Source of the DNA: Escherichia coli
Lineage (GTDB): Bacteria > Pseudomonadota > Gammaproteobacteria > Enterobacterales > Enterobacteriaceae
Length of the DNA: 64,000 nucleotides
NCBI RefSeq assembly: GCF_045037415.1
Contig: NZ_CP173438.1
Direction: 5' to 3' (one strand)
Positions 1-64,000 of this stretch are shown here, one piece after another. Within the stretch, counting starts at the first letter, position 1. Every line of letters starts with the position of its first letter. The translations under genes and the position numbers were made by a program. The notes under the pieces are model-generated. The model worked only from the letters and a program-made list of their open reading frames with translations. It made no database searches and had not been told where the DNA came from.

Positions 1-307
<307 letters not shown>

Positions 308-327
308 TTATAAAAATTGCTAAAATG

Positions 328-341
328 CTAAACCGGTTTAG
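328..341. promoter_or_regulatory. perfect 14-bp palindrome CTAAACCGGTTTAG; candidate LacI/GalR-type (ScrR) operator upstream of scrY
   Basis: Exact dyad symmetry with central CG, about 45 bp upstream of the scrY ATG; related copies at 387-400 and 1391-1420. Confidence 0.45.
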
Positions 342-386
342 GTGTTGATAATAAAGCTGACTTTTTAGCCAGAGCAATTATTTTCG

Positions 387-400
387 CTAAACCGATTTAG
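387..400. promoter_or_regulatory. near-palindrome CTAAACCGATTTAG; second candidate ScrR operator
   Basis: One-mismatch copy of the 328-341 palindrome in the scrK-scrY intergenic region. Confidence 0.4.
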
Positions 401-450
401 TAAATGTGACAGGCACGACAAATCGGGTTACAGATACAACAGCAGGATCA

Positions 451-1371
451 CTATTGTGAAGGGAGATCGTGTTGTCGGGGTAAGGCGGTCATCGCGCCTT
501 TAGCCGTGGTCGCCAGAGCACCACAAATCTGAGCTTGTGCAATGATTCGTTCAAGCTGTCTGGTATTTGTTGGTATTCCAGAATCAGCCAGACCGGCAAG
601 TAATCCAGCGACAAAAGCATCTCCTGCCCCGGTCGTATCGACGACAGAAACAGGTTTGGCGGGATAGTGGATAAACTGCCCCTGAAAATACACAAGTACG
701 CCATTTTTTCCTTGTGTAATAAGCAATAAAGTCAACGGATAACGTTGTACTAATGAATATGCGCCTTGCTGAACCTGGCTTTCGTCACTGATGAATAACA
801 ACTCTTCTTCGGACAATTTAGCGATATTCGCCAGCGAAAGCGCACGATCAAGGTATTTCCTTAACAGCGCTTCACTCTGCCAGAGATCGCTGCGGATATT
901 GGGATCAAAACTGATGTTTCCGCCAGCCTGACGTATTTTCTCCATAGCCAGAAATGCGGTACTTCGGGAAGGTTCTGCACTGAGCGCAATGGAACAAAGA
1001 TGGAGCCATTCACCCGGCCCAAATGCAGGAAGGTCATCAGGTTGTAAAAAAAGATCGGCACTTGGGCGTACCATAAAGGTAAAGTTTCTTTCTCCTTGCT
1101 CATCAAGTCCTACAGCCACAATTGAGGTGCGATGTTGAGGATCAAGAGACATATAACGTGTATCAACATTTTCTGTACTCAGTGTTTGATACATAAAGCG
1201 ACCGAAAGGATCATCGCCAACTTTGCCAATAAAGGCACTTTTCCCCCCCAGCCTTGCGATACCGACTGCAACATTAGCAGGCGCCCCACCAGGACACTGT
1301 AGTAGTCTCCCCTGGCTTTCGGGTAATAAATCAACAACCGCATCACCGAGTACCCATACTCTTGTGCTCAT
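451..1371 (-). CDS. scrK: fructokinase, PfkB/ribokinase family (ScrK-like)
   Basis: 306-aa ORF; PfkB signatures (GGAPANVAVG near N-terminus, DTTGAGDAFVAGLL near C-terminus); strong resemblance to enterobacterial ScrK over the whole length. Confidence 0.85.
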   Translation of the reverse strand: MSTRVWVLGDAVVDLLPESQGRLLQCPGGAPANVAVGIARLGGKSAFIGKVGDDPFGRFMYQTLSTENVDTRYMSLDPQHRTSIVAVGLDEQGERNFTFMVRPSADLFLQPDDLPAFGPGEWLHLCSIALSAEPSRSTAFLAMEKIRQAGGNISFDPNIRSDLWQSEALLRKYLDRALSLANIAKLSEEELLFISDESQVQQGAYSLVQRYPLTLLLITQGKNGVLVYFQGQFIHYPAKPVSVVDTTGAGDAFVAGLLAGLADSGIPTNTRQLERIIAQAQICGALATTAKGAMTALPRQHDLPSQ

Positions 1372-1390
1372 AAAGGCTCCAATATACTAA

Positions 1391-1420
1391 TTGCTAAACT
1401 AATTAAATCGGTTTAGCAAT
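1391..1420. promoter_or_regulatory. inverted repeat TTGCTAAAC-N12-GTTTAGCAA containing TAAATCGGTTTAG; candidate ScrR operator in scrK promoter region
   Basis: Dyad symmetry read from sequence, 20-50 bp upstream of the scrK ATG (1371, minus strand); shares the half-site of the 328-341 palindrome. Confidence 0.4.
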
Positions 1421-1535
1421 TAAAGCATAAACGCTGCTCAGGAGAGAACAATATTCAGCAGTGGTTACCCGGTATTTTGTAGTGGAAACGTGAATATGCC
1501 GGGATTAATCATCTACCCGGCACTGTTTATCTCAC

Positions 1536-3014
1536 TTACGCATTCGACCAGCTCTGGATCGAATCCGCATTCCCCAATTCCCCATGCATCACTTCATACG
1601 ATTTTTTCAGGATCACATCAGTATGTTTGGTTAGGTCTTTGAAAATGCCTTTATTCATCGCGTCGTAGCGTTTGGCATTGCTCTCAATCGGTATGAAGAT
1701 ATCTTTCACGCGAACCATTTTATCGACAGCCGTTGTGTAATCCGGGTATAGCCCCAGACCTACCGCCGTATTGATCGCAGCCCCCAGACTTGCACAACCG
1801 TTAATGGCGTTTCGGCGTGCCGGAAGGTTGAACACGTCGGCAAAAATCTGCATAAACAGATCGCTGTTCGAACCGCCGCCAGTAATGATCACATGCTTTG
1901 CAAAGTGATTCATTTCATGACACATATTGTCGTAATTATTCTTCAGCGTCAGCGCCACGCTTTCCAGTATCGAACGATATATCCATGCGTAATCCATGCT
2001 GGAATCAAAACCGATCATAATCCCGCGTTTGTACGGTTCCCACGGATTGGTCAGCCAGTCCAGCACCGTCATCAGACCATTACAGCCAGGCGGCACGCAA
2101 GACGCTTTTTTGTTGAGCAAATCTTCCGGTGAAAGATCCTGTGCTTTGGCATCCTGAATTAACGACTCGCCTAACATGTCGCGCAGCCAGCTCACCGTCC
2201 ACATGCCTTTGCGAATACCGTAACCTTCATACAGCAATGTTTGCGGAATAGAAGACATAATCGGCCAGTACGCCACCGGATCTTTCGGCAGTGCTTTGCC
2301 GTTCATCATCAACGCGATATAGGTGCCAAGAGAAATTACCGCCGTTTCATCATCCAGTAACCCGGCTCCCAGAGCTTCTACCGGTTTATCACTGGTGGTA
2401 CAAACAACCGGCAGCCCAGCCGGGAAATGTGTCGCCAGCGCAGCTTGTGGTGTGATATGCCCAAGAATGGTGCCCGGCATTTGCACGTCAAAAAGCATCT
2501 GGCGGGGGATATTAAACTTTTCCATTACCGTAGCATCTTCGCTCCATGCCCAGCTCTTATAATCCACCGGCCACTGACCAAAATAGTTGGCGATATTGTC
2601 TTTAAACTCGCCGGTTAAGCGATGTGTCAGATAACCCGAAAAAGAGGTGACATAGGCCACGTCAGGATTAGTGTGTTCGTAAGGGCGTGTAACGCGTGCA
2701 TCCTGCCAGCTAATCAACGGCGCGGCTGGCGTACCATCGGCTTTCAATAGCGCACGGCAGCAACGGATTGAGCCCAGGCCAATGCCGACAATATCTTCTT
2801 TATTCCCGGCAAACTGGCTCATCAAATCGTGACTGGCAAAACATAGTGATGCCCATAAATCATCGTCAGGATGTTCTGCGGTATCGGCATCTGGCGTGTG
2901 CATCGGCTGCAATAAGCCTTTGCCTTCGCAAACCACATTACCTTCCAGATCGTACATCACCACTTTTGTGCTCTGACTTCCGCCATCAATCCCTATGATG
3001 TATTTTTTCGACAT
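1536..3014 (-). CDS. ygcE: FGGY-family carbohydrate kinase
   Basis: 492-aa ORF; N-terminal GIDGGSQSTK sugar-kinase motif; length and sequence consistent with E. coli YgcE. Confidence 0.85.
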   Translation of the reverse strand: MSKKYIIGIDGGSQSTKVVMYDLEGNVVCEGKGLLQPMHTPDADTAEHPDDDLWASLCFASHDLMSQFAGNKEDIVGIGLGSIRCCRALLKADGTPAAPLISWQDARVTRPYEHTNPDVAYVTSFSGYLTHRLTGEFKDNIANYFGQWPVDYKSWAWSEDATVMEKFNIPRQMLFDVQMPGTILGHITPQAALATHFPAGLPVVCTTSDKPVEALGAGLLDDETAVISLGTYIALMMNGKALPKDPVAYWPIMSSIPQTLLYEGYGIRKGMWTVSWLRDMLGESLIQDAKAQDLSPEDLLNKKASCVPPGCNGLMTVLDWLTNPWEPYKRGIMIGFDSSMDYAWIYRSILESVALTLKNNYDNMCHEMNHFAKHVIITGGGSNSDLFMQIFADVFNLPARRNAINGCASLGAAINTAVGLGLYPDYTTAVDKMVRVKDIFIPIESNAKRYDAMNKGIFKDLTKHTDVILKKSYEVMHGELGNADSIQSWSNA

Positions 3015-3040
3015 GATTTTTCTCCTGTAATTTTCCTGGC

Positions 3041-4318
3041 TTACTTGCTGCTAGCCATTGCGGGGGCGCTATCAGCAGTACGAATTTTTTGGAACAGCAA
3101 AAAGGTAAAGATGATCACCATGCCAAGCGCCGCCATGCCCATTAGCCACATGTTGCGATAGGCTTCTGCAGCGGGCAGGGTGTCTTGCCAGTAGCCGATA
3201 ATCGGGTAAACGAAGACATCCGGCAGGAATCCAATCACCGAACAAATACCTACCGTGGTGCCCATAATGTAAGACGGTGTTCTCGCTTCGCCAGGGCAGG
3301 CCCAGTACAGCCCGCGTGAGGCGTAACAGGTGAATCCCAGTAATAAAATCAAGCCAATCCCCATCGCGACCGATTGCGGGTTAGAGTTCGTGACGAGCAG
3401 GGCTGTCAACGCCAGCAAACCGATGATGGAAAGGATTTGGACCACGCGGGTAGGGGATTTCACTTTACTGTAGGTGGTGATAATGCCGCCAAGTGGGCCG
3501 CACAGCGCGCGGAAGATTTTGTTGATCACAATCCCCATGTAGCTCGCCGCCACCAGCGACATGCCGTACATTTCGGTCAGATAGTTGGTGGAGTAACTCA
3601 GAATGGCGTAGATGGTGAAGACACCAAAAATCACCATGCTGCAATACCAGGTAGTGCTGATGCGCAAAACGGCCAGGATGTCGCTAAGCTGGAATGACTG
3701 TTTTTCTTCGTTATTGGCACTGCGTAGGTTGTTGTTATCGCTAACAAAAAACCAACACAAAATGCCCAGCAGAATGTAAACCACACTATAGATAATAATG
3801 ACCGTTTTCAGGCTGGCGCTGTCATCCGGTGCAAAGCGAGAAAAGACCCACATGGTAAACACCGCCAGCGACATTACACCGACGCCGCGCAGCCCTTCCA
3901 TCCAGCCCATAATTTTCCCTTGCTCGCTATGATCGCCCAGCAACGATGCGGCTTTAATCGACACCGACCACAGCATTAAAATCGTCGTTATCGCAAAGGC
4001 GACCTGAATACAGAGCATTACCCACAGCGGTGGATATGTTGCCATTAACAGACCCAGTAATCCGGTAATGATCATCGCGGAAGTAATCATTTTGCGATGT
4101 GAAAATTTATCGGCAATAACGCCGCTAGGGGCATAGAAAATAATGGCCGCAATACCAAAGGTACTCATTATTAAACCTATCTCGGTATTGCTGAATCCCA
4201 TAAATTTTGCCATGGGAATTTGATAAATATAACGTAAATAAGCCAGGTCGAAACTAACGCCGCCGCTAAAACTAATTATCGCGAGGGTTATCCAACGGCG
4301 ATATGAGTTGTGTTGCAT
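3041..4318 (-). CDS. yqcE: MFS transporter
   Basis: 425-aa ORF, about 12 hydrophobic segments; 26 bp upstream of ygcE, likely co-transcribed. Confidence 0.85.
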   Translation of the reverse strand: MQHNSYRRWITLAIISFSGGVSFDLAYLRYIYQIPMAKFMGFSNTEIGLIMSTFGIAAIIFYAPSGVIADKFSHRKMITSAMIITGLLGLLMATYPPLWVMLCIQVAFAITTILMLWSVSIKAASLLGDHSEQGKIMGWMEGLRGVGVMSLAVFTMWVFSRFAPDDSASLKTVIIIYSVVYILLGILCWFFVSDNNNLRSANNEEKQSFQLSDILAVLRISTTWYCSMVIFGVFTIYAILSYSTNYLTEMYGMSLVAASYMGIVINKIFRALCGPLGGIITTYSKVKSPTRVVQILSIIGLLALTALLVTNSNPQSVAMGIGLILLLGFTCYASRGLYWACPGEARTPSYIMGTTVGICSVIGFLPDVFVYPIIGYWQDTLPAAEAYRNMWLMGMAALGMVIIFTFLLFQKIRTADSAPAMASSK

Positions 4319-4496
4319 ATCGTATTCCCATTTGTAATAGACAAAAAAAAGAGAAAAGTAAGCCGCCCTTTCAGGTGGATTACTTTTCTCAGGTCTCTAG
4401 TAATTGCAATAAGAAATAACATGGAAAGCAGAGGTGTTGTGTGAGAGTAATCACGCTTCTGCTTTTTTAAATTATTTGACAATACGAACATCACAC

Positions 4497-4512
4497 TGTG
4501 ATTACGATCACA
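4497..4512. promoter_or_regulatory. CRP binding site, perfect consensus half-sites TGTGA-N6-TCACA
   Basis: TGTGATTACGATCACA read directly; lies in the divergent yqcE / ygcW promoter region, flanked by TTGACA (4476-4481) and TAAAAT (4535-4540). Confidence 0.5.
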
Positions 4513-4565
4513 TTAGCAGTTATGTCCTTATGCTAAAAATTATCTCCAGTTACCAGAGATAATGA

Positions 4566-4612
4566 GAAAGGTAACTTCCCTCTCGCGGGGGAAGTTACCT
4601 TTCTTTTTTTTT
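4566..4612 (+). terminator. intrinsic terminator / attenuator in the ygcW 5' leader
   Basis: 15-bp perfect stem GAAAGGTAACTTCCC / GGGAAGTTACCTTTC with 8-nt loop, followed by 9 consecutive T; ends 24 nt before the ygcW ATG; no plus-strand gene upstream. Confidence 0.6.
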
Positions 4613-4636
4613 GCCTTACGGAAATTGGAGCTAACT

Positions 4637-5422
4637 ATGTCAATCGAATCTCTCAATGCGTTCTCAATGGATTTTTTCTCCCTGAAAGGTAAAACAGCAA
4701 TTGTTACCGGCGGGAATAGCGGTTTAGGCCAGGCATTTGCCATGGCGTTGGCCAAAGCTGGCGCAAATGTCTTTATTCCTAGTTTCGTCAAAGATAACGG
4801 CGAAACAAAGGAAATGATTGAAAAACAGGGCGTTGAAGTTGATTTTATGCAGGTGGATATCACCGCAGAAGGCGCGCCGCAGAAGATTATCGCTGCCTGC
4901 TGTGAGCGCTTCGGTACCGTCGATATTCTGGTCAATAATGCCGGTATTTGTAAGCTGAATAAGGTGCTGGACTTTGGTCGTGCCGACTGGGACCCGATGA
5001 TTGACGTGAACCTGACCGCCGCATTCGAGTTAAGCTACGAAGCGGCAAAAATTATGATCCCGCAGAAAAGCGGTAAAATCATTAATATCTGTTCATTGTT
5101 CTCTTACTTAGGTGGTCAATGGTCACCTGCTTATTCTGCCACTAAACATGCTCTTGCCGGATTCACCAAAGCCTATTGCGATGAATTAGGCCAATATAAT
5201 ATTCAGGTGAATGGTATTGCTCCTGGTTATTATGCAACCGATATTACGCTGGCGACCCGTAGTAATCCAGAAACTAACCAGCGTGTTCTTGATCATATTC
5301 CGGCAAACCGTTGGGGTGATACTCAGGATTTAATGGGGGCAGCCGTATTCCTCGCAAGTCCGGCATCGAATTATGTCAACGGACATTTATTAGTGGTTGA
5401 TGGCGGTTATTTAGTGCGCTAA
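4637..5422 (+). CDS. ygcW: short-chain dehydrogenase/reductase (SDR), KduD-like
   Basis: 261 aa from the ATG at 4637; TGGNSGLG Rossmann motif; the upstream in-frame extension from 4562 overlaps the terminator hairpin and is rejected. Confidence 0.85.
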   Translation: MSIESLNAFSMDFFSLKGKTAIVTGGNSGLGQAFAMALAKAGANVFIPSFVKDNGETKEMIEKQGVEVDFMQVDITAEGAPQKIIAACCERFGTVDILVNNAGICKLNKVLDFGRADWDPMIDVNLTAAFELSYEAAKIMIPQKSGKIINICSLFSYLGGQWSPAYSATKHALAGFTKAYCDELGQYNIQVNGIAPGYYATDITLATRSNPETNQRVLDHIPANRWGDTQDLMGAAVFLASPASNYVNGHLLVVDGGYLVR

Positions 5423-5491
5423 TTCATAACGGTGGTTTCTGTTTTCTCTTATTAATAACTATTCCATTTTTATTATCAGGAAGGAATTATT

Positions 5492-6946
5492 ATGTCTTTA
5501 TCTCGCGTAGCGATTGTCGACCAGCTAAAGGAAATTGTTGGTGCAGATCGCGTTATTACCGATGAAACGGTATTAAAGAAAAACAGTATTGACCGTTTTC
5601 GTAAATTTCCGGATATTCATGGAATTTATACTTTGCCGATTCCGGCAGCGGTCGTAAAACTCGGTTCCACAGAACAAGTATCCCGTGTGCTGAATTTTAT
5701 GAATGCGCACAAAATTAACGGTGTGCCACGTACCGGTGCTTCCGCCACCGAAGGTGGACTGGAAACCGTTGTGGAAAACTCGGTGGTGCTCGACGGCTCC
5801 GCCATGAATCAAATCATTAATATTGATATTGAGAATATGCAGGCCACGGCGCAATGTGGCGTTCCGCTGGAGGTGCTGGAAAACGCATTGCGCGAAAAAG
5901 GTTACACCACGGGGCATTCTCCGCAGTCAAAGCCGCTGGCGCAGATGGGCGGCTTGGTGGCGACCCGCAGTATCGGGCAGTTCTCCACACTCTACGGCGC
6001 AATCGAAGATATGGTCGTTGGTCTGGAAGCGGTGCTGGCAGATGGCACCGTCACACGCATTAAAAAAGTGCCACGTCGCGCGGCTGGCCCGGACATTCGT
6101 CATATCATCATCGGCAACGAAGGTGCACTGTGCTATATCACTGAAGTCACAGTGAAAATCTTCAAATTTACGCCGGAAAACAATCTCTTCTACGGCTATA
6201 TCCTGGAAGATATGAAAACCGGCTTCAACATCCTGCGTGAAATCATGGTGGAAGGGTATCGTCCGTCGATTGCTCGTTTGTATGATGCTGAAGATGGCAC
6301 CCAACACTTCACCCATTTTGCCGACGGCAAATGCGTGCTGATCTTTATGGCTGAAGGTAACCCTCGCATTGCGAAGGCGACGGGTGAAGGGATTGCTGAA
6401 ATCGTGGCGCGCTACCCGCAGTGCCAGCGCGTGGACAGCAAGCTGATCGAAACCTGGTTTAACAACCTGAACTGGGGACCGGATAAAGTGGCTGCCGAAC
6501 GTGTGCAGATCCTCAAAACCGGCAACATGGGCTTTACCACTGAAGTGTCCGGCTGCTGGAGCTGCATTCACGAAATCTACGAAAGCGTTATTAACCGTAT
6601 TCGTACCGAGTTCCCGCACGCCGACGACATCACCATGCTGGGCGGTCACTCCTCTCATAGCTATCAGAACGGCACCAACATGTACTTCGTCTACGACTAC
6701 AACGTCGTTGACTGTAAGCCGGAAGAGGAAATCGACAAGTACCACAATCCGCTCAACAAAATCATCTGCGAAGAAACCATTCGCCTCGGCGGTTCGATGG
6801 TGCATCACCACGGTATCGGTAAACATCGCGTTCACTGGAGCAAACTGGAACACGGCAGCGCGTGGGCGTTGCTGGAAGGGCTGAAAAAGCAGTTCGATCC
6901 TAATGGCATTATGAACACGGGTACTATCTATCCGATTGAAAAATAA
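5492..6946 (+). CDS. ygcU: FAD-linked oxidase (GlcD / D-lactate dehydrogenase / alkyl-DHAP synthase family)
   Basis: 484-aa ORF with N-terminal FAD-binding PCMH-type domain pattern. Confidence 0.85.
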   Translation: MSLSRVAIVDQLKEIVGADRVITDETVLKKNSIDRFRKFPDIHGIYTLPIPAAVVKLGSTEQVSRVLNFMNAHKINGVPRTGASATEGGLETVVENSVVLDGSAMNQIINIDIENMQATAQCGVPLEVLENALREKGYTTGHSPQSKPLAQMGGLVATRSIGQFSTLYGAIEDMVVGLEAVLADGTVTRIKKVPRRAAGPDIRHIIIGNEGALCYITEVTVKIFKFTPENNLFYGYILEDMKTGFNILREIMVEGYRPSIARLYDAEDGTQHFTHFADGKCVLIFMAEGNPRIAKATGEGIAEIVARYPQCQRVDSKLIETWFNNLNWGPDKVAAERVQILKTGNMGFTTEVSGCWSCIHEIYESVINRIRTEFPHADDITMLGGHSSHSYQNGTNMYFVYDYNVVDCKPEEEIDKYHNPLNKIICEETIRLGGSMVHHHGIGKHRVHWSKLEHGSAWALLEGLKKQFDPNGIMNTGTIYPIEK

Positions 6947-7039
6947 TGTGTCAGGCAGCGTTCCGCGATGACGGTGCGTTGCCTTTTCGGCTTCTCAGGC
7001 GAGAAGCCGTTCTTATTACCGGACAATGAAGGGGTAAAG

Positions 7040-8377
7040 ATGAACACTTCACCGGTGCGAATGGATGATTTACCGCTTAACCGTTTTCACTGTCGAATTG
7101 CTGCGCTCACTTTCGGCGCACACCTGACCGACGGTTATGTTCTCGGCGTCATTGGTTATGCCATTATTCAGCTTACGCCCGCCATGCAACTGACGCCGTT
7201 TATGGCGGGAATGATCGGCGGCTCGGCGTTACTTGGTTTGTTTCTTGGCAGCCTGGTTTTGGGGTGGATCTCCGACCATATCGGGCGGCAAAAAATCTTC
7301 ACCTTCAGTTTTATGCTGATTACGCTCGCTTCGTTCTTGCAATTTTTTGCCACCACGCCAGAGCATCTTATTGGATTACGCATTTTGATCGGCATTGGTC
7401 TGGGAGGCGATTACTCAGTCGGTCACACCTTGCTGGCTGAATTTTCCCCGCGCCGCCATCGCGGTATTTTGCTGGGCGCATTCAGTGTGGTGTGGACCGT
7501 AGGCTATGTGCTGGCAAGTATTGCCGGACATCACTTTATTTCCGAAAGCCCGGAGGCCTGGCGCTGGCTGCTGGCATCAGCGGCGTTACCAGCCTTGCTG
7601 ATTACGCTGCTACGTTGGGGCACGCCGGAATCGCCACGCTGGCTACTGCGCCAGGGGCGTTTTGCAGAAGCTCACGCTATCGTTCATCGCTATTTTGGCC
7701 CGCATGTTTTACTGGGCGATGAAGTGGCAACGGCGACCCATAAACACATCAAAACCTTGTTCTCTTCGCGCTACTGGCGGCGCACAGCGTTTAACAGCGT
7801 CTTCTTTGTCTGCCTCGTAATCCCATGGTTTGTGATTTATACCTGGCTGCCAACTATCGCCCAGACTATTGGACTGGAAGATGCGCTGACTGCCAGTCTG
7901 ATGCTTAATGCGTTGTTAATTGTGGGCGCGCTGCTGGGATTAGTTCTGACGCACCTGCTGGCACATCGCAAGTTTTTGCTGGGAAGTTTTTTGCTGCTGG
8001 CGGCAACGCTGGTAGTGATGGCCTGTTTGCCTTCCGGCAGTTCATTAACGCTGCTGCTTTTTGTTCTCTTCAGCACCACCATTTCGGCAGTCAGTAATCT
8101 GGTGGGCATTTTGCCTGCGGAAAGTTTTCCTACTGACATTCGCTCGCTGGGCGTCGGTTTTGCCACCGCCATGAGTCGGTTGGGGGCGGCGGTAAGTACT
8201 GGCCTGCTGCCGTGGGTGCTGGCGCAGTGGGGAATGCAAGCCACCTTATTACTCCTGGCGGCAGTGTTGTTGGTTGGTTTTGTTGTGACCTGGCTATGGG
8301 CACCAGAAACCAAAGCACTCCCGCTGGTGGCGGCGGGAAATGTAGGAGGTGCGAATGAACATTCTGTTAGCGTTTAA
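7040..8377 (+). CDS. ygcS: MFS sugar-type transporter
   Basis: 445 aa from the ATG at 7040 (RBS GAAGGGG upstream); multiple transmembrane segments. Confidence 0.85.
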   Translation: MNTSPVRMDDLPLNRFHCRIAALTFGAHLTDGYVLGVIGYAIIQLTPAMQLTPFMAGMIGGSALLGLFLGSLVLGWISDHIGRQKIFTFSFMLITLASFLQFFATTPEHLIGLRILIGIGLGGDYSVGHTLLAEFSPRRHRGILLGAFSVVWTVGYVLASIAGHHFISESPEAWRWLLASAALPALLITLLRWGTPESPRWLLRQGRFAEAHAIVHRYFGPHVLLGDEVATATHKHIKTLFSSRYWRRTAFNSVFFVCLVIPWFVIYTWLPTIAQTIGLEDALTASLMLNALLIVGALLGLVLTHLLAHRKFLLGSFLLLAATLVVMACLPSGSSLTLLLFVLFSTTISAVSNLVGILPAESFPTDIRSLGVGFATAMSRLGAAVSTGLLPWVLAQWGMQATLLLLAAVLLVGFVVTWLWAPETKALPLVAAGNVGGANEHSVSV

Positions 8378-9134
8378 AGCCGAACCGGATGCCGGAATGC
8401 TGGCGGAAAAAGAGTGGCAGGCGGCGGCTCAGGGTAATAGCGGACCGGATGTTTCGCTTCTGCGAAGTTTACTCGGTGCTGATGAACAGGCCGCAGCTGC
8501 GCTGCTGTTGGCGCAGAGAAAAAACGGTACGCCGATGTCTTTAACCGCGTTGAGCATGGGGGATGAACGGGCGTTGCACTGGCTGCGCTATCTCATGGCT
8601 CTTGGGTTTGAGGAAGCTGTATTGCTGGAGACGGCGGCAGATCTGCGCTTTGCGCCGGAATTTGTCGCTCGCCATATTGCCGAATGGCAGCGTCAGAATC
8701 CGCTGGATCTGATAATTACCGGCTGCCAAAGCAGCGAAGGGCAGAATGGGCAAACGCCATTTTTGCTGGCGGAAATGCTGGTCTGGCCCTGCTTCACCCA
8801 GGTGGAGCGCTTTACTCTCGACGCACCGTTTATCACCCTCGAACAGCGTACTGAACATGGGGTGCGCTGTTGCCGGGTTCGCTTGCCTGCGGTGATTGCC
8901 GTGCGTCAGTGCGGTGAAGTGGCCTTGCCAGTTCCGGGAATGCGCCAGCGAATGGCTGCGGGGAAAGCAGCAATTATCCGTAAAACTGTTGCTGTCGAAT
9001 TGCCAGCGATGCAGTGTCTGCAACTGGCAAGAGCAGAGCAACGACGCGGAGCGACGCTGATTGGTGGGCAAACGGTAGCAGAAAAAGCGCAAAAGCTATG
9101 GCAGGACTATTTACGCCAAAGGATGCAGCCATGA
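8355..9134 (+). CDS. ygcR: electron transfer flavoprotein beta-subunit-like (FixA-like)
   Basis: 259 aa from the ATG at 8355, preceded by AGGAGG; stop overlaps the ygcQ start (ATGA). Confidence 0.85.
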   Translation: MNILLAFKAEPDAGMLAEKEWQAAAQGNSGPDVSLLRSLLGADEQAAAALLLAQRKNGTPMSLTALSMGDERALHWLRYLMALGFEEAVLLETAADLRFAPEFVARHIAEWQRQNPLDLIITGCQSSEGQNGQTPFLLAEMLVWPCFTQVERFTLDAPFITLEQRTEHGVRCCRVRLPAVIAVRQCGEVALPVPGMRQRMAAGKAAIIRKTVAVELPAMQCLQLARAEQRRGATLIGGQTVAEKAQKLWQDYLRQRMQP

Positions 9135-9991
9135 ATATCGTAATTGTGACAATAAATCAGGACCATGCCGCAATAGCGAGCTGGCTGGCGGCGCAGGATT
9201 TCAGCGGTTGTACCCTGGCACATTGGCAAATAGAACCACAGCCGATGGTTGCGGAACAGGTGCTGGATGCACTGGTGGAACAGTGGCAACGAACGCCTGC
9301 GGACGTTGTCCTTTTTCCTCCGGGCGCGTTTGGCGATGAACTGTCGACCCGGCTGGCCTGGCGTTTACATGGTGCAAGCATCTGCCAGGTGACTTCGTTA
9401 GATATTCCAACCGTAAGCGTGCGCAAATCCCACTGGGGAAATGCGTTGACGGCGACGCTGCAAACAGACAAACGCCCGCTATGCCTTTCGCTGGCACGTC
9501 AGGCGGGAGCAGATAAAAACGCCACGTTGCCCTCTGGGATGCAGCAACTGAACATTGTCCCAGGTGTGCTTCCCGACTGGCTGGTTAGCATAGAAAATCT
9601 GAAAAATGTTATCCGCGACCCATTAGCTGAAGCCAGACGGGTGCTGGTGGTGGGGCAGGGCGGAGAGGCAGATAACCAGGAAATCGCTATGCTGGCAGAA
9701 AAGATGGGAGCCGAAGTGGGCTACAGTCGGGCACGAGTGATGAACGGTGGCGTTGATGCCGAAAAAGTGATTGGTATTTCCGGACATCTGCTGGCACCTG
9801 AGGTGTGTATTGTTGTTGGCGCTTCCGGCGCAGCAGCGTTAATGGCGGGCGTACGCAATAGCAAGTTTGTGGTGGCGATTAATCATGACGCCAGTGCAGC
9901 GGTATTTTCACAGGCAGATGTTGGCGTAGTTGATGACTGGAAAGTGGTGCTGGAGGCACTGGTGACAAACATTCACGCAGATTGCCAATAA
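9131..9991 (+). CDS. ygcQ: electron transfer flavoprotein alpha-subunit-like (FixB-like)
   Basis: 286 aa from the ATG at 9131; translationally coupled to ygcR. Confidence 0.85.
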   Translation: MNIVIVTINQDHAAIASWLAAQDFSGCTLAHWQIEPQPMVAEQVLDALVEQWQRTPADVVLFPPGAFGDELSTRLAWRLHGASICQVTSLDIPTVSVRKSHWGNALTATLQTDKRPLCLSLARQAGADKNATLPSGMQQLNIVPGVLPDWLVSIENLKNVIRDPLAEARRVLVVGQGGEADNQEIAMLAEKMGAEVGYSRARVMNGGVDAEKVIGISGHLLAPEVCIVVGASGAAALMAGVRNSKFVVAINHDASAAVFSQADVGVVDDWKVVLEALVTNIHADCQ

Positions 9992-9994
9992 CGT

Positions 9995-10115
9995 GCTGCC
10001 GGATGATCCTGCCGATGGTTCTGGGCTGGGGACTTGTAGGCCTGATAAGACGCGTCAAGCGTCGCATCAGGCGCTGAATGTCGGATGTGGCGTGCAGCCT
10101 ACAAATCACACCAAA
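9995..10115. repeat. REP/BIME palindromic elements between convergent ygcQ and ygcP
   Basis: GCCGGATG and TAGGCCTGATAAGACGCG...CGCATCAGGC motifs typical of E. coli REP units. Confidence 0.7.
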
Positions 10116-10138
10116 TTCAACTTGTTACGATTATCCCG

Positions 10139-10714
10139 TCAAAGCAATTTTTTCGCTAACGTCCAGACCCCAGTATTCGTGGTGGAAAGCGCCACAACAC
10201 CCGCGTTAATCGCATTACGCGCATCTTCTTCATCGCACACCAGCCCGCCAGCAATCAGCGGTTGGCGGATTTTCTCCGTCACCCAGCCCAGCACTTTAGG
10301 CATGCAGCCTGGCAGGATCTCAATACAATCCGGATTCGATTGCGCAACTTGCTTATCAATGTTGTGAAACGAAATCGAATCAACAATAAACAGTCGATGA
10401 ATACAGAAAAAACCTTCCGCTCTTGCTGCTTTCAGCATTGAGGCTTTGGTACTGATAATTCCGTCCGCCTCGGTTACCAGTTTCAAAAACTGAATCACCA
10501 CTTCTTTATTTGACGCGCCTTCCAGCAAATCAACATGAATAAAAGCATATTTCCCGGCGTTCTTAATCTTTTTAACGATATTACTAATGGTGCAGATATT
10601 GCCGTACAACACGGAAATAAACTGGCATTCAGAGTCGATTGCCAGTTGCAGGCTGGCATTATCTTTAACGGCAGCAATCACCGGATTCTGGCGGAGCAGG
10701 TGTAAGAGGGGCAT
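10139..10714 (-). CDS. ygcP: GlpP-family glycerol-3-phosphate-responsive RNA antiterminator-like protein
   Basis: 191-aa ORF; family assignment by similarity to GlpP-type antiterminators. Confidence 0.8.
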   Translation of the reverse strand: MPLLHLLRQNPVIAAVKDNASLQLAIDSECQFISVLYGNICTISNIVKKIKNAGKYAFIHVDLLEGASNKEVVIQFLKLVTEADGIISTKASMLKAARAEGFFCIHRLFIVDSISFHNIDKQVAQSNPDCIEILPGCMPKVLGWVTEKIRQPLIAGGLVCDEEDARNAINAGVVALSTTNTGVWTLAKKLL

Positions 10715-10730
10715 AAATTATCCTTATTAT

Positions 10731-10991
10731 TTATCCAAAGCGGTAGGTGATGCCGAATCCGGAAGGCGGATAGCGCCACTGTTGTAGTGTTGATTCGTCG
10801 CACAGCAAACGGCAGGTGCCACACTCCAGGCAGCCGTGATAATCAACACGTAAGCCACCTTCAGGTGTGAGCGAAAAAAGACCTGCTGGACAGGCGTTAA
10901 TCAACCGTTGTGCCGTCTGGCGCTCAACGGAGTCAGTCGGAACAATGTGCGGCGCATCAGCAGCGCGCCAGAGATTACGGGCTACAGACAT
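10731..10991 (-). CDS. ygcO: ferredoxin-like protein (FixX-like)
   Basis: 86 aa from the internal ATG (MSVARN...); CLECGTC cysteine motif; overlaps the ygcN stop by 10 nt. Confidence 0.75.
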   Translation of the reverse strand: MSVARNLWRAADAPHIVPTDSVERQTAQRLINACPAGLFSLTPEGGLRVDYHGCLECGTCRLLCDESTLQQWRYPPSGFGITYRFG

Positions 10992-12253
10992 CGCAGACTC
11001 CTGATAACATCGCCCGTCAGATGCCACAGGCCGTGACGACGTAAATGACGCCAGAGCAACTGGCGCAGCGGTGGAACAGGTGTATTCCCCTGATCCCATA
11101 AATCACGGGAAATATCCTGCATTAACCCAGGCCACACCCGATACCAGCCAGGACGTTGCAAAAGCGCCGGAACATGCTGATAACGCTGTAGAACATCCCA
11201 CAGCAGGCTGCGCTCTACGTTGTGATGATAAAGCGGAAACAGATTTTGCGGCTCGCGGTGTTGGCAGGCGCTTATCAGCGTTTGTGCCGCCGCCTGCGCG
11301 CCAGTTAGCGCCATATCCATGCCGCGCACGGAAATTCCGGTATTGACGCAACTGCGCAACGCATCGCCCACCAGCAGCCAGCCGTTACCGGCGTATTGCA
11401 CCGGCATACTGCGCAGGCCACCTTCTGGCACCAGATGCGCACCATACTCCAGTAATTCCGTGTTTTTGATAAGCGGGCGCACTGCCGGATGCGTTTTAAA
11501 GCGAGTCAGCAGCTCGCTTGCCGGAACACTACTTTGCGTAAGGGAGGAGAGCGGGCAAACAATCCCTAACGAGAGCGTTTGTTGATTAGTATAAAGAAAT
11601 GCGCCGCCGGGTAAGTCATCACAGATCCCGCCGCTGAACAACAACGCTGCGCCTTCGTTATTCTCCAGATGAAAACGTTCTTCAATAGCGGATGGTTCCA
11701 GCGTCAGCACTTCTTTGATTCCCAATGCCATCGCTTCGCCAGCAGGACGAGTCACTAACCCGTGGCGTTCCGCCAGGACGCTGTTGGCACCTTCTGCCAG
11801 CACCACATAACGGGCGTGAAGAATATCGTCACCACAAATGACACCACACACCCTGCCGTTTTCTTCATACAGTGCATCTACCGTCGCACCGGGGATGCAT
11901 TCGACACCTTCTTTTTCGGCTTCGGCAACCAGCCACGGATCGAATCGTGCACGTAATACACTCCAGGATTCACCGCCGGGCTGTAAGCTGGAAAACGTCG
12001 TTGCGCCATCTGGCGTTAACAGAGAAAGACTTTCGTGAGTGATGCGTCGTTCAAGGGGCGCGGTCAGGTGAAATTGCGGGAGGAGTTCCGCGAGCGCATG
12101 GGTATATAAACGCCCGCCGGAAAGATTTTTGCTGCCGGGAATCTCCGCTCGTTCCAGTAACAAAACGGATAAACCCGCTCGCGCGCAGCGTAACGCGCAA
12201 GCGGTGCCAGCAATTCCGGCACCGATAATAATAATGTCGCAGTCGTCTTCCAT
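10982..12253 (-). CDS. ygcN: FAD-dependent oxidoreductase, ETF-quinone oxidoreductase-like (FixC-like)
   Basis: 423 aa from MEDDCDIIIIGAGIAGTACA (FAD-binding GxGxxG). Confidence 0.85.
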   Translation of the reverse strand: MEDDCDIIIIGAGIAGTACALRCARAGLSVLLLERAEIPGSKNLSGGRLYTHALAELLPQFHLTAPLERRITHESLSLLTPDGATTFSSLQPGGESWSVLRARFDPWLVAEAEKEGVECIPGATVDALYEENGRVCGVICGDDILHARYVVLAEGANSVLAERHGLVTRPAGEAMALGIKEVLTLEPSAIEERFHLENNEGAALLFSGGICDDLPGGAFLYTNQQTLSLGIVCPLSSLTQSSVPASELLTRFKTHPAVRPLIKNTELLEYGAHLVPEGGLRSMPVQYAGNGWLLVGDALRSCVNTGISVRGMDMALTGAQAAAQTLISACQHREPQNLFPLYHHNVERSLLWDVLQRYQHVPALLQRPGWYRVWPGLMQDISRDLWDQGNTPVPPLRQLLWRHLRRHGLWHLTGDVIRSLRCL

Positions 12254-12330
12254 GTCATGCCCCAGATATCCAGAACACAACACCCTAACATAGCGTTACT
12301 TAAGGGAAATTGACCGCCGACACACTCTTA

Positions 12331-12696
12331 TCATTCGCCGCGATAGATACAACCTGCGGTGCAGGTTTCTTTTACCATCACCGCACTTAACAGCGGCACA
12401 ACGGGTTTAACCTGATCCCAAATCCATTTTGCTAAAACTTCGCTGGTTGGGTTTTCCAGACCTGGAATATCATTGAGATAATGGTGATCGAGGCGCTCAT
12501 AAGTTGGTTTAAACGCCGCTTTCAGTTCAGCGAAATCGATAATCCAGCCCGTATGCGGATCGACTTCCCCGGTAATTTCCAGTCGCACCATAAAGGAATG
12601 CCCGTGCAGGCGACCACATTTATGCCCTTGTGGGACGTGCGGCAAGCGGTGAGCGGCTTCGAAGGTGAAATCTTTAAATAACGTGGTGGACATCAT
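12331..12696 (-). CDS. queD: 6-carboxy-5,6,7,8-tetrahydropterin synthase
   Basis: 121 aa from [18 protein letters not shown]...; HKCGRLHGH zinc-binding motif. Confidence 0.9.
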
Positions 12697-13011
12697 AATT
12701 TCTCTACATGACGATAAAACCGCCGTAGAGTACCGGAAAGGCTGTTTTTTCGCATTATCTAAAACGACTTTGTTGCGCAAAATCGCTGATTTATCTTATT
12801 GATGGGCAATATTCATTTGTTTTTCATTGGGTTGGTTAATCTATTTTGTTGTTAAAGACTATTGCTAAAACAGGTTAGTCGATTTGGTTATTAGTTATCG
12901 CTATCCCGTCTTTAATCCACACCGTTCACCCCGTTAACCTTACCTTCTCTTCTGTTTTATGGGCGCTGACAGGGCGCAGAAACAGCTTTGCTTACTGGAA
13001 CATAACGACGC

Positions 13012-14811
13012 ATGACGACACAGGTCCCACCTTCCGCGTTGCTTCCGTTGAACCCGGAGCAACTGGCACGCCTTCAGGCGGCCACGACCGATTTAACTCC
13101 TACCCAGCTTGCCTGGGTTTCTGGCTATTTCTGGGGCGTGCTCAACCAGCAGCCTGCTGCGCTTGCAGCGACGCCAGCGCCCGCCGCAGAAATGCCGGGT
13201 ATAACTATTATCTCCGCCTCGCAAACTGGCAATGCGCGTCGGGTTGCTGAAGCATTACGCGATGATTTATTAGCGGCAAAACTGAACGTTAAGCTGGTGA
13301 ACGCGGGCGACTATAAATTCAAACAAATCGCCAGCGAAAAACTGCTTATCGTGGTGACGTCAACGCAAGGGGAAGGGGAACCGCCGGAAGAAGCCGTCGC
13401 GCTGCATAAGTTCCTGTTCTCCAAAAAAGCGCCAAAGCTGGAAAACACCGCGTTTGCCGTGTTTAGCCTCGGCGATAGCTCTTATGAATTTTTCTGCCAG
13501 TCCGGGAAAGATTTTGACAGTAAGCTGGCGGAACTGGGCGGTGAACGCCTGCTCGACCGTGTCGATGCCGACGTTGAATACCAGGCTGCTGCCAGCGAGT
13601 GGCGCGCCCGCGTGGTTGATGCGCTTAAATCGCGTGCGCCTGTCGCGGCACCTTCGCAATCCGTCGCTACTGGCACGGTAAATGAAATCCACACCAGCCC
13701 GTATAGCAAAGACGCGCCGCTGGTGGCGAGCCTCTCTGTTAACCAGAAAATTACCGGGCGTAACTCTGAAAAAGACGTTCGTCACATTGAAATTGACTTA
13801 GGTGACTCTGACCTGCGTTACCAGCCGGGTGACGCGCTGGGCGTCTGGTATCAAAACGATCCGGCACTGGTGAAAGAACTTGTCGAACTGCTGTGGCTGA
13901 AAGGCGATGAACCTGTCACCGTCGAGGGCAAAACGTTGCCTCTGAACGAAGCGCTACAGTGGCACTTCGAACTGACCGTCAACACCGCCAACATTGTTGA
14001 GAACTATGCCACGCTTACCCGCAGCGAAACGCTGCTGCCGCTGGTGGGCGATAAAGCGAAGTTACAGCATTACGCCGCGACGACGCCGATTGTCGACATG
14101 GTGCGTTTCTCTCCGGCGCAACTGGATGCCGAAGCGCTGATTAATCTGCTGCGCCCACTGACCCCGCGCCTGTATTCCATCGCCTCCTCGCAGGCGGAAG
14201 TCGAGAACGAAGTGCACGTTACCGTTGGTGTGGTGCGTTACGACGTGGAAGGCCGCGCCCGTGCCGGTGGTGCCTCCAGCTTCCTCGCGGATCGTGTGGA
14301 AGAAGAGGGTGAAGTCCGCGTATTTATCGAACATAACGACAACTTCCGCCTGCCAACCAATCCGGAAACCCCGGTGATCATGATTGGCCCTGGCACCGGC
14401 ATCGCGCCGTTCCGTGCCTTTATGCAGCAGCGTGCCGCCGACGAAGCGCCGGGTAAAAACTGGCTATTCTTTGGCAACCCACACTTTACGGAAGATTTCC
14501 TCTACCAGGTGGAATGGCAGCGTTACGTCAAAGAAGGCGTGCTGACGCGCATCGATCTCGCCTGGTCGCGCGATCAAAAAGAAAAAATTTACGTACAAGA
14601 CAAACTGCGCGAACAGGGCGCAGAGCTGTGGCGCTGGATCAATGACGGTGCCCACATTTATGTCTGCGGCGACGCTAATCGCATGGCGAAAGACGTTGAG
14701 CAGGCACTTCTGGAAGTGATTGCCGAATTTGGTGGCATGGACACCGAAGCGGCGGATGAATTTTTAAGTGAGCTGCGCGTAGAGCGCCGTTATCAGCGAG
14801 ATGTCTACTAA
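13012..14811 (+). CDS. cysJ: sulfite reductase [NADPH] flavoprotein alpha subunit
   Basis: 599-aa ORF; flavodoxin plus FAD/NADPH-binding domains; gene order cysJ-cysI-cysH. Confidence 0.95.
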
Positions 14812-16523
14812 TGAGCGAAAAACATCCAGGGCCTTTAGTGGTCGAAGGAAAACTGACAGACGCCGAGCGCATGAAGCTTGAAAGCAACTACCTGCGCGGC
14901 ACCATTGCGGAAGATTTAAACGACGGTCTGACCGGCGGCTTTAAGGGCGATAACTTCCTGCTGATCCGCTTCCACGGCATGTATCAGCAGGATGACCGCG
15001 ACATTCGCGCCGAACGTGCTGAACAGAAGCTGGAGCCGCGCCACGCGATGCTGCTTCGCTGTCGTCTGCCGGGTGGGGTGATTACCACTAAACAGTGGCA
15101 GGCGATCGACAAATTTGCCGGTGAAAACACCATCTATGGCAGCATTCGCCTGACCAACCGCCAGACGTTTCAGTTCCACGGCATTCTGAAAAAGAACGTC
15201 AAACCGGTGCACCAGATGCTGCACTCGGTCGGTCTTGATGCGCTGGCGACCGCCAACGACATGAACCGTAACGTACTCTGCACCTCGAACCCTTACGAGT
15301 CGCAGCTGCATGCGGAAGCATATGAATGGGCGAAGAAAATTTCTGAACATCTGCTGCCTCGTACCCGCGCGTATGCGGAGATCTGGCTCGATCAGGAAAA
15401 AGTCGCCACTACTGATGAAGAGCCGATCCTTGGTCAGACCTACCTGCCGCGTAAGTTCAAAACCACGGTAGTGATCCCGCCGCAGAACGATATCGATCTG
15501 CACGCCAACGACATGAACTTCGTGGCGATCGCCGAAAACGGCAAGCTGGTGGGCTTTAACCTGCTGGTGGGCGGTGGGCTTTCCATCGAACACGGCAACA
15601 AGAAAACCTACGCCCGCACGGCGAGTGAGTTTGGCTATCTGCCGCTGGAGCATACGCTGGCGGTGGCGGAAGCCGTCGTGACAACTCAGCGTGACTGGGG
15701 TAACCGAACCGATCGTAAAAATGCCAAAACCAAATACACGCTGGAGCGCGTAGGGGTTGAGACGTTTAAAGCGGAAGTTGAACGTCGCGCGGGGATCAAA
15801 TTCGAGCCGATTCGCCCGTATGAGTTTACCGGACGCGGCGATCGTATTGGCTGGGTTAAGGGCATTGATGATAACTGGCACCTGACGCTGTTTATCGAAA
15901 ATGGTCGAATTCTTGATTATCCGGGGCGCCCGCTGAAAACCGGCTTGCTGGAGATCGCGAAGATCCACAAAGGTGATTTCCGCATTACGGCGAACCAGAA
16001 TCTGATCATCGCCGGCGTGCCGGAAAGCGAGAAAGCGAAGATCGAGAAGATCGCCAAAGAAAGCGGGTTAATGAATGCCGTCACGCCGCAGCGTGAAAAC
16101 TCAATGGCCTGCGTGTCATTCCCGACTTGCCCGCTGGCGATGGCGGAAGCGGAGCGTTTCCTGCCGTCTTTTATCGACAACATCGATAATTTAATGGCGA
16201 AACATGGTGTCAGCGATGAGCATATCGTGATGCGTGTAACAGGCTGCCCGAACGGTTGTGGTCGCGCGATGCTGGCGGAAGTGGGTCTGGTGGGGAAAGC
16301 GCCGGGTCGCTACAACCTGCATCTTGGCGGCAACCGCATTGGGACACGTATCCCACGGATGTATAAAGAAAACATCACCGAGCCGGAAATCCTGGCGTCG
16401 CTTGATGAACTGATAGGGCGCTGGGCGAAAGAGCGCGAAGCGGGTGAAGGCTTCGGCGACTTTACGGTGCGTGCGGGCATCATTCGCCCGGTGCTCGATC
16501 CGGCGCGCGATTTGTGGGATTAA
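14811..16523 (+). CDS. cysI: sulfite reductase [NADPH] hemoprotein beta subunit
   Basis: 570-aa ORF; CPNGC siroheme/Fe-S cysteine cluster; start overlaps the cysJ stop. Confidence 0.95.
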
Positions 16524-16526
16524 CCA

Positions 16527-16585
16527 TCAGCCCGGTCTTGTAGGCCTGATAAGACGTGTGAGCGTTGCATCAGGCAAGGCAAACA
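16527..16585. repeat. REP element between cysI and cysH
   Basis: TAGGCCTGATAAGACG...GCATCAGGC palindromic unit. Confidence 0.7.
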
Positions 16586-16596
16586 GTGAGGAACTT

Positions 16597-17331
16597 ATGT
16601 CCAAACTCGATCTAAACGCCCTGAACGAACTGCCAAAGGTAGACCGGATTCTGGCGCTGGCGGAAACTAACGCCCAACTGGAAAAACTGGACGCTGAAGG
16701 CCGCGTAGCCTGGGCGCTGGATAATCTGCCCGGTGAATATGTACTTTCTTCCAGCTTTGGCATTCAGGCGGCGGTGAGCCTGCATCTGGTGAATCAGATT
16801 CGCCCGGATATTCCAGTGATCCTCACCGATACCGGCTATCTGTTCCCGGAAACCTACCGCTTTATTGACGAGTTAACGGACAAACTCAAGCTCAACCTGA
16901 AAGTGTATCGTGCTACCGAAAGCGCCGCCTGGCAGGAAGCACGCTACGGCAAACTGTGGGAGCAGGGCGTTGAAGGCATTGAAAAGTACAATGACATCAA
17001 CAAAGTCGAACCGATGAACCGGGCGCTGAAAGAACTGAATGCGCAAACCTGGTTTGCTGGCCTGCGCCGTGAACAATCCGGCAGCCGCGCCAATTTACCG
17101 GTGCTGGCAATTCAGCGTGGCGTATTTAAAGTGCTGCCGATTATCGACTGGGATAACCGAACTATTTATCAGTACCTGCAAAAACATGGCCTGAAATATC
17201 ACCCATTATGGGATGAAGGATATTTATCGGTGGGCGATACCCATACAACCCGTAAATGGGAACCCGGCATGGCGGAAGAAGAAACGCGTTTCTTTGGCTT
17301 AAAAAGGGAATGTGGATTACACGAAGGGTAA
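16597..17331 (+). CDS. cysH: phosphoadenosine phosphosulfate (PAPS) reductase
   Basis: 244 aa from the ATG at 16597 ([14 protein letters not shown]...); C-terminal ECGLH motif. Confidence 0.95.
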
Positions 17332-17348
17332 ATATTGCCGGATAAATT

Positions 17349-17389
17349 AAACGCCTCTGTCAGAAATGATGGAGGCGTTTTTATTTTTT
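17349..17389 (+). terminator. intrinsic terminator downstream of cysH
   Basis: Stem AAACGCCTC / GAGGCGTTT followed by a T-rich run TTTATTTTTTG. Confidence 0.6.
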
Positions 17390-17399
17390 GCGAGCAGCA

Positions 17400-17800
17400 T
17401 TCCGGCATTTAAAGGTGAACATCGCAGGGAAAATTAACAGGTATAGAATGGCATTGGGTGCTTGAGGCTGTCTGGCGTTAAGCATTCGCAAGGTTCCAGA
17501 TGGACAAAAGCCCCAGGCGATATTTCTATCAACCTGAGGCTCGCGTTCGAACGTAGCAATTCGGATGTTAGTCTCTTCTTTGCAGGGAGGCAAGACATGC
17601 TGACAAAATATGCCCTTGTGGCAATCATCGTACTGTGTTGTACAGTACTGGGATTCACGTTGATGGTAGGCGACTCGTTGTGTGAGTTGAGTATCAGAGA
17701 ACGTGGTATGGAGTTTAAGGCAGTTCTCGCTTACGAATCGAAGAAGTAGCCACCACGCGGGGTAAAACCCCGCGTACTGAATTGTGATGGTTTGGCCTCC
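17400..17800 (+). other. hok/sok-type type I toxin-antitoxin locus (antisense Sok RNA expected on the minus strand over the hok leader; not mapped)
   Basis: Contains a Hok-family ORF with an in-frame upstream mok-like extension and a 3' GC hairpin (CGCGGGG-TAAAA-CCCCGCG, 17756-17774). Confidence 0.55.
17597..17749 (+). CDS. hokX: Hok/Gef-family membrane toxin (50 aa)
   Basis: [50 protein letters not shown]: one transmembrane helix plus conserved SLCE...AYES Hok signature; symbol assigned because the hok homologue next to cysH is, as I recall, the hokX/sokX locus. Confidence 0.65.
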
Positions 17801-17874
17801 TGCACCCCTTTTTTATACTCTGTTTCTGGTGGCATTGATTTCCTGCAGGCAAGGGAGTAATCATTTCAAACCCA

Positions 17875-18912
17875 TTAAGATGCCTTCGCCAGCTCCTTCA
17901 CCAACGGTAGCATTATCCGCATAACATCACGGCAGCGACGTTCTATTCTTCCAGGAAGTGCCTTATCAATATGCTGTTGATTATCCAGTCTTACGTCATG
18001 CCAGCTATTTCCCGCAGGGAATGCGGCTGTTTTTGCTCGTTGCTGATAACCATCCTTATTGCCAAGATTCCAGTTAGTCGCTTCCACCGAAAGTACAGCA
18101 ATACCGGCTTTGTCGAATATTTCTGCGTCATTACAACACCCGGTGCCTTTCGGATAGTTTTTATTCAAACCTGGATTTGTGGTGGCGGCAATTCCATGGC
18201 TGCGGGCAATTGCCAGCGCCCGGTCGCGCGTTAATTTCCTTACTGCTTCAGGGGTTTTTACACCGCTGTTGAAATACAATTTATCGCCAACAATTAAGTT
18301 ATCGAGATTAATCACCAGCAGCGTATTTTTCTTTTCGGTGTCACTCATCCGCTTGAGTAAATTCTCAGCGCCTAATTTTCCTTCCTCTTCGCCGCTGGTC
18401 GCCACAAATCGAATACCATACTCGGTAGGCGTATTTTTCAGGCGCTCGGCCAGTTCCAGCATGACACCTAAACCTGCGGCGTTATCATCCATTCCTTGTA
18501 ACGTCAGCCCGCCGAGATTGGCATCGGCGTCAGCATCGCTCAGCGGGGCGTAAGTATCCAGATGCGCCATAATGATGATCTGCTGCGGCGTTTTGCCTTC
18601 ATGAGCGGCAATCACCGTACTTCCCGTCACGTTATGCCAGCTCTTGCGATTATCGCGGGCGGTATAAATATACCGACTATTAAATGTCCGAATATCACTG
18701 CGATAACCCATTTGCTGAAACTGTTGGCGAATATAATCGGCAGATAACATTTCTGCAGGAGTTCCGGTCATGCGTCCCGGAAAGAAAGTAGCAATATGTC
18801 GTGCCTGGGTATTAGCAAAATCGCCAGGTTTAGGTGACGAGGCGTGTACGGGGAGAATAAAGCATACGCCGAGCGCCAGGGCAGCGGTACGGTGGCGCAA
18901 TGCGGAAAACAT
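17875..18912 (-). CDS. iap: alkaline phosphatase isozyme conversion aminopeptidase (M28 family)
   Basis: 345-aa ORF with signal peptide; position between cysH and cysD. Confidence 0.9.
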   Translation of the reverse strand: MFSALRHRTAALALGVCFILPVHASSPKPGDFANTQARHIATFFPGRMTGTPAEMLSADYIRQQFQQMGYRSDIRTFNSRYIYTARDNRKSWHNVTGSTVIAAHEGKTPQQIIIMAHLDTYAPLSDADADANLGGLTLQGMDDNAAGLGVMLELAERLKNTPTEYGIRFVATSGEEEGKLGAENLLKRMSDTEKKNTLLVINLDNLIVGDKLYFNSGVKTPEAVRKLTRDRALAIARSHGIAATTNPGLNKNYPKGTGCCNDAEIFDKAGIAVLSVEATNWNLGNKDGYQQRAKTAAFPAGNSWHDVRLDNQQHIDKALPGRIERRCRDVMRIMLPLVKELAKAS

Positions 18913-19163
18913 AGTGAGTCCTTAAATACCATGCAAATTTTTTTACCGCCATAGTATGAAACTGCCGCTGCGCTAAAACAATTTCAAATCTTCCTAAACG
19001 CCCGAAATCCGGTGCCTTAAGCACTTTTTGATATTAGCTTTGCCAAATCGTTATTCCGTTAAGGAACTACTCATTCTAATTGGTAATTTCATTCGTTCTC
19101 TTACGCTCCCTATAGTCGAAACATCTGATGGCAAGAAAATAGCGGTATTGCAAAGGAACGGTT

Positions 19164-20072
19164 ATGGATCAAAAACGACTTACCCACCTGCGGCAACTGG
19201 AGGCGGAAAGCATCCACATTATTCGCGAGGTGGCGGCAGAATTCTCAAATCCGGTGATGCTCTACTCTATCGGTAAAGATTCCAGCGTCATGCTGCATCT
19301 GGCGCGCAAGGCGTTTTATCCAGGTACGCTGCCTTTCCCGTTGCTGCATGTCGATACCGGCTGGAAATTCCGCGAGATGTATGAGTTCCGCGATCGTACG
19401 GCTAAAGCCTACGGCTGCGAGCTGCTGGTGCATAAAAACCCGGAAGGCGTAGCGATGGGGATTAATCCATTCGTTCATGGCAGCGCGAAACATACCGATA
19501 TTATGAAAACTGAAGGCCTGAAACAGGCGCTGAACAAATACGGTTTTGATGCCGCCTTCGGTGGTGCGCGCCGCGACGAAGAGAAATCCCGCGCTAAAGA
19601 GCGAATCTACTCTTTCCGTGACCGCTTCCATCGCTGGGATCCGAAAAATCAGCGCCCGGAGCTGTGGCACAACTACAACGGGCAAATTAACAAAGGCGAA
19701 AGCATCCGCGTCTTCCCGCTCTCTAACTGGACCGAGCAGGATATCTGGCAATACATCTGGCTGGAAAATATTGACATTGTTCCACTGTATCTCGCTGCGG
19801 AACGTCCGGTTCTGGAACGCGACGGTATGTTGATGATGATTGATGACAACCGTATCGACCTGCAACCGGGCGAAGTGATTAAAAAACGGATGGTGCGTTT
19901 CCGTACGCTGGGCTGCTGGCCGCTGACCGGCGCGGTGGAGTCAAACGCACAAACACTGCCGGAGATCATCGAAGAGATGCTGGTTTCCACCACCAGTGAA
20001 CGTCAGGGCCGCGTAATTGACCGCGACCAGGCGGGGTCTATGGAGCTGAAAAAACGTCAGGGGTATTTTTAA
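19164..20072 (+). CDS. cysD: sulfate adenylyltransferase subunit 2
   Basis: 302-aa ORF; PAPS-reductase-like fold; heads the cysDNC operon. Confidence 0.95.
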
Positions 20073-20073
20073 G

Positions 20074-21501
20074 ATGAACACCGCACTTGCACAACAAATC
20101 GCCAATGAAGGCGGCGTCGAAGCCTGGATGATTGCGCAACAACATAAAAGCCTGCTGCGTTTTCTGACCTGTGGTAGCGTCGATGACGGCAAAAGTACCC
20201 TGATTGGTCGCCTGCTACACGATACCCGCCAAATCTACGAAGATCAGCTCTCATCGCTGCATAACGACAGTAAGCGTCACGGCACCCAGGGCGAAAAGCT
20301 GGATCTGGCACTGCTGGTGGACGGCCTGCAAGCTGAGCGCGAACAGGGCATCACCATTGACGTGGCTTACCGCTATTTCTCTACCGAGAAGCGTAAATTT
20401 ATTATCGCCGACACCCCAGGGCACGAGCAGTACACCCGCAATATGGCGACTGGCGCATCGACATGTGAACTGGCGATCTTACTGATCGATGCCCGTAAAG
20501 GCGTGCTCGATCAAACCCGTCGTCACAGTTTTATCTCCACACTGTTGGGGATCAAACATCTGGTCGTGGCGATCAACAAAATGGATCTGGTGGATTACAG
20601 TGAAGAGACGTTCACCCGTATTCGTGAAGATTATCTGACCTTTGCCGGGCAGCTGCCGGGTAATCTGGATATCCGCTTTGTGCCGCTCTCCGCACTGGAA
20701 GGCGACAACGTGGCTTCGCAAAGTGAAAGTATGCCGTGGTACAGCGGTCCGACACTGCTCGAAGTGCTGGAAACCGTGGAGATCCAGCGAGTGGTGGATG
20801 CTCAGCCAATGCGCTTCCCGGTGCAGTACGTTAACCGTCCGAATCTCGATTTTCGTGGCTACGCCGGAACGCTGGCATCCGGTCGTGTGGAAGTCGGGCA
20901 ACGTGTCAAAGTGCTGCCCTCTGGTGTGGAATCAAACGTCGCGCGGATCGTGACCTTTGATGGCGATCGCGAAGAAGCCTTTGCCGGAGAAGCGATCACC
21001 CTGGTGCTGACGGATGAGATCGACATCAGCCGTGGCGATCTGCTGCTGGCGGCAGACGAAGTGTTACCGGCTGTGCAGAGCGCGTCGGTGGATGTGGTAT
21101 GGATGGCGGAACAGCCGCTTTCCCCGGGCCAGAGTTACGACATCAAAATTGCCGGTAAGAAGACGCGTGCTCGTGTTGATGGCATTCGTTATCAGGTTGA
21201 TATCAATAACCTTACCCAACGCGAAGTTGAAAACCTGCCGCTGAACGGCATCGGCCTGGTAGATCTCACCTTTGACGAGCCACTGGTGTTAGATCGTTAT
21301 CAGCAAAACCCGGTTACCGGTGGGCTGATTTTTATCGATCGCCTGAGTAATGTGACCGTAGGTGCCGGTATGGTGCACGAACCAGTTAGCCAGGCAACTG
21401 CTGCGCCATCTGAATTCAGTGCATTCGAACTGGAATTGAATGCCCTGGTTCGCCGCCATTTCCCGCATTGGGGTGCGCGCGATTTACTGGGAGATAAATA
21501 A
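20074..21501 (+). CDS. cysN: sulfate adenylyltransferase subunit 1 (GTPase)
   Basis: 475-aa ORF; GTP-binding motifs GSVDDGKST and DTPGH. Confidence 0.95.
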
Positions 21502-22106
21502 TGGCTCTGCATGACGAAAACGTCGTCTGGCATAGCCACCCAGTAACTCTGCAACAACGCGAACAGCACCACGGTCATCGTGGTGTTGTGCTGTGGTTTA
21601 CCGGCCTCTCTGGTTCCGGTAAATCAACCGTCGCGGGGGCGCTGGAGGAGGCGTTACATAAACTTGGCGTCAGTACGTATCTGCTGGATGGCGACAACGT
21701 TCGCCACGGATTATGCAGCGATCTCGGTTTTAGCGATGCCGACCGTAAAGAGAATATCCGTCGCGTCGGTGAAGTGGCGAATTTGATGGTTGAAGCCGGA
21801 CTGGTGGTGCTGACCGCATTTATCTCGCCACACCGCGCCGAACGCCAGATGGTTCGCGAACGCGTAGGAGAAGGGCGCTTTATCGAAGTGTTTGTCGATA
21901 CGCCGCTGGCGATTTGCGAAGCCCGCGATCCAAAAGGTTTATATAAGAAAGCGCGTGCCGGTGAACTGCGCAACTTTACGGGAATAGATTCCGTTTACGA
22001 AGCGCCTGAATCGGCAGAAATTCATCTCAATGGTGAACAATTAGTAACAAATTTGGTACAGCAATTATTAGATCTGTTGAGACAGAACGATATTATCAGA
22101 TCCTGA
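21501..22106 (+). CDS. cysC: adenylylsulfate (APS) kinase
   Basis: 201-aa ORF; P-loop GLSGSGKST. Confidence 0.95.
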
Positions 22107-22154
22107 GACACCACCGGGTTTCATGCCCGGTTCGTCAAAGTAACAGGATCAGAT

Positions 22155-22478
22155 ATGCGTAACAGCCACAACATTACATTAACAAATAACGACAGCCTTA
22201 CTGAGGTTGAAGACACCACATGGTCGCTGCCAGGCGCTGTGGTTGGTTTTTTATCGTGGCTGTGCGCGTTGGCAATTCCGATGTTGATTTATGGCTCTAA
22301 CACGCTGCTCTTTTTTATCTACACCTGGCCTTTCTTTCTGGCGCTGATGCCCGTCGCTGTAGTGGTGGGGATTGCACTGCATTCATTGATGGACGGAAAG
22401 CTACGCTACAGTATTGTTTTCACTCTGGCGACGGTTGGCATTATGTTTGGTGCACTGTTTATGTGGCTATTGGGTTAA
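22155..22478 (+). CDS. ygbE: inner membrane protein
   Basis: 107-aa ORF with three hydrophobic segments; position between cysC and ftsB. Confidence 0.8.
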   Translation: MRNSHNITLTNNDSLTEVEDTTWSLPGAVVGFLSWLCALAIPMLIYGSNTLLFFIYTWPFFLALMPVAVVVGIALHSLMDGKLRYSIVFTLATVGIMFGALFMWLLG

Positions 22479-22670
22479 TTGTTCTTTCCCGTCTATTCTG
22501 TTCATAATTCAATCCGTAACTAATAATGAGATTATTTTCTGCACGCCCTGGGTATACGTAACAATGGACAAATGTGGTACATTTGCCCGCGTTGTCGCGG
22601 TATCCCCAACAGAGGATGTAGAGTCGTCTTCGGATGCATGGGATGAAGATGCCGTTTTTCAGGGGGCAGG

Positions 22671-22982
22671 ATGGGTAAACTAACGCTGCTGTTGCTGGCT
22701 ATTCTGGTCTGGCTACAGTATTCGCTGTGGTTCGGTAAGAACGGTATACATGACTATACTCGCGTCAATAATGATGTGGCGGCACAGCAAGCTACAAACG
22801 CGAAACTTAAAGCGCGAAACGATCAGCTTTTTGCCGAAATTGACGATCTCAATGGCGGCCAGGAGGCGCTCGAAGAGCGTGCGCGTAATGAACTCAGCAT
22901 GACCAGGCCGGGCGAAACGTTTTATCGTCTGGTGCCTGACGCGTCAAAGCGCGCACAGTCTGCGGGGCAAAACAATCGATAA
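22671..22982 (+). CDS. ftsB: cell division protein FtsB
   Basis: 103-aa ORF; N-terminal transmembrane segment plus coiled coil. Confidence 0.9.
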
Positions 22983-23000
22983 ATCAGCCCGGGAATTAAC

Positions 23001-23711
23001 ATGGCAACCACTCATTTGGATGTTTGCGCCGTGGTTCCGGCGGCCGGATTTGGCCGCCGAATGCAAACGGAATGTCCTAAGCAATATCTCTCAATCGGTA
23101 ATCAAACCATTCTTGAACACTCGGTGCATGCGCTGCTGGCGCATCCCCGGGTGAAACGTGTCGTCATTGCCATAAGTCCTGGCGATAGCCGCTTTGCACA
23201 ACTTCCTCTGGCGAATCATCCACGAATCACGGTTGTTGATGGTGGTGAAGAGCGTGCCGATTCCGTGCTGGCAGGTCTGAAAGCCGCTGGCGACGCGCAG
23301 TGGGTATTGGTGCATGACGCCGCTCGTCCTTGTCTGCATCAGGATGACCTCGCGCGATTGTTGGCGTTGAGCGAAACCAGCCGCACGGGAGGGATCCTCG
23401 CTGCGCCGGTGCGCGATACGATGAAACGTGCCGAACCGGGCAAAAATGCCATTGCTCATACCGTTGATCGCAACGGCTTATGGCACGCGCTGACGCCGCA
23501 ATTTTTCCCTCGTGAGCTGTTACATGACTGCCTGACGCGCGCTCTAAATGAAGGCGCTACCATTACCGATGAGGCCTCGGCGCTGGAATATTGCGGTTTT
23601 CATCCGCAACTTGTTGAAGGCCGCGCGGATAACATCAAGGTAACGCGCCCGGAGGATTTGGCGCTGGCCGAATTTTACCTCACCCGAACCATCCATCAGG
23701 AGAATACATAA
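23001..23711 (+). CDS. ispD: 2-C-methyl-D-erythritol 4-phosphate cytidylyltransferase
   Basis: 236-aa ORF; conserved ispD-ispF pair. Confidence 0.95.
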
Positions 23712-24190
23712 TGCGAATTGGACACGGTTTTGACGTACACGCCTTTGGCGGTGAAGGCCCAATTATCATTGGTGGCGTACGCATTCCTTACGAAAAAGGG
23801 CTGCTGGCGCATTCTGATGGCGACGTGGCGCTGCATGCGTTGACCGATGCATTGCTTGGCGCGGCGGCGCTGGGAGATATAGGCAAGCTGTTCCCGGATA
23901 CCGATCCGGCATTTAAAGGTGCCGACAGCCGCGAGCTGTTGCGCGAAGCCTGGCGTCGTATTCAGGCGAAAGGTTATGCCCTCGGCAACGTCGATGTCAC
24001 TATCATCGCTCAGGCACCGAAGATGTTGCCGCACATTCCACAAATGCGCGTGTTTATTGCCGAAGATCTCGGCTGCCATATGGATGATGTTAACGTGAAA
24101 GCCACTACTACGGAAAAACTGGGATTTACCGGACGTGGGGAAGGGATTGCCTGTGAAGCGGTGGCGCTACTCATTAAGGCAACAAAATGA
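23711..24190 (+). CDS. ispF: 2-C-methyl-D-erythritol 2,4-cyclodiphosphate synthase
   Basis: 159-aa ORF; [12 protein letters not shown] metal-binding N-terminus. Confidence 0.95.
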
Positions 24191-25216
24191 TTGAGTTTGA
24201 TAATCTCACTTACCTCCACGGTAAACCGCAAGGCACCGGGCTGCTGAAAGCCAATCCGGAAGACTTTGTGGTGGTGGAAGATTTGGGCTTTGAGCCTGAT
24301 GGTGAAGGTGAGCATATTCTGGTTAGAATCCTCAAAAATGGCTGCAATACCCGTTTTGTGGCGGATGCACTGGCGAAATTCCTGAAAATTCATGCCCGTG
24401 AAGTCAGCTTCGCTGGGCAAAAAGATAAACATGCTGTTACGGAACAGTGGTTATGCGCTCGCGTGCCGGGCAAAGAGATGCCCGATCTGAGCGCCTTTCA
24501 ACTGGAAGGCTGCCAGGTGCTGGAGTATGCGCGGCACAAGCGCAAGCTGCGTTTAGGCGCGCTGAAAGGTAACGCCTTTACCCTGGTTCTGCGCGAAGTG
24601 AGCAATCGCGATGACGTTGAACAACGTCTGATCGATATTTGCGTAAAAGGTGTACCGAACTACTTCGGTGCCCAACGTTTTGGGATTGGCGGTAGCAACT
24701 TGCAGGGCGCGCTGCGCTGGGCGCAAACCAATACTCCGGTGCGCGATCGCAATAAACGGAGTTTTTGGTTGTCGGCAGCCCGCAGTGCGTTGTTTAATCA
24801 GATTGTTGCTGAGCGCCTCAAAAAAGCAGACGTTAATCAAGTTGTTGACGGCGATGCGCTACAATTAGCCGGACGTGGTAGCTGGTTTGTTGCAACCACC
24901 GAAGAACTGGCGGAATTACAGCGTCGCGTCAACGATAAAGAGCTAATGATAACCGCCGCATTGCTGGGCAGTGGCGAATGGGGAACTCAGCGTGAAGCGC
25001 TGGCATTCGAACAAGCAGCTGTCGCCGAAGAAACTGAATTACAAACTTTACTGGTGCGTGAAAAAGTTGAAGCCGCGCGCAGAGCGATGCTGCTGTATCC
25101 GCAACAATTAAGCTGGAACTGGTGGGATGACGTCACCGTAGAAATCCGTTTCTGGCTTCCGGCGGGAAGTTTTGCAACCAGCGTTGTCAGGGAACTTATC
25201 AACACAACAGGTGATT

Positions 25217-25236
<20 letters not shown>
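24187..25236 (+). CDS. truD: tRNA pseudouridine(13) synthase
   Basis: 349-aa ORF; conserved position after ispF. Confidence 0.9.
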
Positions 25237-26598
<1,362 letters not shown>

Positions 26599-26737
26599 AA
26601 CGTGAGGAAATACCTGGATTTTTCCTGGTTATTTTGCCGCAAGTCAGCGTATCGTGAACATCTTTTCCAGTGTTCAGTATGGTGCCTTGCACGGTAATTA
26701 TGTCACTGGTTATTAACCAATTTTTCCTGGGGGATAA

Positions 26738-27877
26738 ATGAGCGCGGGAAGCCCAAAATTCACCGTTCGCCGCATTGCGGCATTGTCACTGGTTTCGCTA
26801 TGGCTGGCAGGCTGTTCTGACACTTCAAATCCACCGGCACCGGTCAGCTCCGTTAATGGCAATGCGCCCGCAAATACCAATTCTGGTATGTTGATTACGC
26901 CGCCGCCGAAAATGGGGACGACGTCTACAGCGCAGCAACCGCAAATTCAGCCGGTACAGCAGCCACAAATTCAGGCTACTCAACAACCGCAAATCCAGCC
27001 TGTGCAGCCAGTAGCTCAGCAGCCGGTACAGATGGAAAACGGACGAATCGTCTACAACCGTCAGTATGGGAACATTCCGAAAGGCAGTTATAGCGGCAGT
27101 ACATACACCGTGAAAAAAGGCGACACGCTTTTCTATATCGCCTGGATTACTGGCAACGATTTCCGTGACCTTGCTCAGCGCAACAATATTCAGGCACCAT
27201 ACGCGCTGAACGTCGGTCAGACCTTACAGGTGGGTAATGCTTCCGGTACGCCAATCACAGGCGGAAATGCCATTACCCAGGCCGACGCAGCAGAGCAAGG
27301 AGTTGTGATCAAGCCTGCACAAAATTCCACCGTTGCTGTTGCGTCGCAACCGACAATTACGTATTCTGAGTCTTCGGGTGAACAGAGTGCTAACAAAATG
27401 TTGCCGAACAACAAGCCAACTGCGACCACGGTCACAGTGCCTGTAACGGTACCAACAGCAAGCACAACCGAGCCGACTGTCAGCAGTACATCAACCAGTA
27501 CGCCTATCTCCACCTGGCGCTGGCCGACTGAGGGCAAAGTGATCGAAACCTTTGGCGCTTCTGAGGGGGGCAACAAGGGGATTGATATCGCAGGCAGCAA
27601 AGGACAGGCAATTATCGCGACCGCAGATGGCCGCGTTGTTTATGCCGGTAACGCGCTGCGCGGCTACGGTAATCTGATTATCATCAAACATAATGATGAT
27701 TACCTGAGTGCCTACGCCCATAACGACACAATGCTGGTCCGGGAACAACAAGAAGTGAAGGCGGGGCAAAAAATAGCAACCATGGGTAGCACCGGAACCA
27801 GTTCAACACGCTTGCATTTTGAAATTCGTTACAAGGGGAAATCCGTAAACCCGCTGCGTTATTTGCCGCAGCGATAA
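26738..27877 (+). CDS. nlpD: murein hydrolase activator lipoprotein NlpD (LysM + M23 peptidase domain)
   Basis: 379-aa ORF; lipobox LAGCSD; Q/P-rich repeats; C-terminal M23 domain. Confidence 0.95.
27339..27367 (+). promoter_or_regulatory. candidate major rpoS promoter inside nlpD (TTGCGT-N17-TATTCT)
   Basis: Hexamers read from sequence; places a start site roughly 565 nt upstream of the rpoS ATG, matching the known long rpoS 5' UTR arrangement. Confidence 0.4.
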
Positions 27878-27939
27878 ATCGGCGGAACCAGGCTTTTGCT
27901 TGAATGTTCCGTCAAGGGATCACGGGTAGGAGCCACCTT

Positions 27940-28932
27940 ATGAGTCAGAATACGCTGAAAGTTCATGATTTAAATGAAGATGCGGAATTTGATGAGAACG
28001 GAGTTGAGGTTTTTGACGAAAAGGCCTTAGTAGAAGAGGAACCCAGTGATAACGATTTGGCCGAAGAGGAACTGTTATCGCAGGGAGCCACACAGCGTGT
28101 GCTGGACGCGACTCAGCTTTACCTTGGTGAGATTGGTTATTCACCACTGTTAACGGCCGAAGAAGAAGTTTATTTTGCGCGTCGCGCACTGCGTGGAGAT
28201 GTCGCCTCTCGCCGCCGGATGATCGAGAGTAACTTGCGTCTGGTGGTAAAAATTGCCCGCCGTTATGGCAATCGTGGTCTGGCGTTGCTGGACCTGATCG
28301 AAGAGGGCAACCTGGGGCTGATCCGCGCGGTAGAGAAGTTTGACCCGGAACGTGGTTTCCGCTTCTCAACATACGCAACCTGGTGGATTCGCCAGACGAT
28401 CGAACGGGCGATTATGAACCAAACCCGTACTATTCGTTTGCCGATTCACATCGTAAAGGAGCTGAACGTTTACCTGCGAACCGCACGTGAGTTGTCCCAT
28501 AAGCTGGACCACGAACCAAGTGCGGAAGAGATCGCAGAGCAACTGGATAAGCCAGTTGATGACGTCAGCCGTATGCTTCGTCTTAACGAGCGCATTACCT
28601 CGGTAGACACCCCGCTGGGTGGTGATTCCGAAAAAGCATTGCTGGACATCCTGGCCGATGAAAAAGAGAATGGTCCGGAAGATACCACGCAAGATGACGA
28701 TATGAAGCAGAGCATCGTCAAATGGCTGTTCGAGCTGAACGCCAAACAGCGTGAAGTGCTGGCACGTCGATTCGGTTTGCTGGGGTACGAAGCGGCAACA
28801 CTGGAAGATGTAGGTCGTGAAATTGGCCTCACCCGTGAACGTGTTCGCCAGATTCAGGTTGAAGGCCTGCGCCGTTTGCGCGAAATCCTGCAAACGCAGG
28901 GGCTGAATATCGAAGCGCTGTTCCGCGAATAA
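27940..28932 (+). CDS. rpoS: RNA polymerase sigma factor RpoS (sigma-S)
   Basis: 330 aa from the ATG at 27940 ([17 protein letters not shown]...); sigma-70 family regions 2-4; reading frame intact, codon 33 is GAG. Confidence 0.95.
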
Positions 28933-28947
28933 GTAAGCATCTGTCAG

Positions 28948-28985
28948 AAAGGCCAGTCTCAAGCGAGGCTGGCTTTTTTTCTTTT
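28948..28985 (+). terminator. rpoS intrinsic terminator
   Basis: GGCCAGTCTC-AAGC-GAGGCTGGC hairpin followed by TTTTTTTCTTTT. Confidence 0.7.
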
Positions 28986-29102
28986 GGTACATGTTGAACT
29001 GTTATCGGATACAGCGTTAAAACTTTATCTGACTGACCAGGGGACGGCACTTTTTAGATGTAGAAGACCGGATAGACGCGTCAGCATCACATTCGGCAAT
29101 CA

Positions 29103-29654
29103 TCATTTTAAGCGCGCAGTAATTGTCGCCACGCGTTCACCATATTTCACGGCTGTATCCAGATCGCCCGTAGGGATTTGCTCTGCACCCGCATCGGCTG
29201 GAGATTGCACCAGCAAACCGACCGAACCGCCCAGATTGTTTACATCTTCCCTGGTTGACGCAAGCACATTGGCAGGAGCCTGACCTAAACTCACCCACAG
29301 ACCGCCATGCTGTGAAGCCAGCGTTTGCAGATAGATCAGCGTAACTTGTTTATCGCCATTCAGGCTGGCGCTGTTGGTGAAACCCCCGAAGACTTTATCC
29401 TGCCATTTACGTGTAAACCACGCTTTGGAACTGGCATCAGCAAATTTCTTGAATTGCCATGGCGCACCGCCCATATAGGTGGGAGCACCGAAGATAATGG
29501 CATCGGCTGCGTCCAGTTTTTCCCACTCCTGCTCAGTGATATTTCCTTCGTTATCAATCGAAATTAAATCTGCATGGGCGCCTTGTGCCACTTTTTCAGC
29601 AACCAGTTTAGTGTGACCATATCCTGAATAATAAACCACAGCTATGTTTTGCAT
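29103..29654 (-). CDS. flavodoxin-like NAD(P)H:quinone oxidoreductase (WrbA family)
   Basis: 183-aa ORF; N-terminus MQNIAVVYYSGYGHTKLVAEKVAQGA closely parallels the WrbA FMN-binding loop; AT-rich surroundings. Confidence 0.75.
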   Translation of the reverse strand: MQNIAVVYYSGYGHTKLVAEKVAQGAHADLISIDNEGNITEQEWEKLDAADAIIFGAPTYMGGAPWQFKKFADASSKAWFTRKWQDKVFGGFTNSASLNGDKQVTLIYLQTLASQHGGLWVSLGQAPANVLASTREDVNNLGGSVGLLVQSPADAGAEQIPTGDLDTAVKYGERVATITARLK

Positions 29655-29878
29655 ATAAATATCCTTTTTACTAATGAATGATTTTTTGAGGCAGGTTTTA
29701 AAGATGTGGAGTATTATGCCTTGCAGATATTATTTAAACCATCAAATGATGAACATATTTTTTGAATGAGATAAACATAATATTCGAAGAAAAATGAATC
29801 TCGTAACGTAGTAATATCTAAAATAACAGTCTGTTCAGAGATGCTATAAATCAACAACACATTAATAAAGGACTACGT

Positions 29879-30922
29879 ATGCAAGGCATTAAAATATATA
29901 CAATTCTAGCCTCTTCTCTTATATCTGGTAGTGTTTTTGCTCAAACGGAAATTTCGACTTCAAATTCGTCTACAGTTAATGCAAGTTATGTTGAACCTTC
30001 AGCGGAAAAAATAATATCGCCAAGCGATAAACTCAATAACCTTTTTGAAAGAAATATGTCTCAGCCTTATATTTTACAAAAAATTGGCGAGAGAACTTAT
30101 TATGTTCAACGCTATTTTTATTCCACTACGTTTTATGTCGGAGACAAAGGGGTTTTGCTGTTTGATGCTCCGGAGGGTCGCGGTAAATATTTATTACAGG
30201 CAATTCGTGATGTGACTCCATTACCCGTAACAGCGCTGGTTTATTCTCATTACCATGTGGATCACATTGGCGATAGTCCATTTTGGAACGATGAGGCGAA
30301 GAAAGAAGGCGTGAATCTGCGTATTATTGCCAGTAAAGCCACTGCTGAAAAAATGCAATTTATGAACAGTCGCTTACCCGTCGCCACTCAGGTTTTAAGT
30401 AAAAAAGATGACCAGTTTAAATTTGAAAAGCAGACCATTGAATTACACCGATTTGTTAAAGCAGGACATACCGACGACCATTCTGTATGGTTGCTAAAAC
30501 AGGAAAAAGTAGCTCACAGCCCGGATCTCCTGAATCCTGACCAACTGCCGATGATGGGCTTCGCCGTATCGGATACGTTGGTTTACCATGACAGTAATTT
30601 GCGTCAGGTTGAAATGCTTGACTGGAAATATTTTATTGGCGGGCATGGTAATATTGGTTCACACGATGATTTTAAATTTCAACGCCAGTTTCTTAATGAT
30701 CTTCGGGATACGACAATTAAAGTCAGAAAAGAAGAAAGTTTTGGTAAATTTATGAATAAAACGGCAAATAATCATGCTGATTTTGCGCGAGCCCAGCGCG
30801 AAGCAATTATTAAAAAAGTAACTGAAGTATTACGTCCGAAATATGGCCATATGTATGGCTACGACGCATCTATGCCTGCTAATATCGAAATGGCAATAAG
30901 GTTGGTCGGTTCTTATTACTAA
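29879..30922 (+). CDS. secreted metallo-beta-lactamase-fold hydrolase
   Basis: 347-aa ORF; signal peptide (ILASSLISGSVFAQ); HYHVDH zinc-binding motif; markedly AT-rich versus flanking core genes. Confidence 0.75.
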   Translation: MQGIKIYTILASSLISGSVFAQTEISTSNSSTVNASYVEPSAEKIISPSDKLNNLFERNMSQPYILQKIGERTYYVQRYFYSTTFYVGDKGVLLFDAPEGRGKYLLQAIRDVTPLPVTALVYSHYHVDHIGDSPFWNDEAKKEGVNLRIIASKATAEKMQFMNSRLPVATQVLSKKDDQFKFEKQTIELHRFVKAGHTDDHSVWLLKQEKVAHSPDLLNPDQLPMMGFAVSDTLVYHDSNLRQVEMLDWKYFIGGHGNIGSHDDFKFQRQFLNDLRDTTIKVRKEESFGKFMNKTANNHADFARAQREAIIKKVTEVLRPKYGHMYGYDASMPANIEMAIRLVGSYY

Positions 30923-30969
30923 GATAAAATCAACTTGCAAGAGACTGTAATTATATTGCAAAGTGAAAA

Positions 30970-31002
30970 TTAACCTCGGTAGCGAGATATTACCGAGGTT
31001 AA
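30970..31002. terminator. bidirectional hairpin between convergent MBL-fold gene and ygbN
   Basis: Perfect 12-bp inverted repeat TTAACCTCGGTA / TACCGAGGTTAA with 9-nt loop. Confidence 0.5.
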
Positions 31003-31064
31003 TATTGGCATACATTACACCCTTATCAGGCACTTAAACGATACATCATATCTTATCTGGATTA

Positions 31065-32429
31065 TTAGATGACGAGCCATACGCACCAGGTAATTAAGAA
31101 TCCGGTAAAACCGAGAATGGTCGTTAACACTGTCCAGGTTTTCAGACCGTCTGCTACCGACAACCCCAGATATTTGGTCACAATCCAGAACCCTGAGTCA
31201 TTAATATGTGACGCGCCAAGCCCACCAAAGCAGGCTGCCAGCGTCACCAATACGCACTGAATTGGATTCAATCCCATCACCGCTTCTGAGAGTAACCCGC
31301 CGGTTGTCAGGATTGCTACGGTTGCTGACCCCTGCGATGCACGCAGCGCCAGTGAAATAATAAATGCGGCTGGTAACAGAGGCAGGTCAATCATTTGTAA
31401 CATGTTGGCAAGGGCTTTACCGACGCCCGATTCCACCAGCACTTTGCCAAATACCCCTCCAGCACCAGTAACCAAAATCACTACCGCCGCAGTGGGAAGG
31501 GCAGAGCCCATAATGTCGCTGGTGTGTTGTAAGCTCCAGCCGCGACGTAAAGCCAATAACCAGAATGCCAGCACCAGCGCAATCATTAGAGCTACCATTG
31601 GTGAGCCGATCAACTGTAGCGTACCAAGCAGGGGATGCGAAGGCGGCATCAGTGTTGCAGAAACCGTTCCCGCCATGATAATCGCGATAGGAATAACAAT
31701 TAGCGAGGTGACTAACGCGACGCCCGGTGGATTTATTTTATCGCTTAATTTTGTCGCGCCTTCCTCACTGGCCGGAGCCAGTTGCATCTGTTCCAGTACC
31801 TCGACCGACATCGCATATTGGCGCTTATTGATTATTTTCGCTGCAAAGTAGCCAACAATCCCTACGGGAATAGAAATCGCAATACCGATGATGGTTAGCC
31901 AGCCGATGTCTGCGTGGAGTAATCCCGCTGCGGCGACAGGGCCTGGATGCGGCGGTACCGCCACGTGAACAGTGAGCATGATCCCAGCGACAGGCAGGCC
32001 AAATTTGAGTGGTGATATTTTGGCAACCTTGGCAAAACCGTAAATGATTGGCGCAAGAATAATAAAGCCGACATCAAAGAAGACGGGAATGCCGAGGAAG
32101 AACGCTGCCAGAGTCAGCGCAGCGATAGTTCGTTTGTCACCTAACTTGCGACTGAAATAATTAGCCAGTGACTCTGCACCACCAGAGTGTTCGATCATAC
32201 GCCCCAGCATAGCGCCAAGACCAATAATAATAGTGACGGAACCAAGCACACCGCCCATCCCGGCGATCATCACTTTACCCACTTCGCCCGCCGGTATACC
32301 CGCCGCAAGTGCGACTAACAGGCTGACGAGGAGCAGAGCAACGAATGGTTGTACCTTTGCCTTGATGACCAGTAGCAACAGCATGATTACGCCAGCTAAC
32401 GCAATGCATAACAATGTAATTGTGGACAT
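31065..32429 (-). CDS. ygbN: GntP-family acid-sugar permease
   Basis: 454-aa highly hydrophobic ORF. Confidence 0.9.
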   Translation of the reverse strand: MSTITLLCIALAGVIMLLLLVIKAKVQPFVALLLVSLLVALAAGIPAGEVGKVMIAGMGGVLGSVTIIIGLGAMLGRMIEHSGGAESLANYFSRKLGDKRTIAALTLAAFFLGIPVFFDVGFIILAPIIYGFAKVAKISPLKFGLPVAGIMLTVHVAVPPHPGPVAAAGLLHADIGWLTIIGIAISIPVGIVGYFAAKIINKRQYAMSVEVLEQMQLAPASEEGATKLSDKINPPGVALVTSLIVIPIAIIMAGTVSATLMPPSHPLLGTLQLIGSPMVALMIALVLAFWLLALRRGWSLQHTSDIMGSALPTAAVVILVTGAGGVFGKVLVESGVGKALANMLQMIDLPLLPAAFIISLALRASQGSATVAILTTGGLLSEAVMGLNPIQCVLVTLAACFGGLGASHINDSGFWIVTKYLGLSVADGLKTWTVLTTILGFTGFLITWCVWLVI

Positions 32430-32517
32430 GGGAAACCCTGTCTGAAAGTTATAGTTAACCTACCCCATCCGTAGATGGGGGGATGTATGGGTACGTTGTA
32501 ATTAGGGATTGAGCGAA

Positions 32518-33294
32518 TTAGCGCCAGGCGTCAAACCAGCCAAGCCCTTCTTTGGTGAGGCCACGAGGTTTGTATTCACAACCGATCCAGCCCTGATATC
32601 CCACTTCATCGAACAGGCGGAACAGCCACGGATAGTTGATTTCTCCATCGTCCGGTTCATGTCGATCAGGTAGTCCGGCAATTTGTACGTGCGCATATTT
32701 CCCGGCGTAGTTGCGGATTAAATGTGTCAGGTTGCCATCTACTTTTTGCGCATGGAAAGTATCTAGTTGAATAAACACGTTATCTCGCGCAACCTCTTCA
32801 ACAATAGCCAGTGCCTGATACTGGCTGGAGAAGAGATAATGAGGCTTAACGCCGGGGCTGAGTGCTTCAACCAATATTCGCTTGCCGTGTGGCGCAAAGC
32901 GGTCGGCAGCGTAGCGGAGATTATCAATAAATACTGCCCGGTACCGTTCAGCATCTTCGCCAGCGGGCACGACGCCTGCCATCACATGGACTTGTTCACA
33001 ATTGAGCGCCAATGCATATTCCAGTGCCAGGTCGATGTCTGCGCGTGCTTCGTGCTCACGTCCGGGAAGGGCGGATAATCCCCATTCTCCCGCATTAATA
33101 TCTCCGGGAGCGGTATTGAACAGCGCCAGTGTCAGATGGTTTTGCACCAGTTGCTGCTGGATTTGCTGGGGGGAGTAGTCATAGGGAAACAGAAACTCCA
33201 CAGCATCGAACCCGGCTTTTCGCGCTGCGGCGAAGCGTTCAATAAAAGGCACTTCGGTGAACATCATGGATAAATTAGCTGCAAAACGAGGCAT
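32518..33294 (-). CDS. ygbM: 2-oxo-tetronate isomerase (xylose-isomerase-like TIM barrel; OtnI)
   Basis: 258-aa ORF; hydroxypyruvate-isomerase family; operon position ygbJKLMN. Confidence 0.85.
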
Positions 33295-33298
33295 TGCA

Positions 33299-33937
33299 TT
33301 AACTCCTTAATTCCGCAATTTCACCTGCGGTCAGATAACGGATCGGGCGGTCACCGAGAATAAAAATCAGCTTTGCCGTTTCCTCCAGCTCTTCCATATT
33401 GTTGGCGGCTTCTTGCAGGCTTTCACCGCAAACCACTGGGCCATGATTTGCCAGTAAAAAAGCCTGATTGTCTGCTGCCAGTTCCGCCAGATCCTGTGCG
33501 ATGCGTTTATCGCCCGGTCGGTAATAGGGCACCAGCGGGACGTTTCCCATCCGCATCACCACGTATGGTGTGAACGGACGAATAACGTTATTGCTGTCCA
33601 GCCCTTCCAGGCAGGAAAGCGCCGTCGACCACGTACTGTGCAAATGCACCACCGCTTTACAGAGCGGATTGTTGCGATACAGCGCCAGATGAAAGAGCAC
33701 CTCTTTCGAGGGGTTGTCACCACTTAACCATTCGCCATCCGCGGTGACTTTGGAAAGCCGCTGCGGATCGAGATTGCCCAGGCATGAACCTGTCGGTGTC
33801 GCCAGTAAATTCCCGTCAGGTAAAAGCAGCGACAGATTGCCAGCCGAACCGGTTGCATATCCGCGCTGAAAGAATGAACTGGCAATCCGCGTCATCTCCT
33901 CTCGCAAAGACTGCTCTACTTTTGCGAAATCGCTCAT
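33299..33937 (-). CDS. ygbL: 3-oxo-tetronate 4-phosphate decarboxylase (class II aldolase fold; OtnC)
   Basis: 212-aa ORF; class II aldolase/adducin family. Confidence 0.85.
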
Positions 33938-35196
33938 GATAAAAACTCTCTTTGGGCTCGTGAAAAAAAGGCTTCATCACCGAAGTTGCCAGATTTAAGG
34001 GCGAGTGAGACAGGCTTATCCAGTGCGTTTACCCACGGCACGCCGGGGGAAATGGTTGGGCCAATATGAAACCCTTTTATGCCCAGGCTCTGTGTGACTA
34101 CGCCGGAGGTCTCACCGCCTGCGACAATAAAGCGTGTCACGCCTTCCGCTGCTAACCGCGCCGCTAGTTGAGAAAACAGAGTTTCTACTGCCTGACTGGC
34201 TTTTTGTGCACCGTATTGCTGTTGAATTGCTGCCAATGCGTCAGTGCTGGCGGTGGCAAAAACCAGTGGAGCAAGTACACTTTCCTGGCCCAGAACCCAC
34301 TCTGCCAGCTCGTGTGCATAAGCGGCCAGAGTTTCGGTTGAGAGGCAGCGTGCCACATCAACCTCACGGGCTGGTGCAATTTGACGGTAATGTGCCACCT
34401 GGCGGTTGGTCATTTGAGAGCATGAACCGGAGAGCACTACGCCGCGCCCAGCGAGCGGACGCCCTGCTTCGCGAGCCTGGTTACCGTTTTCTTGCGCCCA
34501 CTGCCGGGCCAGGCCAATCGCCAGACCAGAACCGCCCGTTACCAGTGGGGCATCGCGCAAGGCTTCCCCCTGAATTTCCAGATGGTGTTCGGTCAGCGCA
34601 TCAAGCACCGCGTAGCGATAGCCCTCTTGCTGTAAGCGAGCCAGCTCCTGACGAACGGCTTTCACACCTTGTTCGAAAACATGTGCTGAAACGACGCCGC
34701 AGCGCCCTGTGGATTGCGCTTCAACCAGACGGGGAAGATAGCTGTCGGTCATGGGATTTACCGGGTGATGGCGCATTCCGGATTCGGCCAGCAGTTGATT
34801 CATTACGAACAAATACCCCTGATAAACCGTACGTCCGTTGACTGGCAGGGCCGGAGAGAAGACCGTAAACGGTGTGTCGAGAGCATCCATTAATGCATCG
34901 GTAACTGGGCCGATATTCCCTTTCGCCGTACTGTCGAAAGTAGAGCAGTATTTGAAATAGATCTGTTTGCAACCTTGCTGTTGCAACCAGCTCAGAGCCG
35001 CCAGCGATTGCTGTGTGGCTTCAACCACCGGACAGGAGCGCGTTTTCAGGCTGATCACCAGTGCGTCGATTGCTTCCGGCATTTTACCTGTTGGAACACC
35101 GTTAATTTGTACCGTTGGTAGACCGTTTTCCACCAGAAAACTGGCGATATCCGTCGCGCCGGTAAAATCATCAGCGATAACGCCAATCTTGATCAT
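33934..35196 (-). CDS. ygbK: 3-oxo-tetronate kinase (DUF1537 four-carbon acid-sugar kinase; OtnK)
   Basis: 420-aa ORF (true start may be internal); overlaps neighbouring genes by 4 nt. Confidence 0.8.
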   Translation of the reverse strand: MIKIGVIADDFTGATDIASFLVENGLPTVQINGVPTGKMPEAIDALVISLKTRSCPVVEATQQSLAALSWLQQQGCKQIYFKYCSTFDSTAKGNIGPVTDALMDALDTPFTVFSPALPVNGRTVYQGYLFVMNQLLAESGMRHHPVNPMTDSYLPRLVEAQSTGRCGVVSAHVFEQGVKAVRQELARLQQEGYRYAVLDALTEHHLEIQGEALRDAPLVTGGSGLAIGLARQWAQENGNQAREAGRPLAGRGVVLSGSCSQMTNRQVAHYRQIAPAREVDVARCLSTETLAAYAHELAEWVLGQESVLAPLVFATASTDALAAIQQQYGAQKASQAVETLFSQLAARLAAEGVTRFIVAGGETSGVVTQSLGIKGFHIGPTISPGVPWVNALDKPVSLALKSGNFGDEAFFSRAQREFLS

Positions 35197-36101
35197 GATT
35201 TCGCTCCCGGTAGGGTGATGCCAGAGAAAATCTTGATAACTGCGCTATCGTCTTCTTTCCCGTAACCCGCGTTACTGGCGCTGGTGAACATATTCAATGC
35301 TGTTGAGGCCAATGGCAGCGGGAAGTGCAGGGCTTTGGCGGTATCGGCAACCAGACCAAGATCCTTAACAAAAATATCGACGGCTGAATGCGGGGTGTAA
35401 TCGCCATCCACCACATGACGCATCCGGTTTTCGAACATCCATGAATTTCCGGCGGCATTGGTCACGACGTCATACATCACATCCAGCGGGATCCCCGCAC
35501 GGGCTGCAAGCGCCATCGCTTCGGCTCCGGCAGCAATATGTACGCCCGCCAACAACTGGTGGATAATTTTTACGGTCGAACCCAGTCCCGGTTCTGCTCC
35601 GATGCGATAAACTTTTCCGGCAACGGCTTCCAGCACGGGTGCCAGTCGTTCAAAGGCAATATCGCTACCGGAGGCCATGACAGTCATTTCACCGTTAGCG
35701 GCTTTTACCGCACCACCAGAAACCGGCGCATCCAGCATTTCCAGACCGAATCCAGCCAGAGCGGTAGCAATTTCTTGCGCATCAGCATTGGCGATAGTGG
35801 AAGAAACCATTACTGCCGTACCGGGTTTCAGATGTTGTGCAACGCCTTTTTCACCAAACAGCACCTGTTTAACCTGGGTCGCATTGACCACCAGCACCAG
35901 CAGAGCGTCCAGTTTTTCGGCAAACGTCGCGGCGTTATCAGAAACCCCGCAAGCACCAGCCTCTTTCAACGTAGCGCAGGCATTGCTGTTCAGGTCTGCG
36001 CCCCAGGTAGAAAGACCTGCGCGGACACATGACAGTGCTGCTCCCATTCCCATTGACCCTAAGCCAACGATACCGACATGAAACTCCGATCCCGTTTTCA
36101 T
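35193..36101 (-). CDS. ygbJ: L-threonate dehydrogenase (3-hydroxyisobutyrate dehydrogenase family; LtnD)
   Basis: 302-aa ORF; NAD-binding GLGSMGMGAA motif. Confidence 0.85.
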   Translation of the reverse strand: MKTGSEFHVGIVGLGSMGMGAALSCVRAGLSTWGADLNSNACATLKEAGACGVSDNAATFAEKLDALLVLVVNATQVKQVLFGEKGVAQHLKPGTAVMVSSTIANADAQEIATALAGFGLEMLDAPVSGGAVKAANGEMTVMASGSDIAFERLAPVLEAVAGKVYRIGAEPGLGSTVKIIHQLLAGVHIAAGAEAMALAARAGIPLDVMYDVVTNAAGNSWMFENRMRHVVDGDYTPHSAVDIFVKDLGLVADTAKALHFPLPLASTALNMFTSASNAGYGKEDDSAVIKIFSGITLPGAKS

Positions 36102-36296
36102 CTGCTCTCCTTGTTAATTTAAGTGATATTTTGTTTGATATTGTGAATATAAGCGCGGAAAGATAACGATATGGTGAGCTGATTCACAAAAATTAACATT
36201 GTGTGTTATTTTATGTGAACTAAGCGTTAGTTGCGCCGCGCACGTTTCGCAGGCAAATAGCGTAGAATGTCAGCAGGACAAAGGAAGGAGCAAAAG

Positions 36297-37064
36297 TTGA
36301 TACCCGTAGAGCGTCGCCAAATCATCCTTGAGATGGTAGCTGAAAAAGGCATTGTTAGTATTGCTGAACTAACGGACAGAATGAATGTGTCACATATGAC
36401 CATTCGTCGGGATTTACAAAAACTGGAGCAGCAGGGAGCCGTTGTGCTGGTGTCCGGGGGCGTCCAGTCTCCGGGACGCGTGGCGCATGAACCTTCTCAT
36501 CAGGTAAAAACTGCGCTGGCAATGACGCAAAAAGCGGCTATTGGCAAGCTGGCGGCAAGTCTTGTTCAGCCGGGACGTTGTATCTATCTGGATGCGGGAA
36601 CGACCACGTTAGCGATTGCACAGCATCTGATTCACATGGAGCCACTCACAGTGGTTACTAACGACTTCGTTATTGCGGACTACTTGCTCGACAACAGTAA
36701 TTGCACAATTATTCACACTGGCGGCGCAGTGTGTCGGGAAAACCGTTCCTGTGTTGGGGAAGCCGCTGCGACCATGCTGCGTAGCCTGATGATTGATCAG
36801 GCTTTTATTTCTGCATCGTCATGGAGTGTGCGGGGGATCTCTACGCCAGCAGAAGATAAAGTCACGGTGAAACGGGCGATTGCCAGTGCCAGCCGCCAGC
36901 GAGTTTTGGTCTGTGATGCGACGAAATATGGACAGGTGGCGACATGGCTGGCGTTACCATTAAGCGAGTTTGATCAGATCATTACTGACGACGGTCTGCC
37001 GGAGAGTGCCAGCCGCGCGCTGGCGAAGCTGGATCTCTCTTTGCTGGTAGCGAAAAATGAATAA
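36297..37064 (+). CDS. ygbI: DeoR-family transcriptional regulator
   Basis: 255 aa from the TTG at 36297, preceded by AAGGAAGGAG; N-terminal HTH, C-terminal sugar-phosphate-binding domain. Confidence 0.8.
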   Translation: MIPVERRQIILEMVAEKGIVSIAELTDRMNVSHMTIRRDLQKLEQQGAVVLVSGGVQSPGRVAHEPSHQVKTALAMTQKAAIGKLAASLVQPGRCIYLDAGTTTLAIAQHLIHMEPLTVVTNDFVIADYLLDNSNCTIIHTGGAVCRENRSCVGEAAATMLRSLMIDQAFISASSWSVRGISTPAEDKVTVKRAIASASRQRVLVCDATKYGQVATWLALPLSEFDQIITDDGLPESASRALAKLDLSLLVAKNE

Positions 37065-37114
37065 TGACCTGCAATAACGCCGGGTTACTCATGCTTCACA
37101 GAAGAAGCATGAGA

Positions 37115-37771
37115 CTACTTTATTTTATAAAATGACAGCCGCCCGCTTTTCGGCGATCCGGTATCTATATAAATCTGGTTAGCGAACGTCTGAATGTTAT
37201 CAAACATCATATGACCAAATATAAAGAAGTCGGCGCCGTTTATTTTTTGTAATTCGCTATTAAGTGATTTCTGCACACGATCAACAGGCCAGAGTAATTC
37301 GCTCTCCGCTATTTCTTTGCCAAACTGATACTCCTTCCCCGGATAATCTGCATGTGCGATGACATATTTTATGTTGTCGTTAGTGATTTCAATAATATGT
37401 GGAAGGAGATGGAATTTCAGCAACAGATCTATTGCCTCTTGTTGCTCTGAATCATTTAAATCGAAAAACCAGTCACCACCGCTGGCAAGCCACATATTTC
37501 CATCGCCAGTTTCGAATGCCTCAAGCGCCATCGCTTCGTGGTTGCCTTTGACGGAGATAAACCAGGGCTGGTTTAACAGGCGCAGCACGTTAAGACTCTC
37601 CGGCCCACGATCGATGTTATCGCCTACCGAAATAAGTAAGTCGGTTTCAGGACAAAAAGAGAGTTGATGTAAGCGGGATTGTAATAATTGATAGTCACCA
37701 TGAATATCACCAACGGCCCATATATGGCGATAGTGATGGGCATTGATTTTTTGATAGCGTGTAGATGGCAT
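37115..37771 (-). CDS. pphB: serine/threonine protein phosphatase 2
   Basis: 218-aa ORF; calcineurin-like motifs GDIHGD, GDNIDRG, GNHE. Confidence 0.9.
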   Translation of the reverse strand: MPSTRYQKINAHHYRHIWAVGDIHGDYQLLQSRLHQLSFCPETDLLISVGDNIDRGPESLNVLRLLNQPWFISVKGNHEAMALEAFETGDGNMWLASGGDWFFDLNDSEQQEAIDLLLKFHLLPHIIEITNDNIKYVIAHADYPGKEYQFGKEIAESELLWPVDRVQKSLNSELQKINGADFFIFGHMMFDNIQTFANQIYIDTGSPKSGRLSFYKIK

Positions 37772-37876
37772 GGTTTTACCCTGTAAAATAAGTTTTCCTA
37801 TTATACAGGGTATTTTTATTTGATTCGTCAGTTGTCGTTAATATTCCCGATAGCAAAAGGCTATCGGGAATTATTA

Positions 37877-40438
37877 TTACACCAGACTCTTCAAGCGATA
37901 AATCCATTCCAGCGCCTGACGCGGAGTCAGTGAATCCGGGTCGAGGTTTTCCAGTGCCTCGACCGCAGGCGAAGTTTCTTCCGGTACGGACAGCAAAGAC
38001 ATTTGTGTACCATCCACTTGCGTAGCAGCGGCGTTCGGCGAAATGCTTTCCAGCTCACGCAGTTTTTGCCGTGCGCGCTTAATAACCTCTTTTGGCACAC
38101 CCGCCAGAGCTGCAACCGCCAGGCCGTAGCTTTTGCTCGCCGCGCCATCCTGCACGCTATGCATAAAGGCAATGGTGTCGCCGTGCTCCAGTGCATCGAG
38201 ATGCACGTTGGCGACGCCTTCCATTTTCTCCGGTAACTGGGTCAGCTCGAAATAGTGGGTAGCAAACAGCGTCAACGCTTTGATCTTATTTGCCAGATTT
38301 TCCGCACACGCCCACGCCAGCGACAGACCATCGTAAGTGGACGTTCCACGCCCGATCTCATCCATCAACACCAGACTATATTCGGTGGCGTTATGTAAAA
38401 TATTGGCGGTTTCGGTCATCTCCACCATAAAGGTTGAACGCCCGGAAGCCAGATCATCCGCAGCACCTACGCGGGTAAAGATACGGTCAATCGGGCCAAT
38501 CTCGACTTTTTGCGCCGGTACGTAGCTGCCGATATACGCCATCAGCGCAATCAACGCGGTCTGGCGCATATAGGTACTTTTACCGCCCATGTTCGGACCG
38601 GTAATGATCAACATGCGACGCTGCGGCGACAGGTTCAGTGGGTTAGCGATAAACGGCTCATTCAGTACTTGTTCAACTACCGGATGGCGACCTTCGGTAA
38701 TACGAATGCCAGGTTTATCAATGAAGGTCGGGCAGGTATAGTTCAGGGTATAGGCCCGTTCCGCCAGGTTCACCAGCACGTCGAGTTCCGCCAGCGCGCT
38801 CGCGCTCTGTTGCAACGCTTCCAGATGCGGCAACAGCAGGTCGAACAGCTCTTCATAAAGTTGTTTTTCCAGAGCCAGTGCTTTGCCTTTTGAGGTGAGA
38901 ACTTTATCTTCGTACTCTTTTAGCTCTGGAATGATGTAGCGCTCGGCGTTTTTCAGCGTCTGGCGACGCATGTAGTTGATTGGTGCCAAATGGCTTTGCC
39001 CACGGCTGATTTGAATGTAGTAGCCGTGCACCGCATTAAAGCCAACTTTCAGCGTGTCCAGGCCGGTACGTTCACGCTCGCGGACTTCCAGACGCTCCAG
39101 ATAATCGGTCGCGCCGTCAGCCAGCGCGCGCCACTCATCCAGCTCTTCGTTATAGCCCGATGCGATAACACCACCGTCGCGTACCAGCACCGGTGGTGTG
39201 TCGATGATTGCTCGCTCCAGCAGATCGCGCAGCTCGGCAAACTCGCCCATCTTCTCACGCAGCGCTTGTACCGGTGCACTATCGACATTTTCTAACTGCG
39301 CACGCAACTCCGGCAGTTGCTGGAAAGCGTGACGCATACGGGCCAGATCGCGTGGGCGAGCGGTACGCAACGCCAGACGCGCCAGAATACGTTCCAGGTC
39401 GCCCACCTGACGCAGTACCGGCTGCAGCTCGGCGGTGAAATCCTGCAATGCGCCAATAGTTTGCTGACGCTCAAGCAACACGCGGGTATCGCGCACTGGC
39501 ATATGCAGCCAGCGTTTCAACATACGACTACCCATCGGCGTTACAGTGCAGTCGAGCACTGAAGCCAGCGTATTTTCCGCACCGCCGGCCAGGTTCTGAG
39601 TAATTTCCAGGTTACGACGCGTCGCGGCATCCATAATGATGCTGTCCTGCTGACGTTCCATAGTGATAGAACGGATATGCGGCAGGGTCGTGCGTTGGGT
39701 ATCTTTCGCATACTGCAACAGACAACCGGCAGCACAAAGTCCGCGTGGTGCGTTCTCCACACCAAAACCGACCAGATCTCGGGTGCCAAATTGCAGGTTC
39801 AATTGCTGGCGAGCGGTGTCGATTTCAAACTCCCACAGCGGGCGACGACGCAGGCCGCGGCGACCTTCAATCAGCGACATCTCGGCGAAATCTTCTGCAT
39901 ACAGTAATTCCGCTGGATTCGTACGTTGCAGTTCTGCCGCCATCGTTTCGCGGTCCGCCGGTTCGCTCAGGCGAAAACGACCGGAACTGATATCCAGCGT
40001 TGCGTAGCCGAAACCTTTACTGTCCTGCCAGATAGCCGCCAGCAGGTTGTCCTGACGTTCCTGCAACAGCGCTTCATCGCTGATGGTGCCCGGCGTAACG
40101 ATACGGACAACTTTGCGCTCGACCGGCCCTTTGCTGGTCGCCGGATCGCCAATCTGTTCACAAATAGCGACGGATTCGCCCTGATTCACCAGTTTGGCGA
40201 GGTAGTTTTCCACCGCATGGTAGGGAATCCCCGCCATCGGGATTGGCTCTCCCGCTGAAGCACCGCGTTTGGTCAGTGAAATATCCAGCAGTTGCGACGC
40301 CCGTTTTGCGTCGTCATAAAACAGTTCATAAAAGTCGCCCATCCGGTAAAACAGCAGGATCTCGGGATGCTGGGCTTTCAGCTTGAGATACTGCTGCATC
40401 ATGGGCGTATGGGCGTCGAAATTTTCTATTGTACTCAT
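37877..40438 (-). CDS. mutS: DNA mismatch repair protein MutS
   Basis: 853-aa ORF; Walker [10 protein letters not shown]; N-terminal mismatch-binding domain. Confidence 0.97.
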
Positions 40439-40683
40439 GGGGTTAAGTCCGGCTCCCTGATGTTAAATGTAGTGTGATGGTTTTTATTTTCGTTGTAATC
40501 ACATAAGGCGCACATGATACCGGAGTTAATCATTTCAGGGGAAGACGCGAAAGGTGAGTTCTTGATGTCGGTTCCGCGAAAAATGCTGCTTTGCAGCTTT
40601 TGCGTGATGACGATGAAACAAGATCGCCAAATTCGTCGGTTGAAGAAACCTCCTCCTTCAGAGCCATAGTCCCCTTTAAAATT

Positions 40684-40706
40684 AAGTTGTAATATAAATG
40701 CACCTT
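40684..40706. promoter_or_regulatory. candidate NsrR operator (11-1-11 inverted repeat) upstream of ygbA
   Basis: AAGTTGTAATA-T-AAATGCACCTT; right half close to the NsrR half-site AAATNCATCTT; ygbA is a known NsrR-regulated gene. Confidence 0.4.
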
Positions 40707-40723
40707 AAGAGTATGGAGGCAGC

Positions 40724-41068
40724 ATGTCCGGCAAGCGTATCTCTCGTGAAAAACTGACGATTAAAAAAATGATCGATCTTTATCAAGCGAAATGCCCGCA
40801 GGCGTCAGCAGAGCCGGAGCATTACGAGGCGTTGTTTGCTTACGCGCAAAAGCGGCTGGATAAATGTGTGTTCGGCGAAGAGAAACCAGCCTGTAAGCAG
40901 TGTCCGGTGCACTGTTACCAGCCTGCAAAGCGTGAAGAGATGAAACAGATTATGCGTTGGGCCGGGCCGAGAATGCTGTGGCGTCATCCGATCTTAACCG
41001 TGCGTCATCTCATCGATGACAAGCGTCCGGTGCCGGAGTTGCCAGAAAAATATCGTCCAAAGAAATAA
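40724..41068 (+). CDS. ygbA: nitrosative-stress-induced protein YgbA
   Basis: 114-aa ORF; Cys-rich (CPQ...CKQCPVHC); divergent from mutS. Confidence 0.85.
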   Translation: MSGKRISREKLTIKKMIDLYQAKCPQASAEPEHYEALFAYAQKRLDKCVFGEEKPACKQCPVHCYQPAKREEMKQIMRWAGPRMLWRHPILTVRHLIDDKRPVPELPEKYRPKK

Positions 41069-41106
41069 ATCTGCCGGAGAGCCATACTCTCCGGCAAATA
41101 CGGCGC

Positions 41107-41535
41107 TTACGCTTTGGTGGCAATCAGGATGGCTGATGCTTTGATCAATGCAATAACGCGCGAGCCAGTGGTGAGTTTCATTTCATCCTGACTTTCATTT
41201 GTTACCACTGCCACAATTTCAAAACCCGCATCCGTTTTGATATGGACAGTGGCGTTCACTGCGCCTTCGGTGATTGTCGACACGCTGCCAGCAAACTGGT
41301 TGCGAGCAGAGAATTTCAGTCCACAGTCTTCCGTTGCCAGCGTTACCCACGGGGCTTTAATCAGGGCAATCGCTTCTTTCCCTTTCGCCAGACCCAGCGC
41401 TTGCTGGCTGCTGTGAGTCACAATTGCCACCAGCTTTGCACCACCTGCCAGCGTCAGTTCTACTTCGTCATTCACCGCGCCCATTGCTACTGCGCTAACT
41501 GTTCCGGTTAATTGATTTCTTGCTGAAACTGCCAT
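41107..41535 (-). CDS. tandem Mop/TOBE-domain molybdate-binding protein (molbindin)
   Basis: 142 aa from the ATG at 41535, preceded by AAGGAGG; two repeated Mop domains (ARNQLTGTVSAV... and ARNQFAGSVSTI...); starts 44 nt after the fhlA stop on the same strand. Confidence 0.7.
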   Translation of the reverse strand: MAVSARNQLTGTVSAVAMGAVNDEVELTLAGGAKLVAIVTHSSQQALGLAKGKEAIALIKAPWVTLATEDCGLKFSARNQFAGSVSTITEGAVNATVHIKTDAGFEIVAVVTNESQDEMKLTTGSRVIALIKASAILIATKA

Positions 41536-41579
41536 ACTGCCTCCTTTCATTGAATGTTGATCGAGTATAACCACATCTG

Positions 41580-43658
41580 TTAAATCAATGCCGATTTATC
41601 AATTCCCAGTCGCTTCATTCGTGACAGCAGAGTCGTGCGTTTCAGCCCCAGACGTTGCGCAGCGCCTTTAGGCCCGGCAACCACGCCGTTTGTTTCTTTC
41701 AGCACGCGAACAATCAACTGATATTCATCTTCGCCCTCCTGGGCGACAACCGTTGCGGCAGGCGGCGTTTCAGGTTCTGGTAAAGCAATATCTGGCAATG
41801 ACAGCTGCAGCACGTTGCCGCGTGTTAGCAATACCGCGCGCTCGATGACGTTTTCCAGCTCACGCACGTTGCCCGGCCATTCCATGTTGCTCAGGATGCG
41901 CAGCGTCTCGGCAGGAATGCTGTCGATATTGCGCCCCAGACGACGGGCAATTTTGAAGGTAAAGGCTTTCGCCAGCAGCGGAATATCTTCCGGACGCTCG
42001 CGTAGTGGCGGCAGGTGGATCGGGAATACGTTCAGGCGGTAATAGAGATCGCTACGGAACTCTCGGTCGGCGACCATTTTTTTCAGATCGCGGTTAGTCG
42101 CGGCAATTAAACGTACGTCCGTCTGAATGATTTTGTTGCTGCCGAGACGTTCAAACTCCTGTTCCTGTAATACACGCAGCAACTTCGGCTGTAACTCCAG
42201 CGGCATATCGCCCACTTCATCGAGGAATAGTGAGCTTTTATCCGCCAGTTCAAAACGACCAATGCGCTGAGCGCTGGCACCGGTAAAAGCCCCGCGCTCA
42301 TGACCAAATAGATCGCTTTCCAGCAATCCGGCAGGCATCGCCGCGCAGTTCATTTTGACCATGCGGCGATTATTACGCCCACTGAGATTATGGATCGCGC
42401 GGGCAATCAGCTCTTTACCTGTACCAGTTTCACCGAGGATCAGAACGGTACTGTCACTTTGCGCCACCATTTCAACTTGTTTAAGTACGCTGTACATGGC
42501 TTCGCTGCGGCCAATAATCTCGCCAAATTCACTATCAACATTGTTGAGCTGCTCGGTCAGGGCGAGGTTTTCATCAACCAGCCGTTCTTTCAGACGATGA
42601 ATTTCCTGATAGGCGAGGGCGTTATCGACAGCGATTGCCACACGTTCGGCAATCTGGCGCAGTAAATTCAGATTGGTAGTGGTAAAGACTTTCTCTTCGC
42701 ATTGCGCCAGTTTCAGTACGCCCAGCATGGTGTCGCCAGACATCAGCGGTAACAGGCACAAGGTTTGAATCTGATTGCCCCAGGTGTTGAACAACATGCG
42801 TTCATAGGGGGCTAAATCGTCCCGCTCGTGGAGATTAATCAACAGCATCTCTTTACTTTTGAAGACGCGTTCGGTGAGGGTTCCGGCTTCATCGACTTCG
42901 CTCTGTTCGTGAGCGGGATGCTGTTTATCAAGATAGTGAGTGGAGTAGATGTTGAGTTTGTTCTTACGGTGGCTGCGTAAGACGATGCTGATATCGTCAA
43001 TGTCGAAGTAGTAGTGGATTTCTTTGGCGACTTCGCTGACCAGTTCGTCCATATCCAGGCGGGAAAGCACCGCGTTAGTGATGGCGACCAGGATGCGGAA
43101 GTTATCGCGTTCCCGGCATAACAACTCATAGTCGACATTGTTAACGACGCGGCTCTGGATTTGTTCGGTGACGACAGAAACGATCTGCGTAAATGTTTGC
43201 AGACGATTGAACTCTTTTTCGCTCCAGGGGCGATCGTCATAACGAATAAATTCACAGCCACCAAAAATATGCCCTTCCGCCGCCAGTGGCATCAGGCAAT
43301 AGTGACCAAATTTGGGGTATAGCCCACCTGTGGCCAGCTGCGGCCAGGTTTCACAAAATTCTTCGTAACTGCAATGCAGCGTATCAGGGCGCGACAAAAT
43401 GCTGCGTACCGGACCGTGTGCCAGAACAGTTTCGTCTTCATATTTAATGGGGGTGTCTTTTTCACGCGATGCGTAATAAGACGCACGTTGAGTCTGCGCT
43501 TGCCACAACACAATCGCCGCGTTGTCGGCGAGCGCAGAACGCTTTACCAGTTGCGAAAGAGCCTCACACAGCGAGGCCAGATCGGGCTGCTGCAATAGTG
43601 TCCGAGTGATGTCGAACAACCCTTGCTGTCCGAGATCACTCATCGGTGTATATGACAT
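41580..43658 (-). CDS. fhlA: formate hydrogenlyase transcriptional activator (sigma-54 dependent)
   Basis: 692 aa from the ATG at 43658; GAF domains; AAA+ sigma-54 interaction domain ([14 protein letters not shown]); C-terminal HTH. Confidence 0.95.
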   Translation of the reverse strand: MSYTPMSDLGQQGLFDITRTLLQQPDLASLCEALSQLVKRSALADNAAIVLWQAQTQRASYYASREKDTPIKYEDETVLAHGPVRSILSRPDTLHCSYEEFCETWPQLATGGLYPKFGHYCLMPLAAEGHIFGGCEFIRYDDRPWSEKEFNRLQTFTQIVSVVTEQIQSRVVNNVDYELLCRERDNFRILVAITNAVLSRLDMDELVSEVAKEIHYYFDIDDISIVLRSHRKNKLNIYSTHYLDKQHPAHEQSEVDEAGTLTERVFKSKEMLLINLHERDDLAPYERMLFNTWGNQIQTLCLLPLMSGDTMLGVLKLAQCEEKVFTTTNLNLLRQIAERVAIAVDNALAYQEIHRLKERLVDENLALTEQLNNVDSEFGEIIGRSEAMYSVLKQVEMVAQSDSTVLILGETGTGKELIARAIHNLSGRNNRRMVKMNCAAMPAGLLESDLFGHERGAFTGASAQRIGRFELADKSSLFLDEVGDMPLELQPKLLRVLQEQEFERLGSNKIIQTDVRLIAATNRDLKKMVADREFRSDLYYRLNVFPIHLPPLRERPEDIPLLAKAFTFKIARRLGRNIDSIPAETLRILSNMEWPGNVRELENVIERAVLLTRGNVLQLSLPDIALPEPETPPAATVVAQEGEDEYQLIVRVLKETNGVVAGPKGAAQRLGLKRTTLLSRMKRLGIDKSALI

Positions 43659-43731
43659 TTTGTTCTTCCAGGAAAGCACCGCAAAGCGGTGCAAAAGGTC
43701 ATTGACTAACTATAGGAGATTTAGAATTTTA

Positions 43732-44742
43732 TTAGCATATACGCGGAAGCGGTTCGGCGTGCGGTAGATCGAGGGTTCGTTTCACGCCATACAGACCGGC
43801 AAGACGAACACCTTTACGTTCTACTACTTCGCCAATCAGCGCCGCATCTTTTCCCAATGGATGGGAATGTAACGCCGCCAGCACTTGCTCTGCTGCGTTG
43901 CGTTCAACGGCGATCACCAGTTTGCCTTCGTTGGCAAAGTTAAGGGCGTCCAGTCCCAGCAGTTCGCAAACGCCGCGCACAGCAGGTTTAACCGGCAGTG
44001 CCGCTTCTGAAAGTTCAATACCACAACCGCAGGCTGCCGCGAACTCATGAACCACCGCGTTTACACCACCACGGGTGGCATCACGCAGCGCTTTCACGCC
44101 GGGAATGTCACGCAGCGTCTGAATAAGCGGCGCCAGCACCGCGCAGTCGCTGACCAGTTCTCCATCCAGCCCTAGTTGCTCACGCAGGTTAAGGATAGTC
44201 GCCCCATGGTCGCCGAGTGTACCGCTAACCAGCAATACATCGCCTGCGGTTAGCGTCTGTGCGCCCCAGTGAATATTCGCCGGAATTGCGCCCATGCCAG
44301 CGGTGTTGATAAACAGTTTATCTGCCGCGCCGCGCTGTACCACTTTGGTGTCGCCAGTAACGATGGCAATGCCTGCCGCACGGGCGGTTTCTGCCATGCT
44401 GGTCACTACGGCTTTCAGTGTCTCCATCGGCAATCCTTCTTCGAGGATAAAGCCACAGGAGAGATAGCGCGGAATTGCGCCACTGACCGCAACGTCATTG
44501 GCGGTGCCGCAAATCGCCAGCTTGCCGATATTACCGCCAGGAAAGAACAGCGGGTCAATGACGTAACTGTCGGTGGAGAACGCCAGACGGTCGCCTTCCG
44601 CTACCAGCTGTGCCAAATCAAGACGGGCCTGATCTTCCTGCTCTGCCAGCCACGGGTTGGCAAAGGCTTCCATAAACAGGCTGTTGATTAATTGCTGCAT
44701 CGCCTGGCCGCCGCTGCCGTGGGCGAGTTGGATATTATTCAC
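43732..44742 (-). CDS. hypE: hydrogenase maturation protein HypE
   Basis: 336-aa ORF; C-terminal PRIC motif. Confidence 0.95.
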   Translation of the reverse strand: MNNIQLAHGSGGQAMQQLINSLFMEAFANPWLAEQEDQARLDLAQLVAEGDRLAFSTDSYVIDPLFFPGGNIGKLAICGTANDVAVSGAIPRYLSCGFILEEGLPMETLKAVVTSMAETARAAGIAIVTGDTKVVQRGAADKLFINTAGMGAIPANIHWGAQTLTAGDVLLVSGTLGDHGATILNLREQLGLDGELVSDCAVLAPLIQTLRDIPGVKALRDATRGGVNAVVHEFAAACGCGIELSEAALPVKPAVRGVCELLGLDALNFANEGKLVIAVERNAAEQVLAALHSHPLGKDAALIGEVVERKGVRLAGLYGVKRTLDLPHAEPLPRIC

Positions 44743-45860
44743 GCTTCACTCTCCTGCTGACGATACTGATACCACGCGGCGCACGCTCCTTCGGAGGAAA
44801 CCATCAGCGCACCAAACGCGGTTTGAGGATTACAGGTGTTACCAAACAGCGGGCATTGATGCGGCTTACATTTGCCCGTCAAGACTTCGCCACAACGCGC
44901 ACGCGGGTCATCGCAGACCTGCTGCGGTGCCGGGCGGAAATGTGCTTCGGCATCGAATCGTTGATAATCCGGCGTCAGGTGCACGCCAGAAGATTCAATC
45001 ACGCCTAAGCCGCGCCATTCACTGTCGCCGTTGACACAGAACACATCAGCAATGGCCTGTTGCGCCAGCAGGTTACCGGCATCCGGTACCACCCGACGAT
45101 ACTGATTCTCTACCTTGCTGTGGGCCGCTATTTTCTGCTCCACCAGCATCACCACGCCTTGAAGTAGATCAAGGGGTTCGAAACCAGCGACCACTAGCGG
45201 ACGATGAAAATCGCTGGCGATAAAATTATAGGCATCAGTGCCGATAACCATACTGACGTGGCCCGGCGCGAGGAACGCGTCGATACCGTTATCTGGCTGT
45301 TCCAGCAAACTGCGCAGTGTCGGGATAAGCGTAATGTGCTGGCAGAAGAAGTAAAAATTCTGCACATCGCGGGCTTTCGCCTGTTGCAGAGTGATGGCGG
45401 TGGTCGGCATGGTGGTTTCAAAACCTAAGCCGAAGAATACCACTTTACGGGTTGGATTCTCCTGCGCCAGTTTCAACGCATCCATTGGCGAGTAAACGAT
45501 GCGCACATCGGCACCGCGTGCTTTTGCCTGCAACAGCGACCCCTGTTTCCCTGGTACGCGCATGGCATCGCCAAAGGTACAGAAGATGACTTCCGGATGG
45601 CTGGCAATCTCCACGCAGGTGTCGATTCTACCCATTGGCAGTACGCACACCGGGCAACCCGGACCGTGGATAAACTCAACGTTTTCCGGTAGCAACTGGT
45701 CGAGGCCGAATTTAAAAATGGCGTGGGTATGACCGCCACACACTTCCATAATCCGCAGAGGGCGTTCGGCGGTGTAAGAGAGATGTGAAGCACGTTCGCG
45801 CAGATGCTCAATTAACTGCATTACCTGTTCCGGCGCGCGATATTCATCAACAAAACGCAT
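44739..45860 (-). CDS. hypD: hydrogenase maturation Fe-S protein HypD
   Basis: 373-aa ORF; conserved CGxH and GPGCPVC motifs. Confidence 0.95.
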   Translation of the reverse strand: MRFVDEYRAPEQVMQLIEHLRERASHLSYTAERPLRIMEVCGGHTHAIFKFGLDQLLPENVEFIHGPGCPVCVLPMGRIDTCVEIASHPEVIFCTFGDAMRVPGKQGSLLQAKARGADVRIVYSPMDALKLAQENPTRKVVFFGLGFETTMPTTAITLQQAKARDVQNFYFFCQHITLIPTLRSLLEQPDNGIDAFLAPGHVSMVIGTDAYNFIASDFHRPLVVAGFEPLDLLQGVVMLVEQKIAAHSKVENQYRRVVPDAGNLLAQQAIADVFCVNGDSEWRGLGVIESSGVHLTPDYQRFDAEAHFRPAPQQVCDDPRARCGEVLTGKCKPHQCPLFGNTCNPQTAFGALMVSSEGACAAWYQYRQQESEA

Positions 45861-46132
45861 TATTTTTCCTCGCCATACAACAGCGCGCCGACATCTGGCT
45901 CAACGTCAAACATGTTTTGTAAGGCGTCGAGAGTGTCGCGTGCTTCGGCTTCATTAATTACGCTCATGGCAAAGCCAACGTGAACCAGTACCCACTGGCC
46001 CACGCGTGGCTGACCGTTTTCATCGCAGCTGCCGACTAACGTTAAATCGACATCGCGTTGAATGCCGCAGACGTCGACTTTCGCCTGGTTGCCGTCAATG
46101 GTGCGGATCTGGCCGGGAACGCCTATGCACAT
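45860..46132 (-). CDS. hypC: hydrogenase maturation chaperone HypC
   Basis: 90 aa from MCIGVPGQI (conserved Cys2). Confidence 0.9.
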
Positions 46133-46995
46133 CGCTGTGTCTCCAGCCAGTTCAGCCACTGGTCCATCCCTTCGCCGCTGGTGGCGGAAATAAGGATGAT
46201 TTCAATTTCTGGATTGACTTCACGGGCGCAGGCGATGCACTTCTCAACGTCAAAGTTGAGATACGGCAGCAAGTCAACTTTGTTGAGCAGCATCAGCGAG
46301 GCGGCGGCAAACATGTGCGGATATTTCAGCGGTTTGTCTTCACCTTCGGTAACGGAAAGCACCGCCACTTTGTGTTTTTCACCGAGATCGAAGCTGGCCG
46401 GGCAAACGAGGTTACCGACGTTTTCGATAAACAGAATACCGTTATCGTCCAGTGGCAGGCGCGGCGCGGCGTCGGCAATCATCTGTGCGTCAAGATGGCA
46501 GCCTTTACCGGTGTTCACCTGAATCGCTGGGGTGCCGGTAGCGCGAATGCGTGCGGCATCGTTCACGGTTTGCTGGTCACCTTCAATAACCGCGCACGGA
46601 ACGCTGTCTTTCAGGCGCATTAAAGTTTCCGTCAGCAGGGTGGTTTTACCGGAACCAGGGCTGGAAACCAGGTTGAGCACCAGTTGCTTGCGGGCAGCAA
46701 AGCGCGCGCGGTTGCGTTCAGCCAGACGGTTATTTTTGTCCAGCACGTCAATTTCGACTTCCAGCATCCGACGCTGGCTCATGCCCGGCGCGTGAGTGCC
46801 CGCTTCGCCATGACCGTAATGCAGATCGCCTTCTTCAGTCTGGCTGGGGGTAAATTCAGGCGCTTTAATGCCGGTGATTTTCATCTTCGGGCGTGCCGCC
46901 GGGGCAAATGGCGCGCTACGAAACGCGGAATGAGGGTTATGTTCATCACCCTCGATATAGAGGTTGCCTTCACCGCAACCGCATGTTGTACACAT
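46123..46995 (-). CDS. hypB: hydrogenase nickel-incorporation GTPase HypB
   Basis: 290-aa ORF; N-terminal CTTCGCGEG metal site; P-loop SSPGSGKTT. Confidence 0.95.
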
Positions 46996-46998
46996 CGC

Positions 46999-47349
46999 TC
47001 ACTCCTGGTCTATTTCTATCCGCCGAATCTGTAAACCGTCGTCTGCCACAATCTGTAGCATGTCACCATGACACTGTGGACAGCGGCGGACGCGCTGGGT
47101 CAGTAGCGTCACATACTGTTGGCATGTTTCACACCAGCATTCGGCCTCTTGTTCTTCGAGGTGCAGTTTACAACCTTCCGCCACGCTGCCGCGGCAAACC
47201 AGATCAAAACAAAAGGCAAGAGAGCTGGTTTCGACACAAGAAAATGCGCCAATTTTGAGCCAGACCCCAGTTACGCGTTTTGCGCCGTGTTTTGCGGCCT
47301 GCTGTTCGATCAATTCCAGTGCCCGTTGGCAGAGGGTTATTTCGTGCAT
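46999..47349 (-). CDS. hypA: hydrogenase nickel-insertion protein HypA
   Basis: 116 aa from MHEITLCQ, preceded by GGGAGG; zinc site CETC...CPQC. Confidence 0.9.
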   Translation of the reverse strand: MHEITLCQRALELIEQQAAKHGAKRVTGVWLKIGAFSCVETSSLAFCFDLVCRGSVAEGCKLHLEEQEAECWCETCQQYVTLLTQRVRRCPQCHGDMLQIVADDGLQIRRIEIDQE

Positions 47350-47380
47350 ATCGCCTCCCATTAACTATTGCCAGCTACAA

Positions 47381-47396
47381 GCAATAATTGCGCCAG
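47381..47396 (-). promoter_or_regulatory. sigma-54 promoter for hypA (-24 TGGCGC / -12 TTGCT)
   Basis: Reverse complement reads CTGGCGCAATTATTGCT with GG and GC at the canonical spacing. Confidence 0.5.
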
Positions 47397-47421
47397 TGTT
47401 GATTATCCCTGCGGTGAATAA

Positions 47422-47460
47422 TGTCGATGATGTCGAAATGACACGTCGACACGGCGACGA
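47422..47460. promoter_or_regulatory. candidate FhlA upstream activating region shared by hyp and hyc promoters
   Basis: Cluster of TGTCGA / TCGACA hexamers (TGTCGATGATGTCGAAATGACACGTCGACA) between the two divergent sigma-54 promoters. Confidence 0.35.
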
Positions 47461-47508
47461 AATTCATCTTTAGCTTAGAAATCGCTTTAATAACAATGAA
47501 TTAAAAGT

Positions 47509-47524
47509 TGGCACAGAAAATGCT
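47509..47524 (+). promoter_or_regulatory. sigma-54 promoter for hycA operon (-24 TGGCAC / -12 ATGCT)
   Basis: TGGCACAGAAAATGCT with GG/GC at canonical spacing, about 40 nt upstream of the hycA ATG. Confidence 0.5.
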
Positions 47525-47560
47525 TAAAGCTGGCATCTCTGTTAAACGGGTAACCTGACA

Positions 47561-48022
47561 ATGACTATTTGGGAAATAAGCGAGAAAGCCGATTACATCG
47601 CACAGCGGCATCGTCGCCTACAGGACCAGTGGCACATCTACTGCAATTCGCTGGTTCAGGGGATCACGTTATCGAAAGCGCGCCTGCATCACGCCATGAG
47701 CTGCGCGCCGGACAAAGAACTCTGTTTCGTCCTTTTTGAACATTTTCGCATTTACGTCACCCTGGCGGATGGCTTTAACAGCCACACCATCGAGTATTAC
47801 GTCGAAACAAAAGATGGCGAAGACAAACAGCGGATTGCGCAGGCGCAGTTGAGCATTGACGGCATGATTGATGGCAAGGTCAACATCCGCGATCGCGAAC
47901 AAGTTCTGGAACACTATCTCGAAAAAATCGCTGGCGTTTACGACAGCTTATATACCGCCATTGAAAACAATGTGCCGGTGAATTTAAGCCAACTGGTAAA
48001 GGGACAAAGCCCGGTAGCATGA
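47561..48022 (+). CDS. hycA: formate hydrogenlyase regulatory protein HycA
   Basis: 153-aa ORF; first gene of the hyc operon. Confidence 0.9.
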   Translation: MTIWEISEKADYIAQRHRRLQDQWHIYCNSLVQGITLSKARLHHAMSCAPDKELCFVLFEHFRIYVTLADGFNSHTIEYYVETKDGEDKQRIAQAQLSIDGMIDGKVNIRDREQVLEHYLEKIAGVYDSLYTAIENNVPVNLSQLVKGQSPVA

Positions 48023-48146
48023 GCTGAGGCTTTGCCCGTTTTGCAGGCGTTACGCCTGTTTGGGGATGGGCGTGTCGATGAGTGTCGAAAATGACATTTC
48101 ATCGGCATGTTTTCGTCAAAAATGACAATCACCTGAGGAATGCCTG

Positions 48147-48758
48147 GTGAATCGTTTTGTAATTGCTGACTCCACGCTCTGTATCGGCTGCCACACTTGT
48201 GAGGCTGCCTGTTCAGAGACGCATCGCCAGCACGGCCTGCAATCAATGCCGCGCCTGCGAGTGATGCTCAATGAAAAAGAATCTGCGCCGCAGCTCTGTC
48301 ACCACTGTGAAGATGCACCCTGCGCAACGGTCTGCCCGGTTAACGCCATCACTCGTGTTGATGGTGCCGTACAGCTGAATGAAAGCTTGTGCGTAAGCTG
48401 CAAACTGTGTGGCATCGCCTGCCCGTTTGGCGCAATTGAATTTTCCGGCAGCCGTCCGCTGGATATTCCGGCAAACACCAATACCCCGAAAGCGCCACCG
48501 GCACCGCCTGCTCCGGCGCGTGTCAGCACATTGCTTGACTGGGTGCCAGGTATTCGCGCGATCGCCGTCAAATGTGACCTTTGTAGCTTTGATGAACAAG
48601 GTCCGGCCTGCGTGCGGATGTGCCCGACTAAAGCCCTGCATCTGGTGGATAACACCGATATCGCCCGCGTCAGCAAACGTAAGCGTGAGCTGACTTTTAA
48701 CACGGACTTTGGCGATCTCACCTTGTTTCAGCAGGCTCAAAGTGGAGAGGCTAAATGA
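48147..48758 (+). CDS. hycB: formate hydrogenlyase 4Fe-4S ferredoxin-type subunit
   Basis: 203-aa ORF; multiple CxxCxxCxxxCP motifs. Confidence 0.95.
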   Translation: MNRFVIADSTLCIGCHTCEAACSETHRQHGLQSMPRLRVMLNEKESAPQLCHHCEDAPCATVCPVNAITRVDGAVQLNESLCVSCKLCGIACPFGAIEFSGSRPLDIPANTNTPKAPPAPPAPARVSTLLDWVPGIRAIAVKCDLCSFDEQGPACVRMCPTKALHLVDNTDIARVSKRKRELTFNTDFGDLTLFQQAQSGEAK

Positions 48759-50581
48759 GCGCAATTTCCCTGATCAATAGCGGCGTGGCGTGGTTTGTCG
48801 CCGCCGCTGTTCTGGCATTTCTCTTTTCTTTTCAAAAAGCGCTAAGTGGCTGGATAGCCGGAATTGGCGGCGCGGTGGGTAGCCTGTATACGGCAGCCGC
48901 GGGCTTCACTGTGCTGACTGGCGCGGTTGGCGTGAGCGGTGCGCTGTCGTTGGTAAGCTACGATGTGCAAATCTCTCCGCTTAACGCGATTTGGCTGATT
49001 ACGCTCGGTCTGTGCGGTCTGTTTGTCAGCCTCTACAACATTGACTGGCATCGCCACGCGCAGGTGAAGTGCAACGGCTTGCAGATCAATATGTTGATGG
49101 CTGCCGCCGTCTGTGCCGTCATCGCCAGCAACCTCGGCATGTTCGTGGTAATGGCCGAAATCATGGCCCTGTGTGCGGTGTTCCTCACCAGCAACAGCAA
49201 AGAGGGCAAACTGTGGTTTGCGCTGGGGCGTCTTGGCACTCTGCTGCTGGCGATTGCCTGCTGGCTGCTGTGGCAGCGTTACGGCACGCTGGATCTGCGC
49301 CTGCTGGATATGCGTATGCAACAGCTGCCGCTCGGTTCCGATATCTGGCTGCTCGGTGTGATTGGCTTTGGCCTGCTGGCCGGGATTATTCCGCTGCACG
49401 GCTGGGTGCCACAGGCACATGCCAACGCCTCTGCGCCAGCTGCCGCGCTGTTTTCCACGGTAGTCATGAAAATTGGCCTGCTGGGCATTTTAACTCTGTC
49501 ACTACTGGGCGGTAATGCACCGCTGTGGTGGGGGATCGCACTGCTGGTACTCGGCATGATCACCGCATTCGTCGGCGGTCTGTATGCGTTGATGGAACAT
49601 AATATCCAACGTCTGCTGGCTTACCACACCCTGGAAAATATCGGCATCATCCTGCTGGGGCTGGGCGCTGGCGTAACGGGTATCGCGCTCGAACAACCGG
49701 CGCTGATTGCCCTTGGTCTGGTTGGTGGTCTGTACCATCTGCTTAACCATAGCCTGTTCAAGAGCGTACTGTTCCTTGGTGCGGGGAGCGTCTGGTTCCG
49801 TACCGGTCATCGCGATATCGAAAAACTCGGTGGTATTGGCAAGAAAATGCCGGTTATCTCCATCGCCATGTTAGTCGGGCTGATGGCAATGGCTGCGCTG
49901 CCGCCGCTGAACGGTTTTGCCGGGGAATGGGTTATCTATCAATCCTTCTTCAAACTGAGCAATAGTGGCGCGTTTGTTGCCCGTCTTCTCGGGCCGCTGC
50001 TCGCCGTGGGGCTGGCAATTACCGGTGCGCTGGCGGTGATGTGTATGGCGAAAGTTTATGGCGTTACTTTCCTCGGCGCGCCGCGTACCAAAGAAGCCGA
50101 AAACGCCACCTGTTCGCCGCTCCTGATGAGCGTAAGCGTAGTGGCACTGGCGATTTGCTGCGTAATTGGCGGTGTTGCTGCGCCGTGGCTACTGCCGATG
50201 CTCTCTGCTGCTGTACCTCTGCCGCTGGAGCCTGCTAACACCACCGTTTCTCAACCAATGATCACGTTGTTGTTGATTGCCTGCCCGCTGCTGCCATTCA
50301 TCATTATGGCGATTTGCAAAGGCGATCGTTTGCCGTCGCGTTCCCGCGGCGCGGCCTGGGTGTGCGGCTACGATCATGAAAAATCAATGGTGATTACCGC
50401 TCACGGTTTTGCCATGCCGGTGAAACAGGCGTTTGCGCCGGTGCTGAAACTACGCAAATGGCTGAATCCGGTGTCTCTGGTGCCGGGCTGGCAGTGCGAG
50501 GGGAGTGCGTTGCTGTTCCGCCGGATGGCGCTGGTTGAACTGGCGGTGCTGGTGGTGATTATTGTTTCACGAGGAGCCTGA
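48755..50581 (+). CDS. hycC: formate hydrogenlyase membrane subunit (NuoL/M/N-like)
   Basis: 608-aa polytopic membrane ORF. Confidence 0.95.
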   Translation: MSAISLINSGVAWFVAAAVLAFLFSFQKALSGWIAGIGGAVGSLYTAAAGFTVLTGAVGVSGALSLVSYDVQISPLNAIWLITLGLCGLFVSLYNIDWHRHAQVKCNGLQINMLMAAAVCAVIASNLGMFVVMAEIMALCAVFLTSNSKEGKLWFALGRLGTLLLAIACWLLWQRYGTLDLRLLDMRMQQLPLGSDIWLLGVIGFGLLAGIIPLHGWVPQAHANASAPAAALFSTVVMKIGLLGILTLSLLGGNAPLWWGIALLVLGMITAFVGGLYALMEHNIQRLLAYHTLENIGIILLGLGAGVTGIALEQPALIALGLVGGLYHLLNHSLFKSVLFLGAGSVWFRTGHRDIEKLGGIGKKMPVISIAMLVGLMAMAALPPLNGFAGEWVIYQSFFKLSNSGAFVARLLGPLLAVGLAITGALAVMCMAKVYGVTFLGAPRTKEAENATCSPLLMSVSVVALAICCVIGGVAAPWLLPMLSAAVPLPLEPANTTVSQPMITLLLIACPLLPFIIMAICKGDRLPSRSRGAAWVCGYDHEKSMVITAHGFAMPVKQAFAPVLKLRKWLNPVSLVPGWQCEGSALLFRRMALVELAVLVVIIVSRGA

Positions 50582-50583
50582 GA

Positions 50584-51507
50584 ATGAGTGTTTTATATCC
50601 GTTAATTCAGGCGCTGGTGCTATTTGCCGTTGCGCCGCTGCTCTCCGGTATTACCCGCGTAGCACGCGCCCGTCTGCATAACCGTCGTGGGCCGGGTGTG
50701 TTGCAGGAGTATCGCGACATTATCAAACTGCTGGGCCGCCAGAGCGTTGGCCCGGATGCCTCCGGCTGGGTGTTCCGCCTGACGCCGTATGTGATGGTGG
50801 GCGTCATGCTGACTATCGCCACTGCGCTGCCGGTGGTGACCGTCGGTTCTCCGCTGCCGCAACTGGGCGATTTGATCACCTTACTGTATCTCTTCGCCAT
50901 CGCGCGTTTCTTCTTTGCCATTTCTGGTCTGGATACCGGTAGCCCGTTTACCGCTATCGGCGCGAGCCGTGAAGCGATGCTTGGCGTGTTGGTTGAACCG
51001 ATGCTGCTGCTTGGTCTGTGGGTCGCCGCACAGGTTGCCGGTTCCACCAACATCAGCAACATCACCGACACCGTTTATCACTGGCCACTGAGCCAGAGCA
51101 TCCCGCTGGTGCTGGCGCTTTGTGCCTGTGCATTCGCCACCTTTATCGAAATGGGCAAACTGCCGTTCGACCTGGCGGAAGCCGAGCAGGAGTTGCAGGA
51201 AGGTCCGCTCTCTGAGTATAGCGGCAGCGGCTTTGGCGTCATGAAATGGGGTATCAGCCTGAAACAGCTGGTGGTGTTGCAGATGTTCGTCGGGGTGTTT
51301 ATTCCGTGGGGACAAATGGAAACCTTCACCGTCGGTGGGCTGCTGCTGGCGCTGGTGATTGCCATCGTCAAACTGGTGGTTGGCGTCCTGGTTATCGCGC
51401 TGTTCGAAAACAGCATGGCCCGTCTGCGTCTTGATATTACTCCGCGCATTACCTGGGCCGGGTTTGGCTTTGCATTTTTAGCGTTCGTCTCCTTGCTGGC
51501 GGCGTGA
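50584..51507 (+). CDS. hycD: formate hydrogenlyase membrane subunit (NuoH-like)
   Basis: 307-aa polytopic membrane ORF. Confidence 0.95.
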   Translation: MSVLYPLIQALVLFAVAPLLSGITRVARARLHNRRGPGVLQEYRDIIKLLGRQSVGPDASGWVFRLTPYVMVGVMLTIATALPVVTVGSPLPQLGDLITLLYLFAIARFFFAISGLDTGSPFTAIGASREAMLGVLVEPMLLLGLWVAAQVAGSTNISNITDTVYHWPLSQSIPLVLALCACAFATFIEMGKLPFDLAEAEQELQEGPLSEYSGSGFGVMKWGISLKQLVVLQMFVGVFIPWGQMETFTVGGLLLALVIAIVKLVVGVLVIALFENSMARLRLDITPRITWAGFGFAFLAFVSLLAA

Positions 51508-51524
51508 TTAAAGAGAGTTTGAGC

Positions 51525-53234
51525 ATGTCTGAAGAAAAATTAGGTCAACATTATCTCGCCGCGCTGAATGAGGCATTTCCTGGCGTCGTGCTGGACCACG
51601 CCTGGCAGACCAAAGATCAGCTGACCGTGACCGTAAAGGTGAACTACCTGCCGGAAGTGGTGGAGTTTCTCTACTACAAGCAGGGTGGCTGGCTGTCGGT
51701 GCTGTTTGGTAACGACGAACGCAAACTGAATGGTCATTACGCCGTTTATTACGTGCTGTCGATGGAGAAGGGCACCAAGTGTTGGGTAACGGTTCGCGTT
51801 GAAGTTGACGCCAACAAACCGGAGTATCCTTCCGTGACGCCGCGCGTTCCGGCGGCGGTGTGGGGCGAGCGTGAAGTGCGCGATATGTACGGTTTGATTC
51901 CGGTTGGTCTGCCGGATGAACGCCGTCTGGTGCTGCCGGATGACTGGCCGGATGAACTTTATCCTCTGCGTAAAGACAGCATGGATTATCGTCAGCGTCC
52001 GGCACCGACTACCGATGCTGAAACCTACGAGTTCATCAACGAACTGGGCGACAAGAAAAACAACGTCGTGCCGATTGGTCCACTGCACGTCACTTCTGAC
52101 GAACCGGGTCACTTCCGTCTGTTCGTCGATGGTGAAAACATTATCGACGCCGACTACCGCCTGTTCTACGTCCATCGCGGCATGGAAAAACTGGCGGAAA
52201 CCCGTATGGGTTACAACGAAGTGACCTTCCTCTCTGACCGTGTGTGCGGGATCTGCGGCTTTGCTCACAGCACCGCCTATACCACGTCGGTGGAAAACGC
52301 GATGGGTATTCAGGTGCCAGAACGCGCGCAGATGATCCGCGCCATTCTGCTGGAGGTAGAACGCCTGCACTCGCATCTGCTCAACCTCGGCCTGGCCTGT
52401 CACTTTACCGGCTTTGACTCCGGCTTTATGCAGTTCTTCCGCGTGCGTGAAACCTCCATGAAAATGGCAGAGATCCTTACCGGTGCGCGTAAAACCTACG
52501 GCCTGAACCTGATCGGCGGGATTCGTCGCGATCTGCTGAAAGACGACATGATTCAGACCCGCCAGCTGGCGCAACAGATGCGTCGTGAAGTGCAGGAGCT
52601 GGTGGATGTGCTGCTGAGCACACCGAACATGGAACAGCGCACCGTCGGCATTGGTCGTCTGGACCCGGAAATTGCCCGCGATTTCAGTAACGTTGGCCCG
52701 ATGGTCCGCGCCAGCGGACACGCTCGCGATACCCGCGCCGATCACCCGTTTGTTGGTTATGGCCTGCTGCCAATGGAAGTCCACAGCGAGCAGGGCTGCG
52801 ACGTTATTTCCCGTCTGAAAGTGCGTATCAACGAAGTCTATACCGCGCTGAATATGATCGATTACGGTCTGGATAACCTGCCGGGCGGCCCGCTGATGGT
52901 GGAAGGCTTTACCTACATTCCGCACCGTTTCGCGCTGGGCTTTGCCGAAGCGCCGCGCGGCGACGATATCCACTGGAGCATGACCGGCGACAACCAGAAG
53001 CTGTACCGCTGGCGCTGCCGTGCCGCGACCTACGCGAACTGGCCGACCCTGCGCTACATGCTGCGTGGCAATACCGTTTCCGATGCGCCGCTGATTATCG
53101 GTAGCCTGGACCCTTGCTACTCCTGTACCGACCGCATGACCGTGGTCGATGTACGTAAGAAGAAGAGCAAAGTGGTGCCGTACAAAGAACTCGAGCGCTA
53201 CAGCATTGAGCGTAAAAACTCGCCGCTGAAATAA
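51525..53234 (+). CDS. hycE: hydrogenase 3 [NiFe] large subunit
   Basis: 569 aa from the ATG at 51525; RVCGICG N-terminal and DPCYSCTDR C-terminal Ni-Fe ligand motifs. Confidence 0.95.
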   Translation: MSEEKLGQHYLAALNEAFPGVVLDHAWQTKDQLTVTVKVNYLPEVVEFLYYKQGGWLSVLFGNDERKLNGHYAVYYVLSMEKGTKCWVTVRVEVDANKPEYPSVTPRVPAAVWGEREVRDMYGLIPVGLPDERRLVLPDDWPDELYPLRKDSMDYRQRPAPTTDAETYEFINELGDKKNNVVPIGPLHVTSDEPGHFRLFVDGENIIDADYRLFYVHRGMEKLAETRMGYNEVTFLSDRVCGICGFAHSTAYTTSVENAMGIQVPERAQMIRAILLEVERLHSHLLNLGLACHFTGFDSGFMQFFRVRETSMKMAEILTGARKTYGLNLIGGIRRDLLKDDMIQTRQLAQQMRREVQELVDVLLSTPNMEQRTVGIGRLDPEIARDFSNVGPMVRASGHARDTRADHPFVGYGLLPMEVHSEQGCDVISRLKVRINEVYTALNMIDYGLDNLPGGPLMVEGFTYIPHRFALGFAEAPRGDDIHWSMTGDNQKLYRWRCRAATYANWPTLRYMLRGNTVSDAPLIIGSLDPCYSCTDRMTVVDVRKKKSKVVPYKELERYSIERKNSPLK

Positions 53235-53243
53235 GGAATCGCC

Positions 53244-53786
53244 ATGTTTACCTTTATCAAAAAAGTCATCAAAACCGGCACGGCGACTTCGTCTTATCCG
53301 CTGGAGCCGATTGCGGTTGATAAAAACTTCCGTGGTAAGCCAGAGCAGAACCCGCAGCAGTGCATCGGCTGTGCGGCCTGCGTCAATGCCTGCCCGTCAA
53401 ACGCCTTAACGGTTGAAACTGACCTCGCCACAGGAGAGCTGGCGTGGCAGTTCAATCTTGGACGCTGCATCTTCTGTGGACGCTGCGAAGAAGTCTGCCC
53501 GACGGCGGCGATTAAGCTGTCGCAAGAATACGAACTGGCGGTGTGGAAGAAAGAAGACTTCCTGCAACAGTCCCGCTTCGCGCTGTGCAACTGCCGCGTC
53601 TGCAATCGTCCTTTCGCCGTCCAGAAAGAGATCGACTACGCCATTGCGCTGCTTAAGCACAACGGCGACAGCCGCGCGGAAAACCACCGCGAAAGCTTTG
53701 AGACTTGCCCGGAATGTAAGCGCCAGAAATGCCTGGTGCCGTCCGACCGTATTGAACTGACTCGCCATATGAAAGAGGCCATCTGA
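53244..53786 (+). CDS. hycF: formate hydrogenlyase Fe-S subunit (NuoI-like)
   Basis: 180-aa ORF; two 4Fe-4S motifs. Confidence 0.95.
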
Positions 53787-54553
53787 TGAGCAATTTATTA
53801 GGCCCCCGTGACGCCAACGGCATTCCGGTCCCGATGACGGTGGATGAATCCATCGCCAGCATGAAGGCGTCGTTACTGAAAAAAATCAAACGTTCTGCCT
53901 ACGTTTATCGCGTGGACTGCGGCGGCTGTAACGGTTGCGAAATCGAAATTTTCGCCACGCTTTCGCCGCTGTTCGATGCAGAACGCTTCGGCATTAAAGT
54001 CGTTCCGTCACCGCGTCATGCGGATATTTTACTGTTTACCGGCGCGGTCACCCGTGCAATGCGATCCCCTGCGCTGCGTGCGTGGCAGTCCGCGCCGGAC
54101 CCGAAAATCTGTATCTCTTACGGTGCCTGCGGTAACAGCGGCGGGATCTTCCACGATCTCTACTGCGTGTGGGGCGGTACGGATAAAATCGTTCCGGTAG
54201 ATGTCTACATCCCTGGCTGCCCGCCAACGCCTGCCGCCACGCTGTACGGCTTTGCGATGGCGCTCGGCCTGCTGGAGCAGAAAATCCACGCCCGTGGGCC
54301 GGGTGAGCAAGATGAGCAGCCGGCAGACATTCTACATCCTGATATGGTGCAACCGTTGCGTGTGAAAGTGGACCGTGAAGCGCGTCGTCTGGCGGGTTAT
54401 CGTTACGGTCGCCAGATTGCCGATGATTTCCTGACACAGTTAGGGCAGGGCGAAGAACAGGTTGCACGCTGGCTGGAAGCGGAAAACGATCCGCGTCTGA
54501 ACGAGATTGTCAGCCATCTGAATCATGTTGTTGAAGAGGCGCGTATCCGATGA
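53786..54553 (+). CDS. hycG: hydrogenase 3 small subunit (NuoB-like)
   Basis: 255-aa ORF; [10 protein letters not shown] and GCPP Fe-S motifs. Confidence 0.95.
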
Positions 54554-54960
54554 GTGAAAAGGTGGTGTTCAGTCAACTGAGCCGTAAATTTATTGATGAG
54601 AACGATGCCACGCCCGCCGAGGCGCAGCAGGTGGTCTATTACAGCCTGGCGATTGGTCACCACCTTGGGGTTATCGATTGCCTGGAAGCGGCACTTACCT
54701 GCCCGTGGGATGACTATCTGGCATGGATTGCCACTCTGGAGGCGGGCAGCGAAGCCCGCCGTAAAATGGAAGGCGTGCCGAAATATGGTGAGATCGTCAT
54801 CGACATTAACCATGTGCCGATGCTGGCCAACGCATTCGATAAAGCCCGGGCAGCGCAAACTTCGCAGCAGAAGGAATGGAGTACAATGCTGTTAAGTATG
54901 CTGCATGATATTCATCAGGAAAACGCCATCTATTTGATGGTGAGGAGACTGCGTGACTGA
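54550..54960 (+). CDS. hycH: formate hydrogenlyase maturation protein HycH
   Basis: 136-aa ORF overlapping hycG and hycI. Confidence 0.9.
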
Positions 54961-55420
54961 CGTTTTACTTTGTGTTGGCAATAGCATGATGGGCGATGAT
55001 GGCGCAGGCCCGCTACTGGCGGAAAAGTGCGCCGCCGCGCCGAAAGGTAACTGGGTAGTGATTGACGGCGGTAGCGCACCGGAAAACGACATTGTCGCTA
55101 TCCGCGAACTGCGCCCGACACGGCTGCTGATTGTCGACGCCACGGATATGGGGCTAAACCCTGGCGAGATCCGCATCATCGACCCGGCTGACATCGCCGA
55201 GATGTTTATGATGACTACCCATAACATGCCGCTGAACTATCTTATCGACCAGTTGAAAGAAGATATTGGCGAAGTGATTTTCCTTGGCATCCAGCCGGAT
55301 ATCGTCGGCTTTTACTACCCGATGACTCAGCCGATTAAAGATGCGGTGGAAACGGTGTATCAGCGGCTGGAAGGCTGGGAAGGAAATGGCGGCTTCGCGC
55401 AGTTAGCGGTGGAAGAATAA
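54953..55420 (+). CDS. hycI: hydrogenase 3 maturation endopeptidase
   Basis: 155-aa ORF; last gene of the hyc operon. Confidence 0.9.
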   Translation: MTDVLLCVGNSMMGDDGAGPLLAEKCAAAPKGNWVVIDGGSAPENDIVAIRELRPTRLLIVDATDMGLNPGEIRIIDPADIAEMFMMTTHNMPLNYLIDQLKEDIGEVIFLGIQPDIVGFYYPMTQPIKDAVETVYQRLEGWEGNGGFAQLAVEE

Positions 55421-55655
55421 TTCTTCATTAGGGAATTCAGGGAATTGAACATCAAAACAGGGATGTGCGCTTTTTTATTGAGCTTAGTGCTGCCTGCACA
55501 GGCCACCAGCTTTACCGAATATCTGCCAATGAGTGACAGCGAATACGCGCAAAAGCGGGCGCTGAAACCTCTCCTGACCATGCCTTATGATGCCGAGCAA
55601 ACCTGGCATTTTAGAAAAGTGGGCGTCTGACACGTTACTACAGAGAGAACAAAGA

Positions 55656-56075
55656 ATGACTGCTAATGCTGCACGCGCTGTTAAAGCAACAAGAGAACTG
55701 GTCAATGCAGTCCCCTTTCTGGGAGGCAGTGACTCAGAAGATGATTACCGTGAAGCACTGGAACTGGTCGAATATTTGATTGAAGAAGATGATACTAATC
55801 CACTTATCGACTTTCTGGCGAGCCGCATTGCAGAATATGAAAACAATAACGAAAAGTTTGCAGAGTTCGACAAAGCCGTTGCAGCAATGCCTGTTGGTGT
55901 GGCGTTACTTCGCACGCTGATTGATCAACATAATCTGACCTATGCAGATTTGAAGAACGAAATCGGCTCTAAATCCCTGGTCAGCCAGATTTTATCTGGA
56001 CAACGTTCCCTGACGATATCCCACATTAAGGCACTTTCAGCCCGATTTGGCGTTAAGCCGGAATGGTTTCTTTGA
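55656..56075 (+). CDS. XRE-family transcriptional regulator with C-terminal helix-turn-helix and acidic N-terminal domain (function unknown)
   Basis: 139 aa from the ATG at 55656 (longer ORF from 55587 lacks an RBS); C-terminal HTH LTYADLKNEIGSKSLVSQILSGQRSLTISHIKALSARFGV; acidic N-terminal half (SDSEDDYREALELVEYLIEEDD). Confidence 0.6.
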   Translation: MTANAARAVKATRELVNAVPFLGGSDSEDDYREALELVEYLIEEDDTNPLIDFLASRIAEYENNNEKFAEFDKAVAAMPVGVALLRTLIDQHNLTYADLKNEIGSKSLVSQILSGQRSLTISHIKALSARFGVKPEWFL

Positions 56076-56125
56076 CTGATGGCAGACGCTAAATCGCCTG
56101 ATGCGCTACGCCTATCGGGCTTTGA

Positions 56126-56157
56126 AAGGGCGCAGATTCTTAATTTTGCGCGCCCTT
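56126..56157. terminator. hairpin between convergent XRE gene and DUF4259-like gene
   Basis: Stem AAGGGCGC / GCGCCCTT with 16-nt loop, followed by GTTTGTCATT on the plus strand. Confidence 0.4.
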
Positions 56158-56166
56158 GTTTGTCAT

Positions 56167-56604
56167 TCAGGCTGTTGTCTTTACTACTCTTAATTTATCA
56201 GTAAGCTCAATCAGATATGCTTTTGCTTTTTCGCGTGCTCGCCCCTCGAAAAGCATTATCCACTCATGTGTGTCGTCGATTGTTTGTAAACGGCCCTGGA
56301 GTTTTTTGCTGAAAGTCGACGTGAGCTGATAACCGTCGAGTTGATCAATTTGTTTACTCGATGTGATTTTTTTCCCGGCTGCTTTTTGAATGATAAGTTC
56401 AACGAAACCGATAACATTATTATCGTAATTATCGTAGAGAAATTCTTCATCTCCCTGAAATCCGAACAAATCTTCATGCTGGCTTAAGCGTTGAACAATT
56501 GACTCGGCATCAAAGGTCGAATCATCTTGCAGTTGTTCCTCTACCCAATTAATCAAATCCAGCCCTTCGTCGCTTTCGAGAGCCTCCATTCCCCATGAAC
56601 CCAT
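56167..56604 (-). CDS. DUF4259-like hypothetical protein
   Basis: 145-aa ORF starting MGSWGMEALESDEGLDLINW (the MGxWG...D..LD N-terminus typical of DUF4259, assigned from memory); RBS AGGTAAGGA upstream. Confidence 0.6.
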   Translation of the reverse strand: MGSWGMEALESDEGLDLINWVEEQLQDDSTFDAESIVQRLSQHEDLFGFQGDEEFLYDNYDNNVIGFVELIIQKAAGKKITSSKQIDQLDGYQLTSTFSKKLQGRLQTIDDTHEWIMLFEGRAREKAKAYLIELTDKLRVVKTTA

Positions 56605-56896
56605 TTTGTATCCTTACCTGTTATTTCAGTCGAAATAGTATTATTCAATAAAGGTTCATCGCTAATCTGCGATGAACCTCAAAATACAATCATATGGATA
56701 GCTGACAAAGTGGTCGTTGTTCACGCCGTATCCGGCACGGTTGCTTCCCTTAAATCCTCCCCGTTACTGGCAATTACTTTTTTATACCACCAGAACGACT
56801 TGTCGGAAAAAAGTACCCAGATGTGGACTGGCAACGATAAAATATTCATTAGAAAACGGATTCTCTCTGCCTTACTACGATAAATACTGTCATCAC

Positions 56897-56924
56897 ATGT
56901 CATCGACACTAGTGTCGATGACAT
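56897..56924. promoter_or_regulatory. perfect 28-bp palindrome ATGTCATCGACACTAGTGTCGATGACAT; candidate FhlA-type activator site for hydN-hypF
   Basis: All 14 base pairs of the dyad verified position by position; contains the TCGACA / TGTCGA hexamers also clustered in the hyp-hyc control region; about 110 bp upstream of the hydN ATG. Confidence 0.4.
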
Positions 56925-57031
56925 CGTTTTTCCTGTAGTACAGAATTTAATTTCCTTAAATAACAGTAAATTAAAAACTGGCATGATTTGTGAATGTATC
57001 GGCGCATTAACTGTTATTGCTGGAGAATTTG

Positions 57032-57559
57032 ATGAACCGTTTCATCATTGCTGACGCGAGTAAATGTATTGGTTGCCGTACCTGTGAAGTGGCGTGCGTG
57101 GTTTCTCATCAGGAAAATCAGGACTGTGCATCGCTGACCCCGGAAACATTTTTACCGCGAATCCATGTCATTAAAGGTGTGAACATTTCCACGGCGACAG
57201 TCTGCCGTCAGTGTGAAGATGCACCGTGCGCTAACGTCTGCCCGAATGGTGCTATCAGCCGTGATAAAGGGTTTGTTCATGTCATGCAGGAACGTTGTAT
57301 TGGTTGCAAAACCTGCGTTGTGGCTTGCCCATATGGTGCGATGGAAGTGGTGGTGCGTCCGGTGATTCGCAACAGCGGCGCAGGGCTGAATGTACGGGCT
57401 GACAAAGCCGAAGCCAATAAATGCGACCTGTGCAACCATCGTGAAGACGGCCCGGCGTGTATGGCGGCTTGCCCGACCCATGCGCTGATTTGTGTCGATC
57501 GTAATAAACTTGAACAACTGAGCGCAGAAAAACGCCGCCGCACGGCGCTGATGTTCTAA
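57032..57559 (+). CDS. hydN: electron transport protein HydN (4Fe-4S ferredoxin-type)
   Basis: 175 aa from the ATG at 57032; four CxxCxxCxxxCP-type clusters. Confidence 0.95.
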
Positions 57560-57711
57560 AAATCTTACAGAACTGTTCTGGTATCAAAGGAATTCCCGGA
57601 AATATTCGTAGAATACGAAGCGGGCAGTATCGCCGACCTGTGACTGCCGGATGCGACGCTGTCGTGTCCGGCTGGGCGGGTTACGCAATTCATGATGGCG
57701 GGAATAACTCA

Positions 57712-59964
57712 ATGGCAAAAAACACATCTTGCGGTGTCCAACTGCGTATTCGTGGCAAAGTGCAGGGCGTCGGTTTTCGTCCGTTTGTCTGGCAACTGGC
57801 ACAGCAATTAAATCTTCACGGCGATGTCTGTAATGACGGCGATGGCGTAGAAGTCCGGCTGCTGGAAGAGCCGGAAACCTTTCTTGTTCAATTGCATCAG
57901 CATTGTCCGCCGCTGGCGCGTATTGATAGCGTCGAGCGTGAGCCGTTTATCTGGTCACAACTGCCCACCGAGTTCACTATCCGCCAGAGCACAGGCGGCG
58001 CTATGAATACGCAAATAGTTCCCGATGCCGCGACTTGCCCTGCTTGCCTTGCCGAAATGAATACCCCGGGCGAGCGGCGTTATCGTTATCCGTTTATCAA
58101 CTGTACCCACTGTGGCCCGCGTTTCACCATTATTCGCGCCATGCCTTACGACCGCCCGTTTACCGTGATGGCGGCGTTTCCGCTGTGTCCGGCTTGTGAC
58201 AAAGAGTACTGTGACCCGCTCGATCGTCGCTTCCACGCCCAGCCGGTGGCCTGCCCGGAGTGTGGCCCCCATCTTGAATGGGTAAGTCATGGTGAACATG
58301 CAGAACAAGAGGCGGCATTACAGGCAGCTATCGCACAGTTAAAAATGGGCAACATTGTCGCCATCAAAGGGATTGGCGGATTTCATCTTGCCTGCGATGC
58401 ACGTAACAGTAACGCGGTGGCGACACTTCGGGCGCGCAAACATCGCCCGGCGAAACCGCTGGCGGTCATGTTGCCAGTGGCTGACGGTTTACCAGACGCT
58501 GCGCGCCAGTTGCTTACCACGCCCGCCGCGCCGATTGTGCTGGTGGATAAAAAATATGTACCTGAGCTTTGTGATGATATCGCCCCTGGCCTTAACGAAG
58601 TCGGGGTAATGTTGCCTGCGAACCCGCTCCAGCATTTGCTGTTACAGGAACTGCAATGCCCGCTGGTGATGACCTCCGGCAACCTGAGCGGTAAACCACC
58701 GGCTATCAGCAACGAACAGGCGCTGGCGGATTTGCAGGGCATTGCCGACGGATTCTTGATACATAACCGCGACATCGTGCAGCGGATGGATGATTCGGTG
58801 GTGCGCGAAAGCGGCGAAATGCTGCGCCGTTCGCGGGGGTATGTGCCGGATGCGCTGGCTTTGCCTCCGGGCTTTAAAAATGTTCCGCCTGTGCTGTGTC
58901 TCGGCGCGGATCTGAAAAATACCTTCTGCCTGGTGCGCGGCGAACAAGCGGTGTTGAGTCAGCATCTGGGCGATTTAAGTGACGATGGCATCCAGATGCA
59001 GTGGCGCGAAGCGTTACGCCTGATGCAAAACATCTACGATTTCACTCCGCAATACGTTGTGCATGACGCGCATCCGGGCTATGTCTCCAGCCAGTGGGCG
59101 CGCGAAATGAATCTGCCGACGCAAACGGTGCTGCATCATCATGCTCACGCAGCGGCATGTCTGGCAGAACATCACTGGCCGCTGGATGGCGGAGATGTCA
59201 TTGCGTTGACACTCGACGGTATTGGTATGGGGGAGAACGGCGCTTTGTGGGGGGGAGAGTGCCTGCGGGTGAACTATCGTGAATGCGAGCACCTGGGCGG
59301 CTTGCCTGCAGTGGCGCTTGCTGGTGGCGATCTTGCCGCAAAGCAGCCGTGGCGAAACCTGCTGACGCAGTGCTTGCGTTTTGTGCCGGAGTGGCAGAGT
59401 TATCCCGAAACGGTAAGTGTGCAACAGCAAAACTGGAGCGTGCTGGCGCGGGCCATTGAGCGTGGAATCAATGCACCACTGGCGTCATCGTGTGGGCGGT
59501 TGTTCGATGCCGTAGCGGCGGCGCTGGGCTGTGCGCCAGCCACGTTAAGTTATGAAGGTGAAGCGGCTTGTGCTCTGGAGGCGCTGGCGACTTCGTGCCA
59601 CGGCGTGACGCATCCGGTGACGATGCCGCTGGTGGATAATCAACTGGATCTCGCCACCTTCTGGCAGCAGTGGCTGAACTGGCAGGCTCCGGTTAATCAA
59701 CGTGCGTGGGCGTTTCATGATGCGCTGGCGCAGGGGGGGGCCGCGTTGATGCGTGAGCAGGCCACGATGCGTGGTATCACTACGCTGGTATTTAGCGGCG
59801 GGGTTATTCATAACCGTTTGCTGCGTGCACGTCTGGCGCATTATCTCGCTGATTTCACATTGCTCTTTCCACAGAGTTTACCTGCGGGCGATGGCGGGTT
59901 GTCTCTGGGGCAGGGGGTTATTGCTGCGGCGCGTTGGTTAGCGGGTGAAGTCCAGAACGGATAA
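57712..59964 (+). CDS. hypF: carbamoyltransferase HypF (hydrogenase maturation)
   Basis: 750 aa from the ATG at 57712; acylphosphatase domain, two CxxC-x18-CxxC zinc fingers, YrdC and Kae1-like domains. Confidence 0.95.
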
Positions 59965-59967
59965 AGC

Positions 59968-60185
59968 GTGTTGCATTTGGACACCATTGCCGGATGCGGC
60001 GTGAACGCCTTATCCGGCCTACATATTCATCCCCGCAGGTCGGATAAGACGCGCTAGCGTCGCATCCGACATTTTGGGACAGTGCAATGCGACATAAACG
60101 TATTATGTGATCAACACATGCGTTCCCTGTAGGTCGGATAAGACGCGTCAGCGCCGCATCCGACATTTGGGGCACTGTAGCTCGC
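59968..60185. repeat. cluster of REP/BIME elements between convergent hypF and norW
   Basis: At least three units carrying GCCGGATGCGGCGTGAACGCCTTATCCGGCCTACA and GTAGGTCGGATAAGACGCG...CGCATCCGACA motifs. Confidence 0.8.
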
Positions 60186-61319
60186 CTACATCGACAACGT
60201 TTTCAACAATCCAAATGCCTCTTTCATCCGATCCTCACTGACCACAAAGGCGCGAAGCTGGTCAGCATCGTCAACACCGCGCGCCACCATTCCCTGGCGT
60301 TCGGTATTAATTTGCCAGCGTAAATCCTGACGCTGGGGTTCGCCTGCCAGATGCAGCGGTAATTCCGGCGTTTTGATTTTCACCAGCATCGCCGGGAGTT
60401 TCAGCGGCGTGTTATTGCCGAGAAGATTTTTTGCCAGCACCATCGCGCTAAGTTGAATCGGCTGGAGGAACGGCAATACCTGACCGTTAATTTCCGCGCA
60501 ATCGCCCAGCGCATAAATATCGGCATTACTGGTTTGCAGATAACTATCGACGCAAACGCCGCGATTAATCGTCAGCCCGGCGCGTCGTGCCAGGGCGGTT
60601 TCCGGGCGCAGTCCGGTGGCGGCAATTACCGCATCCACTTCGATGCAGCGCTGGCGGTCCAGCGTTGCCAGAATGCCAGAATCTGTTTTTTCCAGTCCTT
60701 GCAACTGAGATTTTAACAGCAGATGAACGCCCATCTCCGTCAACCGATGCTGCAAGCGGCTGCTGACTTCCGGTGGCATTAACGACGCCAGAATACTGGC
60801 AGCGTTGTCGATTAGCGTGACCGCTTTGCCTGCCCGACAAAAATCCATCGCCAGTTCGCTACCAATCAAACCACCGCCAACAATCAACACGCGTCGGGCA
60901 TCCCGCAGTTGTGTTTCACAGGCGCGATACTCTTGCTGACTATTTAACGTCAGCATTAACTCACGCCCGGGCACTGGCGGGACAAAGGCGCTGGCACCGG
61001 TTGCCAGCACTAACTTGTCGTATTGCCACTGATTATTCTGACTTTTCACCACATGGGCTTCGGCATCGATATCCGTTACCCAGGTGTGCGGAAACAGGCG
61101 CAGATTAAACTGCTCGGCAAATTCACCTGCCGTCTGGCGGGTAAGGTCGTCGGCACGTTGCCCCTGACTGATAACATGGCTGAGGTCAGGTTTGTTGTAC
61201 TCATCCATGCTGTCGGCGGCAATCAGGGTTAATGGAATACAGGCGTCCTGTTTGCGAATATTTTTCACCAGTTGGCGGGCGGCGAAGCCCGAACCAATGA
61301 TCACAATGCCGTTGCTCAT
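60186..61319 (-). CDS. norW: NADH:flavorubredoxin reductase
   Basis: 377-aa ORF; FAD/NAD(P)-binding GSGFAA and GGGLIG motifs; overlaps the norV stop. Confidence 0.95.
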
Positions 61320-62755
61320 TTTGCCTCCGATGCCAGTTCGTCAAAGACATCTTTGCCGAGAGAGCATTCCGGGCACAGGAAGTTATCCGGGACTTCACTC
61401 CACGGCGTTCCTGGCGCAACGTCCTGCATTGGCTCGCCTTTTGCCGGATCGTAAATCCACTGGCAGACGCTGCATTGCATCCGTGGGCCGAGGTCAGCCG
61501 TCGTGGCGGCAGAGGTTTCTTCTTTAACCACCGTATTCACCGTGCTCTGTGGCAGCGGCGCGAGCGCCCACTGACGGGCGATTTCGCGACCGTGTTCACG
61601 ACATAACTCCAGAGCGTCCTGGTCTGGTCGCCATTTGGCTTTCAGGCTAAGCGACATTTCGAAACCCGCATCCTGCAGGCGCGTGGAAAGACGATCCACC
61701 GCACCGCCACTCCAGCCGTGAGAGCCGAAAGCGCTGGCGCGTTTGTTACGGAAGCGTAATCCGGTCATCTCCTCCACCAGCCCGGCGATTTTCGGCATCA
61801 TCACATTATTCATCGTAGAAGTGCCGACCAGTACGCCTTTTGAGCGGAAGACATTGGTCAGGATTTCGTTTTTATCGCTTCGGGCGACGTTGAAAATTTT
61901 CACCGCCACGCGTGGGTCGGTTTCCGCAATCCCCTGGGCGATAGCGTCAGCCATCATGCGGGTGTTATTCGACATGGTGTCGTAGAAAATGGTGATTCTG
62001 TCTTCCTGATAATCCGCCGCCCATTTCAGGTACAGCTCGACAATTTGCGTCGGGTTATCGCGCCATACCACGCCGTGAGAGGTCGCTATCATATCGACTG
62101 GCAAGTTAAAGCCCAGGATCTCGGTAATTTTCGGCGTTACCAGGCGGCTGAACGGCGTCAGGATATTGGCGTAGTAACGCTGGCACTGCTCGAAAAGCTC
62201 AGTCTGATCCACTTCATCGTTGAACAGATGCTCGTCGCAGTAGTGCTGACCGAAAGCATCGTTACTGAACAGCACCGCGTCGCCTGTCAGGTAAGTCATC
62301 ATGCTGTCCGGCCAGTGCAGCATTGGCGTTTCGACAAAAATGAGTTGTTTGCCGTTGCCGATATCCAGTGTGTCGCCAGTTTTCACTACATTAAAATTCC
62401 ACTCCGGATGATGGTGATGACCATTTATCGAGTCGATAGCGTTGGCTGTACAGTAGATCGGCGTATCGGGAATTTGCGCCATCAGTTCGGTCAGCGCTCC
62501 GGCGTGGTCTTCTTCTGCATGATTAATCACGATGTAATCGATATCCGCCAGATCGATTTCATTACGCAGGTTCTGCACAAATTCGCGGCTGAATTTATGG
62601 TCGACGGTGTCGATCAGCACGTTTTTTTCTTCGCGGATGAGGTAGCTGTTGTAGCTGCTGCCGCGCAGCGTTTTATATTCTGTACCGTGAAAATCACGCA
62701 CTTCCCAGTCACGTTGACCAACCCAATGAATGTTATTTTTCACCACAATAGACAT
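61316..62755 (-). CDS. norV: anaerobic nitric oxide reductase flavorubredoxin
   Basis: 479-aa ORF; metallo-beta-lactamase-like di-iron domain, flavodoxin domain and C-terminal rubredoxin CxxC pairs. Confidence 0.95.
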
Positions 62756-62802
62756 AGCAACCTCAATTTATTCAGCGTGTTCTAAAAAGATGTCTTGCTG
62801 AT

Positions 62803-62818
62803 TGCAGATTGCGTGCCA
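62803..62818 (-). promoter_or_regulatory. sigma-54 promoter of norVW (-24 TGGCAC / -12 CTGCA)
   Basis: Reverse complement reads CTGGCACGCAATCTGCAA with canonical GG/GC spacing. Confidence 0.6.
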
Positions 62819-62873
62819 GTTTTTTATCTAATTGTTTTTACTCTATAAATAAAATTATGCTCATTAATGAGTA

Positions 62874-62929
62874 GTCAAAATGACTATCAATCAAATGGTC
62901 GATATGACAATATCTATAGTCAAATTGAC
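62874..62929. promoter_or_regulatory. three NorR enhancer sites (GT-N7-AC)
   Basis: GTCAAAATGAC (62874-62884), GTCGATATGAC (62898-62908), GTCAAATTGAC (62919-62929), upstream of the sigma-54 promoter. Confidence 0.6.
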
Positions 62930-62941
62930 AGTGAGGCAAAG

Positions 62942-64000
62942 ATGAGTTTTTCCGTTGATGTGCTGGCGAATATCGCCATCGAATTGCAGCGTGGGATTGG
63001 TCATCAGGATCGTTTTCAGCGCCTGATCACTACGCTGCGTCAGGTGCTGGAGTGCGATGCGTCTGCGTTGCTACGTTACGACTCGCGGCAGTTTATTCCG
63101 CTTGCCATCGACGGGCTGGCGAAGGATGTACTCGGTAGACGCTTTGCGCTGGAAGGGCATCCACGGCTGGAAGCGATTGCCCGCGCGGGTGATGTGGTGC
63201 GCTTTCCCGCAGACAGCGAATTGCCCGATCCTTATGACGGTCTGATTCCAGGGCAGGAGAGTCTGAAGGTTCACGCCTGCGTTGGTTTGCCGTTGTTTGC
63301 CGGGCAAAACCTGATCGGTGCCTTGACGCTCGACGGGATGCAGCCCGATCAGTTCGATGTTTTCAGCGACGAAGAGTTACGCCTGATTGCTGCGCTGGCG
63401 GCGGGAGCGTTAAGCAATGCGTTACTGATTGAACAACTGGAAAGCCAGAATATGCTGCCAGGCGATGCCGCGCCGTTTGAAGCGGTGAAACAGACGCAGA
63501 TGATTGGTTTGTCCCCAGGCATGACGCAATTGAAAAAAGAGATTGAGATTGTGGCGGCATCCGATCTCAACGTTTTAATTAGCGGTGAGACGGGAACCGG
63601 TAAGGAGCTGGTGGCGAAAGCGATTCATGAAGCCTCGCCACGGGCGGTGAATCCGCTGGTCTATCTCAACTGTGCCGCACTGCCGGAAAGTGTGGCGGAA
63701 AGTGAGTTGTTCGGGCATGTGAAAGGGGCGTTTACTGGTGCTATCAGTAACCGCAGCGGGAAGTTTGAAATGGCGGATAACGGCACGCTGTTTCTCGATG
63801 AGATCGGCGAGTTGTCGTTGGCATTGCAGGCCAAGCTGCTGAGGGTGTTGCAGTATGGCGATATTCAACGCGTTGGCGATGACCGCAGTTTGCGGGTCGA
63901 TGTGCGCGTGCTGGCGGCGACTAACCGTGACTTACGCGAAGAGGTACTGGCAGGGCGATTTCGCGCTGACTTGTTCCACCGCCTGAGCGTGTTTCCACTT
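62942..64000 (+). CDS. norR: anaerobic nitric oxide reductase transcriptional activator NorR (5' part; runs off window end)
   Basis: ATG at 62942; GAF domain then AAA+ sigma-54 interaction domain ([14 protein letters not shown]); truncated by window edge. Confidence 0.9.

Follow-up and report, generated by a model that had tools for sequence, protein, structure and literature searches.

The spacer between the convergent genes hypF and norW, in the 64,000-nucleotide stretch of Escherichia coli DNA analysed here (the window; contig NZ_CP173438.1 of assembly GCF_045037415.1), is read as a BIME-2 array of two units, built from E. coli REP elements, which lies in the 3' space common to the hydN-hypF and norVW transcription units and would have hairpin roles there. 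We put the probability of this reading at roughly 0.85. The array is an ordinary one, and it is already known both in kind and at this very locus, where K-12 carries the candidate small RNA C0664.

The spacer is 221 bp long (59965-60185) and is bordered by hypF (57712-59964, + strand), which encodes the carbamoyltransferase HypF and ends with a TAA stop codon at 59962-59964, and by norW (60186-61319, - strand), which encodes the NADH:flavorubredoxin reductase and has its stop codon at 60186-60188. A segment of 621 nt that includes the spacer recurs at 100% identity in strain SK1144 and in other strains, where the flanks are annotated as hypF and norW. The extent of hypF itself follows the 100% identical stretch of SK1144, which carries a hypF gene of 2253 nt; the program-made open reading frame over the gene begins further upstream, at 57640. 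The REP cluster sits wholly between the two stop codons, with its first unit (REP1) 24 nt past the hypF stop and its last intact unit (REP3) 21 nt from the norW stop. An earlier note, made from the letters of the DNA, had proposed a REP/BIME cluster between convergent hypF and norW, and this proposal is borne out by repeat finding, Rfam alignment and gene annotation. No REP or ncRNA feature is annotated at the hypF-norW spacer in the RefSeq record of K-12 (NC_000913.3). Two further open reading frames cross the array, one of 85 codons at 59918-60175 (- strand) and one of 44 codons at 60107-60241 (+ strand). Both consist of repeat sequence, and the RefSeq genomes inspected have no annotated CDS at either place; therefore they should not be called genes.

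The array contains three intact REP units and a decayed one. REP1 (59989-60022, + strand) is a Y-type unit that consists of GCCGGATGCGGCGTGAACGCCTTATCCGGC and a CTAC tail (60019-60022). It was recovered as an inverted repeat and as a pattern match with 0 mismatches, and it differs at 1 of 34 positions from the Y unit common to K-12, E. albertii and E. whittamii at this site. A tail-to-tail linker of 12 nt, ATATTCATCCCC (60023-60034), connects it to REP2 (60035-60070, listed on the + strand), a Z2-type unit that is oriented opposite to REP1 and consists of GCAG followed by GTCGGATAAGACGCGCTAGCGTCGCATCCGAC. GCAG is the foot tetranucleotide of REP2 in the allele of the window, and the foot is GTAG in K-12, M8, E. 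albertii and others. Following the head-side linker ATTTTGGGACA (60071-60081), there is a decayed, locus-specific Y-like unit, Y' (60082-60115, + strand), which reads GTGCAATGCGACATAAACGTATTATGTGATCAAC and is oriented as REP1. It is in register with Y at 13 mismatches out of 34, and Tandem Repeats Finder gives the same register in a four-unit allele. Y' is confined to the hypF-norW locus, with 2103 places in 1958 genomes and 0 in K-12-type genomes. The second tail-to-tail linker, ACATGCGTTCCCT (13 nt, 60116-60128), leads to REP3 (60129-60164, listed on the + strand), a Z2-type unit with GTAG (60129-60132) and GTCGGATAAGACGCGTCAGCGCCGCATCCGAC, which is oriented as REP2.

The order of the array is Y(+) Z2(-) Y'(+, decayed) Z2(-). 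In a mismatch-tolerant scan the intact units match Y or Z2 with 1-2 mismatches, and repeat finding recovers REP2 and REP3 as direct repeats with a spacing of 94 nt, sharing 49 nt at 88% identity. The array can be divided into two tandem units of about 94 nt, each composed of Y or Y', a linker of 12-13 nt, Z2 and a further linker, and the two are identical at 69 of 96 positions. Three intact units in 221 bp agree with the earlier estimate of at least three REP-like palindromic units in about 220 bp. The alternating orientation that was claimed along with it holds if the decayed Y' is counted (+ - + -) and fails for the intact units alone (+ - -). Tandem Repeats Finder did not detect the array in the window, because its two units are just 72% identical, Y and Y' having diverged. 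The tandem structure was recognised only via the four-unit allele of strain B4103-1 (L006), in which the same program reports a period of 97 with 4.0 copies and a 90% match.

The intact units have the hallmarks of REPs in their folding. REP1 forms a hairpin of -21 kcal/mol on both strands, REP2 one of -21 kcal/mol, and REP3 one of -16 kcal/mol on the + strand and -20 kcal/mol on the - strand; the stems of all three consist of 7 plus 4-5 bp split by a bulge, which makes them the imperfect palindromes, some 35-40 nt long, expected of REPs. Y' folds at about -5 kcal/mol, short of a REP hairpin. When the folding of a 251-nt region was compared with that of shuffled sequences, it gave z = -7.2 on the + strand and -6.2 on the - strand, and 0 of 200 shuffles folded as well. 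The GTAG/CTAC foot of REPs is present in REP1 (as CTAC) and in REP3 (as GTAG). Furthermore, a 621-nt query that contains the spacer matched at least 7-51 places per E. coli genome, with a median of at least 38 among the matches listed, which identifies the REP units as members of a dispersed, high-copy, extragenic repeat family. All three intact units also align with REPs, the check by which the earlier note proposed that its motifs be judged. A search for the REP-tail pattern over the whole window returned 5 matches when 1.46 were expected, which is weakly above chance, as 4 of 100 shuffles reached 5. Since the pattern search is weak by itself, the case is built on clustering, full-length alignment and folding.

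BIME-2 elements are defined by the alternation of Y and Z2, short tail-to-tail linkers and tandem repetition; the S linker is a mark of BIME-2, and the long, IHF-binding L linker is a mark of BIME-1 (PMC3333891). The array in the spacer alternates Y and Z2 when the decayed Y' is counted, its linkers of 12 and 13 nt are S linkers by length, and its tandem copies vary in number by strain, with 1-5 units at the locus. In Rfam the nearest model is naRNA4 (RF02564), which is a Y+Z2 REP pair itself. Its Y half aligns with REP1 and its Z2 half with REP2 and REP3 (46.8, 44.4 and 36.8 bits; E = 1e-6, 4e-6 and 2e-4). The best of these scores is below the gathering score of 59.5, and the locus gave no match in a scan of the window at the gathering threshold.

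Further features were noticed elsewhere in the window. Two more REP sites are found at 10036-10105 and 16540-16575. The former begins with a Z2-like unit, GTAGGCCTGATAAGACGCGTCAAGCGTCGCATCAGGC (10036-10072), after which comes a truncated partner with CCTAC at its end. The latter is a single Z2-like unit. An apparent ribosome-binding site and ATG follow about 20 nt downstream, which places the unit between tandem genes. In addition, positions 17456-17612 (+ strand) match the sok antitoxin RNA (RF01794) at E = 1e-22, scoring 104.3 bits where the gathering score is 59. This is the only family above the gathering threshold in the whole window, and the match indicates a putative hok/sok-type toxin-antitoxin locus.

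The number of units differs widely between strains. When 5,426 complete E. coli genomes were searched with a query made of the two gene flanks, the locus was recovered in 5,425, of which 5,397 have it in one piece and 28 (0.5%) have it split. A single unit of the K-12 type, in a spacer of 127 bp, accounts for about 2,756 genomes (51%) by subtraction, an estimate that agrees with evenly spaced samples of the ranking (28 of 60 and 20 of 39 rows); K-12, O157:H7 and strain 042 belong to this type. At least one Y', and hence two or more units, is present in 1,957 genomes (36.1%), with spacers of 221-225 bp and longer, and 684 genomes (12.6%) have a REP-free spacer of 77 bp. The Y' unit is at least 95% identical to the version in the window in 1,056 genomes, among them a record labelled O25b:H4-ST131, and 80-90% identical to it in 902 genomes, O111 and O103 strains included. 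Longer arrays comprise three units in 327 bp (L089; three units are also found in L009 and L011) and four units in 419 bp (L006), and the maximum is reached by one genome with four Y' copies, that is, five units. The earlier note expected the unit number to vary among strains, and across the genomes it takes values of 0, 1, 2, 3, 4 and up to 5. With the 621-nt query, about 70 genomes had a coverage below 80%, and these do not represent the REP-free allele. The flank-only query identified 28 of them as truly split, and the remaining low-coverage genomes are suspected to be artefacts of the REP-rich query.

The REP-free allele has a perfect 9-bp GC hairpin, CCCTCGCCC-TTT-GGGCGAGGG (L005 449-565, from E. 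coli HCM-24C-3, and L008 2634-2712). Its spacer appears unrelated to the array, with a possible remnant of the 5' arm of Y, GGCGGATGTGGCGTAAC, and the outgroups examined yielded no source for it. In some genomes a stretch of the hairpin region has a second match elsewhere, and the C-terminus of HypF differs in REP-free genomes, being four residues shorter (ending in ...AAARILHTA or ...AAARILHAA). One of the two examples, the 7.7-kb contig DXKH01000030.1 (L008), comes from a metagenome-assembled genome labelled 'Citrobacter sp.' (HRGM_Genome_0066). It combines the E. coli REP-free spacer with a NorW that is 99% identical to that of the window, and the NorW proteins of true Citrobacter are 87-90% identical to the latter. 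By its sequence, the contig looks like E. coli DNA in a bin labelled Citrobacter.

The alleles show that the array gains and loses units through recombination between its direct repeats of about 94-98 nt. The K-12 allele has exactly one unit fewer than the long alleles. As it carries no Y', the long form cannot come from the short one by simple duplication, and a deletion that leads from long to short through recombination between the two Z2 copies would be the simpler direction. Another product was found in strain FDAARGOS_1286 (L007 672-799), where the spacer is 128 bp long and Y and Y' are joined in a chimera, GCCGGATGCGGCGTAAACG/TATTATGTGATCAAC. This single-unit allele is a Y x Y' recombinant of an array of the window's type, which is left with a chimeric half-REP in which the Y hairpin is no longer possible. 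The K-12-type single-unit allele and this chimera are the products of the recombination hotspot that had been predicted for the cluster.

An insertion hotspot had been predicted as well, and it has a counterpart in strain DCE7 from pig lung, the one locus inspected among the 28 that are split. The spacer of DCE7 is filled by a 4.1-kb nest of insertion sequences (L088 895-4852), which contains an IS1397-family element, another IS3-family element and the IS110-like ISEc21. On the left the nest joins the array within the loop of Y (...GCGGCGTAAA/TGAACTG...), on the right within that of a Z2 unit (...CAGTTCA/GCCAGCGTCGCATCCGAC...), and the sequence between the two loops is absent. In the reference list of PMC3333891, IS1397 figures as the classic insertion sequence that targets the palindromic units of BIMEs. 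The REP loops are thus shown here to serve as targets for REP-specific insertion sequences, in events that are rare (at most 0.5% of genomes).

The array is older than the species. Outgroups were collected by a NorW scan with one genome per species, from which the neighbouring spacer was taken in many Enterobacteriaceae. Three units are present in the spacer of E. albertii (320 bp) and in that of Escherichia sp. E1V33 (323 bp), and a single one in that of E. whittamii (127 bp). The canonical outer Y is present in all three relatives, and the multi-unit ones share the same kind of decayed internal Y'. The occurrence of the array and of the decayed unit in E. albertii and Escherichia sp. E1V33 means that both predate E. 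coli. Across these taxa the mean pairwise difference is 2.2% for the outer Y and 5.9% for Z2, as compared with 13.4% for Y'. The intact REPs are thus kept constant, by selection or by concerted evolution, whereas Y' drifts.

Beyond Escherichia, the corresponding site holds a tail-to-tail REP pair particular to the taxon in S. enterica subsp. arizonae and in several species of Citrobacter. Further Citrobacter species carry a GC hairpin bordered by A/T runs (AAAAAGCCCCGGGACTGGCGGGGC...), and this can be read as a putative intrinsic terminator for norW-sense transcripts. Given the REP pairs or terminator in other genera and the hairpin of the REP-free allele, some 3' hairpin is always present and a REP is not required. 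Species-specific REP pairs or the GC hairpin occupy the norW-hypF spacers inspected in Citrobacter spp. and in S. enterica subsp. arizonae and diarizonae (L012-L028, L051); the spacers from other genera include, flanked by A/T runs, the GC hairpin AAAAAGCCCCGGGACTGGCGGGGCAAGAAAAA and additional small hairpins. The hypF frame continues into the REP in two Citrobacter genomes (L020, L051), with the resulting C-terminus ...RDMPDGDA.

REP clusters in general stabilise upstream mRNA, as the earlier note stated. By analogy with other REPs, the most likely role of the array would be to provide both operons with 3'-UTR hairpins that hold off exonucleases and reduce read-through. The array occupies the 3' untranslated space common to the convergent hydN-hypF and norVW units, and in the RNA of either strand its REPs are predicted to fold into hairpins of about -20 kcal/mol. 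Such hairpins block 3'-to-5' exonucleases elsewhere and may do so here, and they may also partly stop read-through in both directions, in part in a Rho-dependent manner. Each operon would thereby gain a protected 3' end, and little antisense transcription would enter its neighbour. At the level of DNA, the Y unit of BIME-2 would be a preferred gyrase site, suited to a spot where the positive supercoils of converging operons meet.

Work on other loci defines what can be expected from such hairpins. REPs have been described as dual elements, partial Rho-dependent terminators and stabilisers at once, with an effect that is called context-dependent; across the genome, convergent gene pairs with REPs have the higher expression, and terminal REPs have no general genome-wide effect on half-life (bioRxiv 10.64898/2026.03.23.713779). 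In the spacer there is no terminator-like site within 59965-60185. On the + strand, Z2 is followed just by ATTTTGGG or ATTTGGGG, and since no REP of the spacer is followed by a run of at least five T, none is a canonical intrinsic terminator. Terminator-like matches at 59769 and 59902 were rejected, as they lie within hypF and not in the spacer. With no intrinsic terminator, no general half-life effect and 12.6% of genomes without REPs, any effect is likely to be modest and context-dependent. Similarly, the REP-free genomes and the range from 1 to 5 units imply that a REP-specific function at this locus is dispensable or just modulatory. Any change of GTAG abolishes binding and cleavage by TnpA-Ec, the E. 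coli REP transposase, in vitro (PMC8266576), and REP2, with GCAG instead of GTAG, is therefore predicted to be inert to the REP transposase.

In the literature examined, no locus-specific expression, half-life, 3'-end or gyrase data were found. The supplements of PMC6379681 and bioRxiv 10.64898/2026.03.23.713779 hold nothing specific on gyrase cleavage or termination at norW/hypF, and those of the latter, when searched for REP, terminator or Rho tables, returned just differential-expression rows for hypF. PMC3009722 mentions both hypF and norW; its REP is upstream of hypF and not in the hypF-norW spacer.

The allele states of the lineages are no REP, one unit, two units (of the window/ST131 type or of the O111/O103 type) and up to five. 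We consider it improbable that this lineage-structured polymorphism of 0 to 5 units acts as a non-coding 'dial' on the 3'-end stability or read-through of norVW or hydN-hypF mRNA. If it did, nitric oxide detoxification (norVW) and hydrogenase maturation (hydN-hypF) could differ heritably in expression without any change in promoter or coding sequence.

A serious rival, which we regard as possible, holds that the array is selfish or neutral repeat DNA without a host function here, kept by RAYT (TnpA-REP), gene conversion and unequal recombination, and that its RNA hairpins are incidental. Polymorphism in both presence and copy number, from 0 to 5 units, is consistent with this, as is the decay of Y' and its fast drift (13.4%, against 2.2% for Y and 5.9% for Z2). 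The absence of a biofilm, motility or fimbriae phenotype upon overexpression of C0664 (PMC4606813 Table 1) and the lack of a genome-wide half-life effect of terminal REPs point in the same direction. The outer Y and Z2, however, are nearly invariant from E. albertii to E. coli, which argues against this rival, although concerted evolution could also explain it. Some 3' hairpin is moreover found at the site in all relatives examined as well as in the REP-free allele, and the higher expression of REP-containing convergent pairs is likewise at odds with purely incidental hairpins.

It is rather doubtful that the main role is exerted at the DNA level, by a strong, transcription-independent gyrase site that is cleaved in Y and relieves positive supercoils or organises the chromosome; a role in RNA would be compatible with it. 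Gyrase cleaves BIME-2 elements, which are enriched for its cleavage sites, in y more than in z2, and the signal rises with rifampicin, but just a subset of BIME-2 elements is cleaved (PMC6379681) and the supplements of that study make no mention of this locus. The conservation of the canonical Y, the highest at the locus, and the position between convergent genes speak for such a site, yet 12.6% of strains have no REP here and the units added in long arrays bring the decayed Y' and not a good Y.

C0664, the name of which goes back to an original array paper, is represented in the window by a homologue at 59970-60081 (- strand), a norW-sense RNA that covers Z2 and Y. The insert sequence of the C0664 clone was taken from the supplement of PMC4606813 and aligns to NC_000913.3 at 2835055-2835167, within the 127-bp norW-hypF spacer of K-12 (2835046-2835172) and on the norW-sense strand. 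The alignment of the cloned sequence with the window is a local one of 112 nt, which marks the two as orthologous in sequence. Coordinates for C0664 were not found in RepRanger, PsRNA or the robustness paper. It is described as one of three small RNAs in EcoCyc known to contain REPs, of unknown function (PMC12306157).

The simplest reading is that C0664 would be a REP-protected 3' remnant of the norVW mRNA. That the spacer is an independent, trans-acting sRNA gene with its own promoter and targets is very unlikely. The place of the REP-containing C0664 in the EcoCyc list and the mapping of its clone to the spacer speak for such a gene, but a consensus scan of 59700-60500, blind to weak or non-sigma-70 promoters, found no sigma-70-like promoter on either strand. 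The RNA consists almost wholly of the Z2 and Y hairpins, its sequence is missing from 12.6% of genomes and duplicated in 36%, sub-threshold naRNA4 matches are its only link to an Rfam family, and its overexpression altered none of the phenotypes scored, as mentioned above. It is unlikely in the extreme that the spacer encodes a naRNA4-like nucleoid-associated RNA that condenses the chromosome with HU, for although RF02564 is the sole Rfam family to match it, all three scores are below the gathering score and reflect just the common Y/Z2 REP sequence, and REP325/naRNA4 itself gives no measurable nucleoid compaction (bioRxiv 10.64898/2026.03.23.713779).

The reading of the spacer as a BIME-2 array with 3' hairpin roles has limited consequences. 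Variation between strains in the copy number of BIME-2 at a given locus has already been described in general (PMC3333891), and what the census, the comparison with outgroups and the IS example add to this is a matter of bookkeeping. The annotation of the spacer should name it a BIME-2 REP array and note that the K-12 candidate sRNA C0664 maps there, and there is little importance beyond this. The locus can nevertheless serve as a worked example of a REP array that behaves as a variable-number tandem repeat of about 97 bp and is older than the species, with lineage-specific alleles, a REP-free replacement and an IS insertion into REP loops. It might also find use in typing, or as a natural series of alleles in which the effect of REP number on the 3' ends of convergent operons could be followed.

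Among known systems, the array most resembles BIME-2 itself, with which it shares the alternation of Y and Z2, tail-to-tail linkers of 12-13 nt, tandem organisation, an extragenic position at the 3' ends of transcription units and a unit number that varies between strains. It differs in that its internal Y has decayed to the locus-specific Y' without a strong hairpin, and in that REP2 has GCAG and not GTAG. REP325/naRNA4 (RF02564), a BIME-2 with 12 hairpins in the yjdMN operon, is built from the same Y and Z2 blocks, and it reportedly combines a partial Rho-dependent terminator with a stabiliser of upstream mRNA (bioRxiv 10.64898/2026.03.23.713779). Unlike REP325, the hypF-norW array lies between convergent genes and not in an operon, has 3 intact hairpins and not 12, and scores below the gathering score of the family. 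As in IS1397 target sites, the element ends in DCE7 are found in the Y and Z2 loops of the array, whereas the array of the window carries no insertion sequence and the locus is split in 28 of 5,425 genomes. Finally, C0664 of K-12 has the same locus and strand and covers the same Z2 and Y, and the allele of the window is set apart from it by several linker substitutions and by an extra [Y'-Z2] unit that lies upstream in the norW-sense RNA.
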